IMG/VR virus record: IMGVR_UViG_3300042731_008413 | Coordinates: 1-64,000 of that record | DNA: 64,000 bases | DNA from: a virus | Reading direction: 5' to 3' (one strand) | Part shown: positions 1 through 64,000 of the stretch, one piece after another | Position numbering within the stretch: position 1 is the stretch's first letter | How the letters are laid out: each line of letters starts with the position of its first letter | Notes under the pieces: generated by a model | Told to the model about the DNA's origin: nothing | Database searches by the model: none | What the model saw: the letters and a program-made list of their open reading frames with translations, nothing else | Program-made: the position numbers and the translations under genes

Positions 1-26
1 TGATAAAGTGTGGGTGGTTAAGGAGG

Positions 27-734
27 ATGAAGAGAATGTTGATCTTTGATATCGAAACCGTTCCGAATAAAGAGATGGAAAAGTTTTTGCCGGAAATCAA
101 GGCTCCCGGTAATTACAAGAAGCCGGAATCCATCCAAAAGTGGCTGGATGAAAACAGCGAGACAGCCCGATATGAGCAGGTGAGCAAAATGGCTCTGGAT
201 ATGTGTTTGGCCAAGGTGCGGGCGATTGGGTTGTGGACCCCCTCGTTTAGCCCGGATGGGGTGTCTGTTCTTTATGTCACTGATGATGAATCGGAGTTGG
301 CTCATCCGGTGGCCTCCGAACGTCAAGCCCTGTCCGTGTTCTGGAACGCGGTGGGAACATTTGGATTCCCCCTCATTGGCTTCAACAGCAATGCCTTTGA
401 CCTCCCCATTCTATTCTGGCGGTCGATGGTCCTCGGGGTGCCGGGTCTAAACCGGGAGTTCAACCGGTACGACAAGGATTTCGTTGACCTGTATGAAATG
501 CTGACTTTTCGGAATCCTCGTTTGGGGTCGATGGCTGGCCTGGGACTAAAGCGCGTGGCCGAGATGTTGGGTATCCCCAACGATACCCCCGATATGGATG
601 GCAGCCAGGTGGCCGAAATGAGTGATGAAGAGTTGGTCACGTATCTGACCAGCGACATTGAGTTGACTAGGGCGTTGTACTATCGGATGGAAGGTATCTA
701 CTTTCCGAACCAACCAGAATGTGAGGTATTTTGA
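27..734 (+). CDS. PolB-related 3'-5' exonuclease (DEDDy)
   Basis: IFDIETVP (Exo I), GFNSNAFDLP (Exo II), YLTSDI (Exo III); AGGAGG RBS upstream. Confidence 0.85.
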   Translation: MKRMLIFDIETVPNKEMEKFLPEIKAPGNYKKPESIQKWLDENSETARYEQVSKMALDMCLAKVRAIGLWTPSFSPDGVSVLYVTDDESELAHPVASERQALSVFWNAVGTFGFPLIGFNSNAFDLPILFWRSMVLGVPGLNREFNRYDKDFVDLYEMLTFRNPRLGSMAGLGLKRVAEMLGIPNDTPDMDGSQVAEMSDEELVTYLTSDIELTRALYYRMEGIYFPNQPECEVF

Positions 735-1066
735 TGTGGTCTGTAAATTTACTTTTCTTGATTGGGATTGTTGTTAGCTTGGGAATTGTGTTGCTTGGCC
801 TATGGTTTGACCATAGGGTGTTCAAGCGAGTGGTGATTGTTCAGATGTCACCCGGTCCCTTGTATCTGGTTAGTCGTAAGACCAAGATGGGGTCCAATAC
901 CTGGACTACTAATATTTGGGAAGCCCGAATGTATACCTGGAATCGGGCGGAGTTTCCGGCTTCAGCGATTAAGGGCAATTCTTTGATGGTCATCGAGTGC
1001 TGGCAAGTAAATCGGATAAGGATGTGGCTGCATCGGTTGGTGGGTCGACCTACGGTAGACCGGTAG
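731..1066 (+). CDS. hypothetical membrane protein
   Basis: N-terminal hydrophobic helix; overlaps the upstream stop codon. Confidence 0.55.
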   Translation: MMWSVNLLFLIGIVVSLGIVLLGLWFDHRVFKRVVIVQMSPGPLYLVSRKTKMGSNTWTTNIWEARMYTWNRAEFPASAIKGNSLMVIECWQVNRIRMWLHRLVGRPTVDR

Positions 1067-1067
1067 T

Positions 1068-1082
1068 TATTATAGTGTAATA
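1068..1082. promoter_or_regulatory. 15-bp palindromic operator-like motif TATTATAGTGTAATA
   Basis: Intergenic copy of a motif recurring at 6330, 6758, 14038, 30901, 50925, 55048, 59526. Confidence 0.6.
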
Positions 1083-1092
1083 GGGTGTTAGA

Positions 1093-2112
1093 ATGGACAT
1101 TTATGAATGTCCGCATTGCAAAAATAAAATCCAGGTCAAGGCCGACACCAAAATCGCCATCTACAAATATGGTGGTCTTGGTGTTAGGCGACTATTTGGC
1201 CGGCAAAAGAAGTCTCGAACGGGAACGATGGAATCGACTCGCAAATTCAAGAGCGAAGTCCTGTCATTGCCCCAACCCAAGCCCACCGGTTTTACCCGGC
1301 AGCCCGGTTTTGGTAGTGACCTCTCTATCCCCGGTGGCATAACTGCCCGGCGAGAATCCGCAGACTATATGCCCACCCGCGAAAGCCACGTCGATGTTCC
1401 CTGGCAACAGGCTATCAGGAATGGCTTGTTGTGGGGTGGTTTCATTCTGGTGGGGGGGGTGGGTGGCTTGTGGATTGCCTCTTCAGTGGTTAGCGAAATC
1501 TCCCCCAACGCCTTCCTGGATGAAATCAACTGGTTGATTCGGAAAATTGGTTGGTTCAAGCTGTCGTTGACCGGGTTGTTGAGTGGTATTACGGTGATGT
1601 TGTGGATCGCCCGGAAAGATTTTAATATCCAGGTCGAGAATTACAGCGAGGCCATTCACCGGCTGGAAGAGTTTAGCCGACAAGACATCAATGGGGATGG
1701 CTATGTGGGTGAACCGGAGCAAACCCCAATCGAGGTTGATCTACCGGCCCCCAAGGGGGGAAAGCGCAAGGTCTATGCCGATCTACCGGGGAATCGGCGG
1801 AAATTAGTGGGCTTCGCCTGGGCAGTCCTGCATCCAAACTATGCGGTAAACTTCTCATTTTATGGGGCGGAGCGGACGGGCTATGGAAAAGCGGCTTTCG
1901 GCAAGCTCCGGGATGTGTTCGTTGATCGCCAGTGGGCTTTTGTTAAAGACCCCTCGATCACAAACAGTGAATTGGTGCTGACCAGGGAAGGGAAGCACGT
2001 TTTGTATCGGTTGACTCAAGAGGCCCCCGAGGATTTGCCGGAAGACGTGGATTTGGAGGGGCCGGAAGCCCCGGAAACTCAGTATGGGAAGTTCACGGAA
2101 ATTGATTACTAA
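1093..2112 (+). CDS. hypothetical membrane protein with N-terminal CxxC
   Basis: CPHC, two predicted TM segments, DINGDG motif. Confidence 0.6.
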   Translation: MDIYECPHCKNKIQVKADTKIAIYKYGGLGVRRLFGRQKKSRTGTMESTRKFKSEVLSLPQPKPTGFTRQPGFGSDLSIPGGITARRESADYMPTRESHVDVPWQQAIRNGLLWGGFILVGGVGGLWIASSVVSEISPNAFLDEINWLIRKIGWFKLSLTGLLSGITVMLWIARKDFNIQVENYSEAIHRLEEFSRQDINGDGYVGEPEQTPIEVDLPAPKGGKRKVYADLPGNRRKLVGFAWAVLHPNYAVNFSFYGAERTGYGKAAFGKLRDVFVDRQWAFVKDPSITNSELVLTREGKHVLYRLTQEAPEDLPEDVDLEGPEAPETQYGKFTEIDY

Positions 2113-3400
2113 ATATTACGCTACGCTGACAAAACGAGATCGAATAAGAATCGATGGGGTTAATCATCCGATTTGGAAGTTTCTGGAAGTTCAACCGGAT
2201 GGGTGGCTTACCTCTTTGGCTTATCCCAGGCCGCCTATCCCTGAAGGGGCTAGAGAAATTGTCGATTGCGGGGCCTGGACATATCGTAATGAGCAATATC
2301 CGGTTATCGGCAAAAATCTTGTAACGCCAGAGTGGGCTTTTGAGCAATATTCTTTGATACCTGATGGACCGATAGTGATAACCCCAGATCACATGCTGAT
2401 AGATGGTGTTAATTTAGAATATCGTCGTCAATTGAACAAGAAGTTTGCCAAAGAGTTTTTGCGCTTGTGCTCTGGCAGTAATTTGAAGCCTATGGCTGTT
2501 GCTCACGGAATGGATATCAAAGAGCGACTTGATTACACGGCTTTTTTGGTTAGATTGGGGTATCAACGCATTGCATTAGGGGGGCTGGCGGCAAGAAAGT
2601 CAGACAAAGTTGGCAATGTGAAGTTCGTCAGTGAAGTTCGTCAGCGATGGCCTGACACATATCTGCACGTTTTAGGATTGTCATCCGAGGATTACTGTAA
2701 AAATTGGGTGGAGCTAGGGGTTGATAGTTTTGATGGGGCCTCGCATTACAAACGTGGTATAGCTTCTGGCTACTTTTATCAGGAAAATGGAGTAGATTAT
2801 TACAAAGCAGCTAAATACCATGGTATGATTGATTTTCCTGAGTGTAATTGTAGGAGTTGCCTACAGTTAAGGAACTTCGGAATCGACACTCGCTCATTTG
2901 GCAACGGGAACCGAAACATCGGGAGAGCTACCCACAATCTAAATGTGCTTATCAAGCGTCATCGCTGGCATACCAAAAAGAAAGTGGTTTTTGTGTCTTG
3001 CGTAGGCCAAAAACAAAAAGGTACTCATTCAGCGAAGGACTTGTACCAATCAACGTGGTTTCATAAAGCCAGACGATATGCTGAGGATGTTGGGGATCAG
3101 TGGCTTGTTCTGAGCGCCAAACATGGTGTGGTTGCTCCAGATGACCAAATAGCCGATTACGATGTTACCTTGAATAAGATGGACGTAAAATCCCGGATGG
3201 TTTGGGGTAACGAGATAACGAAATATGTCCTTAAGAATTATTTGCCTCAAGATCATAAGCTCATTTTCTTGGCCGGACGAAAGTATCGGGAGTTTACGAC
3301 CCCATATTTGCGGAATTGCGGCTATGACATCGAGGTTCCGATGATGGGTTTGGGAATTGGGCAACAGCTACAATGGCTTGATAGACACAATGGAGGATAA
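2084..3400 (+). CDS. tRNA/DNA-guanine transglycosylase-like (DpdA-like) protein fused to a C-terminal DUF6884-like domain
   Basis: DCGAW, IALGGL, LHVLG, VDSFDGAS and CxCxxC...H Zn site of the TGT fold; C-terminal VSCVGQK...DLYQS...LSAKHG...YDVTL. Confidence 0.75.
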   Translation: MGSSRKLITKYYATLTKRDRIRIDGVNHPIWKFLEVQPDGWLTSLAYPRPPIPEGAREIVDCGAWTYRNEQYPVIGKNLVTPEWAFEQYSLIPDGPIVITPDHMLIDGVNLEYRRQLNKKFAKEFLRLCSGSNLKPMAVAHGMDIKERLDYTAFLVRLGYQRIALGGLAARKSDKVGNVKFVSEVRQRWPDTYLHVLGLSSEDYCKNWVELGVDSFDGASHYKRGIASGYFYQENGVDYYKAAKYHGMIDFPECNCRSCLQLRNFGIDTRSFGNGNRNIGRATHNLNVLIKRHRWHTKKKVVFVSCVGQKQKGTHSAKDLYQSTWFHKARRYAEDVGDQWLVLSAKHGVVAPDDQIADYDVTLNKMDVKSRMVWGNEITKYVLKNYLPQDHKLIFLAGRKYREFTTPYLRNCGYDIEVPMMGLGIGQQLQWLDRHNGG

Positions 3401-3401
3401 A

Positions 3402-4004
3402 ATGGATAAAAAATTGGTCGTATTATCTTCGTTTTTTGTTACATCTCTGGTTTTATCCAATATCATATCGAGTAAGTTGATGTTGGTAGCCGGGTTTGTT
3501 CTTCCGGTCGGGGTCATCCTATTCCCCGTTAGTTACATTATTGGAGATGTTTTAGCTGAGGTTTATGGATATAAAACGACCAGGTTTGTCATTTTTTTGG
3601 GTTTTACCTGTAACCTGTTCGCGGTTCTGTTTATCTGGTTAGCCATTATGTTGCCACCGGCCTCGATCTATGAAGGACAGCTAGAATTTACTTCTGTTTT
3701 GGGGTTTACCCCCAGGCTATTGGTTGCTTCGTTTGCGGCCTACTTGGTTGGAGAAGTTGCCAATGCGAAGGTAATGGTCTATCTCAAGAAAGCGACTTCT
3801 GGCCGATGGCTTTGGACCAGGACCATATCTTCAACCGTGGTAGGACAAGGGCTAGATTCCCTGTTGTTTATCTCTATAGCTTTCTGGGGCATTGTTCCAC
3901 TTGATATCTTGAGTGGGATGATTGTAACACAATGGCTGTTTAAGGTGGCTTATGAGGCTATAGCTACTCCGTTGACTTATGTTGTTGTGGCTAAGGTTAA
4001 ATAA
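3402..4004 (+). CDS. yhhQ: queuosine-precursor (preQ0/preQ1) transporter, VUT family
   Basis: SNIISSKL, FPVSYIIGDVLAEVYG, RTISSTVVGQGLDS, QWLFKVAYE; GGAGG RBS before ATG 3402. Confidence 0.9.
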   Translation: MDKKLVVLSSFFVTSLVLSNIISSKLMLVAGFVLPVGVILFPVSYIIGDVLAEVYGYKTTRFVIFLGFTCNLFAVLFIWLAIMLPPASIYEGQLEFTSVLGFTPRLLVASFAAYLVGEVANAKVMVYLKKATSGRWLWTRTISSTVVGQGLDSLLFISIAFWGIVPLDILSGMIVTQWLFKVAYEAIATPLTYVVVAKVK

Positions 4005-4379
4005 ATGTGGACCGACTTCCTAAAATATGTCATCCTCAACCAGCGGCCCCAGATAGACGAAACTATCTTCCAGTCAGAACCGGAACGTCAGTTCTACCAC
4101 GCGGCTGTCAAGTTGATTCCCGGCCTAATCCCTCAGGTGCCGGTGCGAGGGTATCAAGTGGATTTCGGGTTGCCGGAGGGTAGGGTATTTTTTGAGGTCT
4201 ATGGCTACCAGTGGCATCACAGCAAGCCAGATATGGAGCGGGATGTAGCCAGGCTGAGGCATCTGGGGTTGTCGGGGTGGATCGGGTGGGTCTTTATGGC
4301 TGATGAAGTGATGGCTGACCCGGAGGCTTGCGCTCGGTTGGCCAGGCAATTGGTGAATGAAATAAGGAGGAGAAAATGA
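4005..4379 (+). CDS. DUF559/Vsr-like PD-(D/E)xK endonuclease
   Basis: SEPER...YQVDF...FEVYGYQWH...ERD...GW. Confidence 0.7.
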   Translation: MWTDFLKYVILNQRPQIDETIFQSEPERQFYHAAVKLIPGLIPQVPVRGYQVDFGLPEGRVFFEVYGYQWHHSKPDMERDVARLRHLGLSGWIGWVFMADEVMADPEACARLARQLVNEIRRRK

Positions 4380-5113
4380 AGACTGTTGTGGTAGCAAAGT
4401 ACAAGTTTCAATTGGGTGTTTTGGTTGGGATTGGGTTGTTGGCAATGTGGGTTCTGACTATGTTGCTACCCCTTAATGTTTATCTGATGATTGGGTGGGC
4501 TATTTGGGGGTTGTTGGGGGTGTGGCTGAGTTGGAGTTGGTTAGCCAGACCCCTCTTTGGGCTTCAGACTGTGCGAATTGGCAAAGAGATAGAATCTGCC
4601 TTTGATCGTTTTGACGAATCGATGGACAAGCTATCTAAAGAGGAAAGTATTTTGCAAGCCGATGTCAGGGACGCGGTTGTATATCAAAGAGAGATCATCA
4701 AGGTATTGACCGGGTTCATCGATAAGGCAGAATCCTTAAAGGCGCAACGCCAACAATTGGTTCAAGGGGTGGGGGAGCAATTATTCTATGACCCGGAATT
4801 TGGGGGGATGCTACAGAGACTTGATCCGGGGAGTAAGCAAGCCACCATTGAATCGGAAAGTGGGATTTTATCGGCCCAAGAGGATGCCTACCGGCAACAA
4901 GCAGCCCTAATCCTGAATCGGGTGATGCAATCTAGAGCAGCTATCGCCCGGCAGCAATTAAAGCTGAAACAAGTCGAGGCCGCTCAACCTATCTTGAGAC
5001 TGAATAAGTCTTTGGGTGATTGTGGAAATCGATTGGCTTATTTGTCTGGGGGGGTGTTGGCTAACATCGGTAATAATTCATTGAAATTATTGGTGGGAGA
5101 TAGCGATGAGTAA
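4376..5113 (+). CDS. membrane-anchored coiled-coil protein
   Basis: Two N-terminal TM helices then a helical Q/E/L-rich region; AGGAG RBS. Confidence 0.6.
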   Translation: MKTVVVAKYKFQLGVLVGIGLLAMWVLTMLLPLNVYLMIGWAIWGLLGVWLSWSWLARPLFGLQTVRIGKEIESAFDRFDESMDKLSKEESILQADVRDAVVYQREIIKVLTGFIDKAESLKAQRQQLVQGVGEQLFYDPEFGGMLQRLDPGSKQATIESESGILSAQEDAYRQQAALILNRVMQSRAAIARQQLKLKQVEAAQPILRLNKSLGDCGNRLAYLSGGVLANIGNNSLKLLVGDSDE

Positions 5114-5369
5114 AATTGTCAGGTCTACTCAGGTAAACTACAACCTGGCCCTGGTGTCCACCATCGAGGGCGACCGGCAGGAGTTGCGGATATTGCCGTT
5201 GGTTCAACTAACGGCACTGATATTCTGGCTATATTCACTGTTTTTGATAGTAGCGACCCTGGATGCCAGAATCCAACTAGCGGTGATAGACGTGGTGCGC
5301 TCCTGGTCGCCGTGGCTTAGTATGGGGGTGGTGGTGGTCAAGGCTTTGTGGTTTGGGGTGGTGGGATGA
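5106..5369 (+). CDS. small membrane protein
   Basis: Two hydrophobic segments; coupled to neighbours. Confidence 0.5.
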   Translation: MSKIVRSTQVNYNLALVSTIEGDRQELRILPLVQLTALIFWLYSLFLIVATLDARIQLAVIDVVRSWSPWLSMGVVVVKALWFGVVG

Positions 5370-5790
5370 AAGTCATCGTTCAGGGCGATGCCCCCAAGCA
5401 AGCTACACCCTATTCGGTAGGATATGATCTGTCAGCTTCAGAGGATGTTCATTTTTGGCCGTTTCAATTCAAGTGGGTGCCAACCGGAATCCACCTGGCT
5501 GTCCCTGATAACATCCAGGTCGAAATCAGACCCAGAAGTAGTATGGGCATCAGCCAGGGGTGGCTGATTCATTACGGCACCATTGACCCGGACTACTTTG
5601 GCGAGGTCAAGGTTGGGATGATGAATCTCAGGCCGTGGCCGCGGAAGTAAAGTTTGGGCAACGAATTGCTCAGGCTGTTTTTAACCGGTATGTCGAGGTT
5701 GAGTTCGAGGCGGGCCACATCTCTGAGTTGAATGTCCATGCGGTGCGGAGCAAGTATGAGCATACTGGGTTTGGGAGTAGCGGAGAATGA
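5366..5790 (+). pseudogene. dut: trimeric dUTPase split by a 1-nt frameshift near 5646
   Basis: Motifs 1-3 (GYDL, RPRSS, GTIDPDYFG) end at TAA 5650; motifs 4-5 (GQRIAQ, GFGSSG) continue in the -1 frame from 5647 to TGA 5790. Confidence 0.85.
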
Positions 5791-6011
5791 GACGATTAAA
5801 AAAATTATGGCATCAATTGAAGGTTTTGTGGGTTGTTAGCCTTGAATTTGAGAATTTGGCTGGAGCTTTGACTAAACAGGCAAAAACTATTGGCTTTCAT
5901 CAAAATGCGATTTATGATCTTTAGTTGAAAATGGGCCAAGAAACTGTGGTACACGAAGACCAACGATGGCTTCGTTTTGTTGGAAGAAAGGCTTTGGAAT
6001 ATGACTCTTGA
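5787..6011 (+). pseudogene. small ORF with an internal TAG at 5922
   Basis: ATGA overlap with dut; frame continues to TGA 6011 overlapping the next ATG. Confidence 0.4.
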
Positions 6012-6342
6012 TTGGATTTGTAATAATTGCAAAACAACTAACTATGGTACTAGCATCACCTACAAAACTCATTGCCAGAAATGCGGAAAGTATTGGGGTG
6101 ATGTAGGCCAGTTTTTGAATGGAGTACCAATGGATGATGGTGGTGAGATTATTCCTCTTCGCCCTTACAGATGGACCTGCCGGCATTGCAATACATTCAA
6201 TGATAATCCGTTTGATGCTTGTAGTAAATGTGGGTTGACACAGAGTTTGACTGATAGTGAAAGACTATTAGTTATCATGCTTGGGATTATGAGTGTGATT
6301 GTGTTAATCCTTATTGTAATCCTCGCAGTCATTACACTGTAA
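6001..6342 (+). CDS. double zinc-ribbon protein with C-terminal TM anchor
   Basis: WxCxxC...CxxCG twice (RanBP2-like); hydrophobic C-terminus. Confidence 0.6.
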   Translation: MTLDWICNNCKTTNYGTSITYKTHCQKCGKYWGDVGQFLNGVPMDDGGEIIPLRPYRWTCRHCNTFNDNPFDACSKCGLTQSLTDSERLLVIMLGIMSVIVLILIVILAVITL

Positions 6343-6363
6343 TACTTTTTTGCGGGAAAGTCA

Positions 6364-6747
6364 ATGAATAATTTTACGGAATTTACAAGAAGAATTAGTG
6401 CGTATTTGGATATGATAGATTCGGAAGAAGATTCATCAAAAAAGGGTGAATTGATTTTGGAGGCATTGGCTTGTAACTCTCAGGAGGATGATAGATTTAC
6501 TTTTCAGATTGGTGATTTGGTAATCAACCACTCTATTCAACCCCCGATGCAAAGACACAAATTGGCCATAGTAACTTATAGGCGTAATGGTTACCCTCCC
6601 CCCTTATTTGACTGTTGGTTTCCTGTTTATATGATAAATTATTTAGAGTCACATCCTTTTAACGGAGAAGAGGTTGGACCCGGCTGTATTCACATAGCCA
6701 GCGATGAAGAAATTCTGGCTGTAATGTCTGGAAGTGAATATTACTAG
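6364..6747 (+). CDS. hypothetical protein
   Basis: 127-aa ORF filling the intergenic gap. Confidence 0.5.
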   Translation: MNNFTEFTRRISAYLDMIDSEEDSSKKGELILEALACNSQEDDRFTFQIGDLVINHSIQPPMQRHKLAIVTYRRNGYPPPLFDCWFPVYMINYLESHPFNGEEVGPGCIHIASDEEILAVMSGSEYY

Positions 6748-6772
6748 ACATCCTCGCTATTACACTATAATA
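6745..6772 (+). promoter_or_regulatory. promoter/operator upstream of the packaging genes
   Basis: TAGACA, 7 nt, then TATTACACTATAATA; same geometry as 14025 and 30888. Confidence 0.6.
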
Positions 6773-6814
6773 CTCCCCCTTGAGAAAAAAACAGATATAT
6801 GATATAGTATCTAT

Positions 6815-7363
6815 ATGCGTGAAGAGAACTATATCCCGGATGAAGAAGATGTCGATGTCGAGGCCGCAGCTTTAATAGCCGTGGGTGACAGTCATCTTAG
6901 CGTCCTGGCCCAACGCCCCAAGTCTGTCCGAGCCAAGTTGGAACGGGCTTTGAAGAGCGGGGCCGGTTCCGAGGTCATCCGGGCAATCCGGTCTGAGTAT
7001 CGGGAATTAGTTGCCATCCGCTTGGAGATGGCTACCGATTTGGCGGTTGATACCCTTGAAAAGATTATGAACGACAAGTGGATCAACGACAAGACCTCGA
7101 CCGCCGCGGCCAAGTCAGCCGAAATGGTCCTGGATCGAGCGGGCTTCCCCAAAGTCAGCCGGCGATTCGTGACCAATGAGGGGGGCGAGTCGAGAGACAT
7201 TATGCCCCCTCTCCCCGAACTCCTGGCCGACGCTAATCCCCAAGAGGCAAAATCCATTACTGAAAATTATCTTGAAGCAGTCCGGCTACTGGACGCCATG
7301 CGTCATAAGACAAAGCAGGTGATCGATGTTCGACCTGGTAAGCCGGACGAATCGACGGGATGA
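6815..7363 (+). CDS. probable terminase small subunit
   Basis: Position upstream of TerL; helical AVDTLEKIM...AAKSAEMVLDRAG segment typical of TerS. Confidence 0.55.
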   Translation: MREENYIPDEEDVDVEAAALIAVGDSHLSVLAQRPKSVRAKLERALKSGAGSEVIRAIRSEYRELVAIRLEMATDLAVDTLEKIMNDKWINDKTSTAAAKSAEMVLDRAGFPKVSRRFVTNEGGESRDIMPPLPELLADANPQEAKSITENYLEAVRLLDAMRHKTKQVIDVRPGKPDESTG

Positions 7364-7742
7364 CGTTTCCTATACCCGGCGAGAAATAATAGCCTCCTAT
7401 ACCCTCGACAGCAATTACGTAGCTTCCTATGAAATCTATTACGGTGATACCGAAGTCTGGCGCAAGGTCCAGCCGTTGGGGTCGGTCCTGGCCCTCAATC
7501 CGGCCACCCGCAAGGTGGTGCCGAATTTTGCCAGCTATGACTTCGGGGCGGTGGGGGTGTTGCTGGATGATGCGATGGTGGAATATGGCGACAAGGAAGT
7601 GAACGTGTTGTATAAGGGAGTGGCCAACGAAAAAGCGGTGTGGGATGATGGTCAGTACCAGAACGTGTTACAGGCTACCAGAGACGATTTGGCTGATCGG
7701 ATAACTTTCATTAACGCCGATAAGGTTGACGACTTATGGTAG
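7326..7742 (+). CDS. head decoration protein paralog
   Basis: Aligns by eye with 32513-32920 (ASYTLD/ASYTVD, RKVVPN, AVGV, LADRI.F). Confidence 0.7.
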   Translation: MFDLVSRTNRRDDVSYTRREIIASYTLDSNYVASYEIYYGDTEVWRKVQPLGSVLALNPATRKVVPNFASYDFGAVGVLLDDAMVEYGDKEVNVLYKGVANEKAVWDDGQYQNVLQATRDDLADRITFINADKVDDLW

Positions 7743-9508
7743 CCAAACTTCCCTCGATGGACCAGGAACTCATTCTGGCAATGTCCGACACCGAATGGTG
7801 GCAACAGAAAGCCAGGGTGTGTCGAGACTTGTATCAGGCCGGCCTGAAATTTCCCCAATGGTCTGAGGACCGGGCCAACCTCTGGAATCAAAGCCTGCGT
7901 TTCTTTGTCGATGATTTTATTCAACCCGAACTTCCCTGCCCCAAATTTCACGATGATTGGTACTGGTGGACGGTCAAAGAACAAGCCTATATGAACCTGT
8001 CTCCCCGAGATCACGCCAAGACTACGGTCCATAGCATCAATCGGGTAGTCTGGGAGATTGCTTGCAATCGCAATATTCGTTTCTTTATTACCTTCTCAAC
8101 AACTGATGTGGCCAAACTCATCCTCAGCCAGATCAAGATGCAGCTTACTCAAAACCCCCGGATCGTGGCCGGCTTTGGGCATTTCAATCCAGCCAACCTC
8201 AACCCCGATGAGCGCACCGTCGATCAGGACTGGAGTCAGTATTCCATCACCGTCAACCGGCCTGACTATAGCCTCAAGGACCCCACAGTGGTTGTGGCCG
8301 GAGCGATGACCAACGTATTGTCCAGGCGAGCCGACAGGCTGTACGCCGATGACATCATTTCCGACAAGGTGGCTTTTTCCAAGGCAGAATCGGAGCGGGT
8401 GGAGCGCTGGTATTTTAACGATGTGCAGCCGATTCTGGTTTCGGATGGACAGGAAGTTATCACCGGTACCCCCTATCGCAAGGGGGATTTTTACGACCAG
8501 ATCAAGAACCTGTCTATTGAATATGGGTTGTATCAGGTCTTTGTGGGGGATGCCATCGTCAATGAGGTCCGCAAAGAAACGCTGTGGCCGGAACGGTGGT
8601 CCTACGATGCTCTGATGCGGCAGCGGGCCAAGATGGGGGCTACCCGGTTCAATCGTAACTATCGGTGCCGGGTAACAGACGACAGCGATAGTGTTTTTCC
8701 GATGATTTGGTTTACCGGGGGTGTGTCGGACACAACCGGAGCCTATTATCGGGGCTGCTTTGATGAGACGATTTTGCTTGGCCCCTCCGATGGCACCAAA
8801 GAACGACCTTACCTGCGCTACGTAGTGTTTGGGGTTGACCCGGCTATCAGCGAGGCCAAAGGTAGCTCCTACTTTGCCATCGTTGTGTTGGGGATCGACG
8901 CCAAAGGCCGGGTGGTAGTTTGCGATATCGTTCAGGAGCATCTGGGCTTTGTGGCTCAGAAGCGGGTGCTGGTGGAGTTGGCCCGATTGTGGAATCCGGT
9001 CCATATCGCCGTGGAATCGAACTCCTACCAGAAGGCATTGTTGCAGGGGCTTGAAGCTGAAGCCAGATTTCTACCTATTGTGCCGACCTTTACCACCGCG
9101 GGCAACCCCCCGGAATTGGGTATTACCTCGATGGACGTATTTTTCGAGCAGGGACGGTTCAGGATACCTCGGGGCGATGCTCACAGCCGGCAAAAGACCG
9201 ACATTCTGGTGGAAGAGTTACATTTTTACGGCAAGAACGATACCGATGATCTGGTGATGGCTCTCTGGTTTGCCTTCGAGAGAATGAAAGGTGAGTTAAA
9301 GCGATTGAAAGCCCTCCCCCCGGCCAGTGACTTGATTTTTGCCGACGCCCAACGGTATTGGAACCAGAAGATTATGGGGGTGTCTGGCAATCTGATCCCC
9401 AGGCGGGCTTCATACGTGGCCAGGCACAAGGCGTTTGGTAGCCCGGTGGCAAGTTCACCCCTGAAACGGCTTAAGAAGCTGCGAAAAGAGCAGCAGGAGC
9501 GGTTATAA
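7736..9508 (+). CDS. terL: terminase large subunit
   Basis: PRDHAKTT Walker A, LYADD Walker B, GTP motif III, GVDPA and DDLVMAL nuclease motifs. Confidence 0.9.
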   Translation: MVAKLPSMDQELILAMSDTEWWQQKARVCRDLYQAGLKFPQWSEDRANLWNQSLRFFVDDFIQPELPCPKFHDDWYWWTVKEQAYMNLSPRDHAKTTVHSINRVVWEIACNRNIRFFITFSTTDVAKLILSQIKMQLTQNPRIVAGFGHFNPANLNPDERTVDQDWSQYSITVNRPDYSLKDPTVVVAGAMTNVLSRRADRLYADDIISDKVAFSKAESERVERWYFNDVQPILVSDGQEVITGTPYRKGDFYDQIKNLSIEYGLYQVFVGDAIVNEVRKETLWPERWSYDALMRQRAKMGATRFNRNYRCRVTDDSDSVFPMIWFTGGVSDTTGAYYRGCFDETILLGPSDGTKERPYLRYVVFGVDPAISEAKGSSYFAIVVLGIDAKGRVVVCDIVQEHLGFVAQKRVLVELARLWNPVHIAVESNSYQKALLQGLEAEARFLPIVPTFTTAGNPPELGITSMDVFFEQGRFRIPRGDAHSRQKTDILVEELHFYGKNDTDDLVMALWFAFERMKGELKRLKALPPASDLIFADAQRYWNQKIMGVSGNLIPRRASYVARHKAFGSPVASSPLKRLKKLRKEQQERL

Positions 9509-10929
9509 TGAGCGTTAGACATACAGTATCGATGGCTCAGATGCAGATGCCGAAGATGTACCGGCAACAAAAGGAATCGTGGTGGCAGCGAACGATCTCG
9601 GCGTTAAGGCCGGGGCCTAAACCCCGCTTGACCGAAGTGACCTATCGGGGGGCGCAACCACCCCAACTGACCCAGACGATGAAAAAGATTGGAGAGTATC
9701 GGTCTGATCCCCTGGGCTTCGATACCATCAACGTCATGCGTCGGTATCCGGTCATCAAGTTGGGAATGACGGTCAAATCGGCTCCGATCCTGACTGCCTT
9801 AAGAGAAGCCAGGGTTGAGTGCGAGGACCCCAAGATTGCGGCCTTTATCAAAGAGGTCTTTGTAGATCGGTGGTTACTCAAACTGGCCCAGACCTCCATC
9901 AGCCCCAGCGGAGTGTTTGGGGTAGCTCCCCACGAAAAAGTGTGGGAAACTCAACAGGTCAAGGCCAGTTATGTGGATGACGAGACCGGCGAATCGGTGG
10001 TAGGCTACGATGGCGAGGCCCTGGTCTACAAGAAAATTAAGTTCGTCCATCCTCAGAGTATCGACCGTTTTTTGACCCAGGAAGGCACTCAGGACTTTGC
10101 CGGCTTTGTTCAGATACCGGAGCCGGGCAAAGAGGAACAGCCGGTCGGGGCATACAAAGCCTTTGTGTACGTCAACAAATTTTTGTATGGAGGGTTATGG
10201 GGTGAATCGGAATTCACGGACATCTATCCATATTGGTATTACGCCGAGTTCTTTCGAGCATTACAAGCAGACTATCTCCGCTTTAGGACGGTGCCGCCTA
10301 TCATCGGTTGGGCACCCCCCGGCGTCCGGGAAGATGAAGATGGCAACGAAATCGATAACCTCGAATATGCCGGCGAGGTTCTTCAGGCGGCTCTCGAAAA
10401 TCTCATTGTCATATTGCCTTACGAAATAGATGAGCGGGGTCATAACCAGTGGGGCTACAAAGAGATGTCGATGGAGACCGTTTCCGACGTTTACACCAAA
10501 GGCATCGAGGAACTTGAAGTGGGGATGCTACGTGGTTTGGTGGTCCCGGAACGGACGGTCACCCAAAATATGGCGGCTGTGGGGTCGTACAACCAGGCCG
10601 AAATCCATTCGGAACGGATGCTGGACGCGGCCAAGATGGATGTTGACAACTTTTTGGATGCCTGTAACAACTGGTGTGTGCCGCAGTTGGTTGAGGATAA
10701 CTTTGGGGCTAATTCTCCGCCTTGCAAATTGAGAGTACAGGCATTTTCGGAACAGCTTAAAACCAAGTTGCATAACATTGTTATCGCTCTGCTACAGAAT
10801 GATCGGGAAGGGCGATTAAGCAGGCAGGTGGCTTTTACCCGGTTGTTAGATCAGTTGAATATTCCGTATGTAGTAGGTGATACCGGGTTGCCGGAAATTC
10901 AGGAGGATACCACAGACGAATCCACCTAA
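9508..10929 (+). CDS. portal protein (DUF935/Mu gp29-like)
   Basis: Follows TerL; GVAPHEKVW, LWGES, GSYNQAEIH, LVEDNFG motifs. Confidence 0.85.
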   Translation: MSVRHTVSMAQMQMPKMYRQQKESWWQRTISALRPGPKPRLTEVTYRGAQPPQLTQTMKKIGEYRSDPLGFDTINVMRRYPVIKLGMTVKSAPILTALREARVECEDPKIAAFIKEVFVDRWLLKLAQTSISPSGVFGVAPHEKVWETQQVKASYVDDETGESVVGYDGEALVYKKIKFVHPQSIDRFLTQEGTQDFAGFVQIPEPGKEEQPVGAYKAFVYVNKFLYGGLWGESEFTDIYPYWYYAEFFRALQADYLRFRTVPPIIGWAPPGVREDEDGNEIDNLEYAGEVLQAALENLIVILPYEIDERGHNQWGYKEMSMETVSDVYTKGIEELEVGMLRGLVVPERTVTQNMAAVGSYNQAEIHSERMLDAAKMDVDNFLDACNNWCVPQLVEDNFGANSPPCKLRVQAFSEQLKTKLHNIVIALLQNDREGRLSRQVAFTRLLDQLNIPYVVGDTGLPEIQEDTTDEST

Positions 10930-11045
10930 CGCCACAAAATCAGGGGCGCGTTTTATTAGTTCGCCACCTACCCCGACTTGGAACCACAAGGCTGGGTGGC
11001 TGTAAAATCGAGCTTGGGGCGTCCCCTGCATTTTGATTGTTATAC
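10924..11045 (-). repeat. attC site 4 (122 bp)
   Basis: Minus strand GTATAAC-AATCA-AAATGCAGGGGACGC...GCGCCCCTGATTTT-GTGGC-GTTAGGT with extrahelical bases. Confidence 0.8.
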
Positions 11046-11314
11046 GGCTCATCACGGGGGTAGTGCCACCAAGTTTTCTCAAAATTTCCATTTTCAAACA
11101 TAACAGCTATAGCCAGGTAGCCCTCTGCCGGAAATGGCGGAGATTCCGTATAGCCTAAAATTTTATAGCCTGACACCGAGTATTTATCTTTAATGTCTAT
11201 CAACTCACCGCCGCGTTCGATTAACGAATACGGGGGCGGGTCATTGCTCCGCTTACCGCTGTTTTCAAAAGTAAATAGGGCTGAATTTAATTTAGGGTAT
11301 TTTTTGTACCACAT
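10940..11314 (-). CDS. cassette 4 hypothetical protein (reads through into its attC)
   Basis: GGAG RBS then ATG 11314 (MWYKKYPK...). Confidence 0.55.
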   Translation of the reverse strand: MWYKKYPKLNSALFTFENSGKRSNDPPPYSLIERGGELIDIKDKYSVSGYKILGYTESPPFPAEGYLAIAVMFENGNFEKTWWHYPRDEPYNNQNAGDAPSSILQPPSLVVPSRGRWRTNKTRP

Positions 11315-11346
11315 ACAATTACTCCGGACTATGTTAGCGACGTGCC

Positions 11347-11463
11347 GTATAACGCTACATTTCAGCAGCGCCCCCGGAGACGCCGCTAATCCGATACTAT
11401 GAGCCACGCGCAGACGCCGCCAGAAACCGGGCTGTTGGCGTCTGCTGGAAATGTTTGTTAGGC
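11347..11463 (-). repeat. attC site 3 (117 bp)
   Basis: GCCTAAC-AAACA-TTTCCAGCAGACGCC...GGCGCTGCTGAAA-TGTAGC-GTTATAC; extra C in L'' and extra A on the top strand, the canonical pattern. Confidence 0.9.
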
Positions 11464-11730
11464 GGATGGGTTGTTGATAATCTCAGGCTTCTCAATCCTT
11501 GCAGCATTGATAGTTATGGTAACTTTATCTTTGTGAGGCATCGAAATATTAGCAAGAATGGCATCAAACATTTGGTCAACCCTCACTTCCTCAAAGCCTG
11601 GTAAACTATCAAACTTCATCATAATTGGATTTTCTTCTGTACCTGATACATCTGCCGTAATCCTTTTTCCATCAACCAGAAAAACCAGTTGCAGTTCGTC
11701 TAGCTCAAGCTCAAATGATATACTACCCAT
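11458..11730 (-). CDS. cassette 3 hypothetical protein (90 aa)
   Basis: GAGGAG RBS; stop TAA lies inside the GCCTAAC inverse core. Confidence 0.7.
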   Translation of the reverse strand: MGSISFELELDELQLVFLVDGKRITADVSGTEENPIMMKFDSLPGFEEVRVDQMFDAILANISMPHKDKVTITINAARIEKPEIINNPSA

Positions 11731-11753
11731 TCTTGCTCCTCTCGGCGGTATCC

Positions 11754-11878
11754 GCCTAACGCTGAGTTGTGGCGATTGCGGGGGTGGCGCAATGCCGTTG
11801 ATTAAATGTGCGGTAGTGGCCCCAACCGGCCACAATTAACGGCAAGATTAGCAATTCGCTACGAACGTTTTGTTATAC
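11754..11878 (-). repeat. attC site 2 (125 bp)
   Basis: GTATAAC-AAAAC-GTTCGTAGCGAATTGC...GCAATCGCCACAAC-TCAGC-GTTAGGC. Confidence 0.85.
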
Positions 11879-12022
11879 CGCTTTTACATTTTTACAAACA
11901 GTACAACGCCAACCAGGAGACCCTTGATTTCCTTTTGGGGCGAAATTGTGAACACGAATGCCTTTGCCGTGTTCTTTGTCTTGGAAGCTATGTTTGCAAT
12001 TACATTTTAGTTTCTTTACCAT
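11873..12022 (-). CDS. cassette 2 small Zn-binding protein (49 aa; not in the ORF track)
   Basis: MVKKLKCNCKHSFQDKEHGKGIRVHNFAPKGNQGSPGWRCTVCKNVKAV; AAGGAG RBS; stop inside GTATAAC. Confidence 0.75.
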   Translation of the reverse strand: MVKKLKCNCKHSFQDKEHGKGIRVHNFAPKGNQGSPGWRCTVCKNVKAV

Positions 12023-12047
12023 TTTTTACTCCTTTCCCGCCGAAGCG

Positions 12048-12172
12048 GTATAACGCCCTAAATTTACCCGATTGCGGGCGGGCAATTAAACCCACAATCT
12101 AAGCCGAGATTGCCAGCGCAGGTAGGTTGATGAGTGCGGCGGTAGCAATTCGGGTACAATTTTTTGTTAGGC
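12048..12172 (-). repeat. attC site 1 (125 bp)
   Basis: GCCTAAC-AAAAA-ATTGTACCCGAATTGC...GCAATCGGGTAAAT-TTAGGGC-GTTATAC. Confidence 0.85.
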
Positions 12173-12847
12173 GGCGTGTTGCACAGTTCCAAATAGAGAC
12201 TTCTGTACCGGTCTTATTCCAAGTTTCTCCGCTTTTGGATTGCGGCCTAAGTGCAAAATCCACATTGTTTTTTGACCATCATTGCCTTGCTTGAAATCAT
12301 CACCTTGTGGGCGGTTGTAAACCTGAGTATCAATCCAGTGACTTCGCCCGGTATGCTGACCACCACTATTGGTTGTGTCCCATTGCTTCCAACCGGATGC
12401 GACATAGATAGTGCCTTTATGTCCCCATTGCGTGTCGCTGAAGCTAATTAGCATACGTGGTACAAACGGCTTTTCTGGATACTTGGGGGGATGCTCAGTA
12501 ACCCAATCTTGCTGGATACGCCATCCCCGGCGCTTGCTTCCACGATTACCACGTCCACCGCGCCCAATGCTTTCTGCCATTACCTCTGAGGCAATCAGGC
12601 CGCTATCATCGGCCAACCAAAACCGCCCCAGCATCAAAACTTCCCACTTATCAAGCAGACCAGGATACCCGAACAGACCACGCTTTTTTGTGAAATGCGG
12701 CGATGCCCACAACAACCCACCAACCAGTTCACCGCCAACAAAAACACCGTGCGCCAGCAGTTTGCATCGGATAATACGCCGCTTTAAATAATGGCGTTCA
12801 GATTGCCATTGGTTGAATGAGTTCCTGTCTATTCGCCGGATTTCCAT
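12167..12847 (-). CDS. cassette 1: Mom-family (GNAT-fold) DNA adenine-modification enzyme
   Basis: HYL, GELVG, LGRFWL, LISFSDxxxGHxGTIYxASGW signature; stop inside GCCTAAC. Confidence 0.75.
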   Translation of the reverse strand: MEIRRIDRNSFNQWQSERHYLKRRIIRCKLLAHGVFVGGELVGGLLWASPHFTKKRGLFGYPGLLDKWEVLMLGRFWLADDSGLIASEVMAESIGRGGRGNRGSKRRGWRIQQDWVTEHPPKYPEKPFVPRMLISFSDTQWGHKGTIYVASGWKQWDTTNSGGQHTGRSHWIDTQVYNRPQGDDFKQGNDGQKTMWILHLGRNPKAEKLGIRPVQKSLFGTVQHAA

Positions 12848-12862
12848 AAGCTACTCTCAGCC

Positions 12863-12869
12863 GCCTAAC
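12863..12869 (-). other. putative attI core/first crossover GTTAGGC
   Basis: Core with no preceding attC stem, between the promoter and cassette 1. Confidence 0.6.
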
Positions 12870-12890
12870 AATATAATTACCTATCCATAT

Positions 12891-12924
12891 TTGGTAATTA
12901 TAGCACATTATGCTATAATGTCAA
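12891..12924. promoter_or_regulatory. overlapping divergent sigma70 promoters (Pc-like on -, Pint-like on +)
   Basis: Minus: TTGACA-16-TATAAT with TGn; plus: TTGGTA-17-TATAAT with TGn; both within the inverted repeat ATTATAGCA-N5-TGCTATAAT. Confidence 0.75.
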
Positions 12925-12926
12925 GT

Positions 12927-13532
12927 ATGAAACAATCAACTCGCAACCAGTACAGAAAGTTACTGTCACAACTTAAGCGATGGTCAATCTCTGAGCTTAA
13001 CCAATCAGACATAGCGAAACTTACCCAAGGTAACATTGATGATTATGAGATTTATCTTATTGATGATCGTCAATTATCACCGCGGTCTATCAATAATCAT
13101 CGACAGGCGATAAACAGATATTACACCTCTCTCGGTGTAGATATCCGTTTATCCTTGCGGTCTATTTCGGTTGGCAAAAAAGTGGTAGAGACAATCAGCC
13201 AGGACTTGGCTGAACTGATAATAGAAAAGTCCCCCAGGTTTTTTCAGCCAATCTTAGAGAAAATCTATTTTGATCTCGTTCCTCCCGGTCAAGTAATCAA
13301 GTGTTTCCCGTCACCACGGGGTAAACACATTTCGTTACAAGCAGTTAATAACCAGATAGCAGCAATAACGGACGGTTTGGGTATAACAAAAAGAGTCAGG
13401 GCAAGCACATTAAGGCAGTCTGGCATCGTTCATCAGCTTGAGCAATATGGACCAGCGGTAGTAATGGGCAAAACCGGGTTAAGCCCACTTACAATAGAGA
13501 GGTATTTGAGGTGCACCAATAATGGCCGATAG
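12927..13532 (+). CDS. degenerate tyrosine-recombinase (XerD/IntI-like) protein
   Basis: N-terminal SAM-like domain (LSPRSINNHRQAI); catalytic boxes eroded: no box I Arg, ASTLRQS for PHTLRHS, TGL for LGH, TIERY retained. Confidence 0.65.
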   Translation: MKQSTRNQYRKLLSQLKRWSISELNQSDIAKLTQGNIDDYEIYLIDDRQLSPRSINNHRQAINRYYTSLGVDIRLSLRSISVGKKVVETISQDLAELIIEKSPRFFQPILEKIYFDLVPPGQVIKCFPSPRGKHISLQAVNNQIAAITDGLGITKRVRASTLRQSGIVHQLEQYGPAVVMGKTGLSPLTIERYLRCTNNGR

Positions 13533-14028
13533 AGAATACCAATTTCAGTGCAGCCTATGTCGCTGGCTTGATGTCTATTATCCTCACGCTTATTATCGAA
13601 GCGACCTCGGTGGCATCCGCTTAACCAAAGGGCTTGCTATAAAAGCCAAAAATATTCAGAAGCATCGAGGCCATCCAGACTTTGCTATCTATGAACCAAG
13701 CGGTAAATTCCCTTGCCTAATTCTCGAACTAAAAATAGATGAATCTGATGTGTTCCTGAAGCGAGGTGGTATCCCATCCGGTGACAAAGGGACTCACTTG
13801 CTGGAACAGGTGGCAATGATTTTGATGCTTAGAGAGCGAGGTTTTGCGGTTGATTTGACAATTGGCCAACAGCAAACCGAGCAGATGATTGGTCGTTACC
13901 TAGACAGTGACTTTGATATGGCTTGCTACACCGGCAATGTTAGCCGAATTATTCAAGAGGCGACTGAGGATCAAATCAGGATGGCTCAGGCGGGGCATCT
14001 GGTTGTTTACGATTACATCAGGGGTTGA
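13522..14028 (+). CDS. VRR-NUC-like PD-(D/E)xK nuclease/resolvase
   Basis: EYQFQ, GHPDF, LELK, Q...L...GF. Confidence 0.7.
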   Translation: MADREYQFQCSLCRWLDVYYPHAYYRSDLGGIRLTKGLAIKAKNIQKHRGHPDFAIYEPSGKFPCLILELKIDESDVFLKRGGIPSGDKGTHLLEQVAMILMLRERGFAVDLTIGQQQTEQMIGRYLDSDFDMACYTGNVSRIIQEATEDQIRMAQAGHLVVYDYIRG

Positions 14029-14053
14029 CAAAATTACTATTATAATGTAATAT
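14025..14053 (+). promoter_or_regulatory. promoter with overlapping operator driving the glycosylation cluster
   Basis: TTGACA-17-TAATAT with TATTATAATGTAATA at 14038-14052. Confidence 0.7.
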
Positions 14054-14060
14054 ATTTTCT

Positions 14061-14261
14061 ATGAGCGACATATTTGCAATCTGGCATAAACCCGGCGACG
14101 AATGGCTAACCGACCATTCAGGCCGGGTTATTGTTTTTCCGAACGAATCCTCCGCTACCCAGTTCCAAAAACTGGTTGATGTCGAACCCCCCTTAGCCCC
14201 CGAGATGGAAATTAGACTCTATAAAGACGAATTGGATGCCATCAGATATGAAGAGCTATGA
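14061..14261 (+). CDS. hypothetical protein
   Basis: 66-aa ORF immediately after the promoter. Confidence 0.5.
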   Translation: MSDIFAIWHKPGDEWLTDHSGRVIVFPNESSATQFQKLVDVEPPLAPEMEIRLYKDELDAIRYEEL

Positions 14262-15318
14262 AATAAAGATGCCGGAGCGACTTCCCAAACGGGAGGGCTC
14301 CGGTTTTTTAAGTGATGAAGAGTTCGAGGCCAGGTATCGTTGGCTGTTTGATTACTCCAGGATGAATCACGGTCTGCGGCCCACCTATCGGGAAATATCG
14401 GATGGGTGGAACATTTCGATGACCGCGGTCAAAGGCACGATAGATCGCTTTGTGGAAAAGGGGTGGCTGGTTATGGTCAATAGTGAAGGTCGTCAAGGGG
14501 GTTGGATTTATGGCAAGGAGATCGATGGTTTTGTGGATTTGAGCAATCTGCAACTTCCCAAGGTATCGATTGTTATCTCTACTTACAATCGGCCCAATAG
14601 TCTTCGTCGTCTGTTGAACGTCATCGCAGACCAGAAGCATACCAACTTTGATGACATCGAGGTTTTGATTTCCGATGATGGGAGTAATGCTGAAACAAGA
14701 AGTGCTTATGCTCCTATAAATGATAGGCATTGGCCATTTAGTTTGTTTCACGAATATAGCCCACGCCGCGAGGATGGACTCCCCAATCTTTACCGCCTGA
14801 AGAACGAAACCATTAAAAAGGCCAAGAATCCGCTCGTCTGGTTGTTAGATGACGATTTGGTAGTGGACGACCACACCCTGTTCATTGTGCGAAGTTACCA
14901 CGCCTGTCTGGAAGAAACCAGGCCGGTGTTGTGCGCGCATACGGCTAACGTAGCCGAACCCCAGTATTATCAGATGCCCTTCGGTATTGACGCCCAACCC
15001 GAGGATTGGGATAAGTTACGAGTCTGGTCCTCTTTTGCCGGGATGTCATTTTGGAAGCGGGATTGGGAAACAGTGGGGGGTATCGATAAGCGGTACAATA
15101 ATGCTATGGGCTTTGCCGATCTCGATTTTGGAATCGAACTCTGGAAATCAGGGTGTCAAGTGATGATGATCGATGGCATCTGTGTTTTTGTGGATGACCG
15201 GGAGACCGGGAGCCACCGCAATGGGTTCATCCATACCTACCGGGAGCATCATAACGGCAATTTGTTTATGGAAAAGTGGGGATTGGAGGAGGCGGCCAAA
15301 TACGGAGTATCCCCTTAA
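14236..15318 (+). CDS. LexA-like winged-HTH fused to a GT2 glycosyltransferase
   Basis: PTYREIS...TAVKGTIDRFVEKGWL then VSIVISTYNR, DDGS, LDDD, FADLDFG. Confidence 0.75.
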   Translation: MPSDMKSYEIKMPERLPKREGSGFLSDEEFEARYRWLFDYSRMNHGLRPTYREISDGWNISMTAVKGTIDRFVEKGWLVMVNSEGRQGGWIYGKEIDGFVDLSNLQLPKVSIVISTYNRPNSLRRLLNVIADQKHTNFDDIEVLISDDGSNAETRSAYAPINDRHWPFSLFHEYSPRREDGLPNLYRLKNETIKKAKNPLVWLLDDDLVVDDHTLFIVRSYHACLEETRPVLCAHTANVAEPQYYQMPFGIDAQPEDWDKLRVWSSFAGMSFWKRDWETVGGIDKRYNNAMGFADLDFGIELWKSGCQVMMIDGICVFVDDRETGSHRNGFIHTYREHHNGNLFMEKWGLEEAAKYGVSP

Positions 15319-16067
15319 TGGATTCAAAACAATTGTATCTTCAGTTGGTAAAAGATTGCCTTATCGACAATATCTACCCCCACCCTGCCGACAGAACACA
15401 CTCGGCCTACGAAAAGGAATATGGCCGGTATTGGCCTGCTCAGGCGATGACGATGAGTGGTAAGTGGCGGATGGATAATGTCGAGTATTGCGCCGAAACA
15501 GTTATCCGAGAGAACATCCCCGGTGATTTTATCGAGTGCGGGGTTTGGCGGGGTGGCTTGACAATCTTAATGCGAGCGGTGTTAGCCGCCTTTGGAATAA
15601 CTGATCGACTGGTATGGGTAGCCGATTCATTTAACGGTTGCCCCCCAAAAGACCTGGAACAATGGCCAAAAGACGAGTCTAATCTTGACTTTTTTAATAA
15701 GAGAGAATTGGCGATCCCTCTGGAGAAAGTGCAGAAAAACTTCAGGCGATTTCGGCTTCTGGATAATCAGGTCAGATTCCTACCAGGGTTTTTCGAGGAG
15801 ACGATGCCTGATAACTCCGTTGGTCCTTTGTCTGTATTGAGGCTTGATGGGGATATGTACTCTTCGACTTATGTTTGTTTGGAACACCTTTATCCCAAGC
15901 TATCAATTGGCGGTTTTTGTATCCTGGATGACGTGGGAGCCTTGCAGCAGGCGACAGATGCGATGGATGACTATCGCGAGCAACATGATATTACCACTGA
16001 GCTTAACTGGATTGAAAATCAGGCTACAGACCAGCGATGGGGTGTGTATTGGCGTAAAGAGGGCTAA
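15318..16067 (+). CDS. TylF/MycF/NovP-family sugar O-methyltransferase
   Basis: IPGDFIECGVWRGG, VADSFNG, LRLDGDMYSST, LYPKLS.GG..ILDD. Confidence 0.9.
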   Translation: MDSKQLYLQLVKDCLIDNIYPHPADRTHSAYEKEYGRYWPAQAMTMSGKWRMDNVEYCAETVIRENIPGDFIECGVWRGGLTILMRAVLAAFGITDRLVWVADSFNGCPPKDLEQWPKDESNLDFFNKRELAIPLEKVQKNFRRFRLLDNQVRFLPGFFEETMPDNSVGPLSVLRLDGDMYSSTYVCLEHLYPKLSIGGFCILDDVGALQQATDAMDDYREQHDITTELNWIENQATDQRWGVYWRKEG

Positions 16068-16068
16068 C

Positions 16069-16728
16069 TTGAAAAAGGCTGTTGTTGCTATCAACTTGGG
16101 TGGATATGATGACCTTCACGATCCGACTATAGTCAATCCAAATTGGGATTACGTTTACTTGACGGACAGGGAATACGAATCTCATATCTGGAAAATGCGA
16201 TGCCTTCCCCCTATGTACCCCAATGATATAGTCACTACCCGATGGTGGATATGTCATTTAGATTTGTTAGGGTACGATTATATAGTCAAGATAGATGGAA
16301 ACATTGTTTTGAATGTATGTCCCGAAGAATTATTAAAATATCTTAAAAGCGACATGGCCTTTTTCCGGCACCCTGTAAGAGACTGTTTGTATGACGAATC
16401 TGATCTCATCATTGACCTTGGCATTGATTATGAGGATGTCATTCGTAACCAGATGTCTCGTTATCGCGGTGAGGGGTTTCCAAAGCACTTCGGCTTGTCC
16501 GCTGGAGGGGGTTTTGCTTTTAAGAACACTTCGCTCACCCGTAAGTTCTTTAGAATGTGGTGGGAAGAGATAAAAAACGGTAGCAAACGCAACCAACTTT
16601 CTTTTGATTATGTTAGATGGAGACTTGGTATAGAGATTGGTTATTTTCCAGAATCCTTATTTAGCACAGATTGGGTTTCGTTCAGTCCTCATAACAAGAA
16701 ATATCAAGGGGTCAGGGGCACCGGATGA
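16069..16728 (+). CDS. DUF616-like glycosyltransferase
   Basis: GGYDDL, IDGN, HPVRDCLYDE, S.R.QLSF. Confidence 0.75.
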   Translation: MKKAVVAINLGGYDDLHDPTIVNPNWDYVYLTDREYESHIWKMRCLPPMYPNDIVTTRWWICHLDLLGYDYIVKIDGNIVLNVCPEELLKYLKSDMAFFRHPVRDCLYDESDLIIDLGIDYEDVIRNQMSRYRGEGFPKHFGLSAGGGFAFKNTSLTRKFFRMWWEEIKNGSKRNQLSFDYVRWRLGIEIGYFPESLFSTDWVSFSPHNKKYQGVRGTG

Positions 16729-17378
16729 TTGTCTTATTTATGCACATTCCCAAAACAGGCGGGGCCAGTCTTATAAAAATAATGGAATCACAATATGGTC
16801 GGTTTGGGAATGATGAGGGTGGGTTTCTAAATACATCCGGTATCCAGACCTTAGAAAGCCCAACAATGGAATACAAGGCCGTAGCCGGTCATTTTCCTTA
16901 CGGCTTCCACCGTCTATTTGACAATTATCAATACATCACCCTACTACGGCACCCGGTTGAAAGAATGGTAAGTTCGTATAACTATAACACCCAACTTGTT
17001 AGCCACGACAGATTTAAGGGACTAACGTTGCATGAGTACGTTAGGTTACCCCACGCCGATTTCAGGAACGTGATGGTGCGACGATTATGTGGGTGGCCGT
17101 TGCACCTTCAGGCTTGTAAACCTATTGGGGAAAAGCATCTTCGTCTGGCATTGGCTAATCTGGAAGATTTTGTCGTGGGTTTTACCGAAGATTATCAAGA
17201 GTCCATCAAAAGGATTGCTATAAGGTTGGGATGGACTTTGCCATCTACTCTTCCAAGAATACACCAAACAGAATCAATCGAAGAGCAATACGATCAACTC
17301 AGGAACGATGAGGAGTTCATTGGCTTCAATCGTTATGATATCGAGTTGTGGCAAATAGCTAAAAAGGGGTGGGTGTAA
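16725..17378 (+). CDS. sulfotransferase family 2 protein
   Basis: FMHIPKTGGAS (5'-PSB), LRHPVERMVS (3'-PB), NRYDIELW. Confidence 0.85.
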   Translation: MIVLFMHIPKTGGASLIKIMESQYGRFGNDEGGFLNTSGIQTLESPTMEYKAVAGHFPYGFHRLFDNYQYITLLRHPVERMVSSYNYNTQLVSHDRFKGLTLHEYVRLPHADFRNVMVRRLCGWPLHLQACKPIGEKHLRLALANLEDFVVGFTEDYQESIKRIAIRLGWTLPSTLPRIHQTESIEEQYDQLRNDEEFIGFNRYDIELWQIAKKGWV

Positions 17379-17477
17379 TATCATCCTGATCTTAAATAGA
17401 CAAGAGTGTTATGAAAGGCATTGTCGCCAAAAACGCTTACGATCAGTTGTTGTATGATTTTGCACCAAAGGTGTTTA

Positions 17478-18242
17478 ATGGGTAGTATTCAAGGTTTTGT
17501 ACCATACTGGAACGATGATGCGACTGAATTTGCTAATCACATCAGTCGTTTATGTGGAATTCGGGTTAATATTATTTCCGGTTTTTCTCATGAGGCTGTT
17601 GTTCTCAACAAAATGATTGATGCTTGTCAGTCTGACTACCTTTGGTTTTTACAGCCGGACAACGAAATTATCTATGAGGACACCCCTCACGTTTTAGCCG
17701 AATATTTAGATAAGAACCCCCAGGTTGGAGTGGTGCAACCTGATCTCAACGGCGAGTTTCCGGGCTGGCGGCAACCGGAGAAATGGTATCTTAGAGACAG
17801 TTGTTGTATGATGGTCAGGATGGGTATCAACAGTCGATTTGATACCGATTTTATCTTTACCGGGTGGGGAGACCTGGATTTTGGAAATGAGGTCGAATGG
17901 CAAGGTTTTGAGGTCCATTTGTCCCACAACGTTTCTGTCAGGAAAGGCCAAACGAAATATGGGGATTGGTCTGCATTTCGACAAGCCTACAATGCCAGGA
18001 ATCGATTGCTACTTGAAGCAAAATGGTATTGGGTAGGTCGTGGGAAGTGGGCAGGGGTTGATGTTTACAACATGGCTTGTGAATCGGATAGACGAATACC
18101 AACAATGTTCGAGTTGGCATGGTGGGGTGACAAGAAGCTCAAGCGATTTGCAAAGTCGGTCAACATGGAACATCCTTACATTTTGATGAAAGATGACCAA
18201 GGTACAGGAAATCTAAATTGGAGGTTTCTGGATGACGCCTAA
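17478..18242 (+). CDS. GT2-like glycosyltransferase
   Basis: DYLWFLQPD, FD..F..GWGDLDF, RNR.LL..KW. Confidence 0.6.
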   Translation: MGSIQGFVPYWNDDATEFANHISRLCGIRVNIISGFSHEAVVLNKMIDACQSDYLWFLQPDNEIIYEDTPHVLAEYLDKNPQVGVVQPDLNGEFPGWRQPEKWYLRDSCCMMVRMGINSRFDTDFIFTGWGDLDFGNEVEWQGFEVHLSHNVSVRKGQTKYGDWSAFRQAYNARNRLLLEAKWYWVGRGKWAGVDVYNMACESDRRIPTMFELAWWGDKKLKRFAKSVNMEHPYILMKDDQGTGNLNWRFLDDA

Positions 18243-18789
18243 GTATCCACTGGCAGAAGATCATATCAATAAATTGGCAAAAGATGCGGTCAACTCAAGA
18301 AAACTACTTGATTTATGGTATGCTCACGAACCATATTATCGCTTTTTGTCCTATTTGGTTCGTGACTTCAACCCGGAATTCGCTATAGAATTGGGGATAG
18401 CCCGCGGGACTGGATTAGCTCACATGGCTTTAGGGTCGCTATCTACTAAGGTTATTGGCGTCGATCACGATATGCGTTTTGTGGTTGATGAGGTCAAGAG
18501 GATAAACAACGTTACCTTAGTCCAATCAGATACGATTATATGGCTCAAGAAACATAAGGATAATCAGTTTGAACGGTGTTTGTTTCATATCGATTCAGAA
18601 CATACCTCCGAGCAATCTGGGGGCGAGTTGGCCGAAGTCAAACGCATTGCTCGCAATTCAATCATTTGCCTGGATGATGTGCGATTTAGTGATGATATGA
18701 GTAATTGGTGGGATGGATTGTTGGGCAAAAAAATGGAGTTTCCAGAGTTGCATGTCAAGAGCTATGGGGTGATTTTACTTGGAGACTGA
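18232..18789 (+). CDS. class I SAM methyltransferase (Methyltransf_24-like)
   Basis: IELGIARG, VIGVD, HIDSEH, CLDD. Confidence 0.75.
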   Translation: MTPKYPLAEDHINKLAKDAVNSRKLLDLWYAHEPYYRFLSYLVRDFNPEFAIELGIARGTGLAHMALGSLSTKVIGVDHDMRFVVDEVKRINNVTLVQSDTIIWLKKHKDNQFERCLFHIDSEHTSEQSGGELAEVKRIARNSIICLDDVRFSDDMSNWWDGLLGKKMEFPELHVKSYGVILLGD

Positions 18790-19032
18790 CAGGGAAGTGC
18801 GGGCTGCTTTTTAAGGGAACTCAGGGAGTTATATGGTCCTGGTTGTCCCGAGAAATGGTGGCCGGAAACCAAGAGGCATAGTCTAAATGAATGGTTTGAT
18901 GAGACTGATATTAGAATGGAGGGTGAACGTGTGATGCACTTTGTAGCTTCGGCAGCGGGGTTGACCCCCGCTGGGATGTTTTTGGAAGACGAGGATGGGA
19001 ATAAACTGATGTTCTTTCAGGGGGTAATCTAA
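18779..19032 (+). pseudogene. small ORF split by a 1-nt frameshift in a T run (18808-18812)
   Basis: METDREVRAAF then the -1 frame gives LRELRELYGPG... ending TAA overlapping the next ATG. Confidence 0.45.
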
Positions 19033-19571
19033 TGCAACATCCAAATCAAACTATAGATTATTGGCGGAATCATATCAATGGCTTGATTATCGAGCAGTAT
19101 TGGCAATATTTATTTGGGGAAGTAGCCGATTTTGGTTGCGGGCGGGGCTTTATGTCTGCCATTCTGATCGAGCAATCGAATGTCAAAAAAGTGGTAGGCT
19201 ACGACATCTATGACAATTTCATCAACCCGCCCAAAGGGGTAACCTTTGAGGTCCAGGACTTGCGCTACATTGGCCGGCGTAAGAAATTCGATGGGGCTAT
19301 CAGCTTTCACACCCTGGAACACATCGAATCCCCCCTGGATGCGGCCAAAAAGATGCACTATTTGCTCAAGAAGAATAGTCATCTGGTTGTTAGTATTCCC
19401 TTTATGGATGCTTACGCCAACAAGGGGCACGTCAATATGTTCAACGTTGAGCAATTGCAAGAGTTGATGGAAAAGGCCGGGTTTGAAACGGTTGAGTGTT
19501 ACCATGACCAACGGGTGGATGGCTACGAAACGCAGCATAATTGTGTGACGGGGTTATTCAAGAAGGGGTAG
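19032..19571 (+). CDS. class I SAM methyltransferase
   Basis: VADFGCGRG, VVGYD, FD...SFHTLEHI. Confidence 0.85.
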   Translation: MQHPNQTIDYWRNHINGLIIEQYWQYLFGEVADFGCGRGFMSAILIEQSNVKKVVGYDIYDNFINPPKGVTFEVQDLRYIGRRKKFDGAISFHTLEHIESPLDAAKKMHYLLKKNSHLVVSIPFMDAYANKGHVNMFNVEQLQELMEKAGFETVECYHDQRVDGYETQHNCVTGLFKKG

Positions 19572-19573
19572 GG

Positions 19574-20533
19574 ATGAACATTCTTTGTGTCAGTACCGCA
19601 GCCATTACCACGCCCCCCGCCCAGGATGGCTACGGGGGAATGGAACGGGAAATGGCCTGGCTCATTCGGGGTCTGAAGGAGTTAGGTCATCACGCTGGTC
19701 TGGTGGGCAAGCCGGAATCTAAGGCGGAAGTCGATATGCTTTACGCTTCCGATGACGAAAAGAAATATCCCCAATTGGTTAGTGAAGCTATCAAAGACTA
19801 CGATATCATCATCGACTTTAGCCACGATAAGACTATTGGGCGTGAGTGGCCTGACAAACCCCAGATCAACACCTATCAAGTGATGACTATTTCTCACCGG
19901 GTCAATCCGGTTTTTATTAGCTATGGCCAGCGGCGGCACATTGGCATTGATGGCCCGGTTATCTATTATGGCATCGATTTGAATGTTTACCCCTGCTACG
20001 ATGGCCCTCGGGATGATTATCTACTTTACGTAGGGTCCCTGATTATCGAGAAGCGACCTCATTGGGTAGCTGAGTTAGCTCAATTGACTGGTCACAAGGC
20101 TGTTATTGCTGGCCCGCGCTGGCAACAGGAATATTGGCCGACTATCGACCAGTTCAGCCAGTTAGATCACGTTACGGTGTTGGATGAAGTGGCCGGCCAG
20201 GAGAAGCTGGAGCTTATTCAGCGGGCCAAGGCTCTGGTTCATCCGGTAGGGGGCAAGGGTTGGGTTGAAGCCGGGGCTATTATCGTCCTGGAAGCCCTGG
20301 CTTGCGGCACCCCGGTTATCTGCACTTCCAACGGCTGTCTGCCGGAATACATTTCTCATAACCTCAATGGTTTTATGGGGGCCAATGTCCCGGAGATGAT
20401 GATTGGGGTCAATTCGTTGTGGTCCATTCAACCGGGTCGTTGCCGGCTGAGTGTTAAGCATTTTAATTATCAAAGGATGGTCAGGGATTACGAGTCGCTG
20501 GCTACAGAAGTGATTGGAGGCAAACGATGGTAA
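19574..20533 (+). CDS. GT4 glycosyltransferase
   Basis: PP...GYGGMER, YYGID, EAGAIIVLEALACGTPVI. Confidence 0.85.
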   Translation: MNILCVSTAAITTPPAQDGYGGMEREMAWLIRGLKELGHHAGLVGKPESKAEVDMLYASDDEKKYPQLVSEAIKDYDIIIDFSHDKTIGREWPDKPQINTYQVMTISHRVNPVFISYGQRRHIGIDGPVIYYGIDLNVYPCYDGPRDDYLLYVGSLIIEKRPHWVAELAQLTGHKAVIAGPRWQQEYWPTIDQFSQLDHVTVLDEVAGQEKLELIQRAKALVHPVGGKGWVEAGAIIVLEALACGTPVICTSNGCLPEYISHNLNGFMGANVPEMMIGVNSLWSIQPGRCRLSVKHFNYQRMVRDYESLATEVIGGKRW

Positions 20534-20859
20534 GTGACAAAGATTTGCAAAAGAACGAAGTTGAAGAGATGGTGGAATTGCCGGACATTCCCGATCCCAA
20601 GCCAGGGCCAAAGACTACTGAGTTTTATCTGACCCTGCTTTCCTACGTTCTGGCGGCGCTGGTGTTGTATGGAGTGGTCACAGCGGCGGAGGCTCAGGCC
20701 ATTCTGGACAACCTCAACACCTTTATCGGAGCAACAACAGGGCTGATTGTGGCCCTGGGACCGGTGGCTTCAACGGTGATGTATATCTACTCCCGGACTA
20801 AAGTCAAGTCCGGCACTACCGAGGCCAAGGCCAAGCTGTTTGATTCGATGCTTAAATGA
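20527..20859 (+). CDS. holin-like two-TM protein
   Basis: KPG.KTTEF motif, two TM helices, YIYSR..VK. Confidence 0.5.
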   Translation: MVSDKDLQKNEVEEMVELPDIPDPKPGPKTTEFYLTLLSYVLAALVLYGVVTAAEAQAILDNLNTFIGATTGLIVALGPVASTVMYIYSRTKVKSGTTEAKAKLFDSMLK

Positions 20860-21554
20860 TCGTTATCGTCCCATCCTACAATGACCGCCCCTTTATGGAG
20901 CGGTTGTTGGAGTCGCTTTACACTGAACCTCCAGGAGCTTCGTTTCGAGTCCTGGTGGTCAGCGACTTTTCCAACGATGGCACCGAGGAATGGCTTTCTA
21001 GCCTGAAGGGTGTCGATGTTATTCGCCCCGACCAGAAAGCCTACTTCACCCGCGCCTGTAACTTGGGGCTAGAGTGGGGGTTGCGCTACACCGACGAGGA
21101 GTGGTTATTCCTGCTTAATTCGGACACCATCGTTACCCCGGATTGGTGTGGGGCGTTACAGGCTACCGGCAAAAAACTAAAAGCGGGCATTGTGGGGGCT
21201 ACCCTGTTGAATATGGATGGCACTATTCAACATCTGGGGGCTTATGGGGTGGGGTACCATTTCAACATTAATAAGCATTGGGTGCGCTACCGACAAGACA
21301 GGCTGGTACCGTGGGTGACCGGGGCGGCGATGTGTATAAACCGAAGCGTTCTTAAAAGAACTGGGACTTTACCCCCCTATGCTTACAAGCAATATGACGA
21401 TTCTGATCGGCGGTTTTGTTGGGAAGCTAGAATTAAGTATGGAGTGGAAGTTGCAGTTTCGGTGGGGTGTCAGATTTATCACGATACTCATGAGGCCCGA
21501 TCCATCAGAATGAGTCGAGGGGATTACACCCGGAGGGATATAGCCGATGGCTAA
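20856..21554 (+). CDS. GT2 glycosyltransferase
   Basis: IVPSYN, SNDGT, ACNLGL, LLNSDT, VTGAAM. Confidence 0.85.
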   Translation: MIVIVPSYNDRPFMERLLESLYTEPPGASFRVLVVSDFSNDGTEEWLSSLKGVDVIRPDQKAYFTRACNLGLEWGLRYTDEEWLFLLNSDTIVTPDWCGALQATGKKLKAGIVGATLLNMDGTIQHLGAYGVGYHFNINKHWVRYRQDRLVPWVTGAAMCINRSVLKRTGTLPPYAYKQYDDSDRRFCWEARIKYGVEVAVSVGCQIYHDTHEARSIRMSRGDYTRRDIADG

Positions 21555-22038
21555 TATAGATTTGGTGCCGGAGTTTTGGAAAGAGGCGTCTGTGTCTACC
21601 AGGATAATGGCTTCAAAAAAAGGGGCTGTAGCAGCCTTTGCTGAGTGGCTTGACAAAACCCCCCCTCAGCAAAATCGTCTGACTCCCAGAACAACCAATT
21701 TGTCATACTTGTTTTCTCGCTATGGACATATTCTTACTTACGAAGGTATTTCCAGGGTGGGTGACAACGGGTTGCACCATTTCAAGATTGTTATTGATGC
21801 CCGACCTTGGGACGAAAGCGATAAATCCGGCTTGGGATTAGATTCCGTATTTATTGCGAATCAGTTCGGGTTAGCCGGGCTACATATCAACGATATATCT
21901 TTTTCAAAAGGGCGACATGACTTTGAATTGGATTTGCGATGTTATGGCGAGTTCAAAGGGATCAATTGCCCTAAGCCAGAAATATTACTTGACGAATGTG
22001 GTTGGGCGCAAGTTGGGCCAACAATAGCGATCTTATGA
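21547..22038 (+). CDS. hypothetical protein
   Basis: GGAGG RBS, coupled ORF. Confidence 0.55.
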   Translation: MANIDLVPEFWKEASVSTRIMASKKGAVAAFAEWLDKTPPQQNRLTPRTTNLSYLFSRYGHILTYEGISRVGDNGLHHFKIVIDARPWDESDKSGLGLDSVFIANQFGLAGLHINDISFSKGRHDFELDLRCYGEFKGINCPKPEILLDECGWAQVGPTIAIL

Positions 22039-22736
22039 CAGAAACAATCCTGTTTCTCCATATCCCCAAAACCGGCGGCACCAGCCTGATCCAGATTATG
22101 GAATGGCAGTACGGGCAAATTTCCAAAAGCCCTGATGCTGACTTTTTAGACCTATCGGAGTGGCAACGGTTCAGCGGTAGATTCGATAAACAGGCCGCTG
22201 CCGGACATATCCCTTATGGCACCCACGAAATCTTCCGGGATTGCCGGTATATCACTATCCTGAGACATCCGGTAGACAGGATCGTTAGCCTCTATCATTA
22301 TATCAATCAACTGGCGGGTGGGGCTGTTGATTTCTGGAAGAATCTAGGTGTCACACAAAAGATGACTTTACTGGACTTTGTGAATTTACCGATAGCCAAT
22401 TTGCGGAATGGGATGTGCCGCCAGCTAGTTGGTAAGCCATTCTATTTTGAACCAACAGACGGTTGGGGGATGACCCCTCATTATTATCGCAAGGCCAAAA
22501 GTAATTTGAAGCCAATGCAAATCGGCATTACTGAGCAATTCCATAAAACAATTCGTAAGTTCGAGATGGAATTTGGTTGGAAAGTGGTTGATATTCCCCA
22601 TCTGAATAAGGTTGATTATCCTCGTTTTGATATGTCTTCCGAAGCGATGTTTGAGGTCTACGAAGCCATCAAACGACATAATGAGTATGACATCTTATTG
22701 TACCATGCGGCTGTAGATTGGAGTGGCTTGCGATGA
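22035..22736 (+). CDS. sulfotransferase family 2 protein (second copy)
   Basis: FLHIPKTGGTS, LRHPVDRIVS, NEYDILLY. Confidence 0.85.
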   Translation: MTETILFLHIPKTGGTSLIQIMEWQYGQISKSPDADFLDLSEWQRFSGRFDKQAAAGHIPYGTHEIFRDCRYITILRHPVDRIVSLYHYINQLAGGAVDFWKNLGVTQKMTLLDFVNLPIANLRNGMCRQLVGKPFYFEPTDGWGMTPHYYRKAKSNLKPMQIGITEQFHKTIRKFEMEFGWKVVDIPHLNKVDYPRFDMSSEAMFEVYEAIKRHNEYDILLYHAAVDWSGLR

Positions 22737-23752
22737 CCAGATTAGCAATGGTGCGCGATCAACATCTCAACGTCTGGGACATTGGCAACTATTACGGTGT
22801 AATAAACCACGGCATCGAGCTTCTGGTTTGTGGTATGTCTCAGGCCGATTGGGATAGCATTATGGAATATTATCCCCAGGCCAAGTTCCTGAATTACAGC
22901 CATATCTCCGAGGTATTCGAGCAAGAGCCGGATGTAATCGATGTCCCAGATCCTTTCTATCCCTTCTCTCAATACTTTACCGAACGGTTTAAGCGAACGG
23001 TAGTAGTTGGTTGGGAGAATCTACCGGGCAAGACGTTGTTTAGCCGGGGAGCGCAACGATGCCTGGAACAAGCCTGGAAATGCACCGCTCGCAGCCCGAT
23101 GGCTCGCCACGAATTGAAATTCAACGGGGTGCCGAATAGCAAGATAAAGGTCATCCCAGGGGCAGTAGATACCGATTTCTTTAAGCCTGACATACCGGTT
23201 GAGAAACGCCGGCGAGCAGTGTTGTTTGTGGGGCGAGTGACCCAGGAAAAGGGCTTTCTGGACATCTTATGGGCATTGCACCAATCTGGTATCCCTCTGT
23301 GGGTAGCCGGAGCATCTGAACCACCTTTGCAGTACCAAAAATGGTTAGAGCAACTTGATGTTGAAATCGAATGGCTTGGTTTCCTGAATCGCACCGAATT
23401 ACGAGACCTCTACCAACGAGCGGGGGTGTTGTGTGTTCCATCGATTCCGTTGGTCAACGACACCGACCCGTTTGCTCAATGGTCCGAACAGTTCGGACAG
23501 GTCTTTATCGAGGCAATGGCTTGTGGTTGTCCCATTGTTTCGACCAATAGCGGGGCTATTCCCTGGGTGGTCAAGGGAAGCAACCATTTGGTCGATCCCA
23601 GGGATTGGCCAATGCTTCTGGGGGAGATCAAGGCGTTGCTGGATAACCCGGATTTACGAATGTCGGCTTCGATTCTGGGGCGGCAATTCGCGGTTGAGTT
23701 TTACGATCAGAAAGTGATAGGCCAACGGATTAAGGAGTGGTACGAACTGTGA
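22733..23752 (+). CDS. GT4 glycosyltransferase
   Basis: VDTDFFKP, FVGRV..EKG, EQFGQVFIEAMACG. Confidence 0.85.
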   Translation: MTRLAMVRDQHLNVWDIGNYYGVINHGIELLVCGMSQADWDSIMEYYPQAKFLNYSHISEVFEQEPDVIDVPDPFYPFSQYFTERFKRTVVVGWENLPGKTLFSRGAQRCLEQAWKCTARSPMARHELKFNGVPNSKIKVIPGAVDTDFFKPDIPVEKRRRAVLFVGRVTQEKGFLDILWALHQSGIPLWVAGASEPPLQYQKWLEQLDVEIEWLGFLNRTELRDLYQRAGVLCVPSIPLVNDTDPFAQWSEQFGQVFIEAMACGCPIVSTNSGAIPWVVKGSNHLVDPRDWPMLLGEIKALLDNPDLRMSASILGRQFAVEFYDQKVIGQRIKEWYEL

Positions 23753-24018
23753 AGGACGCAGATGGAAAAAGCATTGATAATAATTGGATTGTTGATGCCA
23801 TCTTAACCCATAGGCTTGTCGTCAGGCCATCGCTTTTGGGTCGCCAATGGATTGTAGGGCAATTCAAAGGTGTTACCGGAGATGGCAAGGTTTATTGTGT
23901 CCTGGAAACAGTTTGTGAGGGCATTTCTTTGTGGGATGCCGTTTATTTATCTGTAACAAAAATCAAAGAATTGCAGGAAAAGAATGAAAATATGTTGCTC
24001 GATGATTTGTCTCAATGA
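23737..24018 (+). CDS. hypothetical protein
   Basis: Coupled ORF; start uncertain (23737 or 23749). Confidence 0.45.
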   Translation: MVRTVKDADGKSIDNNWIVDAILTHRLVVRPSLLGRQWIVGQFKGVTGDGKVYCVLETVCEGISLWDAVYLSVTKIKELQEKNENMLLDDLSQ

Positions 24019-24700
24019 AGAAGATTACATTCAGGGGGCTATCGCTTCCATTGCCCCCTTTACCGACAAACTGGTAATAGTCGATGGGGGATCGACCGAC
24101 AACACCCAACGGGCTATTGCCGAAGTTTGCAAAGACCTCGATCTGGATTATCGATTAGACCAACACAAGTGGACCAACGATTTTGCCAAGCAGCGGCAAT
24201 ATGCGTTGGATTTGGTGCCGGAGCATTTCGACTGGTGGTTTCGGATCGACGCCGATGAACAATGGGGACAACTCATTCGAGACAATTTCAAAGACATCCT
24301 GGCCTGCCTCCCAGAAGAATGTCAGGCGATCAAGATCAAGCAGGTCAACCTGGTGGATGTAGACCAGGCAGAGCAACGATTCCTGTATTCCGCTTCCAGG
24401 GGTGGGTGGGAATCACACCCGAGAATTTTTAGAAATATCAGACTCCCGGACGGTAACCCAGCCTGGCGCTGGCAGGGGCAGGTTCACGAATATTGTCAAC
24501 TGCTTACCCGGCAGGGGTTGCAGTGGCCTGACCCTATTGCTTGCTGGAACGTCAATTCGGTTCACTTTGGCTGGTTGGTCAACAGCCGGCGAGAAGACCG
24601 GGAAGAACTTTACGAGCAAATACCGGGGTCAGGGTTCGTCAAGGGTAGTCTGACAGAACGCACTCATGTAGTCAGAGAAATGTGGCAGGGGCTTATCTAA
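23984..24700 (+). CDS. GT2 glycosyltransferase
   Basis: NEE, IVDGGSTD, DFAKQR, IDADE, W.GQVHE, HFG. Confidence 0.85.
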   Translation: MKICCSMICLNEEDYIQGAIASIAPFTDKLVIVDGGSTDNTQRAIAEVCKDLDLDYRLDQHKWTNDFAKQRQYALDLVPEHFDWWFRIDADEQWGQLIRDNFKDILACLPEECQAIKIKQVNLVDVDQAEQRFLYSASRGGWESHPRIFRNIRLPDGNPAWRWQGQVHEYCQLLTRQGLQWPDPIACWNVNSVHFGWLVNSRREDREELYEQIPGSGFVKGSLTERTHVVREMWQGLI

Positions 24701-27700
24701 ATGGACATTGCTGTTTTTGCACATCACGTTGGGTCTCAGGGTCTTAAGCCATCAGGACAGTATGGCGGTGGGGAACTTTTGACGTTTGGTTGGCTGTCGG
24801 CCTTGCAAAAGTATTACAATGTAATGACCGTAGTGCCGAATGGGGTCTACCCAGCTTTCGATTCGGCCTACGAATACGGCATTGACCTGTCAGGTATCGA
24901 CTGGCGACCAGTGGGGGATACAGCCGACTGGATTCGGAAATATGATTGCCTGATAAACATCAGCCACAGTAGCTATATGCCCCCTATCTGCCAGCGCAAT
25001 ATTATGGTGACGATGTTCCCCCAACAGCCGGATTGGGATACGTCCGGCTACGATACTATTTGCGCTATCAGTCAATTTTCGGCGGACTGGATCAAGCGAT
25101 ATTGGGGTCGTGAAGCCAAAGTGGTTTATCCCCTTCTACCGGTGCAAGATACCATCGACAGAATCGAGCAAGCCGGCTACGAGAAGCAAAACAACATTGT
25201 AGCCATTGGCCGATTCTTTAACGTGCCGTGGGGTAATAACAAGAGTCACAGTACGTTGATCTCGGCTTTTCAGGGGATGTATAAAGGTGATTGGGCCTTG
25301 ACGTTTGTAGGGTCGGTCCAGGATCAGAAATATCTTCAAGAAGTCAAGCAAGCGGCCAATGGTGACCAGCGCATAAAGTTTTTTCGCGATCTCAAGCGGG
25401 AGCAATATCTGGAACTGTTGGGTAAGTCCAGGTTTTTGTGGCACGCGGCAGGATATGAAGCCACCAAACCATCTTCAATGGAGCATTTCGGGATTATTGC
25501 GGTAGAAGCTCAAGCCGCGGGCACCCAGCCATTTGTATTCAATGGAGGTGGTATTGTTGAGATACCTGGGGTTATTCCCTGGGACACTCCGGCCCAACTG
25601 AGTGAATACACCGTGGTTGAAATCGAAAAGCCAACCCCCAACCCGATGCAAGAAAATGCCCTGACTTTTGACATCGAACGTAATACCGAACGGCTTTTGG
25701 AAATTATCGAGGACCCTCAAGTGGTTGTTGTTCCCAAACCTGAGCAAGCCAAGATTTATGTGGGTGACCCCCATCCCAATGACATCAAAGTAGGGGTGAT
25801 TTCAGATGATCCCAACATCACCACTGGCTTTGGGGCGGTTAGTCGAGCAGTTGTTAAGGGACTGATTAAGCGGGGTTTTCGGGTGGCTGCAATGGGTATC
25901 CAGAACCCCATCGTCGGCAAGACCAAATTGGTACCAGAAGACATCAGACGAATCTTCGGAGAAGTAGTCAATAATCCCCAACTCCCCACAGCCAAAATGA
26001 TGACTCGGGTGTTCGAGGAGAAGTTATCTGAACTGGAATTGTGTACCACCTGGCGGGGCTGTTCCCACGATCCCTCCGGGTTTGATATGATCGAGCAGTT
26101 CCTTAAAATCGAGAAGCCGGACGTGCTTTATATCAATTACGACCCCGGCAACATTCGTAACATCCTGAATGGTATCCAGGATGCCCATGTTGACATCCCT
26201 ATCGTGGCTTATGTCCCCATCGAGGGTAGCCCGGTCATCCCCCAATACATCGAGATGTTACGAACCATTAAGGTGATGAATGGGGAGCCGATTGTCTATA
26301 CCTATGCCGGGCAGAGGGCGGTAATGGAGGCTGGTGGACCAAAATGCAGGGTAGCTCATCACGGTTGTTTTTCTGGTGATACACTAATTACTTTAAGTGA
26401 TGGATCGAAAAAACGCATAGATCGCATTGTGGCAGATAAAGATCATAGTGTTTTGGGGACACATAATGGCAACCCGGTTATTTCTTGTGTTTATGATTGG
26501 ATGACTATCCCAATGATGGATAGTCATATATTAAAAATAACTTTTGACACCGGCGATACATTAAGAGTTACGCGAGATAACCTAGTTTTTACCCAAGATG
26601 GATGGATTAAAGCAAATGATTTGGTGGTCGGTAGTAGGTGTGGTATAATCAATACTAGTACACCACACGCAAATGGAGACTATGATGCCAAATCAAAAAA
26701 TATGGACCAAAGACGAGGAGAGTTGGTTGAAGGCCAATTATCCTACAATGACTCAAACCGATTTGAAAAAGTCATTGGGGAGAACTTGGCCCTCAATAAA
26801 AAGAAAGGCGCAAAGACTGGGCTTATACAGGGAAATAAAAAATCATCACAGAAGATGGACCAAAAAAGACTTGGATTGGCTCAAGTGGAATTACCCTTAT
26901 CTGGATCAAGAAAAGATAGAATCTCACTTAGGGCGAAAATGGAGAGCAATTCAAATAGCAGCCAGGAAAATGGGGGTAGCCAGAACAAACTCCGCCGTGT
27001 ATCAAAAGTCAATAGATCAAAGGCCAAAACTAACATCGGAAGATTGGGCTTATTTGGCTGGAATAATCGATGGAGAAGGTCATTTGACGTTATCAAAAAG
27101 CAATCGAAAAAGTGGTTTTGTTTTGTCTCCAAAGATAGGGGTGGCAAATCAAAGCAAGGCTTTGATGGATTGGATAGTTTTGTCTCTTCCTGTTTATGTT
27201 CATTGCGACAATGGTGTAGAATCTGGGTGGGGGTGGTGTTACCGAGCGCAGATAATTGGGTTCAAGGTAATTCATGTATTAAATGGTATTCTTCCATATA
27301 TGAAAATAAAAAAAGAAAGATGCAAGATTCTGATTTCTTTTTGCGAAAGAAGAATGGCTTTGGGGAATCAGGAACCGTATTCAGAACAAGATTTAGAGGA
27401 TTACCAGAAGATGAAAAAACTAAACTCAAAAAAGGCTTTTCGGTCTCTTGGGGAGTGATAACAAATATCGAATTGGATCACGAATCGATAGTCTACGATC
27501 TGAAAACTAGTACAAGTAATTTTGTTGCAAATAATATTGTTGTTCACAATTGCGATCACGCCCCGTTCAGGATGCTTGACCCGGAAACCCGCAAGCAGTT
27601 AAAAATCGCTTGTGGGTGGGGCAATAAAAAGGTAATGATGTTTGTGGGGCGCAATAAGCGTACCAAGGGTTTTGGAACACTCCTTAAAACGGCCAGAATC

Positions 27701-28342
27701 CTCAAGGATATGGGCCGGGATGACATCGTGTGGTATCTCCATACCTGGGTCTGGGACCAGATGCCCAACTCCTCGATGCCCCTGGATCAATGGGCAAAGC
27801 AGTATGGGATAGCTGATCGAGTAATGTTTCCCGAAATTCAACACCAGGTCTACGGCATCCCCTATGATGAGCCAGCCACCCACCCCCACATCGATGAGAA
27901 CGAATTGGCCCAGATGAGTGAGCAAGACGCGGCCAGGAAACTGGCCAGGATTGCCTTTAACTCTCTGTCGCTTATCGAGCGATATGGTATAGCTACCGCG
28001 TTTATCAACGCTTCTGAAGTTGAGGGGCATGGCTTGACATACTTGGAAGCAATGGGTTGCGGGGTGCCGGTAATCAGCGTCGATGACCAGGGAGTTCAGC
28101 AGGAGGTCATCGGGGACGCGGCCCTGTATGTTCCGGTCAAACATTGGGATGATTTTCATACCGGAGCAAGATTGGCTCAGGGTGATCCCCAGGACTTTGC
28201 CAGGGCTATCATCGACCTGGTTGATAACCAGGATTTGTATAACGAAATGCAACAGAAGGCTCTGGAACGGTATCAACAGTTTAAGTGGGATAAGACGATT
28301 GATATTATCGCCAAAGCTATCATTGAAAGGTACGTGGTATGA
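24701..28342 (+). CDS. tandem GT4-GT4 glycosyltransferase containing an intein
   Basis: EHFGIIAVEA (first GT-B), TGFG..., FVGRN..KG, EGHGLTYLEAMGCG (second GT-B). Confidence 0.85.
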   Translation: MDIAVFAHHVGSQGLKPSGQYGGGELLTFGWLSALQKYYNVMTVVPNGVYPAFDSAYEYGIDLSGIDWRPVGDTADWIRKYDCLINISHSSYMPPICQRNIMVTMFPQQPDWDTSGYDTICAISQFSADWIKRYWGREAKVVYPLLPVQDTIDRIEQAGYEKQNNIVAIGRFFNVPWGNNKSHSTLISAFQGMYKGDWALTFVGSVQDQKYLQEVKQAANGDQRIKFFRDLKREQYLELLGKSRFLWHAAGYEATKPSSMEHFGIIAVEAQAAGTQPFVFNGGGIVEIPGVIPWDTPAQLSEYTVVEIEKPTPNPMQENALTFDIERNTERLLEIIEDPQVVVVPKPEQAKIYVGDPHPNDIKVGVISDDPNITTGFGAVSRAVVKGLIKRGFRVAAMGIQNPIVGKTKLVPEDIRRIFGEVVNNPQLPTAKMMTRVFEEKLSELELCTTWRGCSHDPSGFDMIEQFLKIEKPDVLYINYDPGNIRNILNGIQDAHVDIPIVAYVPIEGSPVIPQYIEMLRTIKVMNGEPIVYTYAGQRAVMEAGGPKCRVAHHGCFSGDTLITLSDGSKKRIDRIVADKDHSVLGTHNGNPVISCVYDWMTIPMMDSHILKITFDTGDTLRVTRDNLVFTQDGWIKANDLVVGSRCGIINTSTPHANGDYDAKSKNMDQRRGELVEGQLSYNDSNRFEKVIGENLALNKKKGAKTGLIQGNKKSSQKMDQKRLGLAQVELPLSGSRKDRISLRAKMESNSNSSQENGGSQNKLRRVSKVNRSKAKTNIGRLGLFGWNNRWRRSFDVIKKQSKKWFCFVSKDRGGKSKQGFDGLDSFVSSCLCSLRQWCRIWVGVVLPSADNWVQGNSCIKWYSSIYENKKRKMQDSDFFLRKKNGFGESGTVFRTRFRGLPEDEKTKLKKGFSVSWGVITNIELDHESIVYDLKTSTSNFVANNIVVHNCDHAPFRMLDPETRKQLKIACGWGNKKVMMFVGRNKRTKGFGTLLKTARILKDMGRDDIVWYLHTWVWDQMPNSSMPLDQWAKQYGIADRVMFPEIQHQVYGIPYDEPATHPHIDENELAQMSEQDAARKLARIAFNSLSLIERYGIATAFINASEVEGHGLTYLEAMGCGVPVISVDDQGVQQEVIGDAALYVPVKHWDDFHTGARLAQGDPQDFARAIIDLVDNQDLYNEMQQKALERYQQFKWDKTIDIIAKAIIERYVV
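26366..27550 (+). mobile_element. intein (395 aa, residues 556-950)
   Basis: HHG|CFSGDTLI block A; VYDL...NFVANNIVVHN|C blocks F/G with Cys+1; visibly more AT-rich than the flanks. Confidence 0.9.
26673..27458 (+). CDS. LAGLIDADG homing endonuclease with N-terminal Myb-like repeats, in an alternate frame inside the intein
   Basis: WAYLAGIIDGEG; two WT..E/D...L..NYP repeats; GGAGA RBS favours start 26682/26685; TGgTATAAT at 26641-26649. Confidence 0.85.
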   Translation: METMMPNQKIWTKDEESWLKANYPTMTQTDLKKSLGRTWPSIKRKAQRLGLYREIKNHHRRWTKKDLDWLKWNYPYLDQEKIESHLGRKWRAIQIAARKMGVARTNSAVYQKSIDQRPKLTSEDWAYLAGIIDGEGHLTLSKSNRKSGFVLSPKIGVANQSKALMDWIVLSLPVYVHCDNGVESGWGWCYRAQIIGFKVIHVLNGILPYMKIKKERCKILISFCERRMALGNQEPYSEQDLEDYQKMKKLNSKKAFRSLGE

Positions 28343-28746
28343 GGCGCAGCGCACCGGTAGAGACCAAACCTTACGTCAAGCCCGAAGTCAAACATCGAGA
28401 CCCACCCAACGGCACTTTCTGGAAATGTGCGGGCTGTGGGTCTGACAACTTCGGCAAGTTCATCGATGGTGAGCTTCATATCAAGTATCGGGAGCGGGTA
28501 ATGGTAGTCGGGGGGATGGTTGAGGTTCATTGTCGTTTTTGCGGTACTCGTAATCAAATCGATTTGGCTGTGTACCCTTATAAGGTGCAGGTTCACTTCA
28601 ATGCCCCGGAATTTGATGTAGAAATCACTGAGGCGGCCTTGCGCCTCGCTCAAGAGAACGGGTTGAATATCAGGCGACTTCAGGGGTCGGGTAAGGACGG
28701 GAAGATCGTGGTGGGGGATGTGAAGGGGGCTTTGGGGTTGAAATAG
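28339..28746 (+). CDS. Com-like zinc ribbon fused to an E3-binding (PSBD) domain
   Basis: CAGC...VEVHCRFCGTRN; ITEAALRLAQENGLN...GSGKDGKI...DV. Confidence 0.65.
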   Translation: MRRSAPVETKPYVKPEVKHRDPPNGTFWKCAGCGSDNFGKFIDGELHIKYRERVMVVGGMVEVHCRFCGTRNQIDLAVYPYKVQVHFNAPEFDVEITEAALRLAQENGLNIRRLQGSGKDGKIVVGDVKGALGLK

Positions 28747-28749
28747 GGG

Positions 28750-28778
28750 TTGACAAATTTTCTATCTTATGGTATTAT
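28750..28778 (+). promoter_or_regulatory. strong sigma70 promoter for a candidate sRNA
   Basis: TTGACA-17-TATTAT with TGn. Confidence 0.75.
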
Positions 28779-28784
28779 CTTTTC

Positions 28785-28922
28785 AGTGTAGATTATCTCA
28801 TTTTATCCTCCTTTGTTAGTTGTCTGCTTCATCTGACCAATGGGGCAGACCTGGACTTATAATAGACGCTAAATAATATAAGTGATTAGAAAGAGGGCGT
28901 CCTAGGCGCCCTCTTTCGCTTT
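28785..28922 (+). ncRNA. candidate anti-Shine-Dalgarno sRNA (~135 nt)
   Basis: Promoter, unpaired CUCAUUUUAUCCUCCU, GU-containing hairpin 28822-28850, terminator; no ORF seen on the + strand. Confidence 0.5.
28889..28922. terminator. intrinsic terminator, probably bidirectional
   Basis: GAAAGAGGGCG...CGCCCTCTTTC stem. Confidence 0.75.
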
Positions 28923-28986
28923 CTCGATGGACATCCCCATACCTATAAAAATGTAATACGTTCTGACTGTGGAAACGGTCGGGGCG

Positions 28987-29139
28987 CGGACCACCCCCAC
29001 ACCTGTGGGGAAATGTTATCCCGGAGGGTTAGCAGTTCTTCCAGATCACGGACCACCCCCACACCTGTGGGGAAATGGTTTCGCCACTGTCTATTCCCTC
29101 ACTCAGATCACGGACCACCCCCACGCCTGTGGGGAAATG
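28987..29139 (-). CRISPR. mini CRISPR array: three 29-nt type I-E-like repeats and two 33-nt spacers
   Basis: Repeats at 28987, 29049, 29111 (period 62); minus strand CATTTCCCCACAGGYGTGGGGGTGGTCCG; no cas genes seen in the window. Confidence 0.9.
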
Positions 29140-29335
29140 ACTTAAATGGCCTATGAGATAGAGTAAATTCCCCAAATGAATCTTATTAGGTTGTGAGGTT
29201 GACAATCCAACAACCTCTCTGTAGCCCTCACCGATCTGGGTCCAAGCGACGAATCTCCCCACCGATTCAGTTACGACATCTACAGCCTCAGTTGTGTTCA
29301 TAGTCAATCGCAGACGATTCAGCCTAACGGCCAAA
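29140..29335 (-). ncRNA. candidate omega-RNA/tracr-like RNA of TnpB
   Basis: Structured non-coding region 3' of tnpB; contains CAGATCG-GTGA-GGGCTAC (29238-29221), complementary to the repeat/spacer junction. Confidence 0.5.
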
Positions 29336-30721
29336 TTAGAGACCAAAACTGGTCGGTCCATTTTGGTCTATATCGTCCAATGCCGCCTGCAAGAGCGGTC
29401 CCACCCTCGGCCATTGCTCATTGGCAACGACTGCATTGAACGTTCCATCTTCGATACAGGTTGCTAAAAATGCGCTATATAAATCTCTTTGAACCACCTC
29501 CCCATCATCGAATTTATGCCATCTTTGCGACAAAGACTTCTTTTTGAATTCGCCGGTTTTGTGGTCTAGCTGGCTCAGTTTTGTGCTATAGGTAGAGAAC
29601 TCTTCAACTAGACCGTCATAATCATCCATCTTTTGCTTCAGCCGGGCTACAAACATCCCCGGAGCACGCATGCCAACGGATTTTCCGAACATCTTTTGAA
29701 ATGCAACGTAAGACAACTTTTCCAAACGGATTACGTTACCCATTTGGAGAATCTGGTTGATTAGTTGTCCGTGTAGCGACTTGCGGTATTCTGCTTGTTT
29801 CCTTTTTAATTCGCTTAATTTTATTTCGGTCTTTAGTTGCCTATTTGATTTTACCCATCGTTTGAGTTGCGAACGTGGTTTAACGGTTCCATCTGTGTTG
29901 TAATTGTCAGGGTTGTTAGCGCGCCGTTGTCGGTCTACCTTACGTTGTAATAGTCGTATATCTCGTTGAATATCCTCTAGTTCCGCGCAGAATTGTTTTA
30001 GAAACGCCATATCTTGAGAAACAACAGCGACAGTTGAGGGGCCGATGTCCAACCCAACAACACCTTTCCCAAGAGAATGTCTTTTGTATGGTTTGCCTAC
30101 ATTGACGAGTTGAGCAAAGAACCTGGTTTTTCCATTGAGTTCACGACGAATCAACCGGACAAATTTTATTTCAGAATTCAGGCCATGAGACATTATCGGG
30201 TCATCGTAATCTATAATAGCCTCAAGTTTGATCTTCTTCCCGTTGCGCCCGGAATTCCACACAACACAGTCATCTCTCCAAATAATGCCTTGTAAATTCG
30301 TTACTCCCTCAACCGAATTTAACTGCCCAAACCTTTTGAATTTTGGCCTCCCCCTTTTTGGGTCAAACAAATATTCGCTCACCCAGGTAAAAGCCCTGGA
30401 TGCCAGTTTTTTAATGGTCTGACTGTCTAAATGATAACCTAACCAGGAGTAACCAAATTGTTTAGCGAAGAAATGAATGTCGTATTCCCTAAACCCAAAT
30501 TCTTTGTTGAGCCTGACAAATTCAGCGGTTCTTTCTTTGCCTTTTGGGAGTAGTCGAGCCTTTTGCCAATCCTTTGATTCCCTCATCAACTTCAAGCGGC
30601 GAAGGGATTCGCCCAAGCAAGCATTATAGACCTGCCTGGCCGCCTCAAAACGCTTATTGAGTACAGACTCCTGAGTGGGGGTTGCTTTTAGGGGGATTTC
30701 GGTAATAAATCTATCAGACAT
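29336..30721 (-). CDS. tnpB: TnpB/Cas12f-like RNA-guided RuvC nuclease (461 aa)
   Basis: AARQVYNACL N-terminal motif; RuvC D (GLDIG), E (RLEKL), D (QRDLYSA) all present; no tnpA nearby. Confidence 0.9.
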   Translation of the reverse strand: MSDRFITEIPLKATPTQESVLNKRFEAARQVYNACLGESLRRLKLMRESKDWQKARLLPKGKERTAEFVRLNKEFGFREYDIHFFAKQFGYSWLGYHLDSQTIKKLASRAFTWVSEYLFDPKRGRPKFKRFGQLNSVEGVTNLQGIIWRDDCVVWNSGRNGKKIKLEAIIDYDDPIMSHGLNSEIKFVRLIRRELNGKTRFFAQLVNVGKPYKRHSLGKGVVGLDIGPSTVAVVSQDMAFLKQFCAELEDIQRDIRLLQRKVDRQRRANNPDNYNTDGTVKPRSQLKRWVKSNRQLKTEIKLSELKRKQAEYRKSLHGQLINQILQMGNVIRLEKLSYVAFQKMFGKSVGMRAPGMFVARLKQKMDDYDGLVEEFSTYSTKLSQLDHKTGEFKKKSLSQRWHKFDDGEVVQRDLYSAFLATCIEDGTFNAVVANEQWPRVGPLLQAALDDIDQNGPTSFGL

Positions 30722-30842
30722 TTTTTAGATAGTTATCGATGGCTCGCCTGACATGCTCGGCCATTGATAAGCCGGTATCACGAACGAGTTGCTTTAATCT
30801 ATTGTATTGAAGAGTAGTCAAATAAATGTTTATGCGTTTCAT
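30714..30842 (-). CDS. CopG/ribbon-helix-helix regulator (42 aa; not in the ORF track)
   Basis: MKRINIYLTTLQYNRLKQLVRDTGLSMAEHVRRAIDNYLKNV; stop lies just downstream of the tnpB ATG (ATGTCTGA). Confidence 0.8.
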   Translation of the reverse strand: MKRINIYLTTLQYNRLKQLVRDTGLSMAEHVRRAIDNYLKNV

Positions 30843-30879
30843 ATACATCTAATATACATCAAATGGGCGTTATTGTCAA
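30841..30879 (-). promoter_or_regulatory. RHH-tnpB promoter with a direct-repeat operator
   Basis: TTGACA-17-TATATT; ATATACATC twice (30841, 30852) over the -10 and start; leaderless. Confidence 0.65.
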
Positions 30880-30887
30880 ATTGGGGA

Positions 30888-30963
30888 TTGACTTTTTTGG
30901 TATTACAGTATAATATACTTATAACACGCTCTGACTGTGGAATCAGTCGGGGTGTTTTCTTTT
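30888..30963 (+). promoter_or_regulatory. head-operon promoter, operator and leader hairpin with U-tract
   Basis: TTGACT-17-TAATAT; TATTACAGTATAATA at 30901-30915; ACGCTCTGACTG-TGGAAT-CAGTCGGGGTGT-TTTCTTTT. Confidence 0.65.
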
Positions 30964-30983
30964 GCCCCGAGAAGGGGCAATCG

Positions 30984-32501
30984 ATGAAGGGCATCAAATA
31001 CCAACGAATCATTCAAGCGGCCATCGAAATACCGTGGGCTATCCTGCCCACCAAGTTAGCCCTTATTCAGAACTTGATTACGTTCCGGGCTTCCGGGGGG
31101 CATCTGACAGAGGATGAAATCAGGGCCAGGATTGGAGACTCGGAATCCCACGAACCCATCATCAAGGTTCACTACTCTGCCCAGAATGGTTCTGCCAGCA
31201 ACGGCAGTCGCCCCCAGACAGCCGCAGTTCTCCCCCTCGTAGGCACCATTATTCCCCGAATGGATATGTTCGCCGAATCCAGCGGAGCCATTTCCATCCA
31301 ACGTTTCCAAAATATGTTTCGCCAGGCATTGGCCGATGGCGAGATCGACAACATCATCATCGACATCGATTCTCCCGGTGGGCAGGTTTCTGGGGTGCAA
31401 GAAATGGCCGATGAGATTTTTGACTCTCGCGGCCAAAAACCCATTACCGCAGTAGCCAACACCCTGGCCGCCAGTGCCGCCTACTGGATAGCCACGGCTG
31501 CTGATGAGGTTGTAGTAACCCCCAGTAGCGAAGTGGGTAGCATTGGCGTGTTTGCCATTCACGAAGACCTCTCCAAAATGCTGGATCAGGTTGGGGTCAA
31601 AATGTCGTTGATCTCAGCCGGCAAGTACAAGACCGAAGGCAACCCCTTTGAACCTTTGGGGGATGAAGCCCGAGAAGCCATCCAACAGCGGGTGCTGGAA
31701 TATTTTGATGCTTTTACCGCAGGAGTGGCCCGTAATCGAGATGTCAGTCAATTTAAAGTGAATGATGGTTTTGGGCAGGGGCGAGTAGTGGGGGCCGAAG
31801 AAGCGGTAAAAGAGGGGATGGCCGATAGAGTAGCCACCCTGGATGAAACGATCAATTACGTTTTATCCCAACCAAACGAAATTAGCGCCAACGGAAACAG
31901 CAAGTTGTATTCTTTCCAGGAGCTTACGCAAGAGTTCTTTGGAAGTAATTCTATAAGCGTTATTCCCGGTGGCGATAATGATAAAGTAATCATTGGCGCA
32001 GATACAGGAGGCGATCTTATGCCAAACACTAAAGATCAGCCAACGAAGTCCGAAGAAGTCCAGGCATTGGAATTACCGGATGGCACCAAGCTGACTGCGG
32101 AGCAGGTTCAGATTTTGCTGGCCGAGAACAAAGAAGCCCGTCAAGAGGCTAAGGCCATCAAAGTCGAGGCGATGATCGACAAGGCTCGCCAACGCGGGGT
32201 GGCCCCGGCTACCTTGCAGGTGGTCGAGGCGATGTTGACCAAAGCCGAACCGGATGCTCCCCCGGTGCTGTCGTTGGGTGACGAGCAGTACAATATGTTC
32301 GGTGGCCTGGGCTATCTTCTGGAAGTCATTCCGGGCCGGCAAATGGCGGAATTGACCCGAGACGAACCGGGCGAAAAGCCGCCGATGGAGACCATGAAAG
32401 CCAACCCTGGCCCTCAGACCCTGGAAGAAGCTGAGGAGCAGGCCAAGAAGCGGCGGGCGGAACTGGGCATCAAGCCGGTGACGCAGGCTGAGTTGGCGTA
32501 G
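30984..32501 (+). CDS. S49 prohead protease with C-terminal scaffold (probable internal start 32019, lambda C/Nu3-like)
   Basis: DIDSPGG, AASAAYWIA, VGSIGV, SAGKYK; AGGAGG before in-frame ATG 32019. Confidence 0.9.
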   Translation: MKGIKYQRIIQAAIEIPWAILPTKLALIQNLITFRASGGHLTEDEIRARIGDSESHEPIIKVHYSAQNGSASNGSRPQTAAVLPLVGTIIPRMDMFAESSGAISIQRFQNMFRQALADGEIDNIIIDIDSPGGQVSGVQEMADEIFDSRGQKPITAVANTLAASAAYWIATAADEVVVTPSSEVGSIGVFAIHEDLSKMLDQVGVKMSLISAGKYKTEGNPFEPLGDEAREAIQQRVLEYFDAFTAGVARNRDVSQFKVNDGFGQGRVVGAEEAVKEGMADRVATLDETINYVLSQPNEISANGNSKLYSFQELTQEFFGSNSISVIPGGDNDKVIIGADTGGDLMPNTKDQPTKSEEVQALELPDGTKLTAEQVQILLAENKEARQEAKAIKVEAMIDKARQRGVAPATLQVVEAMLTKAEPDAPPVLSLGDEQYNMFGGLGYLLEVIPGRQMAELTRDEPGEKPPMETMKANPGPQTLEEAEEQAKKRRAELGIKPVTQAELA

Positions 32502-32512
32502 GGAGGTAAACA

Positions 32513-32920
32513 ATGCCAGTTTCTTCGAGTATTACCAGTTATGAAGGGGTAAAGGGCAATCTAATCGCCGGTGGTGAACCGGTGGTGGCCTCCTACACGG
32601 TGGATTACCAGTATGTGACCGAGATCACTTTGCCGGGGTCCGGGGATAGCCGCAAGGTCGTCCAGGAGGGGCAGGTGATGTCGCTTGACCCGTCTAGCCG
32701 AAAGGTGGTGCCAAACTATTCCGCTTACGGCTTTACCGCTGTCGGGGTCAACATTCAGGACGTTGATGTGACCGATGGTGATGAAGCCCTGGGGGTGGTC
32801 TGGGATGGTGTTCTGGCCGAGCCGGTCTGTATCGACAACGGTACTCTGGGAACGGTTCTGGCGGCCACCAAGACAGCCCTGGCCGACCGGATTCAGTTCA
32901 CCCGGACCAGCCGGGTTTAG
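32513..32920 (+). CDS. head decoration protein
   Basis: Size and position between protease and MCP; GGAGG RBS. Confidence 0.7.
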   Translation: MPVSSSITSYEGVKGNLIAGGEPVVASYTVDYQYVTEITLPGSGDSRKVVQEGQVMSLDPSSRKVVPNYSAYGFTAVGVNIQDVDVTDGDEALGVVWDGVLAEPVCIDNGTLGTVLAATKTALADRIQFTRTSRV

Positions 32921-32930
32921 GAGGTAAGAG

Positions 32931-34001
32931 ATGCCAACGACAATTCCCAGTTTTTTGAGAAATCCGCAAATCACCGGCTACGTTCGGACCACCGACGTTC
33001 CCAAGAATTATTTGTATGAACGCTGGTGCCCGACCGAAGGGGTGGAAGCGGACGAGTTCGAGGGCCTGATTGTGCTGGACCAGGTGCAAATGGCTCCCTT
33101 TGTGGCGGTTGATGCCGAGTCGCCCAAGATTCATGGCGATTTGATGTCTAGCTACAAATGGCAGGTGGCTTTTATGCGCCACAAGGCCCGGTTCAAGGAA
33201 TCGGACCTGCGCGTGTTCTGGGAACCGGGGGTGGATGATCCCAACACCCTGGCTTTTGCTTCAGCCCGTGCCCGCGAACGGAAGATCATGCGAACGATGG
33301 ATGCCCTCAGTATCGGGGTAGATGCCCGAAAGGAGTGGGTGTTCTGGAACGCAATGGCTGGCTCCGTGGCCTATGATGATGAAAACGTGAATTACACCAT
33401 CACGTTTGATGGGGCTTACAACGGCTCGACCAATCGCAAGACTCCGACCACGCTCTGGTCCGCGGACAGCCCAACACCCATCACCGACCTATCCCAATGG
33501 ATTCAAGAGATTTCCGACGAATCCGGGGTGGATGAGTGGGTGATGGTGACCACTCCTAAAGTCCTGGGGCTGATGTCTCGGAGTGAGCAAGTGCGCCAGA
33601 TGTGGTCAGTGTCCGATTCCAACCCCGCTCCTAACGCACCGCTTAGTTTGAACCCGGTTACTCCAGTTCAGGTCTCGGCGGCAATGGAACAAATCGGGAT
33701 CGTTGAAGCCATCAAATATACCGCTAAGTACACCGACATCACCTTTGCGGTAGACAAGACGGCAACCCGGACCAAGACCCGCTTCATCAACGACAATGAT
33801 CTGTTCCTTCTACCGGCTAATATGGAATTGGGGCGTTACGCCTCGGCCCCAGCAATGGCCAACAACTGGCGAACCGGCAAGTTCGGTTGGTCCGAGGAAA
33901 AACAGGACCCGTGGGTACTTGAAGTCGGTGCTGGTGAGTATGCTTGGATCGACTTCCCGGCTCCGATGCACAATAGTGTGTTGCAGGCCAGAGTAGCTTA
34001 G
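32931..34001 (+). CDS. major capsid protein (lambda E-like)
   Basis: MAPFV, ARKEW, W......PI.DL, QDP motifs; position. Confidence 0.85.
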   Translation: MPTTIPSFLRNPQITGYVRTTDVPKNYLYERWCPTEGVEADEFEGLIVLDQVQMAPFVAVDAESPKIHGDLMSSYKWQVAFMRHKARFKESDLRVFWEPGVDDPNTLAFASARARERKIMRTMDALSIGVDARKEWVFWNAMAGSVAYDDENVNYTITFDGAYNGSTNRKTPTTLWSADSPTPITDLSQWIQEISDESGVDEWVMVTTPKVLGLMSRSEQVRQMWSVSDSNPAPNAPLSLNPVTPVQVSAAMEQIGIVEAIKYTAKYTDITFAVDKTATRTKTRFINDNDLFLLPANMELGRYASAPAMANNWRTGKFGWSEEKQDPWVLEVGAGEYAWIDFPAPMHNSVLQARVA

Positions 34002-34022
34002 ATAGTCATCTAACAGGTAGAC

Positions 34023-34562
34023 ATGGCTAATAACGGCAATATTACCGTCACAGAGATAGAAAGTTTTATCGAGTTTGGGGCATCGTTTCCTGAATCGAGC
34101 GACTCGACGCTAACCCAGAGCGATGTCAACGACATCTGTGACGGTATTAATGCCGAAGTCAATCTAATTCTCAGCCGGCTGGGGTTCCAGATGCCGGTAA
34201 CGGCAACTAACTCGGTAGAGTGGCTGGAGCTAACCAAGAAGTTTGGGGCGGGGTCCCTGGTCATCGATGGCCTGGGGGCGCAATCGTCCGAAGAAGAGAA
34301 CACCAGGGCAGATCGCTACTGGAATCGCTATATGGAGCGAATCCAGGAGCTACTTAACTCCGGTGGGGCAATCCTGGATGACGCTGAGTTACAAACCGAC
34401 CCTCTGCCCAGTCGGGTGCCGGTGGCCTACAGCGACCGGCTGTCTCGAAGTCGCAAGCGACGACTCCGGTTCCCGCAGCGGGCGGCGGCTGACCAGTACG
34501 AGGACGAGTCGGCTATTGCCGCCACCCGCGCTCCCTGGACCAGGGCTATTGGGGGCTGGTAG
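34023..34562 (+). CDS. head-tail adaptor
   Basis: Follows MCP; AEVNLIL...GF.MPV pattern. Confidence 0.6.
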   Translation: MANNGNITVTEIESFIEFGASFPESSDSTLTQSDVNDICDGINAEVNLILSRLGFQMPVTATNSVEWLELTKKFGAGSLVIDGLGAQSSEEENTRADRYWNRYMERIQELLNSGGAILDDAELQTDPLPSRVPVAYSDRLSRSRKRRLRFPQRAAADQYEDESAIAATRAPWTRAIGGW

Positions 34563-35074
34563 TGACCCTGCGAACCCCTGAATCGATTCTACGCCAGATC
34601 ATCTCTGTCTACGAGGACAACTATGCTACTTGTCTGGCTACTGTGGAATCGAATTGGGAATTGATTGATCCAATCAACCTGGACGACTTTATAACCAGAG
34701 AGATCACGACCGACCCCACGGCCCTGGACAAGCAATGGCTATTGCCGGCAATGTCGGTAGCCATCGGTCCTATCAGGGAGACCGTGACTGAAGGGTGGCA
34801 ACAAGATAAGACTAGTTACGATATGCAAACGATGGTGACATACTACTTACAGCATAATGACGTGACCATTCTAGCCAAGATCATCGCCCGGCATATCGAA
34901 GCTACCCTGGACCTGTTTCGGCAATACCCGGCTTTTGGCTGGCGAGGGGCGACCAACAAGATTGTACCAGGGTCGGTCCAGTTCATCCCAAGCCAGACAT
35001 CGACCAGAGGCAATGCTTACGTCAAGGGGTTGATGGTTCAGTTCGATTACAGGTTTTTGAACTATGCAGCTTGA
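34562..35074 (+). CDS. neck/tail-completion protein
   Basis: Synteny and size. Confidence 0.45.
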   Translation: MTLRTPESILRQIISVYEDNYATCLATVESNWELIDPINLDDFITREITTDPTALDKQWLLPAMSVAIGPIRETVTEGWQQDKTSYDMQTMVTYYLQHNDVTILAKIIARHIEATLDLFRQYPAFGWRGATNKIVPGSVQFIPSQTSTRGNAYVKGLMVQFDYRFLNYAA

Positions 35075-35558
35075 TGTTAGTTTTCAAGTAACCGGAACCA
35101 CCGATGTCATTGCCCAATTGGGTCTTTTGCCGGAATTGTGGAAAATTCGCACCCGGCAGGTGATGCTGGAATGGGGAGCGGACATCGGCGCCAGGGCCAG
35201 GGTTCTTAGTCCCGAGGACAAGATCAGGTTCTATGACTCTCGAAGGCGACCCAAGACTCAGGCGTTCAAGGCCGGTTGGAGGATGCAGGTTCGAGAGACC
35301 GGCGCCGACATTGCCCTGGAAATCGGCAACGTCGATCCCAAGATGCCGGTCATTGTCGGTCCATCCCCGGCCAAGTCTAACGTAACGGCCAAGAATAAGG
35401 ATTACCTGGTCTTTTACTGGGAGCGATTGGGGCGTTGGGTTATTGCCAAGTCGATTGATAAACCGGCTACACCGGGCCAGCCCGTACACGAATGGGCTAT
35501 CAAAGATTTCGATGTAGATCGCCACCTGCCTGATATGGCAAGCAGATTGGTGGCTTAA
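35064..35558 (+). CDS. HK97 gp10-like neck protein
   Basis: AKNK.YL.F.W...AKS..KPAT motif; synteny. Confidence 0.55.
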   Translation: MQLDVSFQVTGTTDVIAQLGLLPELWKIRTRQVMLEWGADIGARARVLSPEDKIRFYDSRRRPKTQAFKAGWRMQVRETGADIALEIGNVDPKMPVIVGPSPAKSNVTAKNKDYLVFYWERLGRWVIAKSIDKPATPGQPVHEWAIKDFDVDRHLPDMASRLVA

Positions 35559-35568
35559 GGAGGCACTT

Positions 35569-36183
35569 ATGGCAACTACTGCCGATTTTTGGAGCCAGGG
35601 CGTAAATAAGGACAACATTGTTGGTGGCCCGGCACGTATTTTGGTGGCCGATAAAGCAACGGTCGCTTACCCTAATCTGATCCGGGATGTCGTCAACCTG
35701 GAAACCTATGAAGCCCAAACCGGCTGGTTTGACGTGGGTCATACCTCGGAGTCGTTTGTTAATACCGAGGGCTTTGACACCACCGAATGGAAATCACAGC
35801 AAGCTGGCATCATCAACCTTCAGGTAGGCGATTGGAACCGGTCGATCTCTTTCACCTTGATGGAGAGTCGCAGGGACAAGGTGGCCGATCTGGTTCATGA
35901 AGCCACCGGTCGAACGACCAACGCCGATGGCGACGAGTTGGAATACTTCTATGACAAATCGAACGTCTCTGAATGGCGAGTAGTCGCCATTAACTTGATG
36001 GAAGACGAAGCTGCTGGCCAGAACTTGACGATGGATGTATTTCCCAGATGCAAGCGCTCCGGGGCGGATAGCGAAATGAGTTGGTCCCGATCTGAACCTC
36101 AGACCCACACGCTGGAAATGCGACCCTTCCCGGATACCGATGTCCCCAACGACGCCAGTTGGTATCGAATTAGCGAGACTTAA
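35569..36183 (+). CDS. major tail (tube) protein
   Basis: NIVGGPAR, GW.DVG.T, SFTLME; AAGGAGG RBS. Confidence 0.75.
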   Translation: MATTADFWSQGVNKDNIVGGPARILVADKATVAYPNLIRDVVNLETYEAQTGWFDVGHTSESFVNTEGFDTTEWKSQQAGIINLQVGDWNRSISFTLMESRRDKVADLVHEATGRTTNADGDELEYFYDKSNVSEWRVVAINLMEDEAAGQNLTMDVFPRCKRSGADSEMSWSRSEPQTHTLEMRPFPDTDVPNDASWYRISET

Positions 36184-36203
36184 AATCCGCAGACGGAGTA
36201 ACA

Positions 36204-36755
36204 ATGGCTAAAAAAATACGGCGCGTTTTTGACCCTGACGTTTTTGTGGTGACTTTTGGGGGAATCGAGTACGACATCTCCGCCCAACCCATCGAGCGTA
36301 TTATCGAGTTCGAGCGAGTCATCGAGGATTTGTCTGGTAGCCTGGACGACCTTGACTCCAAATATTATGTGTCAAAAAATGGTTCCGGCAAAGAAGTCCC
36401 CTACGACTCTCTGGAACAGGCCCAGGCTAACCAGGACGAGGGTGACGAGATTATCACCGAGCGACCCGGTATCAAGGTGTTTTTGGACAAGATTGTTAGC
36501 TCCCCTTACCACGCCTTTCGGGTGATGGTGCCGGAGTTGCACGAAGAGGATGCTCGCAAAGCCACCTTCCCGGAACTCAAGAACGCGCTGGATGTGGTGG
36601 TCGAGGCCAACGGTATCGGCTGGATGGAAGATTTTCTAAAAAAAACAATCAGTCCGATTCTGCCGGAACTAGTAAGAGTGGTAGTAGACTCAACCAAAGA
36701 GGCTTTGACCGATACTACCAGGACCGAAGCGGAGCCATCTGGGGAGACGCCATAG
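36204..36755 (+). CDS. tail assembly chaperone (G)
   Basis: Between tail tube and TMP; slippery A AAA AAA at 36638-36644. Confidence 0.75.
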   Translation: MAKKIRRVFDPDVFVVTFGGIEYDISAQPIERIIEFERVIEDLSGSLDDLDSKYYVSKNGSGKEVPYDSLEQAQANQDEGDEIITERPGIKVFLDKIVSSPYHAFRVMVPELHEEDARKATFPELKNALDVVVEANGIGWMEDFLKKTISPILPELVRVVVDSTKEALTDTTRTEAEPSGETP

Positions 36756-37057
36756 ATGAGATAATCATCTCGTTGGCCGGAAAGCCATACCATATCCCGC
36801 CCGCGGTGCTAATGCGAGAATGGACGATCCCCCAGGCGTTATTCGCCTATTTTCACCAGATGGAAGAACAAGCAGCCGATGCGCGCCAACAGTTCCTTTT
36901 GACAATGGCCGCCATCGGCTCTGTTTTTTCTAAGGATGGCGAGAAGGTAGCCAAGCGGGTGTTGGATAGTTTTGATGGTCCACCCCTGAAACTTGAAGAC
37001 GTAAAAGAAACGTTGTCTGAATCCCAGAAAGCCGTGTTGTTTGGCAGGAAGCCGTAA
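36638..37057 (+). CDS. tail assembly chaperone GT extension via a -1 frameshift
   Basis: The -1 frame is open from the A8 run to TAA 37057. Confidence 0.75.
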   Translation, partial: KKNNQSDSAGTSKSGSRLNQRGFDRYYQDRSGAIWGDAIDEIIISLAGKPYHIPPAVLMREWTIPQALFAYFHQMEEQAADARQQFLLTMAAIGSVFSKDGEKVAKRVLDSFDGPPLKLEDVKETLSESQKAVLFGRKP

Positions 37058-40000
37058 TGGAACCGAAACAAATTTTAATCAGGGTTCTAACTAAATTCGA
37101 GGATGCCGGGGTTCAAGCTGCTAAAAAAGTGGTGGCCGATACCGCTAATCAGATCAACCGGGCCGGCAAAGCGGCGGCCAAATCTTCGGTTGATTTCAAG
37201 CGGTTGGGAGCATCTATCAGGGGGGTTGTTTCTGGCTTTAAAGGTTTGGGTGGGGGTATCCTCGGTGCATTAAACCCACTCCGCTTGTTCGATAATATCT
37301 TTGGCCGGGTCACCATTGGTTTGGCTACCTGGGAAGCATGGCGGAGAGTTAAGGCCGGATTCGAGGCTATAGCCGATGCCACGGTCAACGCCAATGCCAA
37401 GATGCAGGTGGCTTTTGGGGCTTTTACCGCTTTCTCTGGGGGGAGTGAGGAATCGGCCAACCAATTCATTGGTATCCTCAAACAATTATCCATCGAAACC
37501 GGGGTGGCTTTTGATACCCTTCTGGATAACGCCAAAGCCCTGCCTACCAAAGTCGGTCAGAACTTTCAGGCATTTGAAGAGATAGCCAAGACCGCTATTG
37601 CCCTGGGTTTTCTGGACCCTGCTCAGGGGGTTGAGGGGGCGTTCTTTGCTTTGCGTAATGCCCTGGAAGGTGGGGCGCAAGGTCTCCGGTCCTTAATTCA
37701 ACGATTCGAGATTGGAACAGTCAGGGAATTCAACGCGGCCCTGGATGAAACCGGGGATGTGTTATCGGCCTTACAATTAATGCTGAAACGTACCGGCCTG
37801 GACGTTGACACCTTCATCGAAAGCCAGCGCAATACCTACCCGGTCGTTATTCAGAGCATCCAGAGCATCCTCAAAGAACTTCTCAGGATTTCTACCTCGC
37901 AAGTGTTCCAATTGATTACCGATGATTTGGTTCGGATGAGAAATTGGCTTCAGGACAACCAGGCTGCCCTGGAAGCGGTTGCTAGGGTGGTCAGCGAAAA
38001 GATGGTGGTGGCCTTTGGGATGCTCAAGCAATTCATTCGAGACATTATCCTGGGTGGCCGACAACTGACCGCGGGTAATGTTTTTCAGGCCATTATCGAT
38101 GGCATCAATGGTATTATTGAGGTCATCGAGAAAGCGGTTAAGGGCCTCATTCAATTCTTTACCTTGTTGGCCAATCTGGTATCCGGGTTGTTGGGTGGCG
38201 GACAGATCGAAACCGCGGTTTCTGAGAGCGTCACCCAGACTGGAACCGCTACAGCTAAAGCTATTGAATCCTCTACCAAAAAAGTCAAAGCTGCCGGCAA
38301 GGAATTAAAAGACACCGTTGAGGATGTGGTTGAGACCATCATCGAGGTGCCGGCAATGTCTACAGCCAAGATTACCTCTGCCTTGACCGCGGTGACCGAA
38401 GGTGGCAAGGAGACTATCAAACGATATGTCAGTGGATTGGTGGAGGGGTTGGACGCCGCGGGGGTCGAGAAGGTCAGAGACGCTATTCTTAACAACATCA
38501 TTGATCTCGAACGGCAACAACTTGACCAGGAAAAATCAGTCAAGCGGATTGAGGATTGGGTCGATGCCGCGGCCAAAGAGGTTGAAAAGGCTAGAGACCG
38601 GCTGAAGTTGTTTGATCTCAATACGGCTGACATCCCAGAGAGATTCACTAGAGCCAGACGGCGGCAACTTGAACTGGAAATCATGCGAGCCGAACAAGAG
38701 GAGAAACGGCGCAAGGCGGCTCTGGATGCAGCCAAAGAACAATTGGCCGTTACCAAAGATATTCTTAAGGCCCAACGCCAGGTTCTTAGTGAACTCGAAA
38801 GTTCTCTAAAAGATACTGAGGGGGCTGGTGGGGGTATCTTTACCGGGTTTGTTCCGCCTACCACTGACTTAGAGGGCTATCAGGCTCAAGTCGAGTCCCT
38901 GATTGGGTCGTTTAGGGATCGGTTACAGCCTACGTTCACTCGACTTAGGGAAGATTTCGAGAAGCTGGGGCAACTGTTGCGGGGGTTGTTTGGGGCGGAA
39001 TCTACAGGGCGTCTGACTGAATTCTTCGAGGCCGGGCAAAAGATACGGCAGGCTGTAGCCGATATCTCGTCGTTTTTAGGGGGGCTAATCGAGAAGACTG
39101 ATGCCTTGTTTAGCAGTTTGTTCTCTGGGTGGGATAGCCTCGATCCGGGATTAAGGAAATTCCTGTTGGTTATTTTGGGAATTACGGCCATAAAGAATAT
39201 TGGTTCGATTGCCGCGGCTATTAAGTTGGTTTGGTCATTCGGCGGGGTGTTAGCTCAGTTGGGTGGGGCAACGGCAACAGGGTTGATCGCAGCCCTATTT
39301 GGAACCGGTGGGGCGTCGGTAGCTGCCCTGGTGTTGCCAGTTACCATTCTTCTAGCCGAAATCTACCTGGGGCGACACGAACTAAGTAAATGGTTTACTG
39401 GTGAGCGACCCCAACAGTTGATTGTTAGTCTAAAAGTTATTGGGGCTGAAATACTTAATGAAATCCTGGCTCTGTTTGGGCAGGAACCGATATCAATTGA
39501 GGTTGATGGACAAGAGGTAACTCCCCAACGCGGCCTCGGTAATGTGCTATCAGGTATCAGCGAGGCCGTAGGGGGGACTTTAGCTGATTTGGCCGAAAGT
39601 TTGGGTGTTGATAGCGTTATCGAGAAATTGACGGGGGCAGAACCGGAAATTCGTCAAGCGGCTAAAGATGGCATGGCTACCCCTATCATCCAAACCGCCG
39701 AAGATGTCAATCGGGAACTGGTAGGCAACTCTATCTTCCCAGATATGATCTCCAGAATCATCTATCTGTTTACTACCTTGCCAGGCAGACTCCAACCTCA
39801 ACTACAATCATTGCGACTGTTGGTAATCGGTGAAATGGCCTTACTTCGCAACCAGTGGATAATGGATTGGCAGGCAATGGCCCAGGCTACGGTCGATGCC
39901 GTCAACCAGATCAATGCCGCCCAGATGCAAATTCAGACTACGGCAGCTAACTCTACCGCGTCCAGTGCGTCTGCCCCGGCAACCCCATTAACCCCCATCG

Positions 40001-40119
40001 AGCGAATCAGGCTAGAACTCAATGCTCAGGAGACTCGTAGGCTGATGGAAGAGGGGGTGGCTGATGGGATGGCAGAGGTTGCCAGGTATGTCAAGAAGTC
40101 CAGCCCGAAACGGAAATAG
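37057..40119 (+). CDS. tape measure protein
   Basis: 1020 aa, A/G/L-rich helical, LVGNSIFPDM motif, after the chaperones. Confidence 0.9.
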   Translation: MEPKQILIRVLTKFEDAGVQAAKKVVADTANQINRAGKAAAKSSVDFKRLGASIRGVVSGFKGLGGGILGALNPLRLFDNIFGRVTIGLATWEAWRRVKAGFEAIADATVNANAKMQVAFGAFTAFSGGSEESANQFIGILKQLSIETGVAFDTLLDNAKALPTKVGQNFQAFEEIAKTAIALGFLDPAQGVEGAFFALRNALEGGAQGLRSLIQRFEIGTVREFNAALDETGDVLSALQLMLKRTGLDVDTFIESQRNTYPVVIQSIQSILKELLRISTSQVFQLITDDLVRMRNWLQDNQAALEAVARVVSEKMVVAFGMLKQFIRDIILGGRQLTAGNVFQAIIDGINGIIEVIEKAVKGLIQFFTLLANLVSGLLGGGQIETAVSESVTQTGTATAKAIESSTKKVKAAGKELKDTVEDVVETIIEVPAMSTAKITSALTAVTEGGKETIKRYVSGLVEGLDAAGVEKVRDAILNNIIDLERQQLDQEKSVKRIEDWVDAAAKEVEKARDRLKLFDLNTADIPERFTRARRRQLELEIMRAEQEEKRRKAALDAAKEQLAVTKDILKAQRQVLSELESSLKDTEGAGGGIFTGFVPPTTDLEGYQAQVESLIGSFRDRLQPTFTRLREDFEKLGQLLRGLFGAESTGRLTEFFEAGQKIRQAVADISSFLGGLIEKTDALFSSLFSGWDSLDPGLRKFLLVILGITAIKNIGSIAAAIKLVWSFGGVLAQLGGATATGLIAALFGTGGASVAALVLPVTILLAEIYLGRHELSKWFTGERPQQLIVSLKVIGAEILNEILALFGQEPISIEVDGQEVTPQRGLGNVLSGISEAVGGTLADLAESLGVDSVIEKLTGAEPEIRQAAKDGMATPIIQTAEDVNRELVGNSIFPDMISRIIYLFTTLPGRLQPQLQSLRLLVIGEMALLRNQWIMDWQAMAQATVDAVNQINAAQMQIQTTAANSTASSASAPATPLTPIERIRLELNAQETRRLMEEGVADGMAEVARYVKKSSPKRK

Positions 40120-40121
40120 CC

Positions 40122-40538
40122 ATGCCAACTAATCTAGGGCGACCAACCAGCACTCAGATAGGCTTGACTTATGATGCACTAGCCGATGTCAAGGTGGAGC
40201 CGTTTGTGGAGTTCATGACCGGCTCTAATCCCGAGCGAACTGTATGTGGGGGTAGCCGGTGGCAGGGGTCTCCGAAGTGCAGGTGGACGTTTCCGAATAT
40301 GCGTTTGACCGGCGAGGAGTTCTACCAGTTTGCCGGGCTGGTTGGGGATAATCCATCGGTCAGTGTTTATATCACTACTTCTACTCAGAAGATGAATTTG
40401 GAAACGTATACTCCGCTTTACGTCACCTATCAAGGGATTCTGATCTGGCCCGAATCTGATGTGGTGATGACAAAGTATAATGAATGGGAGTTCCCTGATG
40501 AGGGGCTGCTGTTTACGAATTTGACAGGCGTCGATTGA
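40122..40538 (+). CDS. distal tail protein-like
   Basis: Synteny after TMP. Confidence 0.5.
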   Translation: MPTNLGRPTSTQIGLTYDALADVKVEPFVEFMTGSNPERTVCGGSRWQGSPKCRWTFPNMRLTGEEFYQFAGLVGDNPSVSVYITTSTQKMNLETYTPLYVTYQGILIWPESDVVMTKYNEWEFPDEGLLFTNLTGVD

Positions 40539-40549
40539 AAGAATGATTT

Positions 40550-43279
40550 ATGCCCGAAGTGTCAACCACAAATTGGAATCGATTACGCTCCAAAGCCCAA
40601 TGGTCCCGATGTGGGATGCTGGTATTTCAGGCTCCTATCATTGCCACGGCTACGGTTTCAGGTTCCCCGGCAACCGGAGCTACCACCATCAGCCTCTCAG
40701 GTTATTCCGAAGATGAAACCCCGGACGCTTATTACACTGTAATAGTCGGTTCGTCTGCCGGTAACGATGATGGGGGCAAGGTTAGACTCCGCTCCGTCAA
40801 TGACGGTGGCTCATCTATCAAAGTGGCCGTCAATAATATCGAGTGGCCAGATTACCCCTACGTTTCTATCCTTAAGGAAATTTTGCCCTGGTCGATTTTG
40901 CCTGACCTGGGCAACGACAGGATGGACGCTGACATTGCCTACGATGACGAAAACGAGAATTGGCGACCCCTGGCCCGGATAGGTCCACCCTCCTGGGGCT
41001 ATGTCGATGTAGCCACCAGGTTCCATTCCAAAAGTCTGGCCTGGGATGGTTCGGCCAAGGTATTCAATAGCAATAACGTCGCCAGCCATAGTTGGGCCTT
41101 CCCGAGTGGTAGCCCCTCGTCCAGTTCATCGGAAGGCACCGTAGCCAGCCCTATTGAAGTCACCTGGAACACCAAGACAGGCCACAATCCCAAGTATATC
41201 AAATACACCGTGACCGACGCTAGTGGCTTTACCCACACCCGCTACAATCCTCATTGGGTTATCGAGGATTTTACCACGGACTGTTATTGCGATATCGAGA
41301 TTGAGAGTTGTAGCGGCGACTACAGCGCTGGCACCTGGGATGCCAGGATCAAAGTGCGCTCCAATGCTACCAGTTCAGACTTTCCCTCGGACGCAATGAT
41401 CGTTATCATCGCTGAGGATTATTACAACGGCGAAAAGGTCAGTATTGGCGGCAATTGGGAATTTAGGGAAGATGTGGTGTTTATGGGCTGGATTGTGCGC
41501 GGTACCACCTTTCAGGATGCCGAGACCGGGTACGTTACCTTCGATGTGTCCGGCACTATCGGCAAGGCGGCTCAGCTAACCGACTGGCCGGCCAACCTGG
41601 AATATAAATCAAATCCTTCGGCCTGGAACCAACTCAAGAATATGACCTGCGACTTGGCTGCCATCCACATTCTAACCCAACGCACTACCCTGGATCACAT
41701 CGTAGATATTACCCCAATGCAAGATAGTAAAATCCTGCGATATGTCGATATCCCCGAGACAGACGTAGCCACACAGTTAGATGACTATTGTCTGTCTCCC
41801 CGAGGGGGCAAGGCGTTGTCTGATCGGCAGGGACAAATTTACTTCAGCCGAAATCCTAACCTCAGACCATTGTCTGAACGAACTTCGATCACGGAGATCG
41901 GTGAATTCGATTTGGATGATCTGCGCTCTGACCCCGGCCTGGAACTGGCCATCGAAGAGCAGGAACCCCAGGTGGCTCAGGTGGATTTCATTGGTTTTAC
42001 TTATGACGGTAATGACGTGACTCCTCTGTACTCCCTGGCCCCTGAATGGCAATTCCATACAGGTCGAGTAGAGAAAGTGGATGGAGTTCGGGCGGACAGC
42101 CAATCGGAGGCCAATACTCTGGCCGGGATGTATCTGGCCAATTTCAACAACATCTGGACCCAGGTCAGATGCCCCTTCTTCAATTATCGCATATTCGATA
42201 TTGCCCCAGAGCATTATGCTACGTTGTCTCTGGCGGCGACTGATACCGAACGAGGTATCGTTTGGAGTTCACAAAAGCTGCTGGCCCGGTCAGTAGACAT
42301 CACGTATAGTTCCGAGGATGAATCCATCGAAGTCGAGGTCATTTTTGAAAAAGACAGCTTTGGTCCTCCGGGAGTGGGGGGCGGCTATTCCAAGGAGCCA
42401 CCACGCCGGTCGTCATCCCCTGCCCCTGCCCCGGAAATCGAGGCTCCGGCTTTGGCCACCTGGTCCAGCTTTTACATTCGTAAGGGTGGGGATGCACAAT
42501 GGAATGAGCGGGGTGATAGGGGGGTGTTTAACGGCGGTTGTGTGGACCCCTGGTGGTTCACCGACAGCAAGGCTAATTCGACCGATCCTGACAAAGCTAT
42601 CGTTTATGGGTGTGGGGATGATGGAGTATTGCAACGTAGCACTAATGCCGGCCAGACCTGGAGTGACGTTACCTTAATCGCCCCCCCTGATACCTGGACC
42701 GATACTCCGGCTCCTACTATTGATGACATCGATTTGGTGTGGGTCGAAGGTGATTATTTCCAGAACGGTCGATTCTACGTATTGGCCTCCTGGCAAAACG
42801 ACAGCGATCAGTGGCGAGGGTGGATTTGCATCACCGATGATGACTTTCAGAGCTATACATGGTATGCTTTATATGATGACGGGGGGGCTTTACCGGATGA
42901 GGTCCGCCCGTTAGGGGTTGAGGCCAACAAAGAGAACGTGTTGGTTACAGTCTGGACCGATGATATTTTGCAGTTGCAATTGTGGGACCCCCTGCCATTC
43001 GCTTATGGGGGCGAGCATGACCTGGGGAGTGCTTTGACAGCCGAAGTACCCGGTACTTACACGGCCTATCCCAAGATTGTATTGGATGATCCCCAGGTAT
43101 GGTTTGTGTTTGGTCGGATGCAGGGACCACAGGGACTAAGTGATCCCAGTCATATTATCAAGTATAATGGCAGTTGGTCCGAGGTGGAGTCGAGTTGGAC
43201 TACATCTATTTGCGGATCGTTTGATACGGTTAAGCTCGATGACGGGCGAAGGGAGTATTATGCAGTCAGAAACATTTAA
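40550..43279 (+). CDS. tail tip/hub protein with PKD-like and BNR/beta-propeller regions
   Basis: HSWAFPSG, YTVTDASG, STNAGQTW. Confidence 0.6.
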   Translation: MPEVSTTNWNRLRSKAQWSRCGMLVFQAPIIATATVSGSPATGATTISLSGYSEDETPDAYYTVIVGSSAGNDDGGKVRLRSVNDGGSSIKVAVNNIEWPDYPYVSILKEILPWSILPDLGNDRMDADIAYDDENENWRPLARIGPPSWGYVDVATRFHSKSLAWDGSAKVFNSNNVASHSWAFPSGSPSSSSSEGTVASPIEVTWNTKTGHNPKYIKYTVTDASGFTHTRYNPHWVIEDFTTDCYCDIEIESCSGDYSAGTWDARIKVRSNATSSDFPSDAMIVIIAEDYYNGEKVSIGGNWEFREDVVFMGWIVRGTTFQDAETGYVTFDVSGTIGKAAQLTDWPANLEYKSNPSAWNQLKNMTCDLAAIHILTQRTTLDHIVDITPMQDSKILRYVDIPETDVATQLDDYCLSPRGGKALSDRQGQIYFSRNPNLRPLSERTSITEIGEFDLDDLRSDPGLELAIEEQEPQVAQVDFIGFTYDGNDVTPLYSLAPEWQFHTGRVEKVDGVRADSQSEANTLAGMYLANFNNIWTQVRCPFFNYRIFDIAPEHYATLSLAATDTERGIVWSSQKLLARSVDITYSSEDESIEVEVIFEKDSFGPPGVGGGYSKEPPRRSSSPAPAPEIEAPALATWSSFYIRKGGDAQWNERGDRGVFNGGCVDPWWFTDSKANSTDPDKAIVYGCGDDGVLQRSTNAGQTWSDVTLIAPPDTWTDTPAPTIDDIDLVWVEGDYFQNGRFYVLASWQNDSDQWRGWICITDDDFQSYTWYALYDDGGALPDEVRPLGVEANKENVLVTVWTDDILQLQLWDPLPFAYGGEHDLGSALTAEVPGTYTAYPKIVLDDPQVWFVFGRMQGPQGLSDPSHIIKYNGSWSEVESSWTTSICGSFDTVKLDDGRREYYAVRNI

Positions 43280-43970
43280 GGGCCAGTCGTTGGTGGAGAT
43301 GGCTATCGTTACCCCTCTTTTAATTTTTTTGTTCTTGGGGGTGTTTGAGGTTGGATATGTGATCCGATCTTATATGATACTGGATAACGCGGTCAGGGAG
43401 GCAGCCAGGTTTGCCAGCAAACCATCCAATACCAATATTGATGGATTGACCGTGGAGGAAATTGGATATCATAGTGTAATAAGCCATACGCTGGCCACAA
43501 TGTCGGATCAGATTCCGGTGGATTTTGAGGAAAATGGTGTTATTGTCATCTCGTTTTATGATGTGCCGGCTCAATTTCCTTGTGATCCAGAATTACGAGG
43601 TGAACCAATTGGAAATGACATGTGGCCTAACTGTGATTGTAATTTAGCTGTGCTCAATCCCTATAAACCAATTATGGTCGATCACCCAGGGTATTCTTCC
43701 AGACTGACATTCTCGAAGCCGTTATCTGTAGCTGGCCGAATCGATACATTTGATATGGCTGAACGATTGGGGCGCGAACAGTTAAAACAAATGTGTGCTT
43801 TGGGGAAAAGCGACGAACAAGCTGCGCTAACGATTCATCAGATAGTAATAGTTGAGGTCTGGTATGACCATTATCAATTATTTGGTTTTCCATTGCTTTC
43901 CAATCCGTTTACCGATCCAATTGAGTTGTATAGCCGGGCGGTAATGCGATATATTAAGGATAGAGAATAA
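43260..43970 (+). CDS. TadE/TadG-like pseudopilin
   Basis: KGQSLVEMAIVTPLLIFLFLG..E.G...NAVREAARFAS prepilin signal. Confidence 0.85.
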   Translation: MQSETFKGQSLVEMAIVTPLLIFLFLGVFEVGYVIRSYMILDNAVREAARFASKPSNTNIDGLTVEEIGYHSVISHTLATMSDQIPVDFEENGVIVISFYDVPAQFPCDPELRGEPIGNDMWPNCDCNLAVLNPYKPIMVDHPGYSSRLTFSKPLSVAGRIDTFDMAERLGREQLKQMCALGKSDEQAALTIHQIVIVEVWYDHYQLFGFPLLSNPFTDPIELYSRAVMRYIKDRE

Positions 43971-45436
43971 TGACTTTATCCGTGTTAGACACAGATTCGG
44001 ACGGTTTTGGCCCGGCAGCCAGATGTGCCGGCCCTGAATACGGGTCTGATTATTTTATCTGTTATACCAGTGGCAATGCTCGTATCGCTCAAGTTGACAC
44101 CGAGGCCGAGACGATCACGATGTTGGGGGCCGGAAATACCGATGTGGTTAGCGAAACCATCTCTGAGGACGGCGGGGTATCGCTAATACCTGGCACAGAT
44201 TATGGTTTGATTGCATACGAGGTTGATGGCCTTCCTTGTTGCGATACCGATTGTACTATTTATGCCAAGATTATAGAGCCTGCCACTAGCGGCACGACAG
44301 TTCAGGCTCACACGGCTGATTCTGAAGATTTCTCATATTACGATGGGGGTGGACAAACAGCTTTTGCCAATGCTCCTTCTTCTTCAATTGTTGAAATATT
44401 TGTGCAAGCCCTGAGCGACACTCTGGGCTTGATCGTATGGAGTATTACAAGCACGCCACCATCAGAAAAATATGGAATGTATGCCGTGGTGGACATATCC
44501 GGCACCACAGTTACGGTCAACACGCCCGGTTACATTGTTGAATTGAGTGAATTTGAAGATACTCATACTTGGGGCTACGTACCATTGGCCATGAAAAGGA
44601 TTTCTGACACAGAAGCATTATTAATATATCGGATGAGTCCAGATGATAATGATGATGAGGTATGGATTGCCAAGATAACCGTGTCAGGTAGTACTGTGTC
44701 ATTAAGCAATCAGACCTTGATTCATCAAGAGCCGGATGTATCAACGGCTGGACTTGATGCGTTTACCTGTCAGGATAGCTGTATTGGGGTTAATCCCAAC
44801 GCCGGTGAGTATCTGGCCGCTATTTATAACACGGCTGGTTATGGCGAATCTTGGTGGTTTAGGACTGATGATGATGCCTCAGTAGGGGCTTTAACCCATA
44901 AAGATGAATATCCTTATCCTTGCCCAAGCGCGCCAATGGCTGACAATCAGTTTCTTACTGCTACTAAAGATGAAAACGGTACAAATGATCTTGAAGTTCA
45001 AGTAGCCACAATCGAAAGTGACGATTCTATCACCTTGGAATCTAGTCCCAGCCCTATCACTTTAACTGGTGTATCAACCATTCCAAGGGATGTTTATGTT
45101 GTCGGGGCTGGCTATTCTGTGGTTTTTGGCAATACTGAGGCGTTCTTAATAGGGGGGGTGGAGATCACAGAGGCACCAGATATAGAGCCATCCGTAGATT
45201 ATGATGAGTTTTATTACGGCATTGAATCTCTTGATAAAATGTGTGATTTGTCCTTCGGGGTCAAGCCCAAAGGAATGGCCATCAACCCAGACACCAAGGA
45301 TGTGGTAGTAGTTTCCGACACAGCCCAGGCCACGATGTCAGAACGTATGCTCAAGGATGAGAGTTACGCCACGGCCAATGATTTTAGTGATGGATTGGGA
45401 ATCGATGAGGATATAGACGCGGTGGAGTATATCTGA
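43970..45436 (+). CDS. acidic beta-rich tail-associated protein
   Basis: Position; D/E/T/S-rich, SGTTVT repeats. Confidence 0.5.
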   Translation: MTLSVLDTDSDGFGPAARCAGPEYGSDYFICYTSGNARIAQVDTEAETITMLGAGNTDVVSETISEDGGVSLIPGTDYGLIAYEVDGLPCCDTDCTIYAKIIEPATSGTTVQAHTADSEDFSYYDGGGQTAFANAPSSSIVEIFVQALSDTLGLIVWSITSTPPSEKYGMYAVVDISGTTVTVNTPGYIVELSEFEDTHTWGYVPLAMKRISDTEALLIYRMSPDDNDDEVWIAKITVSGSTVSLSNQTLIHQEPDVSTAGLDAFTCQDSCIGVNPNAGEYLAAIYNTAGYGESWWFRTDDDASVGALTHKDEYPYPCPSAPMADNQFLTATKDENGTNDLEVQVATIESDDSITLESSPSPITLTGVSTIPRDVYVVGAGYSVVFGNTEAFLIGGVEITEAPDIEPSVDYDEFYYGIESLDKMCDLSFGVKPKGMAINPDTKDVVVVSDTAQATMSERMLKDESYATANDFSDGLGIDEDIDAVEYI

Positions 45437-45437
45437 T

Positions 45438-47696
45438 ATGGCTCGTCAATCACCCAAGATGAAGCAAGCCATCCGGTTATGGCAATCGCTTCAGGATGAG
45501 AAGCAAAACAGAATTCAGCGCCAAAGAGGTATTCTGGGCAATGGGACCGGTATTGTTCGAGTGCCTGATCGTCCCGATCTGGTCTATATGCGTCTCAATG
45601 CGGATTCTACCCGCGTCTGGAAGGTGGTCAACGATCAGGTGGCTGACACTGATGGCCTCCCGGTCATTGCCGAAAAACATCCTGACACCGACTTCTGGGA
45701 AGTCATCGATGTAGACAAAGAGGCATTAATTTCTTCCGGCACCGGCTTTACCGGCATTCCCTACCGAAAAACCCACGGCGAAACCCACGAATGGCCGGAT
45801 GGATCACCTGGCATCGACGCGGTGAATGTCTATCGCCGGTCGCTGGTCGATCTTCGCACCGAGCCGGTCTACGAAAATTATTCCCTGAACGTCTACGTCA
45901 GGCCATTGGTTTACTCATATCAGGGTACAATCAAGCGCTACAAAGGTACTCAGCCCTATCTTAGCCTGTCTTCTTACGTCCCCCAGACAGGCATCCGATC
46001 CATTCTGACCTATCTGGATATTCGGACCAATTATTTTTGGGCTTCTCCCGGACCACCGACCTCATATTACGTTGGCAACACCCCTACTGAGCCGAATGTG
46101 CCCTGGTATGCCAAACCATCGGCTCTGGTGACATTGCGGGAATCCCAGAATATCATCACCGAGGCGGACATTGAGGATATTCGAGATGTCATTGATGATG
46201 AGGGTATCCATCATAATCTGACAGCCAGCCGTGCCCCGACAATAAATGATGATGCCTTGAGCGGGTATTCAGAAGGGTCGTTTTGGTTGTTTGGGACTAC
46301 GCTGTACGCGTGTTCTAATCCGGCGATTGGGGCGGCGGTGTGGGGGCAGGTAAATGGGGGTGGTAATGCCTGGCCTCTTGACGATCAACTACTTGATGAA
46401 GATGCTACAGAGTATGCAAATATCTTAGCATTGATAACTGCCTTGAATACGGGCGGGAAGAGTAACGGCTACCTGGGGCCAGGCTTTTTTACGTATTCTT
46501 CAGCAGACATTTCCTGGTTTAACGGAAATACGGCTCTTGTTGGGGTAACGAGACGCCGAAGCCGGATTGAGTTCGATGCCGGCCATAGTCTGCTACTTGG
46601 CGCGGGCGTAGAAATAAAGGCGTTGGGGATATCCTCAACTGGAGGGAGTGGGGATACCGGATGTATAGAGATTGGCAACAATGTAAGCTCTGTTTTTCTC
46701 AAATTATTGTATTTAACTACCACGGCTCCATCGGGAAACGATGCCTATGCTCTCAAGGTGGGCACAAATAACATCGGGCATCATTTTATCGATCTCGAAT
46801 GTCTTGCCAGTGCGTCCGGCGGTGGTACTGCATATGCCTTATATATAGACACAGGATGTTCCGCTATTATTGTGGAGGGTGGATATTATCAGGGAGATGT
46901 TACTATCGCCGGGGCCAGTGGCGTCAGTCTTTTGGGTCCGATAATTACTGGGACGGTTTCTTTTTCATCTGCTACAAATGGATGGTATATCGATTCGAGT
47001 GATGACCTTCATTTTGTAAAAGGTGGGTCAGACATCGCTGTTATTGATAGCGATGGGATAACACTGCCTGAGAGCGGCGATGACATTTATATCGCCGGTG
47101 ATGAGGCAGGAGTAAAAGAGCGCAATACTGATTTTGGCGTAACTAGCATTACAGACCACTTTGATAATGACTCTTTCTCCGGGTGGTCGTGGTCAAATTA
47201 TGGTGGTATGATTACGCCCGACAACATTTCAATGACGGCCTATCCTTCTATGGTCCGCATATACAATAGCTCCGGGGGGAAATGGTTTGCCTATCAGTCA
47301 TATTCATCGGCAGTTCCAAAGGTAAGGCTCACAGCAGGTGAGCAAACTTATATTGGGTTGCGGATAGATGATGGTACGGACAGTAACTACGTGGAAATTT
47401 CAATTCTGCTTAGCGGTGGAGTATATAACATCTACACAACCAAGTCAGTTAGCGGCGTTGTGACCGGCCCAACATTGAGAGCCACTGGTGTACCGGCAGG
47501 ATTTTATATATTAGGCTTTTCCAGAAGCGGTGACAACGTGCAGTCGCTCTATACTCTTAATAGTCTTGCGTTGACCAGATTAGCTGGGGAGACCGTAACA
47601 TCATTTTCACCAGCGAACACTGGGTTTTTTGGCAGCCATAATTCCGGTTCACCAAACGTGGCACACGCTGGTGTGTTTGATTGGATTTTTAAGTGA
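45438..47696 (+). CDS. tail fibre/receptor-binding protein
   Basis: APTINDD..GYS.GS.W...A.GAAVW linker; G/S-rich beta-helix-like middle. Confidence 0.65.
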   Translation: MARQSPKMKQAIRLWQSLQDEKQNRIQRQRGILGNGTGIVRVPDRPDLVYMRLNADSTRVWKVVNDQVADTDGLPVIAEKHPDTDFWEVIDVDKEALISSGTGFTGIPYRKTHGETHEWPDGSPGIDAVNVYRRSLVDLRTEPVYENYSLNVYVRPLVYSYQGTIKRYKGTQPYLSLSSYVPQTGIRSILTYLDIRTNYFWASPGPPTSYYVGNTPTEPNVPWYAKPSALVTLRESQNIITEADIEDIRDVIDDEGIHHNLTASRAPTINDDALSGYSEGSFWLFGTTLYACSNPAIGAAVWGQVNGGGNAWPLDDQLLDEDATEYANILALITALNTGGKSNGYLGPGFFTYSSADISWFNGNTALVGVTRRRSRIEFDAGHSLLLGAGVEIKALGISSTGGSGDTGCIEIGNNVSSVFLKLLYLTTTAPSGNDAYALKVGTNNIGHHFIDLECLASASGGGTAYALYIDTGCSAIIVEGGYYQGDVTIAGASGVSLLGPIITGTVSFSSATNGWYIDSSDDLHFVKGGSDIAVIDSDGITLPESGDDIYIAGDEAGVKERNTDFGVTSITDHFDNDSFSGWSWSNYGGMITPDNISMTAYPSMVRIYNSSGGKWFAYQSYSSAVPKVRLTAGEQTYIGLRIDDGTDSNYVEISILLSGGVYNIYTTKSVSGVVTGPTLRATGVPAGFYILGFSRSGDNVQSLYTLNSLALTRLAGETVTSFSPANTGFFGSHNSGSPNVAHAGVFDWIFK

Positions 47697-48158
47697 GGGA
47701 AAATAAAAATGATAAGGATTTGGCGCCTCGATATGAGGATGCCAATATCGCCAACACGATTAATTCTGTGGCCGCGAGCTATTATATGGCGCAAAATTGT
47801 TACGTTGGGGCTTCGATATTTACGAGAATTGATTCGATAAGCGACATTAATATCGGTTGTGTGGTCATGAATTATAAATATTTGTTTAACAAGTGAATGA
47901 ACAAAGAGAAGAAGTCAGAAAAATTTATCAATCACTACATTGATACTTTCTACCCGGCAATCGCCGGGTGCATGAGTATCCAACGAAGCCAGGCTACGCC
48001 ATATATGGACTCTAAGCGGACGCTGGTCAAAGGCCAGCAGTCTACCGATACGGACCGGACCGCTGCTGCTGCTTAAGGCGCTGGTGTTTACGGCAAGATA
48101 TCTTAATGAGTTAATCCAGTAGAGTGTGGCTACTCAGGGGGGTTAGATTTTTTAACAA

Positions 48159-48641
48159 GTGAATAATCAACGAGAAGAAATCCGTCAAATCTACCAGTCC
48201 TTACGAGACCTGCAAGCCAGAGTTGATGTCCTGGCCTGGATTGCCAGTCGATTCGATAAGGCAGTAGATTTAATTGAGGACTTCGCCAGGGTTGATGACG
48301 TTATTCGGGAACTTAATGAGTATCTGATCGAAGAGTTCGAGCAAGTCAACCAGGCTTTACTGGCCTTGCTGGATTATCTGGAGTGCCAACCGGGTAGTAC
48401 AAAGATACAGACGGGGGAATTAAAGACAAATATTGTGGAATCCAGGTTGGCTTCATTGCGGAGACAATTGACCAGGCACGTATCCAATATCAATTATCTG
48501 GAAGAAGAATCTGCCCATTATGGACCTTCGGTGCCACTCAGTATTACCAATGACCTTATTCGGGAGAGGGATATAGTCAGGGATATCGAGGCAAAAATTA
48601 AGGAATTCGAGGCTATCAAATTGAGTTACGAGGAGGAATAA
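48159..48641 (+). CDS. coiled-coil hypothetical protein
   Basis: 160-aa helical ORF. Confidence 0.55.
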   Translation: MNNQREEIRQIYQSLRDLQARVDVLAWIASRFDKAVDLIEDFARVDDVIRELNEYLIEEFEQVNQALLALLDYLECQPGSTKIQTGELKTNIVESRLASLRRQLTRHVSNINYLEEESAHYGPSVPLSITNDLIRERDIVRDIEAKIKEFEAIKLSYEEE

Positions 48642-48644
48642 GCT

Positions 48645-48913
48645 ATGCTATTAAAAGTTATCGAGCAGGGGGCGTTGGGCACCTGATGGAAGAACAAGCC
48701 ACGATGGACGAGGCCGTTCAAGACCTCGCCCAATTGACTACGGTGGCCCAACTGCCGGCCATTGCCTTGAAAGCCGATTCCTAGACCATTGCCGAGGTCC
48801 TGGAAAATGTAGAGATGCCGGCTTTCGAGGAGGCGGTTCAGGAGGTTAGCCACGACCGTCTTATATTTATGTTGGGGGCGATTGAGAGGGTGGTGGGGAG
48901 GAAGCGGGCCTAA
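48645..48913 (+). pseudogene. disrupted small gene (frameshift in a G run plus in-frame TAG near 48781)
   Basis: GAGGAGG RBS, MLLKVIEQG then alternate frame GHLMEEQ...DS*TIAEVLE...RKRA. Confidence 0.4.
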
Positions 48914-49868
48914 TCTTCCAGCCCATTCGCCCGGCCAGCCAGATAATAGCTTTGTCAACGTCGGGGTCTTTGTCCATCAAGGGCAAATCCCCGATTTTTT
49001 CTTTGTTAAAATACAAGTCATTCCCATGCAAGATAACGTTATTGAGATACAGGTACCCAAAGGTAGCTCCAACTCGATTAAAAAATATGTAACGTATTGA
49101 ATATGGAACGTGAAATTCAAACTGAATGACAATTTTTTCTTCCTCCCCCACCTTAATTTTTAGCTGATGAGGTAATGGAAGATACCATTTGTACCCTCGC
49201 TCCTCCTGTTTTTCTCTCTTGATGTCTTCCCGAATCAAGGTCGATAAGGCCAGACCGCTATCAACCAATTCTTCCAGTTGAAGTTGGGCCAACCGCTCGG
49301 GGGTATAGGGGTTATGCTCTGTGTTTCTGGCCCTGATTGCGGCCAGATTACGATTATCGAAATGGGTGGTCCAGGACACGTCCTCGATTCGCTTGGAGGT
49401 CGGATAGGTATGGCTGGTGATATAATACGACCATAGAGTTTTGCCATTCAGTCGGGCCGATAGCATTTTCGATAGATGTCCCAGGTAATCGTCGAAGCGC
49501 TTGTCTGTTTGGAACCCCCCACCGGTTTTTTGCCAGATCATCACCCGGTTATCATCGTATAACACTATAATATCCTCGAAAGTAAGGCGTTGCCAGTGTA
49601 AAATCTCGTCCTTGACCCCTTGCTCGATTCGGAAGTGGCGTTGGTCCAGAAAGCCTAACAACTCCGCCGGCCAGATTTCACCCTCGGGGATGCCGAACTC
49701 GGCCAGGGGCGCGTGTTCAGCCCGGAAGCGTAGGAATACTAAGATGTCACCGATCATCCATTGTTTTTGGTTGATGTCGTCCAGGATAGTCTGGATGACT
49801 TCGGAGACGGTTTGGATGGATTGGTCTTCGTTGATAACAGCCAGGGCGCTATTGCCAATAATCTCCAT
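48867..49868 (-). CDS. hypothetical protein
   Basis: Probable start MEIIGNS at 49868. Confidence 0.55.
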   Translation of the reverse strand: MEIIGNSALAVINEDQSIQTVSEVIQTILDDINQKQWMIGDILVFLRFRAEHAPLAEFGIPEGEIWPAELLGFLDQRHFRIEQGVKDEILHWQRLTFEDIIVLYDDNRVMIWQKTGGGFQTDKRFDDYLGHLSKMLSARLNGKTLWSYYITSHTYPTSKRIEDVSWTTHFDNRNLAAIRARNTEHNPYTPERLAQLQLEELVDSGLALSTLIREDIKREKQEERGYKWYLPLPHQLKIKVGEEEKIVIQFEFHVPYSIRYIFFNRVGATFGYLYLNNVILHGNDLYFNKEKIGDLPLMDKDPDVDKAIIWLAGRMGWKIRPASSPPPSQSPPT

Positions 49869-50907
49869 AAGCCTCTTCCCAATGAAATTTCGCGGTTGTA
49901 ATTTGCGGCACCAATTTCTCATCTCCGGTGCGATAGAATTGAGCGATGTCGATCCCGGCCTCGATTGCCATTTCCAAAAGTATCTGCCGGAAGTATAGTT
50001 TCTTGGCCACCACCCGCCCAAAGCGACAGTAAGCCCAGGCTTCGATAGGTCCTCCCCCCTCCTCGTCTTCAAAACAGTACCAGGAATCTTTTTCCAGGTT
50101 AATGAGCAAGCCCCCGTTACCCAACACCCGTAGCTCTTCACCTTTGTCCTGCTTCAAATTGGCCTGACTTGCTACCCCCAAGTGTTGGAAGACACTCAGG
50201 CTGCCCCAGAAGGCCAGGACGCTGGACAGGAGCGTTTCTTTTCCGTTTTTGGTGCCACGGGCCGTATTCTGGCTACGTTGCCTGGAGGCGATTGTGGTGC
50301 GTTCTGGGGCTAACTGGTCCAACCAGCCAATCAGGTCGTCCAGGTTGTCGATTCGGGTGATTTTGCCTCGTTGCAGAAAGGTGTAAGGGTTGCCTGACGG
50401 ATGAATCGAGGGAGGGGCTACCGTCTGGCAAAACCTGGCCCGGATATTGACGTTACCGAGTCTGGTTTTCCAGGTCTGGTTGCCCTTGGGTTGGGATTTG
50501 GTGTCATCGTGGCCGAAATCGGGCAATCGATTCAGAAAGAGTGGGATGTGATACCCTTCCTGGCTACCTGACTGTTCGATCATCCCCCCGGTCAGTTGGG
50601 GGTGAATGGCTTTGATGGCCTCGAAGATGCCCTGATCGTGGTCGATGTCGATAGAGGCGAAATTGTTGGAGACTTCGCCGTGAACCAGGCCGATGTTAAA
50701 GACCCGGTTAAAGCCGTTGTTCCACCAGTGGTCGAGTTCTTGGGGGGTTACCCGGCGCTGCTGCAAGTGTTTCCACCTGTGAGTTTTTGGGTCTATCACA
50801 TCCTCAGCGGGCTTTTTGTCGTTGGGTTCGACTGGGATGGTGTTGATGCCCTGATTGTACCACCATTGGGCGGCTCGGTATGCGGTTGCCTTGTCCAGTT
50901 GCGTCAT
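49849..50907 (-). CDS. bifunctional primase-polymerase (Prim-Pol)
   Basis: IPV...K.P, NIGL..G, IDID, GYH, VAPPSIHPSG.PY. Confidence 0.85.
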   Translation of the reverse strand: MTQLDKATAYRAAQWWYNQGINTIPVEPNDKKPAEDVIDPKTHRWKHLQQRRVTPQELDHWWNNGFNRVFNIGLVHGEVSNNFASIDIDHDQGIFEAIKAIHPQLTGGMIEQSGSQEGYHIPLFLNRLPDFGHDDTKSQPKGNQTWKTRLGNVNIRARFCQTVAPPSIHPSGNPYTFLQRGKITRIDNLDDLIGWLDQLAPERTTIASRQRSQNTARGTKNGKETLLSSVLAFWGSLSVFQHLGVASQANLKQDKGEELRVLGNGGLLINLEKDSWYCFEDEEGGGPIEAWAYCRFGRVVAKKLYFRQILLEMAIEAGIDIAQFYRTGDEKLVPQITTAKFHWEEAYGDYWQ

Positions 50908-50931
50908 TACGGTATCCTCCTGAGTATTACA

Positions 50932-51906
50932 CTATAATAGTCTTAGTTGTTCTTTTGGTACTTTTTTGTAATGTTGCCGACCATTGTTGGAATATTCTTC
51001 CCAAGGTATTATTTTATAATATCTACCCACCACCCAACGCTGGAACCGCTTTAGGTCTTTATCTTTGTTGTTGTAGACCATCGGATATGGCAAGATGCCC
51101 CGCTCATTCATCTTATGAAAACGGTACAAAATACGTTCCCAAGTTTCAGTTGGGTCAAAACCAATCAACATATAGACCATTAAATGATATGGTGGTATGC
51201 CGGCCTGCTCCAATCGGTCTACTCCCCTGAAAAATATATCCTCATCTTTCAGATTGTCCCAGGCAGTATACAAACGTCGGTTCTTGAATTGGTCATCATA
51301 ATATTTGATGCTGGCCAGGGCTTGGGCAGCCTTGTCATCTACCAGCCGGATATTGATACCCTGATTAAATGACACCTTGAAATCACCAGACCTTATTTCC
51401 TCTATTCTGTCCTGCCATTGCTCACGCGGCTGCCCAAAGAAATCGTTATCTAGTAATACGATCTTTCGCTCAGTATCAGGTCGCCAAATATCATAGATGG
51501 TATTGACTGAGCGAGGTCGGCCCTCTTTTTGAGGCACGACGCAAAACTTACAATTAAGGCGACAGCCTCGTTGGGTGAAGCCTAATGACCATCTGTAATC
51601 TGGACAAACGGAATAGTCATAATGCTCATAGTCGCCTATTATTTGTTCAATCGTTGCTCCTGGACTGTTTGTTCCAGTTCCACCAACAATCGCGTTGGGA
51701 AAATTAGCCAGCAACCTCTTGATCTTTTTCTGGCTTTTGGTAAAAATGGCAGAACCGTAAACGAGATCATAGTCAGGCTCAAATAGGCCGTACTCCACGC
51801 TGCGGGTTAGATAGATAGTATCGCCGTTTGACTTGTGCCAGTGTGACAGTTTCATTAAAGCTAAATTTGGTAGCTTGCCATCTATATGTGTTAGTCTTAT
51901 ATTCAA
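50932..51906 (-). CDS. radical SAM protein
   Basis: PNLALMKL, TQRGCRLNCKFCVV, LLDNDF. Confidence 0.85.
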   Translation of the reverse strand: MNIRLTHIDGKLPNLALMKLSHWHKSNGDTIYLTRSVEYGLFEPDYDLVYGSAIFTKSQKKIKRLLANFPNAIVGGTGTNSPGATIEQIIGDYEHYDYSVCPDYRWSLGFTQRGCRLNCKFCVVPQKEGRPRSVNTIYDIWRPDTERKIVLLDNDFFGQPREQWQDRIEEIRSGDFKVSFNQGINIRLVDDKAAQALASIKYYDDQFKNRRLYTAWDNLKDEDIFFRGVDRLEQAGIPPYHLMVYMLIGFDPTETWERILYRFHKMNERGILPYPMVYNNKDKDLKRFQRWVVGRYYKIIPWEEYSNNGRQHYKKVPKEQLRLL

Positions 51907-51936
51907 TTTATCCTCCTCTGTCTGTTAGATGACTAT

Positions 51937-53244
51937 TTACTCCAAATAGTTATCAACAATCAACCCCGAAGCCGCCACGTAATGGGTATGCTCCTTACTC
52001 CCGGCAAACCGTCTCCCAAGTTTAGCTTTGAGGTACATCACCCCCGGCATTTCCGGGTCAACCCGAGAGACAAAAATACCATCTGCCGCGGCGGGGGCAT
52101 CCCCACCCCCCTTGATGCCGGGCGAGTGGCTTTTGTTATAGCCTTTGACCGTCTCTTCGTTTTGCTGGCCGATAAGCCCCAGGGCCACTTCGTTTTTGGC
52201 CTCGATCTCCATAATGGCCCTGGATAGTTCAGCCCCCCGTTCGACCACGTTATCGGAATCGCCAAACAACTGGCTGTAGTCCAGCCAGACCAGTTGCGCT
52301 CCATGCTCAAGTTTGGCTTTACGGACGGTGTGTTTGAGGGTGGCTATTCCGGTGATGTTGTCCCCGGAATCGTAGACATAAATCGGTAGCCCTTTGAACG
52401 TTTCCCGACCATACTCGATGGCATCCCATTCGACGTTGGTTAGTCCCTGCCGGCCTGACATTGCCCGCAGGACTTTGAGGCTATCCAGGTCAACGTTTTG
52501 GTAATGTTGTCCATTCAGAATCAGGTACTCGGTAGCCAGCATTACCTGGCAATCCAGAACGAACATCGTCCGTTCCCCCTCGGCGGCCAAGAAGACAACC
52601 GGGTAGTCACTTTTGCTAGCGTGAAGGCTAATGTTTCGGGCAATCGACGTTTTGTAGGATTTGTATGGGGCCACGAACCAGAAGTTCATCGTGGGCCACA
52701 GGCCACCAATGGAATCATCGATCCACTTGATGCCGGTCGGGACCGGTTGCCAGGGATTCTCTTTGAGACGTTTCCATAGTTCGGCGTCGATGCCCGCCGC
52801 GTCGTGACGGACGGTTGAGCGTTGGGCAGTCAGGTTGCCGATCTCATTGATGGTTGTCTGGGTAAGTTCTTCCAGGTTCGAGGGAGTGACTTGGGTAAGT
52901 TCCTGCCCGTATTGCCGAACCAACATCGTCCGCCCAATCAAGGCCAGGTTCTTTAGATTCTCTTCCAGACGAACGTTGTCGATGTCGTTGAACTGACCAG
53001 CGATGACCCTGGCATAGCCTGAGTTGCCGTTGAGACGAACCGATACCGCGTCTACCAGGGGTGGTTGGTTCTCGGAAAAACATTGCTTGACCGCGGCCCA
53101 GATAGGCCGGTCCTTGGGGGGAAACATATAGCCCTGGTCGCCAATGTTCTCAAAGACCTTGACCGCGGCCCCCTTGTCGGACATTACCGAGGCCAAGATT
53201 TTGTGACTGAGGAGTTGCCAGTCGGCTTGGAGAGTGTCAGGCAT
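51937..53244 (-). CDS. DnaB-like replicative helicase
   Basis: TGIKWID...GG, variant Walker A APYKSYKTS, WLDYSQL, Q.NE, KGGG...AAD. Confidence 0.75.
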   Translation of the reverse strand: MPDTLQADWQLLSHKILASVMSDKGAAVKVFENIGDQGYMFPPKDRPIWAAVKQCFSENQPPLVDAVSVRLNGNSGYARVIAGQFNDIDNVRLEENLKNLALIGRTMLVRQYGQELTQVTPSNLEELTQTTINEIGNLTAQRSTVRHDAAGIDAELWKRLKENPWQPVPTGIKWIDDSIGGLWPTMNFWFVAPYKSYKTSIARNISLHASKSDYPVVFLAAEGERTMFVLDCQVMLATEYLILNGQHYQNVDLDSLKVLRAMSGRQGLTNVEWDAIEYGRETFKGLPIYVYDSGDNITGIATLKHTVRKAKLEHGAQLVWLDYSQLFGDSDNVVERGAELSRAIMEIEAKNEVALGLIGQQNEETVKGYNKSHSPGIKGGGDAPAAADGIFVSRVDPEMPGVMYLKAKLGRRFAGSKEHTHYVAASGLIVDNYLE

Positions 53245-53515
53245 TGGATGGCTCCTGACAATACTGTTCCAACATCCTCGAAACCCGAGATTTCGGAACC
53301 GTGTCTCTGATTACCAGCAAGTCAATTGGGGTAAGCTCGCTATTGGCTTTGGTTCTGAGTTCCTGGGGATGATATTTGCTCCAATAACGACAAAAGGCGT
53401 TGCGTCCCCGAACGGAAGTCACGAATCCGGGTTCGCAGTCCTGGTGCCGTATATCGCCGTTGGCGTGGGTTGGAACGTAAATTATTTGGGTGCCTCGTTG
53501 TATAGGTTCTGTCAT
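53237..53515 (-). CDS. hypothetical protein
   Basis: AGGAGG RBS. Confidence 0.6.
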   Translation of the reverse strand: MTEPIQRGTQIIYVPTHANGDIRHQDCEPGFVTSVRGRNAFCRYWSKYHPQELRTKANSELTPIDLLVIRDTVPKSRVSRMLEQYCQEPSNA

Positions 53516-53540
53516 TCTATCCTCCTGTAATTACCAGCTA

Positions 53541-54464
53541 TTATCGCCAACGATTATCACCAACAGGTAATGGCTGTTCTTCTTGAAATTCTGATTGATT
53601 TTGATTGTGGATACCCCACATCGTTTTTGTTAGTGTCCAAGGCCCCGAAATGGCAATTCCATCCTTTTGTAATTTTATGGCCGATAATCCGTATAGATTG
53701 AATAGTTCTGATGTCTTCCAATTAGCTTTGTGGTCCTTGAATGTTTTTAACCATGCTCCCCTGGTTGATGTATCGGATGGTATGGCTATGTTGGTGGCCG
53801 CGACAAAAGCAGCAGCCGTATGCCTAAATGTTGGCTGATTTATAACCCACCCAGATTGTTGTATTTCATCCTCCGCCATAGCAATGGCAGTTTCGCCTTG
53901 ATATCGTCCCCACTTAAGGAAGTCATTAGCCGTGGTTGGCGGGCGGGTTCTTTTAGAAGAGTCATTATGACTTTCAAAAACTGTAGCTAGAGATGGCTGT
54001 GTTTTTACAGCACTAACTTCTTCTGGCGTAGCCCCAGATGATTCAGTATTTACTGATTCAGTATTTACTGATTCAGTTTTTTCTATATCTCGCGGTGAAC
54101 CATCTGTGGGTGAACCATCTGTGGGTGAACCATCTGTGGATAATCGCGGTATGGTTTGTGGCTCTTCGTGAATCGTTGTCACCCAATAAAACTGACCAGA
54201 TTTGTTTTGGTGCCTTTCCCTGGTCATATAGCCGCACTCTTGAAGTTCGCTTAAAATCCGGCGAATTTTGAATTCGCCAGCATCACCTTGTTTTTCCAGG
54301 TCGTGGTTGCGACAAATCCAACCATCTGGCTTGCTAAGTAGGTAGCCCATGATGCCTCTTGCTTCCCAAGACAGCCTATTGTCATTAAATGGGGCATTGT
54401 TGGCTACAAAATACTTTTCAGTTTTTTTAGTCCTGATTATACCACCTGCGGAATTATCATTCAT
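53541..54464 (-). CDS. replication initiator/replisome organiser (HTH)
   Basis: LSWEARGI..YLLSKPDGW...EL...GY; internal tandem repeats. Confidence 0.75.
   Translation of the reverse strand: MNDNSAGGIIRTKKTEKYFVANNAPFNDNRLSWEARGIMGYLLSKPDGWICRNHDLEKQGDAGEFKIRRILSELQECGYMTRERHQNKSGQFYWVTTIHEEPQTIPRLSTDGSPTDGSPTDGSPRDIEKTESVNTESVNTESSGATPEEVSAVKTQPSLATVFESHNDSSKRTRPPTTANDFLKWGRYQGETAIAMAEDEIQQSGWVINQPTFRHTAAAFVAATNIAIPSDTSTRGAWLKTFKDHKANWKTSELFNLYGLSAIKLQKDGIAISGPWTLTKTMWGIHNQNQSEFQEEQPLPVGDNRWR
54039..54139. repeat. iteron-like 15-bp tandem repeats (putative origin)
   Basis: TGATTCAGTATTTAC about 2.5 times and GGTGAACCATCTGTG three times inside the initiator gene. Confidence 0.7.
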
Positions 54465-54814
54465 ATCCTTGCGCCTTTTCTGCTATTACACACTCGACAA
54501 AGAACCTGAAGATTATTTAGAGTCGCCTTACCCCCGACTTTTTCTGGAACAATGTGGTCTATGGTTAGATCATTGACGGCACCACAAGATTGACACGAAT
54601 GGCTATCGCGTTCCAGAACTTTTAATCGCAATTTTTTGGGTATTGGTTTTTTCTTGTACGTTTGATTATCCGCCTCCCGATAACCCAAAATCACACTTTT
54701 TTCTGGCATAGGCCCATATAACGCTATCATCTCTTGACAATGCAGACACTCATTCCTGCTTTGCGGGTGATAAGCGTCCGTGTGCCTATCTCTCCATTGA
54801 GCTATTGTTGCCAT
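54461..54814 (-). CDS. HNH endonuclease
   Basis: VLERD...CQSCG, IDHIVP...GG, NLQVLCRVCN.RKG. Confidence 0.9.
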   Translation of the reverse strand: MATIAQWRDRHTDAYHPQSRNECLHCQEMIALYGPMPEKSVILGYREADNQTYKKKPIPKKLRLKVLERDSHSCQSCGAVNDLTIDHIVPEKVGGKATLNNLQVLCRVCNSRKGARI

Positions 54815-54822
54815 AACAAAAA

Positions 54823-54915
54823 CTCCCGTCCTTTCGGCACCGCTGGCCTGGCCTGTTACTCAACCCCAGGTTTGCCCGATTGAGCAACCAACCAGCGGTC
54901 CCGAAAATACGGGAG
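54823..54915 (-). terminator. long leader hairpin with U-tract
   Basis: CTCCCGT..TTTCGG.ACCGCTGG...CCAGCGGT.CCGAAA..ACGGGAG followed by TTTTTG and the HNH ATG. Confidence 0.55.
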
Positions 54916-54996
54916 CTTTCAAACCTGGGAGACGGCACCACCCCGGCCAAAGGGTGCGACTTATTTTTATTCGTCCCGATCTCTCCATCCATCTTA

Positions 54997-55422
54997 TCAC
55001 GATTCGTCACTGGAGTCAACCCTTTGTTTGTTCAGCACATAATCACCTATTATAGTGTAATAGTTGGCGTCTGTGCAGATAAATGGTTTCCATATTTGGG
55101 CCAATTTCTCTCCTACGTATTCTCCACAATAACTACATTCATAATTGCTATGAACAATTTGCCCCCAAATTCCACAGGCTTCACAACTAGCCGGGCTATC
55201 AACTAGGTGTGGAGTACCATCCGTCAGTTTTTTTTGATTGGACAACAAATGTATATGGGGTCGTTTAAGCCACTTAACCGCCACATCCAGCCAATCCTCG
55301 TAGTCGATTGGCCCCTTGTCCCAGGCCATCTTCCTGGCTTCCTTGGCGGTATGGTGGAAGACCAGGACAGCGCCCTCCCAGGAGCCGGCGTTACGGGAGT
55401 AGGCCATGTATGCTCGTAACAT
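54997..55422 (-). CDS. hypothetical Zn-finger protein
   Basis: CEACG, CSYC; GGAGG RBS. Confidence 0.55.
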   Translation of the reverse strand: MLRAYMAYSRNAGSWEGAVLVFHHTAKEARKMAWDKGPIDYEDWLDVAVKWLKRPHIHLLSNQKKLTDGTPHLVDSPASCEACGIWGQIVHSNYECSYCGEYVGEKLAQIWKPFICTDANYYTIIGDYVLNKQRVDSSDES

Positions 55423-55620
55423 TCAAACCTCCGGTGTGTTAGCGTTCATAACCTCATCCAGATATTCATTTTCCTCCCTGAGCCTTTTATTTTCTTCAAG
55501 GAGTTCCTTGTAGGCATCTAGTAGAATCCAAAACTCATTAGGTGTGTATTCACCTAAAGCAGATGTGTACCCAGACCCCTTCCATCGTTTCCATTCACAA
55601 ATTTGTTCTTCAGTTATCAT
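55423..55620 (-). CDS. hypothetical protein
   Basis: Coupled small ORF. Confidence 0.5.
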   Translation of the reverse strand: MITEEQICEWKRWKGSGYTSALGEYTPNEFWILLDAYKELLEENKRLREENEYLDEVMNANTPEV

Positions 55621-55832
55621 ATCTCCAACCCCGGCAATTCCATCTGCCCCATCATCCTCATGCGCTCATCCTCGGCCAGTTCATCAAACACAAAGTCACC
55701 ATACAGCCCCCATTTCAGCCAATCATCGTAGGTAAAGATGGTGGCTTTGCTTTTTTCCGGGGTCATCTCTTCCCCCATTTTATCAGCTACCCACTCTTTG
55801 AGTTCCGAGTCCCAAAATCTACCTTTTCTCAT
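55617..55832 (-). CDS. hypothetical protein
   Basis: Coupled small ORF. Confidence 0.5.
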   Translation of the reverse strand: MRKGRFWDSELKEWVADKMGEEMTPEKSKATIFTYDDWLKWGLYGDFVFDELAEDERMRMMGQMELPGLEI

Positions 55833-56068
55833 TTTGCTCTCCTGAATGGCTTTCTGTATCGATTGCAGATGGTATAGAAATAATTCAAGTCACCATTATC
55901 GAATGTCAACGCTGTATCGGTGCCGTCATCGTTTGGTCTGGTGCAGCAAGACCAACCATTGTCAAAATGAAAATAATGACAGGTCGCACAGCATCGTGGT
56001 TGTATCGCCCTGATTTTGCTTGCTGGACTGAGTTTTGGGTTGAAAGGACCATTGCCAACGTCTTTCAT
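55829..56068 (-). CDS. small Cys-rich protein
   Basis: CCATC...C...C. Confidence 0.5.
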   Translation of the reverse strand: MKDVGNGPFNPKLSPASKIRAIQPRCCATCHYFHFDNGWSCCTRPNDDGTDTALTFDNGDLNYFYTICNRYRKPFRRAK

Positions 56069-56937
56069 TTCACCCTCACCTGATAATCCTTCTCTACGGC
56101 TCCATCCTGCTTGCTACCCACCACAGTCGGACCGAAGTAATAGATGCCCTTGTGTCGCCCAAACAGCCCATTTTCACGATAATCCCGGAAAGCCCCTCGC
56201 CTGACGTGCATTGCCTTATGACCACCGGTGCCGGCCCCGTTGCCACCCCGAGACCGCATTGGCTTGACGACCAGGGTGTGATACCTGGTTTCGACGGTTC
56301 TGGTTTGTACCTTGCGATTCTTACGGCGTTTCAATGTGCGCTTTTGGGTGTTTTCCTGGGTAGAGACGTTGCGGCAGTTCAATAACATCAGGCTGTAAAG
56401 GTATGGCAGAAACAAATCCATCGGGAAGGGGCTGATGGGGTGTTCGTTCTTGACAAAGATGCCTCTGGCTCCCTTGGAGAAACCGGTGGGCCGTTCCAGC
56501 CAGCCGATGTCTCCCCGTTCATCCAGGGTCAATCTCAAGACGAACTCGCCCTCGACAAAAATCTTGTTACCGGCTGCGGCATACAGCCCCATCTGAATGT
56601 CCCATCGCAGGTCCGGCACATCCTCGACATCCTGCAAGACACACAAGGCCCCAAAACGCATATCCTGGGGTGATAGGTCCTTATGAAGCAAAGTTCGGTA
56701 CAAAGCCACATCCTCATCGTTCCAGATAGATTCGGGGTAGCTATATTCCAGCCAGGTGACCGGGAATGGCGGGGTCAACGCCTGAAAGTCATCGGCCTTA
56801 CTAAACGAATCATCCTTTCTGAAGAAGTCATTGACTACCGAGGTAATGTCGAATAGTCTGGCTTCTTTCCAGGCCCACATTGCGTCGGGTGGGGCTTTCT
56901 TTTTGCATTGGTGGAACAGTTTAATTGGAGATTCCAT
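56065..56937 (-). CDS. hypothetical phage protein (H.RRG.FR motif)
   Basis: PPFP..W.E, LLNCRN, MHVRRGAFR...YFGPTVVG. Confidence 0.6.
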   Translation of the reverse strand: MESPIKLFHQCKKKAPPDAMWAWKEARLFDITSVVNDFFRKDDSFSKADDFQALTPPFPVTWLEYSYPESIWNDEDVALYRTLLHKDLSPQDMRFGALCVLQDVEDVPDLRWDIQMGLYAAAGNKIFVEGEFVLRLTLDERGDIGWLERPTGFSKGARGIFVKNEHPISPFPMDLFLPYLYSLMLLNCRNVSTQENTQKRTLKRRKNRKVQTRTVETRYHTLVVKPMRSRGGNGAGTGGHKAMHVRRGAFRDYRENGLFGRHKGIYYFGPTVVGSKQDGAVEKDYQVRVK

Positions 56938-57151
56938 TGTCCCATCCAGGGGCTATAGCATCCAATACCTTGCCCAACTTCTCCATTTCATCACCATGCC
57001 ACTCGAATTCCTCTAACTTACTCCGGGACAGTCCTTCATTTAGATGGCCATCACCAAGCAAATCGTAGTATTGAATAGCGTGAAAATTATATTCCTGGAT
57101 CATTCGCTTAACCGGGGGGATAATCGATGATCCTGTCACTCGGTCTATCAT
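56921..57151 (-). CDS. hypothetical protein
   Basis: GGAGG RBS before ATG 57151. Confidence 0.5.
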   Translation of the reverse strand: MIDRVTGSSIIPPVKRMIQEYNFHAIQYYDLLGDGHLNEGLSRSKLEEFEWHGDEMEKLGKVLDAIAPGWDNGISN

Positions 57152-57172
57152 TTTACCCTCCAGAGAAATAAA

Positions 57173-57281
57173 AAAATACCCAATCACCACGGCACCCCCT
57201 TGACACAAAAGGACGAGAAAATGTCTTAGGGCCGGCAACCCCACGAAGTTATGAGGGGATGCCGCTGTGATTGGGTATTTT
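57173..57281 (-). terminator. long leader hairpin with U-tract
   Basis: AAAATACCCAATCAC.GCGGCATCCCCT...AGGGGGTGCCGT.GTGATTGGGTATTTTTTT. Confidence 0.6.
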
Positions 57282-57368
57282 GGATATACCTATTTGGTTA
57301 GTAAGGCCAACCATTTCCTCGTCCATTCTTTTGATTGTGTCAATTGAGTTGCCGGCTCAACTAAGAAA

Positions 57369-57397
57369 ATTATACCATAGAACAAAAATCCTGTCAA
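57369..57397 (-). promoter_or_regulatory. consensus sigma70 promoter
   Basis: TTGACA-17-TATAAT with TGn. Confidence 0.8.
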
Positions 57398-57612
57398 CCC
57401 TTATTTTCTAACTGTTCTATAATTTTTTGCCACGTCTTAGGGCTAACCTTACTCCAATACCGTCGATGCCCAATGTGGTAGATATTATGTCCACATTTTT
57501 TGCATTGGTATACCCACAACGACCCAGGCGCGGCTTTACCCGAGCGATACAGACTTCTCCGGGCGGCGCAAGCCTGTTGTTCGGTCATTGGTTTTTTCTT
57601 ACAGGCCATCAA
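57394..57612 (-). CDS. small Zn-finger protein
   Basis: C.K...VYQCKKC...YHIGH. Confidence 0.55.
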   Translation of the reverse strand: MMACKKKPMTEQQACAARRSLYRSGKAAPGSLWVYQCKKCGHNIYHIGHRRYWSKVSPKTWQKIIEQLENKG

Positions 57613-58235
57613 AACATCTCCAACTGTTCAGCTTTGGCCTTGGGTTTCGGCTTGTTTTCTTCTTTGATCTCAAAATCTCTAGCTCTAACGGCCTCGTAAA
57701 TCAACTTGTTCTTATTTTCAAAGATACCCCAGGTAAACCAGGCCACTGGAAACTGCGCTCCGCCCCCGTCCCATCCCTTGTTGGGCATCTTGAAGTTTAT
57801 TCGTTTGTTTAACAGGATGACTTCGATGCTATATTCTCGGAACATTTTTTGGGCTGTAGCTGCCCCCAATGTTTCGACTGGCAACAGGAGGGCAAATGGT
57901 TTGCCTAATTCATAGGACCGTTTCAGCCACTTGTACTTAATACTGTATGGGGGATTAGTTACCTGGCAATCCCAGGATTTAGGTTCGTAACTAAAGAAGT
58001 TCTGACCATTCAGGATTTCAGATTCGATGATATTTGTGAGGCCGTGGTATTTTAGTCCATCTATCAAGTAGCCATCTCCTCTGGCCGGCTCCCAAATTTT
58101 CCAGGATGATCTCAAGTAAGGAGCCAGTGGGTCAATGGCATACGGAGGACTCTGGCAAGCATCATACCCTTTGGGGGTGTAGACATCACCTTTTTTATTA
58201 GATTTTTGATCTCGTTTGTAGTTGTATCCTATCAC
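57609..58235 (-). CDS. probable amino (N6A/N4C) DNA methyltransferase
   Basis: IWEPARGDG, NFF, VTNPPYS, FALLLP, RINF. Confidence 0.7.
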   Translation of the reverse strand: MIGYNYKRDQKSNKKGDVYTPKGYDACQSPPYAIDPLAPYLRSSWKIWEPARGDGYLIDGLKYHGLTNIIESEILNGQNFFSYEPKSWDCQVTNPPYSIKYKWLKRSYELGKPFALLLPVETLGAATAQKMFREYSIEVILLNKRINFKMPNKGWDGGGAQFPVAWFTWGIFENKNKLIYEAVRARDFEIKEENKPKPKAKAEQLEMF

Positions 58236-58278
58236 AGAATCCTCCGATCCAAATTTTGAAAATTTTTCCGTGGGGGCT

Positions 58279-58563
58279 TTACTTGTCCCTGTATTCCTTC
58301 AAAGCCTCTTCAAATTGCTCTTTTGACCAGTCCCCTGATTGCCACCATTCAGCCGCTTTCCAAACTGGCGGCAATCTATCCAGATAGGCATTGAGTCTCT
58401 CTTCTGTTTTTTCTATGAGCGACAACATTGCCAGGGTTTCTACCTGAGCATCAATTGCTCTCACAGAGCGCAAAAACTCCGCCATATCCCGAATGTCTTG
58501 CTGATGAACTAACAACTCATCTGGTTCTCTATGACACAAATAATTAAATGCCCCGCCTGACAT
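58279..58563 (-). CDS. hypothetical protein
   Basis: MSGG.FNY...AEW..SGD phage motif; AGGAGG RBS. Confidence 0.6.
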   Translation of the reverse strand: MSGGAFNYLCHREPDELLVHQQDIRDMAEFLRSVRAIDAQVETLAMLSLIEKTEERLNAYLDRLPPVWKAAEWWQSGDWSKEQFEEALKEYRDK

Positions 58564-58572
58564 ATCTACCTC

Positions 58573-58926
58573 CTACACCATCACCTTCGGTGGCAACGGC
58601 AATTTAATCCCAATCGGCTTCCACAGATGCAACACGTTGGGGTGCCGGTTGACGTAATTCGACCTGGCCGGGTGGTACTGAATGACTACTTCTTCGTCAT
58701 CCCAGAAATCGCCTTTGACTTCACACATCTCTTCCCAGGTCGGGGTGCCGGCCCCCTTAAAAGGGCTTACCGAAACGTGTTCCCAACCCAACTTGTCTGA
58801 AACGATGACGTTCATAATTCGCCCCGAAGTGCAATGCACCCGAAAAGCTCCGTTCATCCCATCGGCTTCGATTGAGGCCATTTTGCCTTTTGTCACCCGA
58901 ACTGCACTCAACGGCTTGTCTCTCAT
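58573..58926 (-). CDS. conserved phage protein (WEHVSVS...PTWEEM...HPNVLHLW)
   Basis: Recognisable phage motif set. Confidence 0.65.
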   Translation of the reverse strand: MRDKPLSAVRVTKGKMASIEADGMNGAFRVHCTSGRIMNVIVSDKLGWEHVSVSPFKGAGTPTWEEMCEVKGDFWDDEEVVIQYHPARSNYVNRHPNVLHLWKPIGIKLPLPPKVMV

Positions 58927-59483
58927 AAGTTCATCCTCAACTGCACCGAATTCCTTTTGGCCATCGGCTGTATCGTCTTCATTTGCCTTGTCCGGGGGTT
59001 GATTCGCAAGTAAGGCCGCCCCCGAGAGATGGCATACTTGATACAATTGTCGGTGCCGCCCCCGGAGCCGTCGTGAACGGCAACCAAGAGGTCGCTGTAG
59101 TCTACCAGGTATTTATTCCGGGCGTCCAGCTTCCAGACCTCATGAAACCCCTGATTGACGTAATGGACCAGATCGGCCTGTTCCAGCAACCATTCCAGGT
59201 GCTTCCAGGCTTGCCAGGGCCAGTTATCTCCAAAGGAAGGGTAGGGCATCACCATCGTCAACCTGATATTCATTCCCTCCCGACGCAACAGCCACGCCTC
59301 AAACGCGGCAATCTGGTCCGTTCCCTGAGCGCAGCCCGACATTACCTCCAGCCCCTCTTTTTCGAGGCATAGGCCGCGCAATTGGTCTGAAATGACGTTT
59401 TGGAGCCAGGTTTTGGTGGGGGTGTGGCCATAACCACCCAGTTTTGGGGGGCGGTGACCGGTAAAAGCTACTTTGTAGGTCAT
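58923..59483 (-). CDS. YspA/SLOG family protein
   Basis: AFTGHRP, SGCAQGTD, RNKYLVD.SD, GGT.NCI.YA. Confidence 0.85.
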   Translation of the reverse strand: MTYKVAFTGHRPPKLGGYGHTPTKTWLQNVISDQLRGLCLEKEGLEVMSGCAQGTDQIAAFEAWLLRREGMNIRLTMVMPYPSFGDNWPWQAWKHLEWLLEQADLVHYVNQGFHEVWKLDARNKYLVDYSDLLVAVHDGSGGGTDNCIKYAISRGRPYLRINPRTRQMKTIQPMAKRNSVQLRMNL

Positions 59484-59561
59484 AAAGTTCTCCTTCGATA
59501 AAATCAGGACGTATCCTTGTGGGGCTATTACACTGTAATAGAATAATAGCCCCAGGCTATC

Positions 59562-60662
59562 TCAAAACGGAATCTCGTCTTCATCATATCCGGGATGGTC
59601 ATCAACCCCATCATCCGGCATTTCAGGTTCCGTGGGGTCCGGATTCTCCGCCAACCACCTGGCCGCCTCCTGCCTGGCCATCGGGTCAACGTCGGTCTTG
59701 AACCATTCCTTGGGTCCCCCAACCTTGTCCAGAGGCTTGCCCAATAGCCACCCCGCAAAAGCCAGCCCCTCGTATTGCTTGAGGGCGTTGGCTGAAATGG
59801 TGACTTCACCCGATTCTTCATCGGTCTGCCGGGCCACAAAGACCCAATCCAGGAGGCGATGATACCGCTCGCGGGCCAATTCGTGTGTTTCACCGGCCTC
59901 TTCTGCTTTATCAGTATCGGGCACAAAGAACAACAGTGGTCCCTGGGACCCGATCAGACTGGCCACCTTTTCGTGAATGGGGGCGTCGGTTTTGTCGTTC
60001 TTCTTGAAGCCCGCCGATTTTTGGAGAGCGTCTTGCAAGGTCGCCGGGTCCCATGGTCGCTTATTGCCTACCTTGGCTTTGGTGGCTTGTTGAGGCTGCC
60101 CCTTGGCTACTCGCACTCCAATTTTGCTGATTTGCTGCCTTTTATGCTGCTTCTGGTAAACAAACAGTTCAACCTGTTTGCCAACCCAATCGGCATATTT
60201 TGGACCAAACAAAGCAATCAACTGTTGTTCATCCTCTTTGCCCCGCAGGAGGACTCTTTGTTCCGGCAAGGTATTGAATAACGGATTCGGCGCTTTGAAG
60301 ACAAGAGCTAACGTCTTTGTTTTTTCTTGTTGGAATGGATTCCAGCGCATTTGCCCCAGGACATCCTTGATTTCCACTTGCCATGCCTGGCCCTGTAAAT
60401 CTTCTGCATCCAGGTAATCCCGGCCCCAAAATTCATCGGCGCTTTTGCCAACTAAACTTTCGCTCATTTCAATCTCCCATATATCCTTAATAGATTTTTT
60501 ACCAACAATTTGCTCATCCACCTGCCCGATGACGTAAGCCCACATCTCTTCCGGGCTTTTGCCTTTCATTTCGGGCTGTTCCAGGCTGATCTGGACCGAG
60601 GCATATTCCTCGTTGCCCGGAAATTTCATTCCGTAGAAATAAACCGCCTTGTCTGTTGTCAT
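59562..60662 (-). CDS. probable ssDNA-binding/recombination protein
   Basis: YL.AEDL.G...W.GK.V.L domain; acidic DEDEIPF tail. Confidence 0.5.
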   Translation of the reverse strand: MTTDKAVYFYGMKFPGNEEYASVQISLEQPEMKGKSPEEMWAYVIGQVDEQIVGKKSIKDIWEIEMSESLVGKSADEFWGRDYLDAEDLQGQAWQVEIKDVLGQMRWNPFQQEKTKTLALVFKAPNPLFNTLPEQRVLLRGKEDEQQLIALFGPKYADWVGKQVELFVYQKQHKRQQISKIGVRVAKGQPQQATKAKVGNKRPWDPATLQDALQKSAGFKKNDKTDAPIHEKVASLIGSQGPLLFFVPDTDKAEEAGETHELARERYHRLLDWVFVARQTDEESGEVTISANALKQYEGLAFAGWLLGKPLDKVGGPKEWFKTDVDPMARQEAARWLAENPDPTEPEMPDDGVDDHPGYDEDEIPF

Positions 60663-60886
60663 TCACTCCTCTCCAAAAACCTGGTAATGGTGTCTTGGGG
60701 GAAGGCCAGGCGGTACTCTTCCGGTCCAAATTCTTGCAAAAAGGCCAACCTAAACCCGGCGCTGACCCGACGCTTCCCATTTCGATACAGACTGATAGTG
60801 CTTTGGTCGAAGTTCAGCTTTCCAGCCAACTCGTAGCCTGACATCTCTTTGGCTTTCATCCATCGACTCAGTTCGTTTTCGCTCAT
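60659..60886 (-). CDS. Cro/Xre-family HTH regulator
   Basis: MS.YELA.KL..DQSTIS.Y.NGKR. Confidence 0.8.
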   Translation of the reverse strand: MSENELSRWMKAKEMSGYELAGKLNFDQSTISLYRNGKRRVSAGFRLAFLQEFGPEEYRLAFPQDTITRFLERSE

Positions 60887-60983
60887 TGCATCACCACCCA
60901 GACCATCGTGGCGGCCAGGACTATCAGATAAACCACGGCCACCACGATAATAATCTTGTCGATGTTATCAGTATACCACTTTT

Positions 60984-61700
60984 TCATAAGGCTTTGACCT
61001 CCACCACCAGCCCACCCCACTCCACCTGAATCGTCTCCCCACCGTTCAACCGCGGCCAGGTGTCCCCGTTCAGGACCAAAGGTGGCTGGTACTCTTCTTC
61101 CAGGCCGATTGGTAACGCTGGCAAGTCATCTAAAGAAAACGACTGGCTGTCGAACTGGTTTCGTAGCTCTCGGGCCAGCTTGATGGTTGGCTTTTCGTCC
61201 GTAGCCAAAACCATCTGCATCTCTTCCGGGAGGGGTGGTTGGTCTCGGGTGCCGGCGGCTATCAGCCCGGCGTTTTTGGGGCAATCGCCGGTCAAAAGTC
61301 GCTCTTGAAGTTCCGGTATCAGGCTATTTAATTTGTGTAGCTGGCTGATCTCTGGCTGGCTGACCCCAACCATTTTGGCGATCTCTATCTGGGGTAGTCC
61401 TTCGATCTCGATCAGATACCGAATGTCCAGGGCCTTTTTCATCGGGTTATCTCTGACACCCATATTAGCGGCCAGGCTTTGCAGGTGAAAATCGAGGTCG
61501 TCCATCTCTTCCACCTGGCACCAAATTTCGTCCTCACCTTTTGTCCTGGCCACATCGATTCTGCCGTGGCCATCCACGACCTCAAACGTTCCATCCGGGA
61601 GCGGCCTGACCTTGGCCGGGTGAATCTGGTCCAGGTCCATCTTCTTGGGGGGAGACGGAACGTATTTTATCTGGCCGATGGGTATGGGTTGAAATTTCAT
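60984..61700 (-). CDS. ParB/Srx-domain HTH protein
   Basis: VVDGHGR, AN..R, Q.EIAK.VGVSQ..IS. Confidence 0.8.
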   Translation of the reverse strand: MKFQPIPIGQIKYVPSPPKKMDLDQIHPAKVRPLPDGTFEVVDGHGRIDVARTKGEDEIWCQVEEMDDLDFHLQSLAANMGVRDNPMKKALDIRYLIEIEGLPQIEIAKMVGVSQPEISQLHKLNSLIPELQERLLTGDCPKNAGLIAAGTRDQPPLPEEMQMVLATDEKPTIKLARELRNQFDSQSFSLDDLPALPIGLEEEYQPPLVLNGDTWPRLNGGETIQVEWGGLVVEVKAL

Positions 61701-62020
61701 TATTCCCCCCTCAATCGGAGTGCCATTTCCATATCGGCAATGGCTCTGGCTAGATTCGAGATAGCCGCTTCAAAATAGCCATCCCGGTCTTTGTGTGGGT
61801 ATGGCAACGGCTTGAAATAAAGCGGCTGGTATTTGGTCCGATCTAACAAAATGCACTGAATCGGCCTATCGCCATCCGGGTCCGGCTCCCACTTCAGCCG
61901 AGCTATATTGATGATGATGTCTGATAGCTCCCGGATATCCCCCGGCTTTACAGGTGCCCATCCCCCATCTGACACTCGCTTTTCCATCAAAAACACTTTG
62001 ATTTGTTCATTGATGCTCAT
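61700..62020 (-). CDS. hypothetical protein
   Basis: AGGAGGATAAAATG start. Confidence 0.6.
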   Translation of the reverse strand: MSINEQIKVFLMEKRVSDGGWAPVKPGDIRELSDIIINIARLKWEPDPDGDRPIQCILLDRTKYQPLYFKPLPYPHKDRDGYFEAAISNLARAIADMEMALRLRGE

Positions 62021-62328
62021 TTTATCCTCCTGTCTCATTACCCCTCGATTTTACTCGGGGTGTACCCCTGACCACCACCTGCCGGGGTTGCGTCGGCCTT
62101 GTGCCGATCTCTCCTGTTGTGAATACTGTTGCGTTTAGCAAAATTAGCAGCGTTGGCTTTTCCCCGCTATTTCACCCCCACCTGCGGCAATGTTGGCACC
62201 CTTCGATAAACTCAGGATGTAACCATCCAGCAAGGCTCTTTTGGGGGGATTCGAGGCCGGTCGTTTCCGGCAATCCGCTTTCTCATCGGATGAGGGACCC
62301 GTACTTTTAGTCGCCTGGGTGGGCGATC

Positions 62329-63186
62329 TTACCACTCCGTCACCACCGGTTCATAGCCTGCCTGGGCCACTTTGCCGGCAATATTGTGAACATCGGCCTT
62401 GGGTATCTCGAAGTGCAACGGCAACGACAAGAAAGCGGCTGATGCCCATTGGATGCCATAGCCTTCTACGACGGGTTCGATATCATATCCTGGCACATTT
62501 CCGGTCCAGAGGGATGATCCTGATTTTACTTGAAAGCGCACCCAATCATACTGAATTGGTTCGAGTAACTCCACGTCTTCATTCAAAGTGTGATTTAGCA
62601 TCGATAGGTCCCGAAGAGCCAGGGTGCAGGGTTCCGGGTACAAATCGTAGTTACCGATCAACTCCATTGTTTTGGGGTGATGGCCTGATATGCCCTCTTC
62701 TCCCAAATTGGTATGCCACCAATCCTGGTTTTCAGCAAAGTGATTAAATAGTTTGCATCCTACCAACGGTCTATTTTGCCTTGCCAGCCCAAACCCAAAC
62801 AACGGCAAAGCCCTGGGATGAACCAGGACTTGCCTACTAACACCAGACGTTAATTTGTAAAAGTTGGGATCGCTTAAGATTACGCGGGACAATTTTCTGG
62901 ATGTTCCCCAATTTCGGCCTTCTTCCACAAAACTCCAGGCCGAGGGGTAACCCGGTCCACCTTTGCCCCCATCGATGCCAATATAGATAACCAGGTGGTA
63001 GACACCGTTACTGTCAACCATAATCTGATACCCCCGCTGCCGGGGCTTGGGTCTTACGGGGTCCAACAAAAAGTGTTCGATGGACATCCCGGAGGCCCCG
63101 ACGCCACAACAGGCGTACAAGCCCCCTTTGTCCCTCTTGTCTCCGCACCCCCGCCCGTTGGGGGGATTGATTGTTAGTTCCATCAT
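62329..63186 (-). CDS. hypothetical protein (RGCG motif)
   Basis: Probable start MMELTINPP, coupled to the pentapeptide gene stop. Confidence 0.6.
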
Positions 63187-63674
63187 AATCCCCTTGTTAA
63201 TTCGTTTTTTACTACATCTCTGAGGTCCGCCCATCTGAGGTTTGCCCCGCTGAGGTTCGCCTCTCTGAGGTCTGCCTCGCTGAGGTTCGCCCCCCTGAGG
63301 TCCGCCCATCTGAGGTTCGCCTCTCTGAGGTCTGCCCCGCTGAGGTTCGCCTCTCTGAGGTCTGCCTCGCTGAGGTTCGCCCCGCTGAGGTCCGCCCATC
63401 TGAGGTCCGCCCCGCTGAGGTCCGCCCCGCTGAGGTCCGCCCCGCTGAGGTTCGCCTGGATTTTGGACGGAATTAACCCATAATAAATAGCCCACCCGAT
63501 CATTTTCTTGAGATCGGTTTTTACCACATTCTGCCAGAAAGACTCTGACTCTTCTTTTGTTCCCCATAGGGGGCTAATGTCCAGTCCTTTGGGGTACATC
63601 ACCAAGAATCTACTGGTTAGAGGGCAAGTCATATCAATACCCTTGTTTTTCAATACTTCTTCTGTTATCTTCAT
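63183..63674 (-). CDS. pentapeptide repeat protein
   Basis: A(D/N)L(S/R)x repeats; 15-bp tandem DNA repeats at about 63220-63455; AGGAGA RBS. Confidence 0.9.
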
Positions 63675-63675
63675 T

Positions 63676-63870
63676 TCATCTCTCCTTTTGGTGCTGGTGC
63701 GACTTGACAAAGGCGGTCACTTTTTGATTCCACTCTTGCCCGGTTTCATTGTTGTAGAAAATGGTCTTGTTGCAAAGATGGCATTCTACGTTGTAGACAG
63801 AATTTGCGGGACCTATTGTCAAAACCGTGATGTGGGTGGGCCACCCCTCGACTGTGCGCTGATTCGTCAT
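63676..63870 (-). CDS. small Zn-binding hypothetical protein
   Basis: CHLC...H.H; AGGAGA RBS. Confidence 0.5.
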
Positions 63871-64000
63871 TTCATCTCTCCTTTGTTGTTTTTACGCCCC
63901 CAGGTCGCCAGCCTTGAGTTGATTTGCATATTGACTTTAGAATATTCATCCCCAACACCCAAGTTGGTTGATAGAAATTTTTGCTATCTATTGGCGAAAC

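Follow-up and report, generated by a model that had tools for sequence, protein, structure and literature searches.

An attC cassette array beside a catalytically reduced tyrosine recombinase relative in the genome of an uncultured phage

Organization of the array and its cassettes

The stretch of 64,000 nucleotides referred to as the window, positions 1 to 64,000 of IMG/VR virus record IMGVR_UViG_3300042731_008413, belongs to the genome of an uncultured phage (complete, 83,420 bp, ~83 kb). An array of four attC sites (117–125 nt, all within 1.25 kb) and four cassettes occupies the minus strand at 10924–12870 (Table 1). Its left boundary is formed by the portal gene, whose TAA stop codon (10927–10929) falls within R' of the last attC site, while its other end is marked by an attI-like junction, two overlapping promoters and the divergent gene P0001. 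A second array, comprising two sites, was detected at 66.9–67.5 kb of the genome with covariance model R1 (see below), giving two arrays in total.

Table 1. Features of the array and its flanks, in window coordinates (R1, score with the attC covariance model)
Feature	Position	Strand	Remarks
Mu-type portal gene	9508–10929	+	PF06074 Portal_Mu, E 4e-18; phrog_113
attC A	10924–11045 (122 nt)	-	last site of array; R'' GTATAAC, R' GTTAGGT; R1 93.6 bits, E 4e-21
Cassette 4 ORF, 124 aa	10940–11314	-	reads through attC A; cassette 10930–11352 by the G|TT rule
attC B	11347–11463 (117 nt)	-	R'' GCCTAAC, R' GTTATAC; R1 87.0 bits, E 2e-19
Cassette 3 ORF, 91 aa	11458–11733	-	stop in R'' of attC B; cassette 11353–11759
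attC C	11754–11878 (125 nt)	-	R1 58.6 bits, E 2e-12
Cassette 2 ORF, 49 aa	11873–12022	-	CxC...CxxC (zinc-ribbon-like); stop in R'' of attC C; cassette 11760–12053
attC D	12048–12172 (125 nt)	-	R'' GCCTAAC, R' GTTATAC; R1 85.3 bits, E 4e-19
Cassette 1 ORF, 226 aa	12167–12847	-	Mom-like DNA-modification protein; PF25680 Mom, E 1.3e-11; phrog_1384, E 1.2e-11; cassette 12054–12869
attI-like junction	12861–12896	-	array strand reads ...GGTAATTATATT|GTTAGGCGGC
Divergent promoter of recombinase-like gene	12891–12919	+	10/12 match with TG; overlaps Pc-like promoter
Pc-like promoter, TTGACA-16-TG-TATAAT	12897–12924	-	12/12 match, extended -10; reads into array
P0001, 201 aa	12927–13532	+	IntI/XerA-type tyrosine recombinase relative; SAM-like N-terminal domain; divergent from array

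Cassette 1 holds the promoter-proximal slot. The ORF of cassette 2 had no family match in the family searches, and that of cassette 4 none among families or in the Atlas. As proposed in a sequence-only reading of this DNA, three of the four cassette ORFs stop within the inverse core, their TAA codons at 12167, 11873 and 11458 being part of GCCTAAC or GTATAAC. Likewise, the leading core of each of the four cassettes complements its own trailing core, which is the hybrid-site pattern. Complementarity is complete over 12, 12 and 11 nt in three cases and reaches 87 % over 15 nt, around an uninterrupted 10-nt centre, in the remaining one; the same rule recurs in the second array and in L009, a locus with a P0001 homologue. 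All four units between the attC sites show the circular permutation that cassette insertion at G|TT leaves behind.

Ribosome-binding sites are present on the cassettes (e.g., GAGGAG ahead of the ATG in cassette 3). No promoter comparable to the Pc-like one was found inside the array, the next-best minus-strand match lying in the junction just upstream of it. The Pc-like promoter (12924 to 12897, TTGACA-16-TGnTATAAT) is the consensus promoter facing the array that had been noted earlier, and both of its hexamers are invariant across the four platforms described below. On the opposite strand, the ATG of P0001 follows 8 nt past the end of the -10 hexamer with no Shine-Dalgarno motif between, which suggests that its mRNA is probably leaderless. 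The half-site GTTAGGCGGC at the junction complements R'' of cassette 1 without a mismatch, and the junction motif GTNAT.ATATWGTTA is conserved in the four platforms (alignment A5). By position and conservation, the junction is a candidate attI and the promoter a candidate Pc.

Structure and detection of the attC sites

Four imperfect palindromes had been ascribed attC architecture; they are present, and this identity was upheld. Sites of the attC type are delimited by an inverse core R'' (RYYYAAC) and a core R' (GTTRRRY) with conserved AAC and GTT triplets, and neither triplet has an exception among the 20 aligned sites. Cores in the window read GCCTAAC or GTATAAC and GTTATAC or GTTAGGC/GTTAGGT, with GTATAAC and GTTATAC each deviating from the pattern by one position; the two cores inside one attC do not match each other (GCCTAAC vs. 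GTTATAC). A structure alignment of 20 sites from 6 contigs yielded pairing in 84.4 % of cells (34–41 % with slid partners) and a covariation score of 0.469 (0.07–0.12 with slid partners), compensatory changes in 14 of 16 arm pairs, and pairing in 81 % of arm cells. The L''/L' stem is conserved by structure and not by sequence, as is characteristic of attC.

In published attC sites, the top-strand arm that carries AAC bears 2–3 extrahelical bases; read on the bottom strand, the far one is a conserved T and the first usually a G, and a 6-bp stem separates first and last (PMC5027507). Gapped alignments of the phage arms revealed two extra bases on the same top-strand arm with 6 bp between them (in attC A, CAAAAT[G]CAGGGG[A]CGC vs. 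CAAAAT-CAGGGG-CGC). All 20 sites have A as the second base, i.e., T on the bottom strand, and the first is mostly C instead of G on the bottom strand, the one deviation. An attC further has an unpaired central spacer of 5–6 nt and a total length of 57–141 bp; the spacers here are 5 nt long (AATCA, AAACA, AAAAC and AAAAA), and all four lengths fall in this range. attC B folds as an end-to-end hairpin with bulged arms. All four elements are attC sites that fall into the structural class of their bacterial counterparts.

Covariance model R1, built from the phage attC sites alone, matches exactly four places in the window, namely sites A to D. In 175 kb of phage DNA, its 26 matches (4 of them in the window) are confined to arrays, while the 142 kb of bacterial DNA scanned, drawn from 18 genomes, gave none. 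As a reciprocal test, the attC of aadA1 (In2, class 1 integron, plasmid R100) was recovered on the correct strand with 40.6 bits (E 2e-9), as the sole match with E <0.9 in 5 kb. No Rfam family matches the window sites. A separate scan for cores plus bulged stem (score threshold 22) returned 5 matches of at least this score in the 83-kb genome and 0 in 30 Markov simulations; attC C stayed under the threshold, yet was found by the covariance model.

Generic palindromes, i.e., REP/MITE-like repeats or terminators with AAC/GTT ends by chance, would agree with the location of the sites between convergent or tandem genes, with the terminator-like sub-hairpin in one of them and with the modest whole-element folding z-scores (-1.1 to -1.3). 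Such palindromes, however, leave the complementarity of leading and trailing cores without explanation, and they conflict with stems that covary though their sequence changes, with fixed extra bases on one arm, with the strand specificity of model scores (one site scores 67.2 bits in one orientation, against 3.7 in the opposite one) and with the detection of aadA1 attC by a phage-built model. Moreover, one of the five scan matches is an ordinary, true terminator (genome 66346–66403), and R1 does not match it. This explanation is already contradicted by the results and deserves next to no credence.

A recombinase relative with a reduced catalytic domain

In the complete 83,420-bp genome, neither the integron integrase model TIGR02249 nor PF00589 for the tyrosine-recombinase catalytic domain found a match; no active tyrosine recombinase is encoded by the phage. 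IntegronFinder defines a CALIN as a group of two or more neighbouring attC sites that lack an integron integrase in their vicinity, and this describes the four window sites as well as the second, two-site cluster. Complete integrons are recognized by an intI with RKHRHY active site and IntI-specific extra segment, and no such gene is present in the phage. Their other parts are Pint, the cassette array, an attI beside intI that receives the first cassette, and a Pc directed into the cassettes. As an active integrase is missing, the array is a CALIN by current definitions and not a complete integron; from the intI-attI-array arrangement read earlier, the divergent gene, junction and promoter remain, but the enzyme does not.

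Members of the tyrosine recombinase superfamily combine a SAM-like, core-binding N-terminal domain with a catalytic domain at the C-terminus. The N-terminal domain of P0001 matches PF02899 (25.6 bits, above its cut-off). TIGR02249 (cut-off 265) gave 46 bits for the homologue in L009 and no match for P0001. Among solved proteins, IntI4 (VchIntIA, PDB 2a3v; E 4.7e-16) is closest to the P0001 family in sequence, aligning in two stretches (family positions 11–126 to IntI4 16–130, and 143–208 to IntI4 238–304). The structure model of P0001 (pLDDT 88) is all-helical, and its fold matches XerA (5hxy), IntI4, lambda Int and Cre, with TM values of 0.65–0.68 for XerA/IntI4 when normalised to the P0001 model. 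IntI4 leads XerA by little (62 vs. 55 bits), so that P0001 may descend either from IntI itself or from a Xer-like enzyme.

Missing internally from the family are ~107 residues (IntI4 131–237), a segment that by alignment would hold Arg I and the beta-hairpin Lys. The IntI-specific insert presumably lies within it as well. The aligned stretches cover the catalytic positions H267, R270, H293 and Y302 (IntI4 numbering), of which only the Tyr is conserved family-wide: H267 is Ser, H293 is Leu, and R270 differs among members (R, H, Y, Q, F). P0001 might nevertheless be a minimal, non-canonical tyrosine recombinase that itself performs attC x attI recombination via this Tyr, which aligns with the nucleophile Y302 in at least 90 % of members, and the tyrosine-recombinase fold and the invariable intI position of the gene beside the junction would be in keeping with such a role. 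The loss of Arg I and the Lys segment, the replaced or variable residues, the absence of any beta-sheet from the model and the lack of a PF00589 match at E up to 1 argue against it, and catalysis by P0001 is very improbable. With the catalytic domain reduced to its last helices, no beta-sheet and no PF00589 match, sequence and model instead indicate that P0001 is a homologue of tyrosine recombinases and not a working member.

Purifying selection acts on the family (dN/dS 0.124 for P0001), which comprises ~19 diverged clusters of 127–236 aa, none at normal integrase length. Hence, the "degenerate integrase" of the sequence-only reading stands as a divergent recombinase-like gene, but it is not a decaying remnant. 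By the peptide patterns used, no relatives of P0001 were detected in 185,579 bacterial species representatives.

A platform shared by unrelated phage backbones

Junction, promoter and a P0001-type gene form a platform that is conserved in four unrelated uncultured backbones, where the P0001 family adjoins attC arrays with different cassettes. Cassette 4 together with attC A is 86.5 % identical to L009 1691–2127, which is the second cassette of L009 and thus occupies another position; dN/dS between the two cassette copies is 0.08–0.12. For attC D, identity to L009 2925–3049 (80 %) is limited to the site and does not include its gene, and attC C shares 84–86 % identity with sites of L009, L010 and the second array (near-copy at genome 66938–67061); both types adjoin other genes in L009. 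At the 3' end of the portal gene, where related phages were suggested for comparison, slot content varies: three relatives with 72 % identical portals carry one unrelated gene in the slot and no array there, two of the three having arrays elsewhere. This variable slot and the differing cassettes on the same platform lend support to the proposed accessory-gene hotspot.

Quite probably, the cassette array in this complete phage genome is genuinely of the integron type, and its cassettes are exchanged via a host integrase. A host integron integrase, supplied in trans, would insert, excise and shuffle cassettes by acting on the folded bottom strand (the + strand of the window), with crossover between attC and the attI-like site or between attC and another attC. 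In this way, the array would allow the phage to sample small accessory genes. The alternative of a static fossil assumes that a piece of a bacterial chromosomal integron with a decayed intI was picked up once, illegitimately, and underwent no exchange in phages. It is compatible with the absence of an active integrase from the phage and with the lack of an excision joint or variant at the locus in the only run holding it (kept as contigs), and illegitimate recombination is discussed as a route into phage genomes by Qi et al. (PMC9892861). A single static acquisition is, however, hard to reconcile with the same platform in four unrelated backbones whose cassette sets differ, with a shared cassette at different rank, with the selection on P0001 and the many diverged clusters of uniformly short homologues, and with the lack of a bacterial relative among the species representatives; additionally, the second array and the arrays elsewhere in relatives point to repeated insertion. 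The fossil is accordingly judged unlikely.

Next to exchange by a host integrase, a role of P0001 may be considered. It would have derived from an IntI/Xer-type integrase by loss of the beta-sheet core and most catalytic residues. Since P0001 is conserved and always located beside arrays, it would still bind the platform DNA and either regulate the two promoters or help or limit the host enzyme. Tentatively, and with less than even confidence, these phages may be proposed to own an integron-like platform consisting of attI-like junction, outward promoter and a domesticated, dead IntI paralogue as a working part. If so, P0001 would dock on the junction or folded attC sites and recruit, steer or restrain the host integrase, or control array expression; the capture site would belong to the phage, with catalysis borrowed from the host.

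CALINs in phage genomes are already known (Qi, Rajabal, Ghaly, Tetu, Gillings 2023, Front Microbiol; PMC9892861), so that the earlier premise, by which integrons are known mainly from chromosomes, plasmids and transposons, has been superseded. The survey in that paper drew on 10,705 phage genomes from NCBI and not on viral contigs from metagenomes, and IntI1 recombined 5 of 6 phage attC sites tested. The present array resembles the CALINs described there in its co-oriented attC sites (at least two), small cassettes and lack of IntI, and differs from them in the attI-like junction, the consensus outward promoter and the conserved, putatively IntI-derived gene at the array start (as far as the sections consulted go), in the presence of two arrays and in the recurrence of the platform in four unrelated backbones. 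No description of an array beside a conserved, catalytically dead integron-integrase relative was found in the literature; what goes beyond known CALINs is a conserved IntI4-like family under purifying selection beside arrays in four backbones.

As in the complete integron In2 (Tn21, R100), a recombinase-family gene on one strand faces away from a junction and a promoter-read array on the other, and the attC architecture is the same, judging by cross-detection of aadA1 attC. Unlike in In2, the gene in intI position lacks the catalytic core and scores well short of the cut-off for integron integrases. The Pc of class 1 integrons is located within intI1, whereas the outward promoter of the phage is intergenic and overlaps P0001's own promoter. 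With IntI4 and XerA, the P0001 family shares sequence stretches and fold, but compared to IntI4 it is devoid of residues 131–237 and keeps only the Tyr of the four aligned catalytic positions. Inactivated intI genes of sedentary chromosomal integrons (e.g., in Xanthomonas) are known as lineage-specific pseudogenes with frameshifts or truncations. There, too, an array persists beside an integrase gene unable to catalyse; the compact form of P0001, in contrast, is intact across its ~19 diverged clusters (dN/dS 0.12).

With a Mom-like gene in the first slot and an N6_N4 DNA methylase in a cassette of the relative L001, anti-restriction is a likely use of the array. Such DNA-modification cargo is shared with the published phage CALINs, for which the survey reports five methylases in phage cassettes (PMC9892861).

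Array layout and attC identity

The IMG/VR virus record (83,420 bp, direct terminal repeats, rated 100% complete), whose first 64 kb make up the window, carries terminase and portal genes on one side of the array and further plus-strand phage genes on the other. The four small ORFs between these flanking genes are all encoded on the minus strand, and the corresponding cassettes are numbered 1–4 from the promoter.

Features of the array region and of the second array (L007 denotes the genome's own sequence past position 64,000)
Feature	Position	Strand	Remark
Large terminase	7736–9508	+	left of array
Mu-type portal	9508–10929	+	left of array
Half-site, ORF, D, ORF, C, ORF, B, ORF, A	12870 down to 10924	-	half-site GTTAGGCGGC
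Site A	10924–11045		
Site B	11347–11463		
Site C	11754–11878		
Site D	12048–12172		
Promoter TTGACA-16-TGnTATAAT (12/12)	12924->12897	-	reads into array
Second promoter (10/12)		+	overlaps the first; its -10 hexamer ends 8 nt before the P0001 ATG
P0001 gene	12927–13532	+	201 aa, divergent from array
P0006 ORF	genome 66246–66869 (L007 2246–2869)	+	converges on second array
Second attC array	genome 66938–67488 (L007 2938–3488)	-	two sites, beyond window end

The four attC-type palindromes of 117–125 bp noticed in the sequence-only reading are present, measuring 125, 125, 117 and 122 nt in array order (D, C, B, A). Each opens with GCCTAAC or GTATAAC, next to which lies an A-rich spacer of 5 nt, and closes with GTTATAC, GTTAGGC or GTTAGGT. 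The arm 3' of the spacer pairs with the arm 5' of the last core, two extra bases being located on the first arm (e.g., CATTTC[C]AGCAG[A]CGCC versus CATTTC-AGCAG-CGCC). As that reading had also held, three of the four cassette ORFs end within the inverse core, the TAA of which serves as their stop codon; the fourth runs on through its own site. The proposed complementarity of unit ends likewise holds, since the leading GTTA... end of each unit perfectly complements its own trailing ...TAAC end over 10–12 nt; the two ends within any single site do not match each other. Judged from sequence, this is the exact footprint expected of circular cassettes inserted after cleavage at G|TT. Our own core-plus-stem scan yielded five matches with a score of at least 22 in the genome versus none in 30 simulated genomes.

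Homologous elements gathered from other viral contigs were combined into an attC alignment (20 sites from six contigs), in which only AAC, GTT and a few adjacent bases are invariant. Arm positions pair in 84% of the cells versus 34–41% with partners slid, and 14 of 16 arm pairs display compensatory changes. All 20 sites have A as their second extra base (T on the bottom strand), which in gapped arm alignments is spaced 6 bp from the first. Published attC sites bear their extra bases on the top-strand AAC arm, have a conserved T as the far extra base and a 6-bp stem separating first and last extra bases, and possess spacers of 5–6 nt and lengths of 57–141 bp (Nivina et al., PMC5027507). The phage sites depart from these in one respect: at the first extra base, C predominates on the bottom strand, whereas G is usual in the published sites.

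A covariance model built from phage sites only (R1) matched exclusively within arrays when applied to 175 kb of phage DNA (four matches in the window and two beyond it for the present genome), was strand-specific (67 bits versus 4 bits on the opposite strand), and had no match in 142 kb from 18 bacterial genomes. In the positive control, 5 kb of plasmid R100 around the class 1 integron In2, R1 retrieved the aadA1 attC on the correct strand (40.6 bits, E 2e-9) as the only match with E <0.9, with both extra bases of the phage sites also aligning there. Based on site structure and these results, including the aadA1 control, the sites are therefore treated as genuine attC sites, albeit by a phage-built model of our own. 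Rfam contained no family matching them. The scan match at genome 66346–66403 was rejected as attC, being an ordinary terminator with no R1 match.

The consensus promoter described as facing the array matches at 12 of 12 positions; none comparable is located within the array, and a Shine-Dalgarno motif is found at every cassette ORF. Expression of the cassettes would be driven by this outward promoter. Another near-consensus promoter (TTGACA ... TAATAT/TATAAT; window 14027–14060) precedes a 66-aa gene at 14061. Strong promoters of the sigma-70 type thus occur in this phage outside the array junction as well. The product of cassette 1 is Mom-like (PF25680, E 1e-11), and anti-restriction may be one use of the array. 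Cassettes 2–4 had no family match, and an Atlas comparison assigned no function to cassette 3 or cassette 4.

P0001, a probably integrase-derived protein

Neither the integron integrase family (TIGR02249) nor the catalytic domain (PF00589) was matched in the whole 83,420-bp genome, which makes the locus a CALIN (attC cluster without integrase) by the IntegronFinder definition. The divergent gene codes for a protein (P0001) with the N-terminal SAM-like domain of tyrosine recombinases. An exhaustive profile search retrieved about 19 diverged clusters of this form (127–236 aa, all but one 183–236), followed by full-length recombinases, each aligned in two separate stretches. Among solved structures, the family profile best matched the integron integrase IntI4 (2a3v, E 4.7e-16), family positions 11–126 corresponding to IntI4 16–130 and 143–208 to 238–304; about 107 residues are therefore missing from the P0001 family. 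In this alignment, H267 and H293 of IntI4 are replaced by Ser and Leu, respectively, R270 is Arg in P0001 and variable across the family, and of these four positions only the Tyr aligned with Y302 is kept. The predicted structure of P0001 (pLDDT 88) is all-helical, with XerA and IntI4 as best fold matches (TM up to 0.68). The homologue on the viral contig L009 has 'integron integrase' as its best NCBIfam match, at 46 bits versus a cut-off of 265.

Because the family is conserved, the core is missing and dN/dS between two homologues is 0.124, the gene product is taken to be conserved and functional, though hardly as a recombinase of the conventional sort. The earlier designation as a degenerate integrase needs correction insofar as it implies decay, given about 19 clusters and the low dN/dS. 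P0001 might have a DNA-binding, regulatory or helper role. The cassettes would be inserted and shuffled by a host IntI that works in trans on the folded plus strand.

Variable cassettes on a conserved platform

The platform of P0001-type gene, overlapping promoter pair and attI-like junction was additionally found on two viral contigs (L009, 70 kb; L010, 82.5 kb) and in metagenome sequences (L013/L014). A platform alignment revealed the gene, both promoters and a similar GTTA junction to be common to all, the attC array in each case beginning at the junction and pointing away from the gene. No homology was detected between the window phage and the platform flanks (tblastx for L009 and L010; for L013 via a 470-aa upstream gene only). 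Cassette content differs between platforms, L009 having at least nine sites and L010 four. The second L009 cassette shares 86.5% identity with cassette 4 of the window, attC included, and site types C and D recur beside different genes. The content of this conserved platform is thus variable, and P0001 itself is under selection.

Variable content at the portal 3' end, as anticipated for related phages, was also observed among three closer relatives (72% portal identity), in which the slot holds a single unrelated minus-strand gene and no site. Two of these three carry a plus-strand array upstream of the terminase instead (L001 2572–4034, L003 425–2202), with cassettes for an FtsK-gamma-domain protein, an N6_N4 DNA methylase and a 124-aa protein of no known function; a dCTP-deaminase-like gene follows this array. 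A tblastn search of cultured phage records found nothing matching the window portal. A weak similarity of contig L004 to the P0001 C-terminus was rejected, as it belongs to a small unrelated ORF. Just beyond the end of the L009 array, before the capsid-side genes, lies a gene (5507–6703) whose 398-aa product contains repeated HTH units and matches an endonuclease (phrog_4645, E 7e-55).

The cassette 4 ORF crosses its own attC in both phages (window 10940–11045, L009 2001–2106), so that the recombination site itself supplies the codons for the final 30-odd residues. Between the two, dS is 0.62 for the whole ORF versus 1.01 for the part before the site; this lower silent divergence would fit a double constraint on the site-encoded part.

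Reports of attC arrays in phages began in 2023 with a few cultured phages: among 10,705 genomes of cultured phages, Qi et al. 2023 (PMC9892861) found 17 CALINs and a few integrons, noted methylases in the cassettes, and reported that IntI1 recombines phage attC sites. On this account, the array as such is of a known kind. Full-text searches on integrons in phages turned up no description of a conserved dead IntI-like gene with attI-like junction and promoter, and the whole locus is accordingly counted as going beyond known phage arrays. The present locus contributes the complete genome of an uncultured phage that has two arrays, and comparison gives direct evidence for movement of the same cassette and the same attC types between unrelated phages. 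Its cargo points to anti-restriction, and its conserved platform gene, probably descended from an integrase of the integron type, has lost the chemistry but remains under selection. Should P0001 modulate a host integrase, phages would draw actively on the bacterial pool of cassettes as well as carrying them by accident, and nature would offer an example of a dead recombinase subunit that works with a live one. P0001 is small, models well and is easily tested.

Second array, host and environmental occurrence

The second array comprises a 124-nt near-copy of site C and a 95-nt site, and its cassette (100 aa) has a perfect footprint (GTTATATGCC/GGCATATAAC). The next unit contains a small RepB/RHH-like ORF (PF10723, E 0.002, below cut-off) and perhaps also a 180-aa ORF with its own terminators. 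Interpretation of the P0006 ORF as a degenerate recombinase catalytic domain, based on motif spacing by eye, was unsupported by Pfam, NCBIfam, PDB sequences and profile comparison and was therefore rejected.

An actin-like segregation protein is encoded on the plus strand (genome 64240–65247, L007 240–1247; ALP_N E 4e-20, MreB-like_C E 6e-16). Given this protein and the absence of an integrase, the phage may be maintained as a plasmid-like prophage, in which case a host integrase would have time to act on it.

The peptide patterns used retrieved no P0001 relatives from bacterial genome contigs. An 18-mer of attC type A had 18 matches in bacterial genomes, about the number expected by chance (own estimate), none of them an attC by R1. 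Among sequencing runs, the locus occurs in one only, a wetland metagenome that is probably its source; two further runs contain pieces of 33–166 nt. The wetland run holds no joint or deletion variant and, since it exists as contigs, is neutral on excision. One low-depth contig of this run (X1 record 2, 164 nt) carries the type C outer arm (window 11843–11875) between flanks that differ on both sides, which hints at more type C copies in other contexts within the same community.

Follow-up and report, generated by a model that had tools for sequence, protein, structure and literature searches.

The window analysed here is a stretch of 64,000 nt (positions 1 to 64,000) of the virus record IMGVR_UViG_3300042731_008413 in IMG/VR, a complete virus record of 83 kb. 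On its plus strand, a single continuous ORF of 1213 codons (24701-28342) encodes the 1213-aa precursor of a tandem GT4 glycosyltransferase (Pfam Glycos_transf_1, 8.5e-32). The second GT4 module is interrupted by an intein of 395 codons (26366-27550, same strand), which was recognised by Pfam Intein_splicing and TIGR01445. The intein starts with Cys1 (26366-26368) in the sequence CFSGDT, ends with VVHN and is followed by Cys+1 (27551-27553). The insert is missing from a homolog of 430 aa (P0017), which aligns with residues 364-541 and 951-1207 of the host protein. The junctions are precise: the homolog reads ...EFG|LDHAPFR, and the window reads ...HHG, the 395 inserted residues, and CDHAPFR. 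A split intein in a fractured gene was considered and ruled out, since the host gene is one ORF and not two; the absence of any stop in 1213 codons indicates that the intein should act by cis-splicing.

Splicing regions of the intein

Across 26366-27550, the intein frame contains no stop over its 395 codons, as had been claimed from the sequence alone, and the third frame contains 44. The Intein_splicing model (PF14890, cut-off 35.8 bits) scores 38.1 bits on the whole protein and 42.3 bits on the intein alone, while TIGR01445 (intein_Nterm) scores 24.6 against a cut-off of 24.5. In addition, the solved DnaB mini-inteins 4o1r and 1mi8 gave local sequence matches to the intein, their C-termini included, with E values of about 0.005. 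The N-terminal splicing region (intein residues 1-99, 26366-26662), which includes block A (CFSGDT), is beta-rich, is predicted with block-mean pLDDT of 78-97, and was aligned with 16 related inteins. The C-terminal splicing region (residues 356-395, 27431-27550), ...IVYDLKTSTSNFVANNIVVHN, is predicted with pLDDT of 94-96. The fold of the splicing domain is therefore predicted to be intact. Between the two regions, residues 100-353 (26663-27424) form a stop-free linker rich in Lys, Ser, Gly and Arg, which is predicted to be disordered (pLDDT <50) and is not conserved among relatives. The sequence-only reading had found no motif in this central part, and a function for the insert in the intein frame was rejected on the same two grounds.

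Both nucleophiles, Cys1 and Cys+1, are present, and Cys1 is invariant in 17 related inteins. Block G reads ...VVHN|C, with H394 and N395 likewise invariant in the 17. The Thr-x-x-His of block B is not found in the window, which reads TRDN with Asn in place of His, so that splicing competence is not self-evident. The same TRDN occurs in two related elements (L002 and L180), and THDN and TGDN occur in two others (L170 and L177, respectively); the other relatives have TxxH, except for one with TAES (L030). Some inteins without the block B His are known to splice. The substitution thus lowers the confidence in splicing. We nevertheless consider that the host precursor is probably spliced, as suggested by the selection for read-through described below and by the confident fold predicted for the splicing parts.

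The endonuclease gene inside the intein

Wholly inside the intein, on the same strand and offset by +1, lies an ORF of 261 codons counted from its first ATG (26673-27458), which matches phrog_5046 (5.6e-14) and has relatives that match it over its full length and share its ends. The +1 frame is open solely across 26649-27455 and contains ATGs at 26673, 26682 and 26685; a stop in this frame sits eight codons before the first ATG, and the ORF is closed by tandem terminators (TGA 27456-27458, then TAA at 27459). ATG 26685 is the likely start. It is preceded by the Shine-Dalgarno-like GGAGA (26675-26679) that had been picked out earlier as a ribosome-binding site, the GGAG of which (26675-26678) lies 6 nt upstream. 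Among the elements that share this layout (see below), the upstream stop lies 0-10 codons before the ATG in most, a strong Shine-Dalgarno sequence is found in about half (AGGAGG, GGAGG or AGGAG in L173, L175, L214, L030 and L192), and, of the elements examined, nearly all have an ATG upstream of the first conserved repeat. The near upstream stop, the ATG and the Shine-Dalgarno-like sequence suggest that the endonuclease is translated separately. An internal promoter had also been proposed at 26621-26649 (TTGGTG, 17 nt, and TATAAT with an upstream TG). Its downstream half stands, since TGgTATAAT is present at 26641-26649; its upstream half is doubtful, TTGGTG having 3/6 consensus bases of a -35 element, and the site is absent from the list produced by a consensus promoter scan. 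The promoter is kept here as a candidate, and homing may be uncoupled from host-gene expression.

The N-terminal part of the product consists of two three-helix repeats of about 45 aa (26700-26972; W-T-K-x-E/D...L-G), which are related to phrog_323 and phrog_1891. In the AlphaFold2 model, their helices span endonuclease residues 13-22, 28-35 and 39-48, and 64-73, 79-86 and 90-99. The repeats are 29% identical to the N-terminus of the Thibault-type mycobacteriophage HNH gene and are presumably the DNA-binding module of the enzyme. They are followed by a LAGLIDADG motif, AYLAGIIDGEG (residues 126-136, 27048-27080), with the acidic residue E135. In an alignment of 25 sequences, A126, Y127, L128, A129, G130, D133 and G134 of the motif are invariant, and so are P208 and K213; conservation at E135 and G136 is 90% or more, the position of E135 being Asp in one relative (L085). 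A shared 'RWRG' in the overlapping intein frame is a by-product of the DNA coding for IDGEG.

The AlphaFold2 model of the endonuclease (pLDDT 88.1) shows the two three-helix repeats and a single-motif LAGLIDADG core with alpha-beta-beta-alpha-beta-beta-alpha topology. Foldseek matched the core to I-CreI, I-MsoI and I-CvuI with probability 1.00 (target TM 0.70-0.74, rmsd 2.4-2.8 A, about 143 residues). Pfam LAGLIDADG_3 (PF14528) scored 13.8 bits on the endonuclease, below its cut-off of 22.5, and hmmscan gave no match at E<=0.01; the closest database relatives (P0001-P0003) carry PF14528. Taken together, the motif, these relatives and the I-CreI-like model bear out the LAGLIDADG enzyme that the sequence-only reading had placed at 26673-27458. 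In addition, stand-alone relatives begin and end at the same residues as the nested endonuclease. A search of 5.8 billion proteins returned no entry for this endonuclease, the top match being 31% identical. Gene callers annotate the long ORF alone, so that the endonuclease is missing from protein databases and such elements are under-counted.

Double coding and recurrence of the layout

With the endonuclease in the +1 frame, an intein-frame stop could arise solely where T is the last base of an endonuclease codon and the next codon begins with AA, AG or GA. Selection for read-through would remove each such T, and its removal would be free of cost to the endonuclease because NNT and NNC are always synonymous. 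In the window, none of the 85 endonuclease codons standing before AA, AG or GA ends in T, compared with 69 of the 176 elsewhere (Fisher p = 7e-15). We also shuffled the endonuclease gene 20,000 times in each of two ways: the mean number of intein-frame stops was 17 with synonymous shuffling and 22 with codon-order shuffling, and the minimum was 7. Since 17-22 stops are expected and none is seen, selection keeps the intein frame open, which the sequence-only reading had proposed from the two open frames.

The search for relatives yielded nothing closely related to the window's own element, the best relative having 33% amino-acid identity. Selection on the window's endonuclease frame is therefore deduced from the unbroken ORF, from residue conservation and from what the relatives show, and codon-level selection was assessed on diverged relatives and on one closer pair, L030 and L214. 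Among the 20 elements with the layout, every one of the 190 pairs shows similarity at E<1e-5 in the endonuclease frame, compared with 4 of the 190 in the intein frame of the same DNA. Between L030 and L214, the differences at positions 1, 2 and 3 of the endonuclease codons number 46, 30 and 95. The conservation check that had been suggested earlier thus came out in favour of the endonuclease frame. These sequence comparisons point to protein-level selection on the endonuclease and to selection for openness alone on the overlapped part of the intein. Judged by the codon pattern, the shuffles and the relatives, the double coding is confirmed as real and maintained by selection, and as a coincidence it would lie far beyond chance.

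The layout recurs, without any change of frame, in 19 further distinct elements from viruses and archaea, which reside in GT4, DUF2201 and DUF5131 genes. In scans of viral contigs, single-protein queries with the endonuclease or the whole host protein gave no relative, but alignment-based scans did find relatives. When the 20 nested elements are pooled, none of the 1253 codons before AA, AG or GA ends in T, compared with 1891 of 6383 in 116 non-nested relatives, and no single one of the 116 has zero such T. The rule that no NNT stands before AA, AG or GA in the nested frame may therefore serve as a detector, as it split all 20 nested elements from the 116 non-nested relatives. Seven loci (L093, L113, L118, L147, L151, L160 and L161) were rejected as nested: they are GC-rich, with the second frame open by chance, they have T before AA, AG or GA or are covered partially, and they carry no intein.

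A probable composite mobile element and its relation to known inteins

We interpret the locus as a composite mobile element in a phage glycosyltransferase gene, namely an intein with a homing-endonuclease gene nested in its +1 frame, and assign this reading a probability of about 85%. Intein residues 1-99 and 356-395 would form a HINT-type protein-splicing domain, which after translation would excise the insert of 395 residues and join ...AHHG to CDHAPF.... The inner 786 bases would be a separate +1-frame gene, with its own stop-bounded frame, its own start (probably ATG 26685) and its Shine-Dalgarno-like site. Its product would be an I-CreI-like LAGLIDADG homing endonuclease, presumably homodimeric, with the two N-terminal three-helix repeats for DNA binding. 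Upon co-infection, the endonuclease would cut intein-less alleles of the glycosyltransferase gene, the presumed target being the intein-less junction ...CATCACGGT|TGCGATCAC..., and repair would copy in the intein together with the endonuclease gene. Meanwhile, the host ribosome would have to traverse the endonuclease gene while keeping to the intein frame, and the resulting read-through polypeptide, an unconserved disordered linker, would leave with the intein.

The offset between the two frames could in principle be an artefact of sequencing or assembly, in which an endonuclease truly in frame with the intein is displaced by two compensating indel errors. Paired indels were the refutation route named in the sequence-only reading, and the comparison made here is at contig level; on an independent contig of 63 kb (depth 42), the sequence is identical and has no indel. 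Moreover, if the intein were in truth read in the endonuclease frame, the other frame would be left unguarded and would show the expected stops, yet it shows none, so that the stop avoidance by itself excludes paired indels. The layout and the frame offset are also repeated in the 19 further elements, which come from unrelated samples, and the ends of the endonuclease coincide with those of its stand-alone relatives. The probability of an artefact is accordingly close to nil. Programmed +1 ribosomal frameshifting from the intein frame, which would yield the endonuclease as a fusion of the N-extein, the N-terminal domain of the intein and the endonuclease, is very unlikely. The frames do overlap on one strand, ribosomes translating the host mRNA pass over the site, and several relatives lack an obvious Shine-Dalgarno sequence. 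However, the stretch between the endonuclease-frame stop and the first ATG, here and in most relatives, is so short that a slip site would hardly fit, and the ATG before the first conserved repeat in nearly all elements, the same start residue in stand-alone relatives, and the GGAG before ATG 26685 all speak for an internal start.

The layout might also be real with one partner dead in this virus: the intein would no longer splice, leaving the glycosyltransferase module inactive or tolerating an insert of 395 residues, or the endonuclease would no longer cut. We regard such a relic as unlikely, with a probability of about one in ten, even though block B has TRDN in place of TxxH, no close relative is at hand for gauging selection on the window's copy, and decay after fixation is predicted by homing-cycle theory (discussed in bioRxiv 10.64898/2026.09.14.751524). 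Against it, both frames are intact over 786 bases, and the stop avoidance indicates that read-through to the C-extein is still selected. Cys1, the His-Asn pair and Cys+1 are all present in the intein, as are D133, E135 and K213 in the endonuclease. Five diverged elements keep TRDN or TxDN, which speaks for block B being functional in this form, and the confident prediction of the splicing domain (block-mean pLDDT 78-97) likewise does not suggest decay.

The composite element represents a further case of a layout that is already known from a 1998 description and from preprints of 2025-2026, and is much less novel than the sequence-only reading had supposed. An out-of-frame endonuclease in the cyanobacterial dnaX intein was described by Gorbalenya (1998, Nucleic Acids Res 26:1741), as cited in bioRxiv 10.64898/2026.09.14.751524; the accounts that cite this work place the dnaX endonuclease variously on the antisense and on the same strand. 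According to Phillips, DeSimone & Gogarten (bioRxiv 10.64898/2026.09.14.751524), the dnaX intein shows the same frame-dependent selection, which is purifying on the endonuclease frame and absent on the overlapped intein frame. In both dnaX and the window, HINT splicing domains flank a same-strand LAGLIDADG gene in a shifted frame, the intein frame is open and predicted to be disordered, and a Shine-Dalgarno sequence precedes the shifted ORF. The likeness is one of layout, selection and features. The host genes differ, being a phage GT4 glycosyltransferase gene in the window and a bacterial replication gene (DNA polymerase III gamma/tau) in dnaX, and no cyanobacterial locus is among the 80 loci listed in the genome-contig scan. 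The preprint proposes that a free-standing endonuclease gene invaded a mini-intein, and terms the arrangement a rarity; here it is found in 20 distinct elements and at least three host-gene families.

Related layouts were reported among non-canonical inteins of actinobacteriophages (Gosselin, Arsenault & Gogarten, bioRxiv 10.1101/2025.01.02.630785), whose authors argue that these inteins were captured by free-standing endonucleases. There the intein encloses the endonuclease as an ORF of its own, which is antisense and either LAGLIDADG or Vsr-like, or else is endonuclease VII-like and in frame 3; as in the window, the in-frame centre is unstructured. The LAGLIDADG core of the window's endonuclease matches the gene that lies antisense within the ThyX gene of Streptomyces phage Gilson. 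However, the actinophage LAGLIDADG cases are antisense and the same-strand case is endonuclease VII-like, whereas the window has its LAGLIDADG gene in the +1 frame of the sense strand; the actinophage host genes (terminase, DNA polymerase, minor capsid protein and ThyX) are different as well. The ShiLan insertion in mycobacteriophage DNA methylase genes (Arsenault, Gosselin & Gogarten, Genes 2025, PMC11855218) shares with the window an out-of-frame endonuclease and a host frame that is stop-free across the insertion, but it encodes an HNH nuclease and has no splicing domain, unlike the window with its recognisable intein flanks and LAGLIDADG enzyme. Fractured genes with split inteins (Dassa et al. 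2009, as cited elsewhere) likewise are reported to have an endonuclease gene of free-standing type at the endonuclease insertion point of the intein, with the difference that the host ORF of the window is continuous.

The present case opens no new category of biology. It extends a layout published as a rarity to phage glycan-decoration genes and archaeal contigs, and lends support to the view that in intein origin splicing came first and the endonuclease was captured later. In practical terms, such elements may be a source of compact natural I-CreI-like nucleases, whose target is predictable as the intein-less junction.

Finally, the endonuclease clade, defined by one to three three-helix repeats and an I-CreI-like core, may be an obligately nested lineage. 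It would have been taken up a single time, in the +1 frame of a mini-intein, and would since have travelled with the intein to many insertion sites. We offer this only tentatively and hold it to be doubtful on present data. On the tree, the nested state is clustered, and no well-supported branch demands more than one origin; the similarity of the inteins is weakly correlated with that of the endonucleases (Mantel rho 0.24, 93/5000 permutations). The frame might be fixed because +1 alone would let a single synonymous T-to-C change remove every host-frame stop. The idea that +1 is the sole possible offset was weakened, as stops in the other sense frame are mostly removable synonymously, the exception being a Met codon with A as the first base of the next codon; ancestry, and not constraint, may therefore account for the fixed frame. 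If true, the lineage would represent, in living form, an intermediate state linking mini-inteins, canonical inteins and split inteins. The insertion sites that it would have reached include at least three in GT4 glycosyltransferases, in addition to those in DUF2201 and DUF5131, in phages and archaea.

The host gene, the intein and the overlapping endonuclease

The host ORF (24701-28342), on a complete virus record of 83,420 bp with direct terminal repeats, encodes a 1213-aa protein with GT4 glycosyltransferase domains (PF00534 at 8.5e-32) and an intein splicing domain (PF14890, 38.1 bits vs. a cut-off of 35.8). The intein (26366-27550), the only one in the whole genome, starts with Cys, ends in ...VVHN and is followed by Cys+1. 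The intein-less homolog P0017 (430 aa) can be aligned with residues 364-541 (N-extein) and 951-1207 (C-extein); at the junction it has ...EFG|LDHAPFR, as against ...HHG[395 aa]CDHAPFR in the window. Since P0017 lacks the 395 aa at this junction, the insertion matches an intein exactly in both size and position. In addition, the host protein consists of two GT4-like modules in tandem (24701-25790 and 25790-28342); because P0017 matches the second module only (from residue 364), the first could be an enzyme in its own right that has become fused. Just downstream of the cluster, 29336-30721 on the opposite strand is a 461-aa ORF.

In the +1 frame, the open stretch is confined to 26649-27455 and is closed by TGA and then TAA. 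It contains ATGs at 26673, 26682 and 26685, with GGAG 6 nt ahead of 26685. Database relatives of the 261-aa product (26673-27458) are 200-330 aa long with the same start and end points. They share a single AYLAGIIDGEG motif and, at the N terminus, between one and three W-T-x-x-E...L-G repeats. The product itself scores below threshold against the LAGLIDADG Pfam model (13.8 bits vs. 22.5); three of the relatives carry PF14528, and among the PHROGs, phrog_5046 matches the core while phrog_323 and phrog_1891 match the repeats. The AlphaFold2 model, based on a 25-sequence alignment (mean pLDDT 88.1), has two bundles of three helices ahead of an alpha-beta-beta-alpha-beta-beta-alpha core. By Foldseek, this core resembles I-CreI, I-MsoI and I-CvuI, which are homodimeric single-motif enzymes (probability 1.00, target TM 0.70-0.74, rmsd 2.4-2.8 A). 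D133, P208 and K213 are invariant in the 25-sequence alignment and E135 is conserved at no less than 90%; we take E135 and K213 to be Asp20 and Lys98 in I-CreI numbering. The N-terminal repeats (26685-26975) have 29% identity with the beginning of the HNH gene/methylase insertion of Thibault-type mycobacteriophages (phage records H14-H22), the element published as the hidden HNH of ShiLan. One presumed DNA-binding module therefore sits on two different nucleases, both out of frame inside host genes.

In the AlphaFold2 model of the intein (17 related inteins), residues 1-99 and 356-395 are beta-rich with block-mean pLDDT of 78-97, and residues 100-353, with abundant Lys, Ser, Gly and Arg, fall below 50. 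Block B is TRDN rather than TxxH. Because this Asn recurs in the nested elements L002, L180, L170 and L177, the variant is probably a working splicing subtype. The intein-frame translations share GL.....RWRG with an invariant Arg (alignment A3 of related inteins, window intein residues about 226-237). It was rejected as an intein motif, being a by-product of the conserved DNA encoding AYLAGIIDGEG in the other frame, and such a pseudo-motif could mislead motif searches.

Stop avoidance and constraint in the two frames

A stop in the intein frame requires an endonuclease codon with T in third position directly before a codon that starts with AA, AG or GA. In the window, T-ending codons make up 0/85 before such codons vs. 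69/176 elsewhere (Fisher p = 7e-15). Shuffling synonymous codons produced 17 stops on average and shuffling codon order 22, with a minimum of 7 (20,000 trials each), and the third frame of the same stretch has 44. These results bear out the proposal of the sequence-only reading that two open frames are a sign of selection. Its suggested refutation, paired indel errors that displaced the endonuclease from the intein frame, fails: such errors cannot account for the absence of intein-frame stops, because with the endonuclease frame as the real intein frame there would be nothing to keep the other one open. Moreover, an independently built 63-kb contig (depth 42), which may come from the source sample, matches the window over 25900-28000 without a substitution or an indel. 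Two short low-depth contigs from run X2, of a second wetland study, are identical to the endonuclease region (27136-27480), and the same run has an N-extein fragment that differs from the window at 17 of 148 bases (25901-26048); this could be the same intein in a diverged host gene after recent transfer, or could reflect two different phages.

The codon-position comparison of both frames across homologs, also proposed earlier, places the protein-level constraint in the endonuclease frame. Pairwise comparison of the 20 elements gave matches at E<1e-5 for 190/190 pairs when the DNA was translated in the endonuclease frame (median 68.6 bits) but for only 4/190 when the same DNA was translated in the intein frame (median 17.7 bits). 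L030 and L214, the two elements nearest to each other, have 46, 30 and 95 differences at endonuclease codon positions 1, 2 and 3, and read in the intein frame these differences show the opposite of a protein-constrained pattern. The same frame-dependent behaviour is reported from FUBAR for the dnaX intein (bioRxiv 10.64898/2026.09.14.751524). As the window's element is without a close relative, selection on its own endonuclease frame is something we only infer.

Recurrence, expression and descent of the nested layout

Scanning viral, genome and metagenome collections in six frames with an alignment-based search gave 240 loci, and 19 further distinct nested elements were found, with the endonuclease ORF wholly inside a longer ORF with intein termini. 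They lie on viral contigs (L002, L003, L005, L007, L013, L030), archaeal MAG contigs (L082, L085) and metagenome contigs (L162, L163, L166, L168, L170, L173, L175, L177, L180, L192, L214). The endonuclease is in the host frame +1 in all nested elements, and each of the 19 has zero T before AA, AG or GA; pooled with the window, the counts of T-ending codons are 0/1253 there vs. 882/3506 elsewhere. Among 116 non-nested relatives the count is 1891/6383, and it is zero in none of them.

The 10 hosts scanned with Pfam include five GT4 glycosyltransferases, DUF2201 metallopeptidase/VWA proteins and one DUF5131 protein, and two had no host-domain match; several hosts outside these 10 have GT4-like junction motifs. 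The insertions in GT4 genes occupy at least three different sites, one of which, the window's own, is also used in L002. In L013, L082, L175, L177, L168 and L192 the endonuclease ORF ends about 13 codons or fewer from the C-terminal splice junction, and thus the conserved C-terminal splicing residues are dual-coded; unlike in these six, the overlap in the window ends just short of the C-terminal splicing region.

A LAGLIDADG gene on the same strand and out of frame is already known from the cyanobacterial dnaX intein (Phillips et al., bioRxiv 10.64898/2026.09.14.751524), whose layout is credited to Gorbalenya 1998, as cited, and is shared by the window. Actinophage inteins have antisense and frame-3 endonuclease variants (bioRxiv 10.1101/2025.01.02.630785), whereas the window uses the sense-strand +1 frame. 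Added here are a new host-gene family for the nested layout, evidence of its frequent occurrence within one clade of endonucleases, and a simple signature at codon level (no T before AA, AG or GA).

In most elements, an endonuclease-frame stop lies 0-10 codons ahead of the ATG preceding the first conserved repeat, and about half have a strong Shine-Dalgarno sequence at the endonuclease start (e.g. AGGAGG in L173 and L214, GGAGG in L175). This combination favours independent initiation of the endonuclease over frameshifting. The promoter suggested earlier at 26621-26649 has a perfect extended -10 element and a weak -35 hexamer, and is absent from the list of a consensus promoter scan; this promoter is treated here as hypothetical.

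In a tree built from 132 endonuclease cores, nested elements group strongly together (4 changes of state vs. 18 with shuffled labels); resolution is poor, and no well-supported branch requires more than one origin. Similarity of the N-terminal splicing region correlates weakly with that of the endonuclease core (rho 0.24; 93/5000 permutations). Possibly, intein and endonuclease form a composite of common descent that later switched host genes. A candidate ancestral form, not nested, is seen in L083 (Archaeoglobaceae MAG) and L174 (metagenome contig): a free-standing full-length relative (31% identity over query residues 8-251) in which the other frames are closed and T3 usage is normal.

Follow-up and report, generated by a model that had tools for sequence, protein, structure and literature searches.

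A phage-borne TnpB gene joined to a type I-E-like CRISPR array, probably a natural transposon-to-CRISPR intermediate

The stretch of DNA analysed here, referred to as the window, comprises 64,000 nt of the IMG/VR record IMGVR_UViG_3300042731_008413 (positions 1 to 64,000), which belongs to a complete wetland phage of 83.4 kb. On its minus strand, at 28987-30879, lies a module in which a promoter is followed by a ribbon-helix-helix (RHH) gene, a TnpB gene, 196 nt of non-coding DNA between the tnpB stop codon and the first repeat, and three 29-nt type I-E repeats. An initial reading made without database searches (the sequence-only reading) had described the same anatomy, namely a promoter, an RHH gene, an intact-RuvC TnpB without tnpA, a gap of about 195 nt and three I-E-like repeats, and the same parts were read here. 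In order of transcription the features are:

30913..30952, no strand assigned: 40-nt direct repeat, upstream copy; on the plus strand it contains a terminator-like hairpin plus T-run immediately ahead of the S49 protease gene
30851..30879, minus: sigma-70-like promoter TTGACA-17-TATATT, predicted from consensus alone (consensus scan, 11 of 12 positions match)
30714..30848, minus: ribbon-helix-helix (CopG-like) gene, 44 aa from the first ATG (30848) or 42 aa from the ATG at 30842 (PF01402 RHH_1, E 2.9e-7; PF12651, E 3.7e-6)
29336..30721, minus: predicted TnpB-type RNA-guided nuclease, 461 aa (NCBIfam guided_TnpB 4.4e-22, below the cutoff of that model; phrog_506 5e-42)
29176..29338, minus: omega-RNA (reRNA)-derived scaffold, stems P1-P4 kept, a 32-nt insert in the P4 loop, terminal hairpin P5 not formed
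29219..29285, minus: stem P3 of the scaffold, in which CUGUAG (29285-29280) pairs with CUACAG (29224-29219)
29140..29175, minus: scaffold-end remnant and I-E leader end, read directly as a weak CCUC...GGGG vestige plus tail, with some 21 nt ahead of repeat 1 whose last letters are AAGT
29111..29139, minus: repeat 1, type I-E family (CATTTCCCCACAGGCGTGGGGGTGGTCCG)
29078..29110, minus: spacer 1, 33 nt, starting TGATCTG, no protospacer found
29049..29077, minus: repeat 2, 29 nt, one C-to-T change in the loop
29016..29048, minus: spacer 2, 33 nt, starting TGATCTG, no protospacer found
28987..29015, minus: repeat 3, terminal, followed by CGCCCC and not by the 7-mer
28945..28984, no strand assigned: 40-nt direct repeat, downstream copy, 80% identical to the other copy at a spacing of 1968 nt

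The RuvC triad of the window TnpB is intact, with D225 and E334 invariant and D413 conserved in at least 90% of an 80-sequence alignment. The C4 zinc finger between RuvC-II and RuvC-III is missing, its cysteines being replaced (LDHKTGEF...KFDDGE), a loss also seen in P0005, P0006, P0013 and P0019; the array-bearing relatives L004 and L094 retain CxxC...CxC. A PDB sequence-profile search with this protein found no chain, and a Foldseek search with its AF2 model (pLDDT 96.2) placed ISDra2 TnpB first (8h1j; E 1e-14, TM 0.57/0.70), with ISFba1 TnpB (8iaz) and AsCas12f also matched and LaTranC (9jfo/9jfq) ranking lower, at E 1e-10. On this model the window protein has the TnpB fold, with WED, REC and a split RuvC. 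Ordinary IS200/IS605 elements of the same protein family (e.g. L014-L017, L096-L098 and the multi-copy Nitrospirota L060-L092) resemble the window in their protein, which is 42-62% identical, and in the omega-RNA stems P1-P4. Unlike the window, they possess a left end with a hairpin after the TAM of the family, T(G/T)AC, and a right end with an invariant hairpin P5 and ...TCAG, and they occur in many copies per genome with no array. None of these transposon ends is present in the window: no left-end-like hairpin was seen upstream of tnpB, the right-end hairpin P5 is unformed, the gene is single copy in the phage, and no Y1 TnpA was found in G000 or in phage G402, the whole 83.4 kb of the phage being covered.

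A tree of 87 TnpB relatives unites in a single clade (SH-aLRT 99) the five loci that carry a type I-E-like array about 200 nt 3' of tnpB, a degree of clustering never reached in 500 label shuffles. These loci, which represent four independent lineages, are the window, a second complete phage (L004), the near-identical copies L094 and L095 on one mobile-element contig, and an Anaerolineae chromosome (L013). The contig of a sixth clade row, L093, stops too early to reveal an array; every sampled member with enough flanking DNA has one. This clade branches from within ordinary insertion sequences that lack arrays, its sister clades finishing in an ordinary right end, and the two phages and the mobile-element contig have nothing in common except the module. 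The tnpB-array adjacency has persisted despite about 50% divergence of the protein and in several genomic contexts that are unrelated, and a dN/dS of 0.093 between the tnpB genes of L093 and L094 points to maintenance of the clade TnpB under strong purifying selection. Judged by this comparison of sequences, the array is not a chance neighbour, and TnpB and the I-E-type array belong together; the unit proposed by the sequence-only reading for the window is thereby borne out, since the adjacency is conserved among homologous TnpB loci and holds across the whole clade. It could be argued that the array is a decaying, functionless relic left after a chance insertion and that TnpB is an ordinary solo insertion-sequence copy, as the tiny phage arrays of one or two spacers, the degenerate repeats of L094 and the lack of targets found for the window spacers might suggest. 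However, relics are not expected in every clade member with enough flank across such deep divergence, the L013 array has 16 repeats of which 15 are identical, the three repeats of the window vary at one base only, and its TnpB is without insertion-sequence ends; this explanation is regarded as very improbable.

The window array has the attributes of type I-E, with 33-nt spacers and a 29-nt repeat that folds at -11.7 kcal/mol into a hairpin at nt 5-22 (6-7 bp) followed by an 8-nt 3' handle, GUGGUCCG. The cas genes of such a system (Cas6e, Cascade, Cas3, Cas1-Cas2) are absent from the same genome, neither phage encoding Cas6e, and are found in trans in a candidate host lineage, the Anaerolineae genome G001, where Cas6e, Cas1 and Cas2 are encoded in a complete I-E operon with spacers mostly of 32-33 nt. 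The cas-adjacent repeat of G001 is identical to repeat 1 of the window at 24 of 29 positions and has a near-identical hairpin, and the phage repeat can be taken as host-type, as previously supposed. Virus-borne CRISPR mini-arrays that use host Cas proteins have reportedly been found by Medvedeva et al. 2019 and Faure et al. 2019, and like these the window has one or two spacers and host-like repeats on a virus with no cas genes. The virus-borne mini-arrays are not known to be tied to a TnpB and a scaffold, whereas in the window clade the nuclease gene always accompanies the array.

Searches for the targets of the window spacers yielded no protospacer above chance in the phage itself and 170+ loci, none by exact 20-mers in IMG/VR or by blastn in INPHARED, and none at up to three mismatches in genomes G001 and G300 or phage G402. 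Conversely, none of 69 G001 spacers matched the phage, and the L013 and L094 arrays gave no target in INPHARED. The only protospacer found in the clade is that of L094 spacer 4, which matches at 28 of 33 nt, aligns over all 33 nt and has an ATG flank; exact searching of IMG/VR turned up no perfect target for this spacer. The sequence-only reading had held that a match over the full 33 nt would speak for Cascade, and by that criterion this spacer suggests I-E-type acquisition, the window spacers themselves offering no match to judge. The matched sequence is a diverged copy of L094's own neighbouring gene, which fits the targeting of relatives as in virus-borne mini-arrays.

The non-coding region between tnpB and the array corresponds to the guide RNA of the ordinary elements. 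A covariance model (R1) built from 22 array-less relatives only matches the window at 29338-29176 over its full length (39.3 bits, E about 5e-8) and also finds the scaffold in L004 and L094; an Rfam scan of 28000-31500 matched no family. Among the 22 relatives the pairs of stem P3 have changed on both sides 3 to 11 times, the window sequence fits with no non-canonical pair, and within the clade P3 varies yet stays paired (CUGUGG/CCACAG in L004, CCCCGG/CCGGGG in L094), compensatory changes which indicate that the omega-RNA scaffold is still selected. Hairpin P5, the best-conserved element in ordinary members, with pairs kept in 19-22 of 22 sequences, is broken or missing in all three array loci where the scaffold is detectable (window, L004 and L094). 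The fold of 29140-29175 is no different from shuffles, and the gap equivalent to the window's leader remnant measures 22 nt in L094 and 19 nt in L004, all three ending (T/A)AGT. Ordinary omega-RNAs end in GUGGGG plus 8-9 nt, after which the guide begins, and the window repeat ends in GUGGGG plus 8 nt, after which the spacer begins; the last 18 nt of the window repeat are more like an omega-RNA end than any of 500 shuffles, a likeness that is significant only for the window and L094 and not for L013 or L004. Two further candidates gained no clear support. That the repeat itself is the guide, with a scaffold ending ...AAGUCA at the junction, is unsupported, the covariance model ending the scaffold at 29176 with no hairpin before the junction; an extended hairpin between leader remnant and handle, seen in the repeat 1 fold, reached a z of only -1.6.

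It had been suggested in the sequence-only reading that the omega-RNA is split, Cas6e-cut crRNAs (handle GUGGUCCG plus UGAUCUG) docking on a tracr-like anti-repeat at 29238-29221. The TGATCTG shared by the starts of both 33-nt spacers is confirmed by direct reading, the single spacer of L004 begins with a similar TGACCAG, and the 14-bp duplex can be drawn, at -17.7 kcal/mol; on the other hand, shuffled queries give -13.9 +/- 2.2 kcal/mol and 6% of them pair as well or better, so that the duplex does not exceed chance. Its GGGCUAC half lies inside P3 and forms the 3' arm of that conserved, covarying stem, and the caveat attached to the proposal, that part of GGGCUAC may instead pair with CUGUAG, proved well placed, CUGUAG/CUACAG being the covarying P3 itself. 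The supposed anti-repeat is part of P3 plus a flanking conserved GAGRGC motif, both of which occur in array-less relatives, and one of these, L014, has CAGAUGGUGGGAGAGC at the equivalent position. The CAGAUCG half falls within GACCCAGRUC, common to L094, whose spacers are without a constant 7-mer. Indeed, the 7-mer, whose conservation had been put forward as a check, is not conserved in the clade: the L094 spacers share just a leading T and the L013 spacers nothing. In L094, L004 and L013, handle plus 7-mer finds its best partner at sites that are not homologous, and no positionally conserved anti-repeat is found in the four array loci. Searches with the whole repeat, the 3' half plus 7-mer, the handle plus 7-mer and the 5' half gave no significant, conserved or locus-specific partner, the best scaffold-array duplexes being equalled by 3-15% of shuffles and neither positionally conserved nor specific. 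Covariation in these sequences largely refutes the split-guide pairing, and the docking model is considered extremely unlikely.

The clade is nevertheless probably a natural transposon-to-CRISPR intermediate, reached by a route other than this RNA pairing. We would put at about even the chance that it is a module akin to TranC and Cas12r, with an immobilised TnpB making use of a captured I-E array, an intermediate formed by capture and not by de novo repeat formation. Under the capture reading, an IS200/IS605-type TnpB element with the TAM T(G/T)AC would have landed about 20 nt upstream of the first I-E repeat, pointing into the array, and would then have lost its left end and its dependence on transposase, after which regulator, TnpB, scaffold and I-E array may have moved as one unit, mostly on phages and mobile elements of Chloroflexota. 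An RHH-controlled promoter would drive a single transcript across tnpB, scaffold and array; TnpB would keep needing stems P1-P4, the I-E repeat supplying the guide-proximal hairpin in place of the decayed P5. Since the repeat has the geometry of an omega-RNA end (CCCC/GGGG hairpin, 8 nt, guide), both spacers would serve as TnpB guides, probably aimed at rival mobile elements, with host I-E Cas1-Cas2 presumably adding new spacers and host Cas6e possibly cutting the crRNA. The loading of array-derived guides by TnpB, their processing and their targets are what we infer from this arrangement. For capture count the decay of P5, the geometry shared by repeat and omega-RNA end, the clade-wide array, the module as the sole element in common between the two phages and the mobile-element contig, the maintained TnpB, the retained scaffold, the host Cas genes in trans and the precedents of TranC and Cas12r. 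Against it count the lack of a conserved or statistically convincing anti-repeat in the scaffolds, the restriction of the repeat's significant likeness to an omega-RNA end to the window and L094, the negative protospacer searches with the window spacers, and the family TAM, T(G/T)AC, which does not fit the ATG flank of the L094 spacer 4 protospacer, so that TnpB would need an altered TAM; moreover, the scaffold is contiguous and complete up to its tail and is then followed by 19-36 nt, so that TnpB could just use its own cis guide.

This last point leads to the proposal that two systems are joined by linkage only. The array would be an ordinary I-E mini-array served by host Cas6e and Cascade-Cas3 against competing elements, and TnpB a selfish, immobilised nuclease working with its own contiguous omega-RNA, whose guide is a roughly 20-nt leader remnant aimed at unoccupied I-E leaders. 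The typical I-E repeats with their host-like sequence and hairpin, the spacers of 32-33 nt, the 33-nt span and ATG flank of the L094 spacer 4 match, the complete and contiguous scaffold and the negative anti-repeat search would all be in line with this, and the gap from scaffold to repeat 1 equals one guide length (19-22 nt in L004 and L094). In this regard, the family TAM occurs as TGAC 23 nt before repeat 1 in the cas-adjacent I-E leader of G001, which possibly resembles an unoccupied insertion site, and at L012 a member of the family has inserted independently and recently 15 nt upstream of an unrelated array. However, chance alone would place a TGAC within 17-25 nt of a repeat in an estimated 7% or so of cases, and a TnpB without transposase, left end or backbone-matching guide has no obvious route to persist, in conflict with the strong purifying selection on it and with an adjacency kept across such divergence and unrelated contexts. 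Furthermore, P5, which adjoins the cis guide, has decayed, and Cascade biology gives no explanation for the constant 7-mer. Mere linkage is judged possible but doubtful; if true, the locus would be a neat instance of a nuclease hitch-hiking with a phage mini-array, of modest interest. A more elaborate form of guide sharing, which appears rather improbable, is that TnpB loads crRNAs acquired by host I-E Cas1-Cas2 and cut by Cas6e, repeat hairpin and 8-nt handle replacing the lost P5 and tail, while what is left of the omega-RNA works as a scaffold of its own with no classical anti-repeat. TGAYCWG, constant at the spacer starts in the phages, would on this view be specific to TnpB, copied either from the T(G/T)AC TAM or from the omega-RNA tail, and would mark spacers selected for TnpB over Cascade. 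Were this correct, a class 2-type effector would depend on class 1 machinery.

The general idea of a TnpB-to-Cas12 intermediate, also raised in the sequence-only reading, has direct precedents in TranC and in Cas12r of Thermus phages. Cas12r of the Thermus Lalka phages (Trofimova et al., bioRxiv 10.64898/2026.04.20.719267) is a phage TnpB-like nuclease that works experimentally with 29-bp degenerate repeats, which according to its authors share sequence elements with the host I-E repeat, with 31-33-nt spacers and an ARG PAM; adaptation genes are lacking, host I-E adaptation is proposed, and a role in mobile-element conflicts has been put forward. The window shares the 29-bp I-E-related repeats, a spacer length within that range and the absence of adaptation genes. 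Cas12r has 564 aa, its array begins 15 bp after the ORF and crRNA alone suffices, whereas the window TnpB has 461 aa and a 163-nt omega-RNA scaffold between ORF and array; function has been demonstrated for Cas12r and is predicted for the window module. A tblastn search of INPHARED, a database that may not include the Lalka genomes, matched the window TnpB to no Thermus phage, so that the module looks independent of the Cas12r lineage; by analogy, a Cas12r-like crRNA-hairpin mode may apply to the window TnpB.

In TranC, as far as it is described in PMC13565253 and bioRxiv 10.64898/2026.03.27.714800 (after Jin et al., Cell 2025), tracr and crRNA derive from the reRNA, and a TnpB-sized effector is followed by a reRNA-derived non-coding region and a same-strand array, as in the window; some TranC, such as CauTranC9, are likewise phage-borne according to these accounts. 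On the same descriptions, TranC repeats are of 32-38 bp and of unknown subtype, with a tracr anti-repeat in some clades, unlike the 29-bp I-E-family repeats of the window, for which there is no convincing anti-repeat. A conserved association of a TnpB clade with an array is the criterion used for the candidate type V-U* variants (Altae-Tran et al., PNAS 2023, PMC10691335; Makarova et al. 2025, PMC12669027), which resemble the window in having an array conserved downstream and no further cas genes, and the window clade shows this nuclease-array association, as do TranC and type V-U-like systems. Those surveys left out arrays linked to other CRISPR types, whereas the window clade has a class 1 array; the comparison with V-U6 to V-U45 is one of descriptions.

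How TnpB nucleases gained CRISPR arrays is an open question for which two routes have been proposed, the growth of repeats from the nuclease's own guide RNA and landing next to an existing array, of which the latter "cannot be ruled out" (PMC10691335). The window clade seems to be a clear case of capture in nature, given a recognisable host-lineage I-E array, a retained scaffold, the decay of the replaceable P5 and a possible unoccupied site in a related leader. Phage systems of tiny nucleases with I-E-like arrays have been reported recently, and the clade extends them by a mesophilic lineage associated with Chloroflexota; in addition, the zinc-finger-less TnpB of 461 aa is a candidate nuclease for testing.

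The RHH gene, whose stop overlaps the tnpB start, recalls the RHH/MazE-TnpB pairs proposed as toxin-antitoxin systems (Altae-Tran et al. 2023, PMC10691335), in which a small co-oriented RHH gene likewise lies directly upstream of tnpB with a long 3' untranslated region. Unlike the window, that clade is archaeal and has a rearranged catalytic site. Conserved co-occurrence of RHH with the TnpB clade, the mark of such pairs, is absent from the array clade: L094 carries an HTH-like 78-aa ORF in its place, and tblastn with the RHH found no homologue beside L004, L013 or L093-L095 and only divergent ones at the distant members L140, L158 and L164. Thus, a transcriptional regulator of the cassette is a simpler reading than a toxin-antitoxin pair.

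As regards the surroundings of the module, the closest phages by S49 protease are just 46-49% identical, too distant for an empty-site comparison at the nucleotide level, and among public sequencing runs no RNA run is listed with the stretch and only two wetland DNA runs contain it, of which one is probably its source. The plus-strand terminator-like site spans 30926-30955, overlapping the upstream direct-repeat copy. The two 40-nt copies bracket the entire module, and their core motif occurs just twice in the whole phage.

The phage, which comes from a wetland metagenome, is complete at 83,420 bp and has direct terminal repeats; its first 64 kb make up the window. The module lies between a 135-aa gene (28339-28746, plus strand) and the gene of an S49 head-maturation protease (from 30984, plus strand), and all the anatomical features named in the sequence-only reading were found there, on the minus strand:

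30879-30851, minus strand: promoter TTGACA-17-TATATT, a consensus match
minus strand: CopG-type RHH ORF (PF01402, E 2.9e-7), its stop overlapping the start of the next gene
30721-29336, minus strand: TnpB-like ORF of 461 aa
minus strand, between the TnpB ORF and repeat 1: 196-nt stretch without a noteworthy ORF
29139-29111, 29077-29049 and 29015-28987, minus strand: three 29-nt repeats
minus strand, between the repeats: two 33-nt spacers, both starting with TGATCTG

No further copy of the repeat occurs elsewhere in the phage, in which neither a Y1 transposase nor Cas6e was found. On both sides the 1,968-bp cassette is flanked by copies of a 40-nt direct repeat (28945-28984 and 30913-30952, 80% identical) whose core motif is restricted to these two sites in the phage genome, and the copy at 30913-30952 forms, on the plus strand, a terminator-like hairpin with a T-run ahead of the protease gene; given this bracketing and the terminator-like second copy, the cassette appears to have been inserted where a terminator stood between two genes. 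A strong promoter-like site on the plus strand (28750-28778, TTGACA-17-TATTAT, extended TG, 11/12 matches) faces an ORF-free stretch of about 130 nt that separates the 135-aa gene from a GC-rich hairpin (about 28892-28914) downstream of the array. At its C-terminus the 135-aa protein itself has an E3-binding domain of the peripheral subunit-binding type (PF02817, E 3e-8), and it also shows a CxxC pair like that of zinc ribbons, which is unusual for a protein encoded beside phage head genes. A 1,213-aa glycosyltransferase-like ORF (24701-28342, plus strand) seemingly has an intein-like insert, and nested in it in another frame is a 261-aa ORF (26673-27458, plus strand) with the LAGLIDADG-type motif YLAGIIDGEG.

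In Pfam the TnpB-like protein matches only the N-terminal HTH_OrfB_IS605 domain, while it scores 4.4e-22 against NCBIfam guided_TnpB (under the cutoff of that model) and 5e-42 against phrog_506. No solved structure in the PDB was matched by sequence profile, and the AlphaFold2 model (pLDDT 96.2) has as its best matches ISDra2 TnpB (8h1j, E 1e-14), ISFba1 TnpB and AsCas12f, followed at lower rank by LaTranC (E 1e-10) and Fanzor2. Of the RuvC residues, D225 and E334 do not vary among aligned relatives, and at least 90% of these conserve D413. All four zinc-finger cysteines are replaced, as they are in a sub-branch of relatives (P0005, P0006, P0013 and P0019), indicating that the zinc-finger-less protein is a maintained variant rather than the product of a damaged gene. 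The RHH protein is not conserved in the array-bearing clade described below, where L094 has an HTH-like ORF in its position, and a divergent RHH occurs in only three distant relatives; its simplest reading is that of a cassette regulator. A toxin-antitoxin role has been proposed in print for archaeal RHH-TnpB pairs (PMC10691335), an idea that gains no support from conservation here.

The TnpB family is very large, with 3,295 matches among 8,000 scored candidates and 3,145 representative clusters, and about 170 loci were gathered by scanning viral, genome and metagenome collections. Most of these are ordinary insertion sequences, with more than 30 copies in one Nitrospirota genome, in which homology ends sharply at the right end ...GAACCCC(C)GGCTTTAGCC(G)TGGGGAG-NN-TCAG and the left end begins after T(G/T)AC, the TAM of the family, as defined by an alignment of 13 Nitrospirota copies and by six further loci. 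The Nitrospirota copies (L060-L092, MAG CAWJQQ01; for example L060, about 3870-5510) are near-identical and represent an active TnpB-only element, whose left end starts after TTAC with a hairpin mirroring that of the right end, so that TAM and ends are clean for the family. A type I-E-like array follows the ORF by about 200 nt in five loci, namely the window and the following:

L004: complete 90-kb phage, the second in the set and not related to the first, with two repeats
L094 and L095: one mobile-element contig in two near-identical copies, carrying ParM-like and DnaC-like genes, with eight repeats in L094 and six in L095
L013: Anaerolineae chromosome (genome G001), 16 repeats

A maximum-likelihood tree (87 proteins, quick search, midpoint rooting) places these five loci together in a single clade with an SH-aLRT of 99, nested within array-less Chloroflexota elements. 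The clade also takes in L093, whose contig stops 85 nt past the ORF and which is near-identical to L094 (protein branch lengths no greater than 0.03, coding sequences differing at 100 of 1,371 nt). None of 500 label shuffles clustered the arrays as strongly, a figure that refers to only four independent array lineages, and the carriers have no sequence in common outside the module. TnpB in the array clade is under purifying selection, with a dN/dS of 0.093 between L093 and L094. That the array is a functionless relic appears improbable. Directly upstream of TnpB, L013 (1546-3912, OZ241372.1) holds a 420-aa IscB-like protein (RRXRR and HNH) together with another protein, of 307 aa, in which a restriction-endonuclease-like domain was recognised, so that two different OMEGA-type nucleases stand side by side, adjoining an orphan I-E-variant array.

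An alignment of 22 array-less relatives yielded an omega-RNA consensus of five stems (P1-P5) with compensatory changes in 14 of 27 pairs. The covariance model built from these array-less relatives alone matched the window over its full length at 29338-29176 (39.3 bits, E about 5e-8), as well as L004 (68.9 bits) and L094 (54.6 bits), the scaffold of L013 being too diverged for it. Stem P3 differs and yet pairs in each case, with CUGUAG/CUACAG in the window (29285-29280, 29224-29219), CUGUGG/CCACAG in L004 and CCCCGG/CCGGGG in L094, indicating that the non-coding region is an omega-RNA still under structural selection within the array clade. These results bear on the proposal that the 8-nt handle and the 7-mer TGATCTG pair with an anti-repeat at 29238-29221. 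The proposed partner GGGCUAC consists of the 3' arm of P3 and the conserved GAGRGC motif, and CAGAUCG-GUGA lies in the P4 loop, where the array-less L014 has CAGAUGGUGGGAGAGC. The duplex is predicted at -17.7 kcal/mol, compared with -13.9 +/- 2.2 for shuffled handles, 6% of which are equally good, and no homologous anti-repeat was found in L094, L004 or L013, where the best partners lie at non-homologous positions. The split-guide pairing is largely refuted by the membership of its partner in the covarying omega-RNA (P3 and GAGRGC) and is not supported by the shuffles or by the non-homologous partners, and we consider that specific pairing very improbable. A second candidate, in which the 5' half of the repeat would form 10 bp with GGUGGGGAGAUU in the P4-loop insert, was neither significant nor locus-specific.

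No element of ordinary omega-RNAs is better conserved than the guide-proximal hairpin P5, whose pairs are kept in 19-22 of 22 sequences. P5 is missing from the window, where 25 positions of the model have no counterpart and shuffled sequences fold as well as the region does, and it has shrunk to the outer CCCC/GGGG pairs in L004 and L094. From the scaffold end to repeat 1 there are 19 nt in L004 and 22 nt in L094; for the window the model gives 36 nt and inspection by eye about 21 nt. All three gaps end in (T/A)AGT. The leader of the cas-adjacent array in G001 ends in ...GAGTAG and has the family TAM TGAC 23 nt before repeat 1, which would fit ancestral insertion of the element into an I-E leader, upstream of the first repeat by roughly the length of a guide, but is only suggestive since TGAC at such a distance is expected by chance in roughly 7% of cases. 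On another branch, the viral contig L012 (IMGVR_UViG_3300047498_000057, 5412-5960) keeps its canonical right end intact, and 15 nt beyond it starts an unrelated degenerate array (repeats of about 36-37 nt, period 66), apparently a recent and independent version of TnpB insertion upstream of a different phage array. Ordinary omega-RNAs end in GUGGGG plus 8-9 nt followed by the guide, and the I-E repeat in GUGGGG plus 8 nt followed by the spacer. In its final 18 nt the window repeat is more like ordinary omega-RNA ends than is any of 500 shuffles (best match AGACGTGGGGAGTGGTCAG of L100); in the same test the fraction was 0.008 for L094, and L013 and L004 showed no excess.

This selective decay of P5 and the shared geometry, along with precedent, the clade-wide and context-independent linkage of TnpB and array, and purifying selection on a nuclease without any remaining means of transposition, favour a TranC/Cas12r-like module, the likelier of two surviving readings, to which we give about an even chance. 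In such a module TnpB would keep P1-P4 as its scaffold, and the guide-proximal hairpin and the guide would come from the array.

It had also been proposed that the array is of type I-E with a host-type repeat, and this was borne out: the cas-adjacent repeat of G001, ATATTCCCCACAGGCGTGGGGGTGAACCG, is identical to the window repeat at 24 of 29 positions and has the same hairpin. G001 holds a complete I-E operon (cas3 through cas6e, cas1, cas2), adjoined by an array with over 70 repeats, 3.4 Mb from L013, whose TnpB-adjacent array has as its repeat a 25/29 variant of the cas-adjacent one. Among 401 sampled Chloroflexota genomes, repeats within two mismatches of that of the window were found only in G001 (108 copies) and G300 (two solitary copies), which, together with the G001 operon, makes an Anaerolineae-like bacterium with an I-E system the likely host. 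From established Cas6e biology, one would expect the phage repeat to be recognised by the Cas6e of such a host. G300 has I-E-like repeat units that stand alone, with neither spacers nor adjoining repeats, at L178 1498-1527 and at L180 1278-1307 and 1498-1527.

No protospacers of the window spacers were found in the phage itself, the approximately 170 loci, IMG/VR (exact 20-mers), INPHARED, G001 or G300. The sole protospacer found in the clade is that of L094 spacer 4, which matches the gene just downstream of its own array (5253-5285 and 5752-5784) at 28 of 33 positions, with the first 15 nt perfect and a 5' flank of ATG, whose G is common to the repeat end. Such a match is characteristic of a spacer acquired in I-E fashion, with a relative of the carrying element as its source. 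As a near-self target, it also suggests that related elements are targeted. The last repeat base of I-E systems is PAM-derived, and the variable last base (A, T or C, not G) of several repeats in the large cas-adjacent array of G001 (L173, 13628-18001) fits such an origin. The alternative that two systems are joined by linkage only, with host Cascade using the mini-array and TnpB only its cis guide, draws on the fully I-E character of the arrays, on the 33-nt, ATG-flanked protospacer of L094, whose flank mismatches the family TAM, and on a contiguous scaffold without an anti-repeat; we regard it as the less probable of the two surviving readings.

The suggestion that the module is a TnpB/Cas12 intermediate is supported as regards the clade-wide TnpB-array linkage and the precedents of TranC and Cas12r, and is not supported as regards split-guide pairing. 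TranC systems combine an reRNA-derived tracr with a crRNA and are in some cases phage-borne (PMC13565253). In Thermus Lalka phages, Cas12r is a TnpB-like phage nuclease shown by experiment to be active, with degenerate repeats of 29 bp which, according to the authors, have sequence elements in common with the host I-E repeat, with 31-33-nt spacers, an ARG PAM overlapping the I-E PAM and no tracrRNA, for which adaptation by host I-E has been proposed (bioRxiv 10.64898/2026.04.20.719267). Some 40-50 independent TnpB-array associations have already been inferred in the literature. TranC and Cas12r are both already described; the present module belongs to a separate, Chloroflexota-associated lineage. 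What is new is a TnpB-sized putative effector without a zinc finger and with its scaffold retained beside a recognisable class 1 array, in a clade that appears to document unusually clearly the capture route, by which TnpB inserts beside a pre-existing array.

The constant 7-mer TGATCTG is absent after the terminal repeat of the window and absent from L013, and in L094 it is cut to a single T after all eight repeats. The one spacer of L004 starts with TGACCAG, so that in both phage arrays the spacers begin TGAY-C-W-G, a motif similar to the family TAM T(G/T)AC, to the omega-RNA tail (UGGUCAG) and to the handle of the repeat itself. The 7-mer could belong to a repeat that is really 36 nt long, with guides of 26 nt; it could also be a duplicated, degenerate handle, or mark those spacers that were selected for TnpB.
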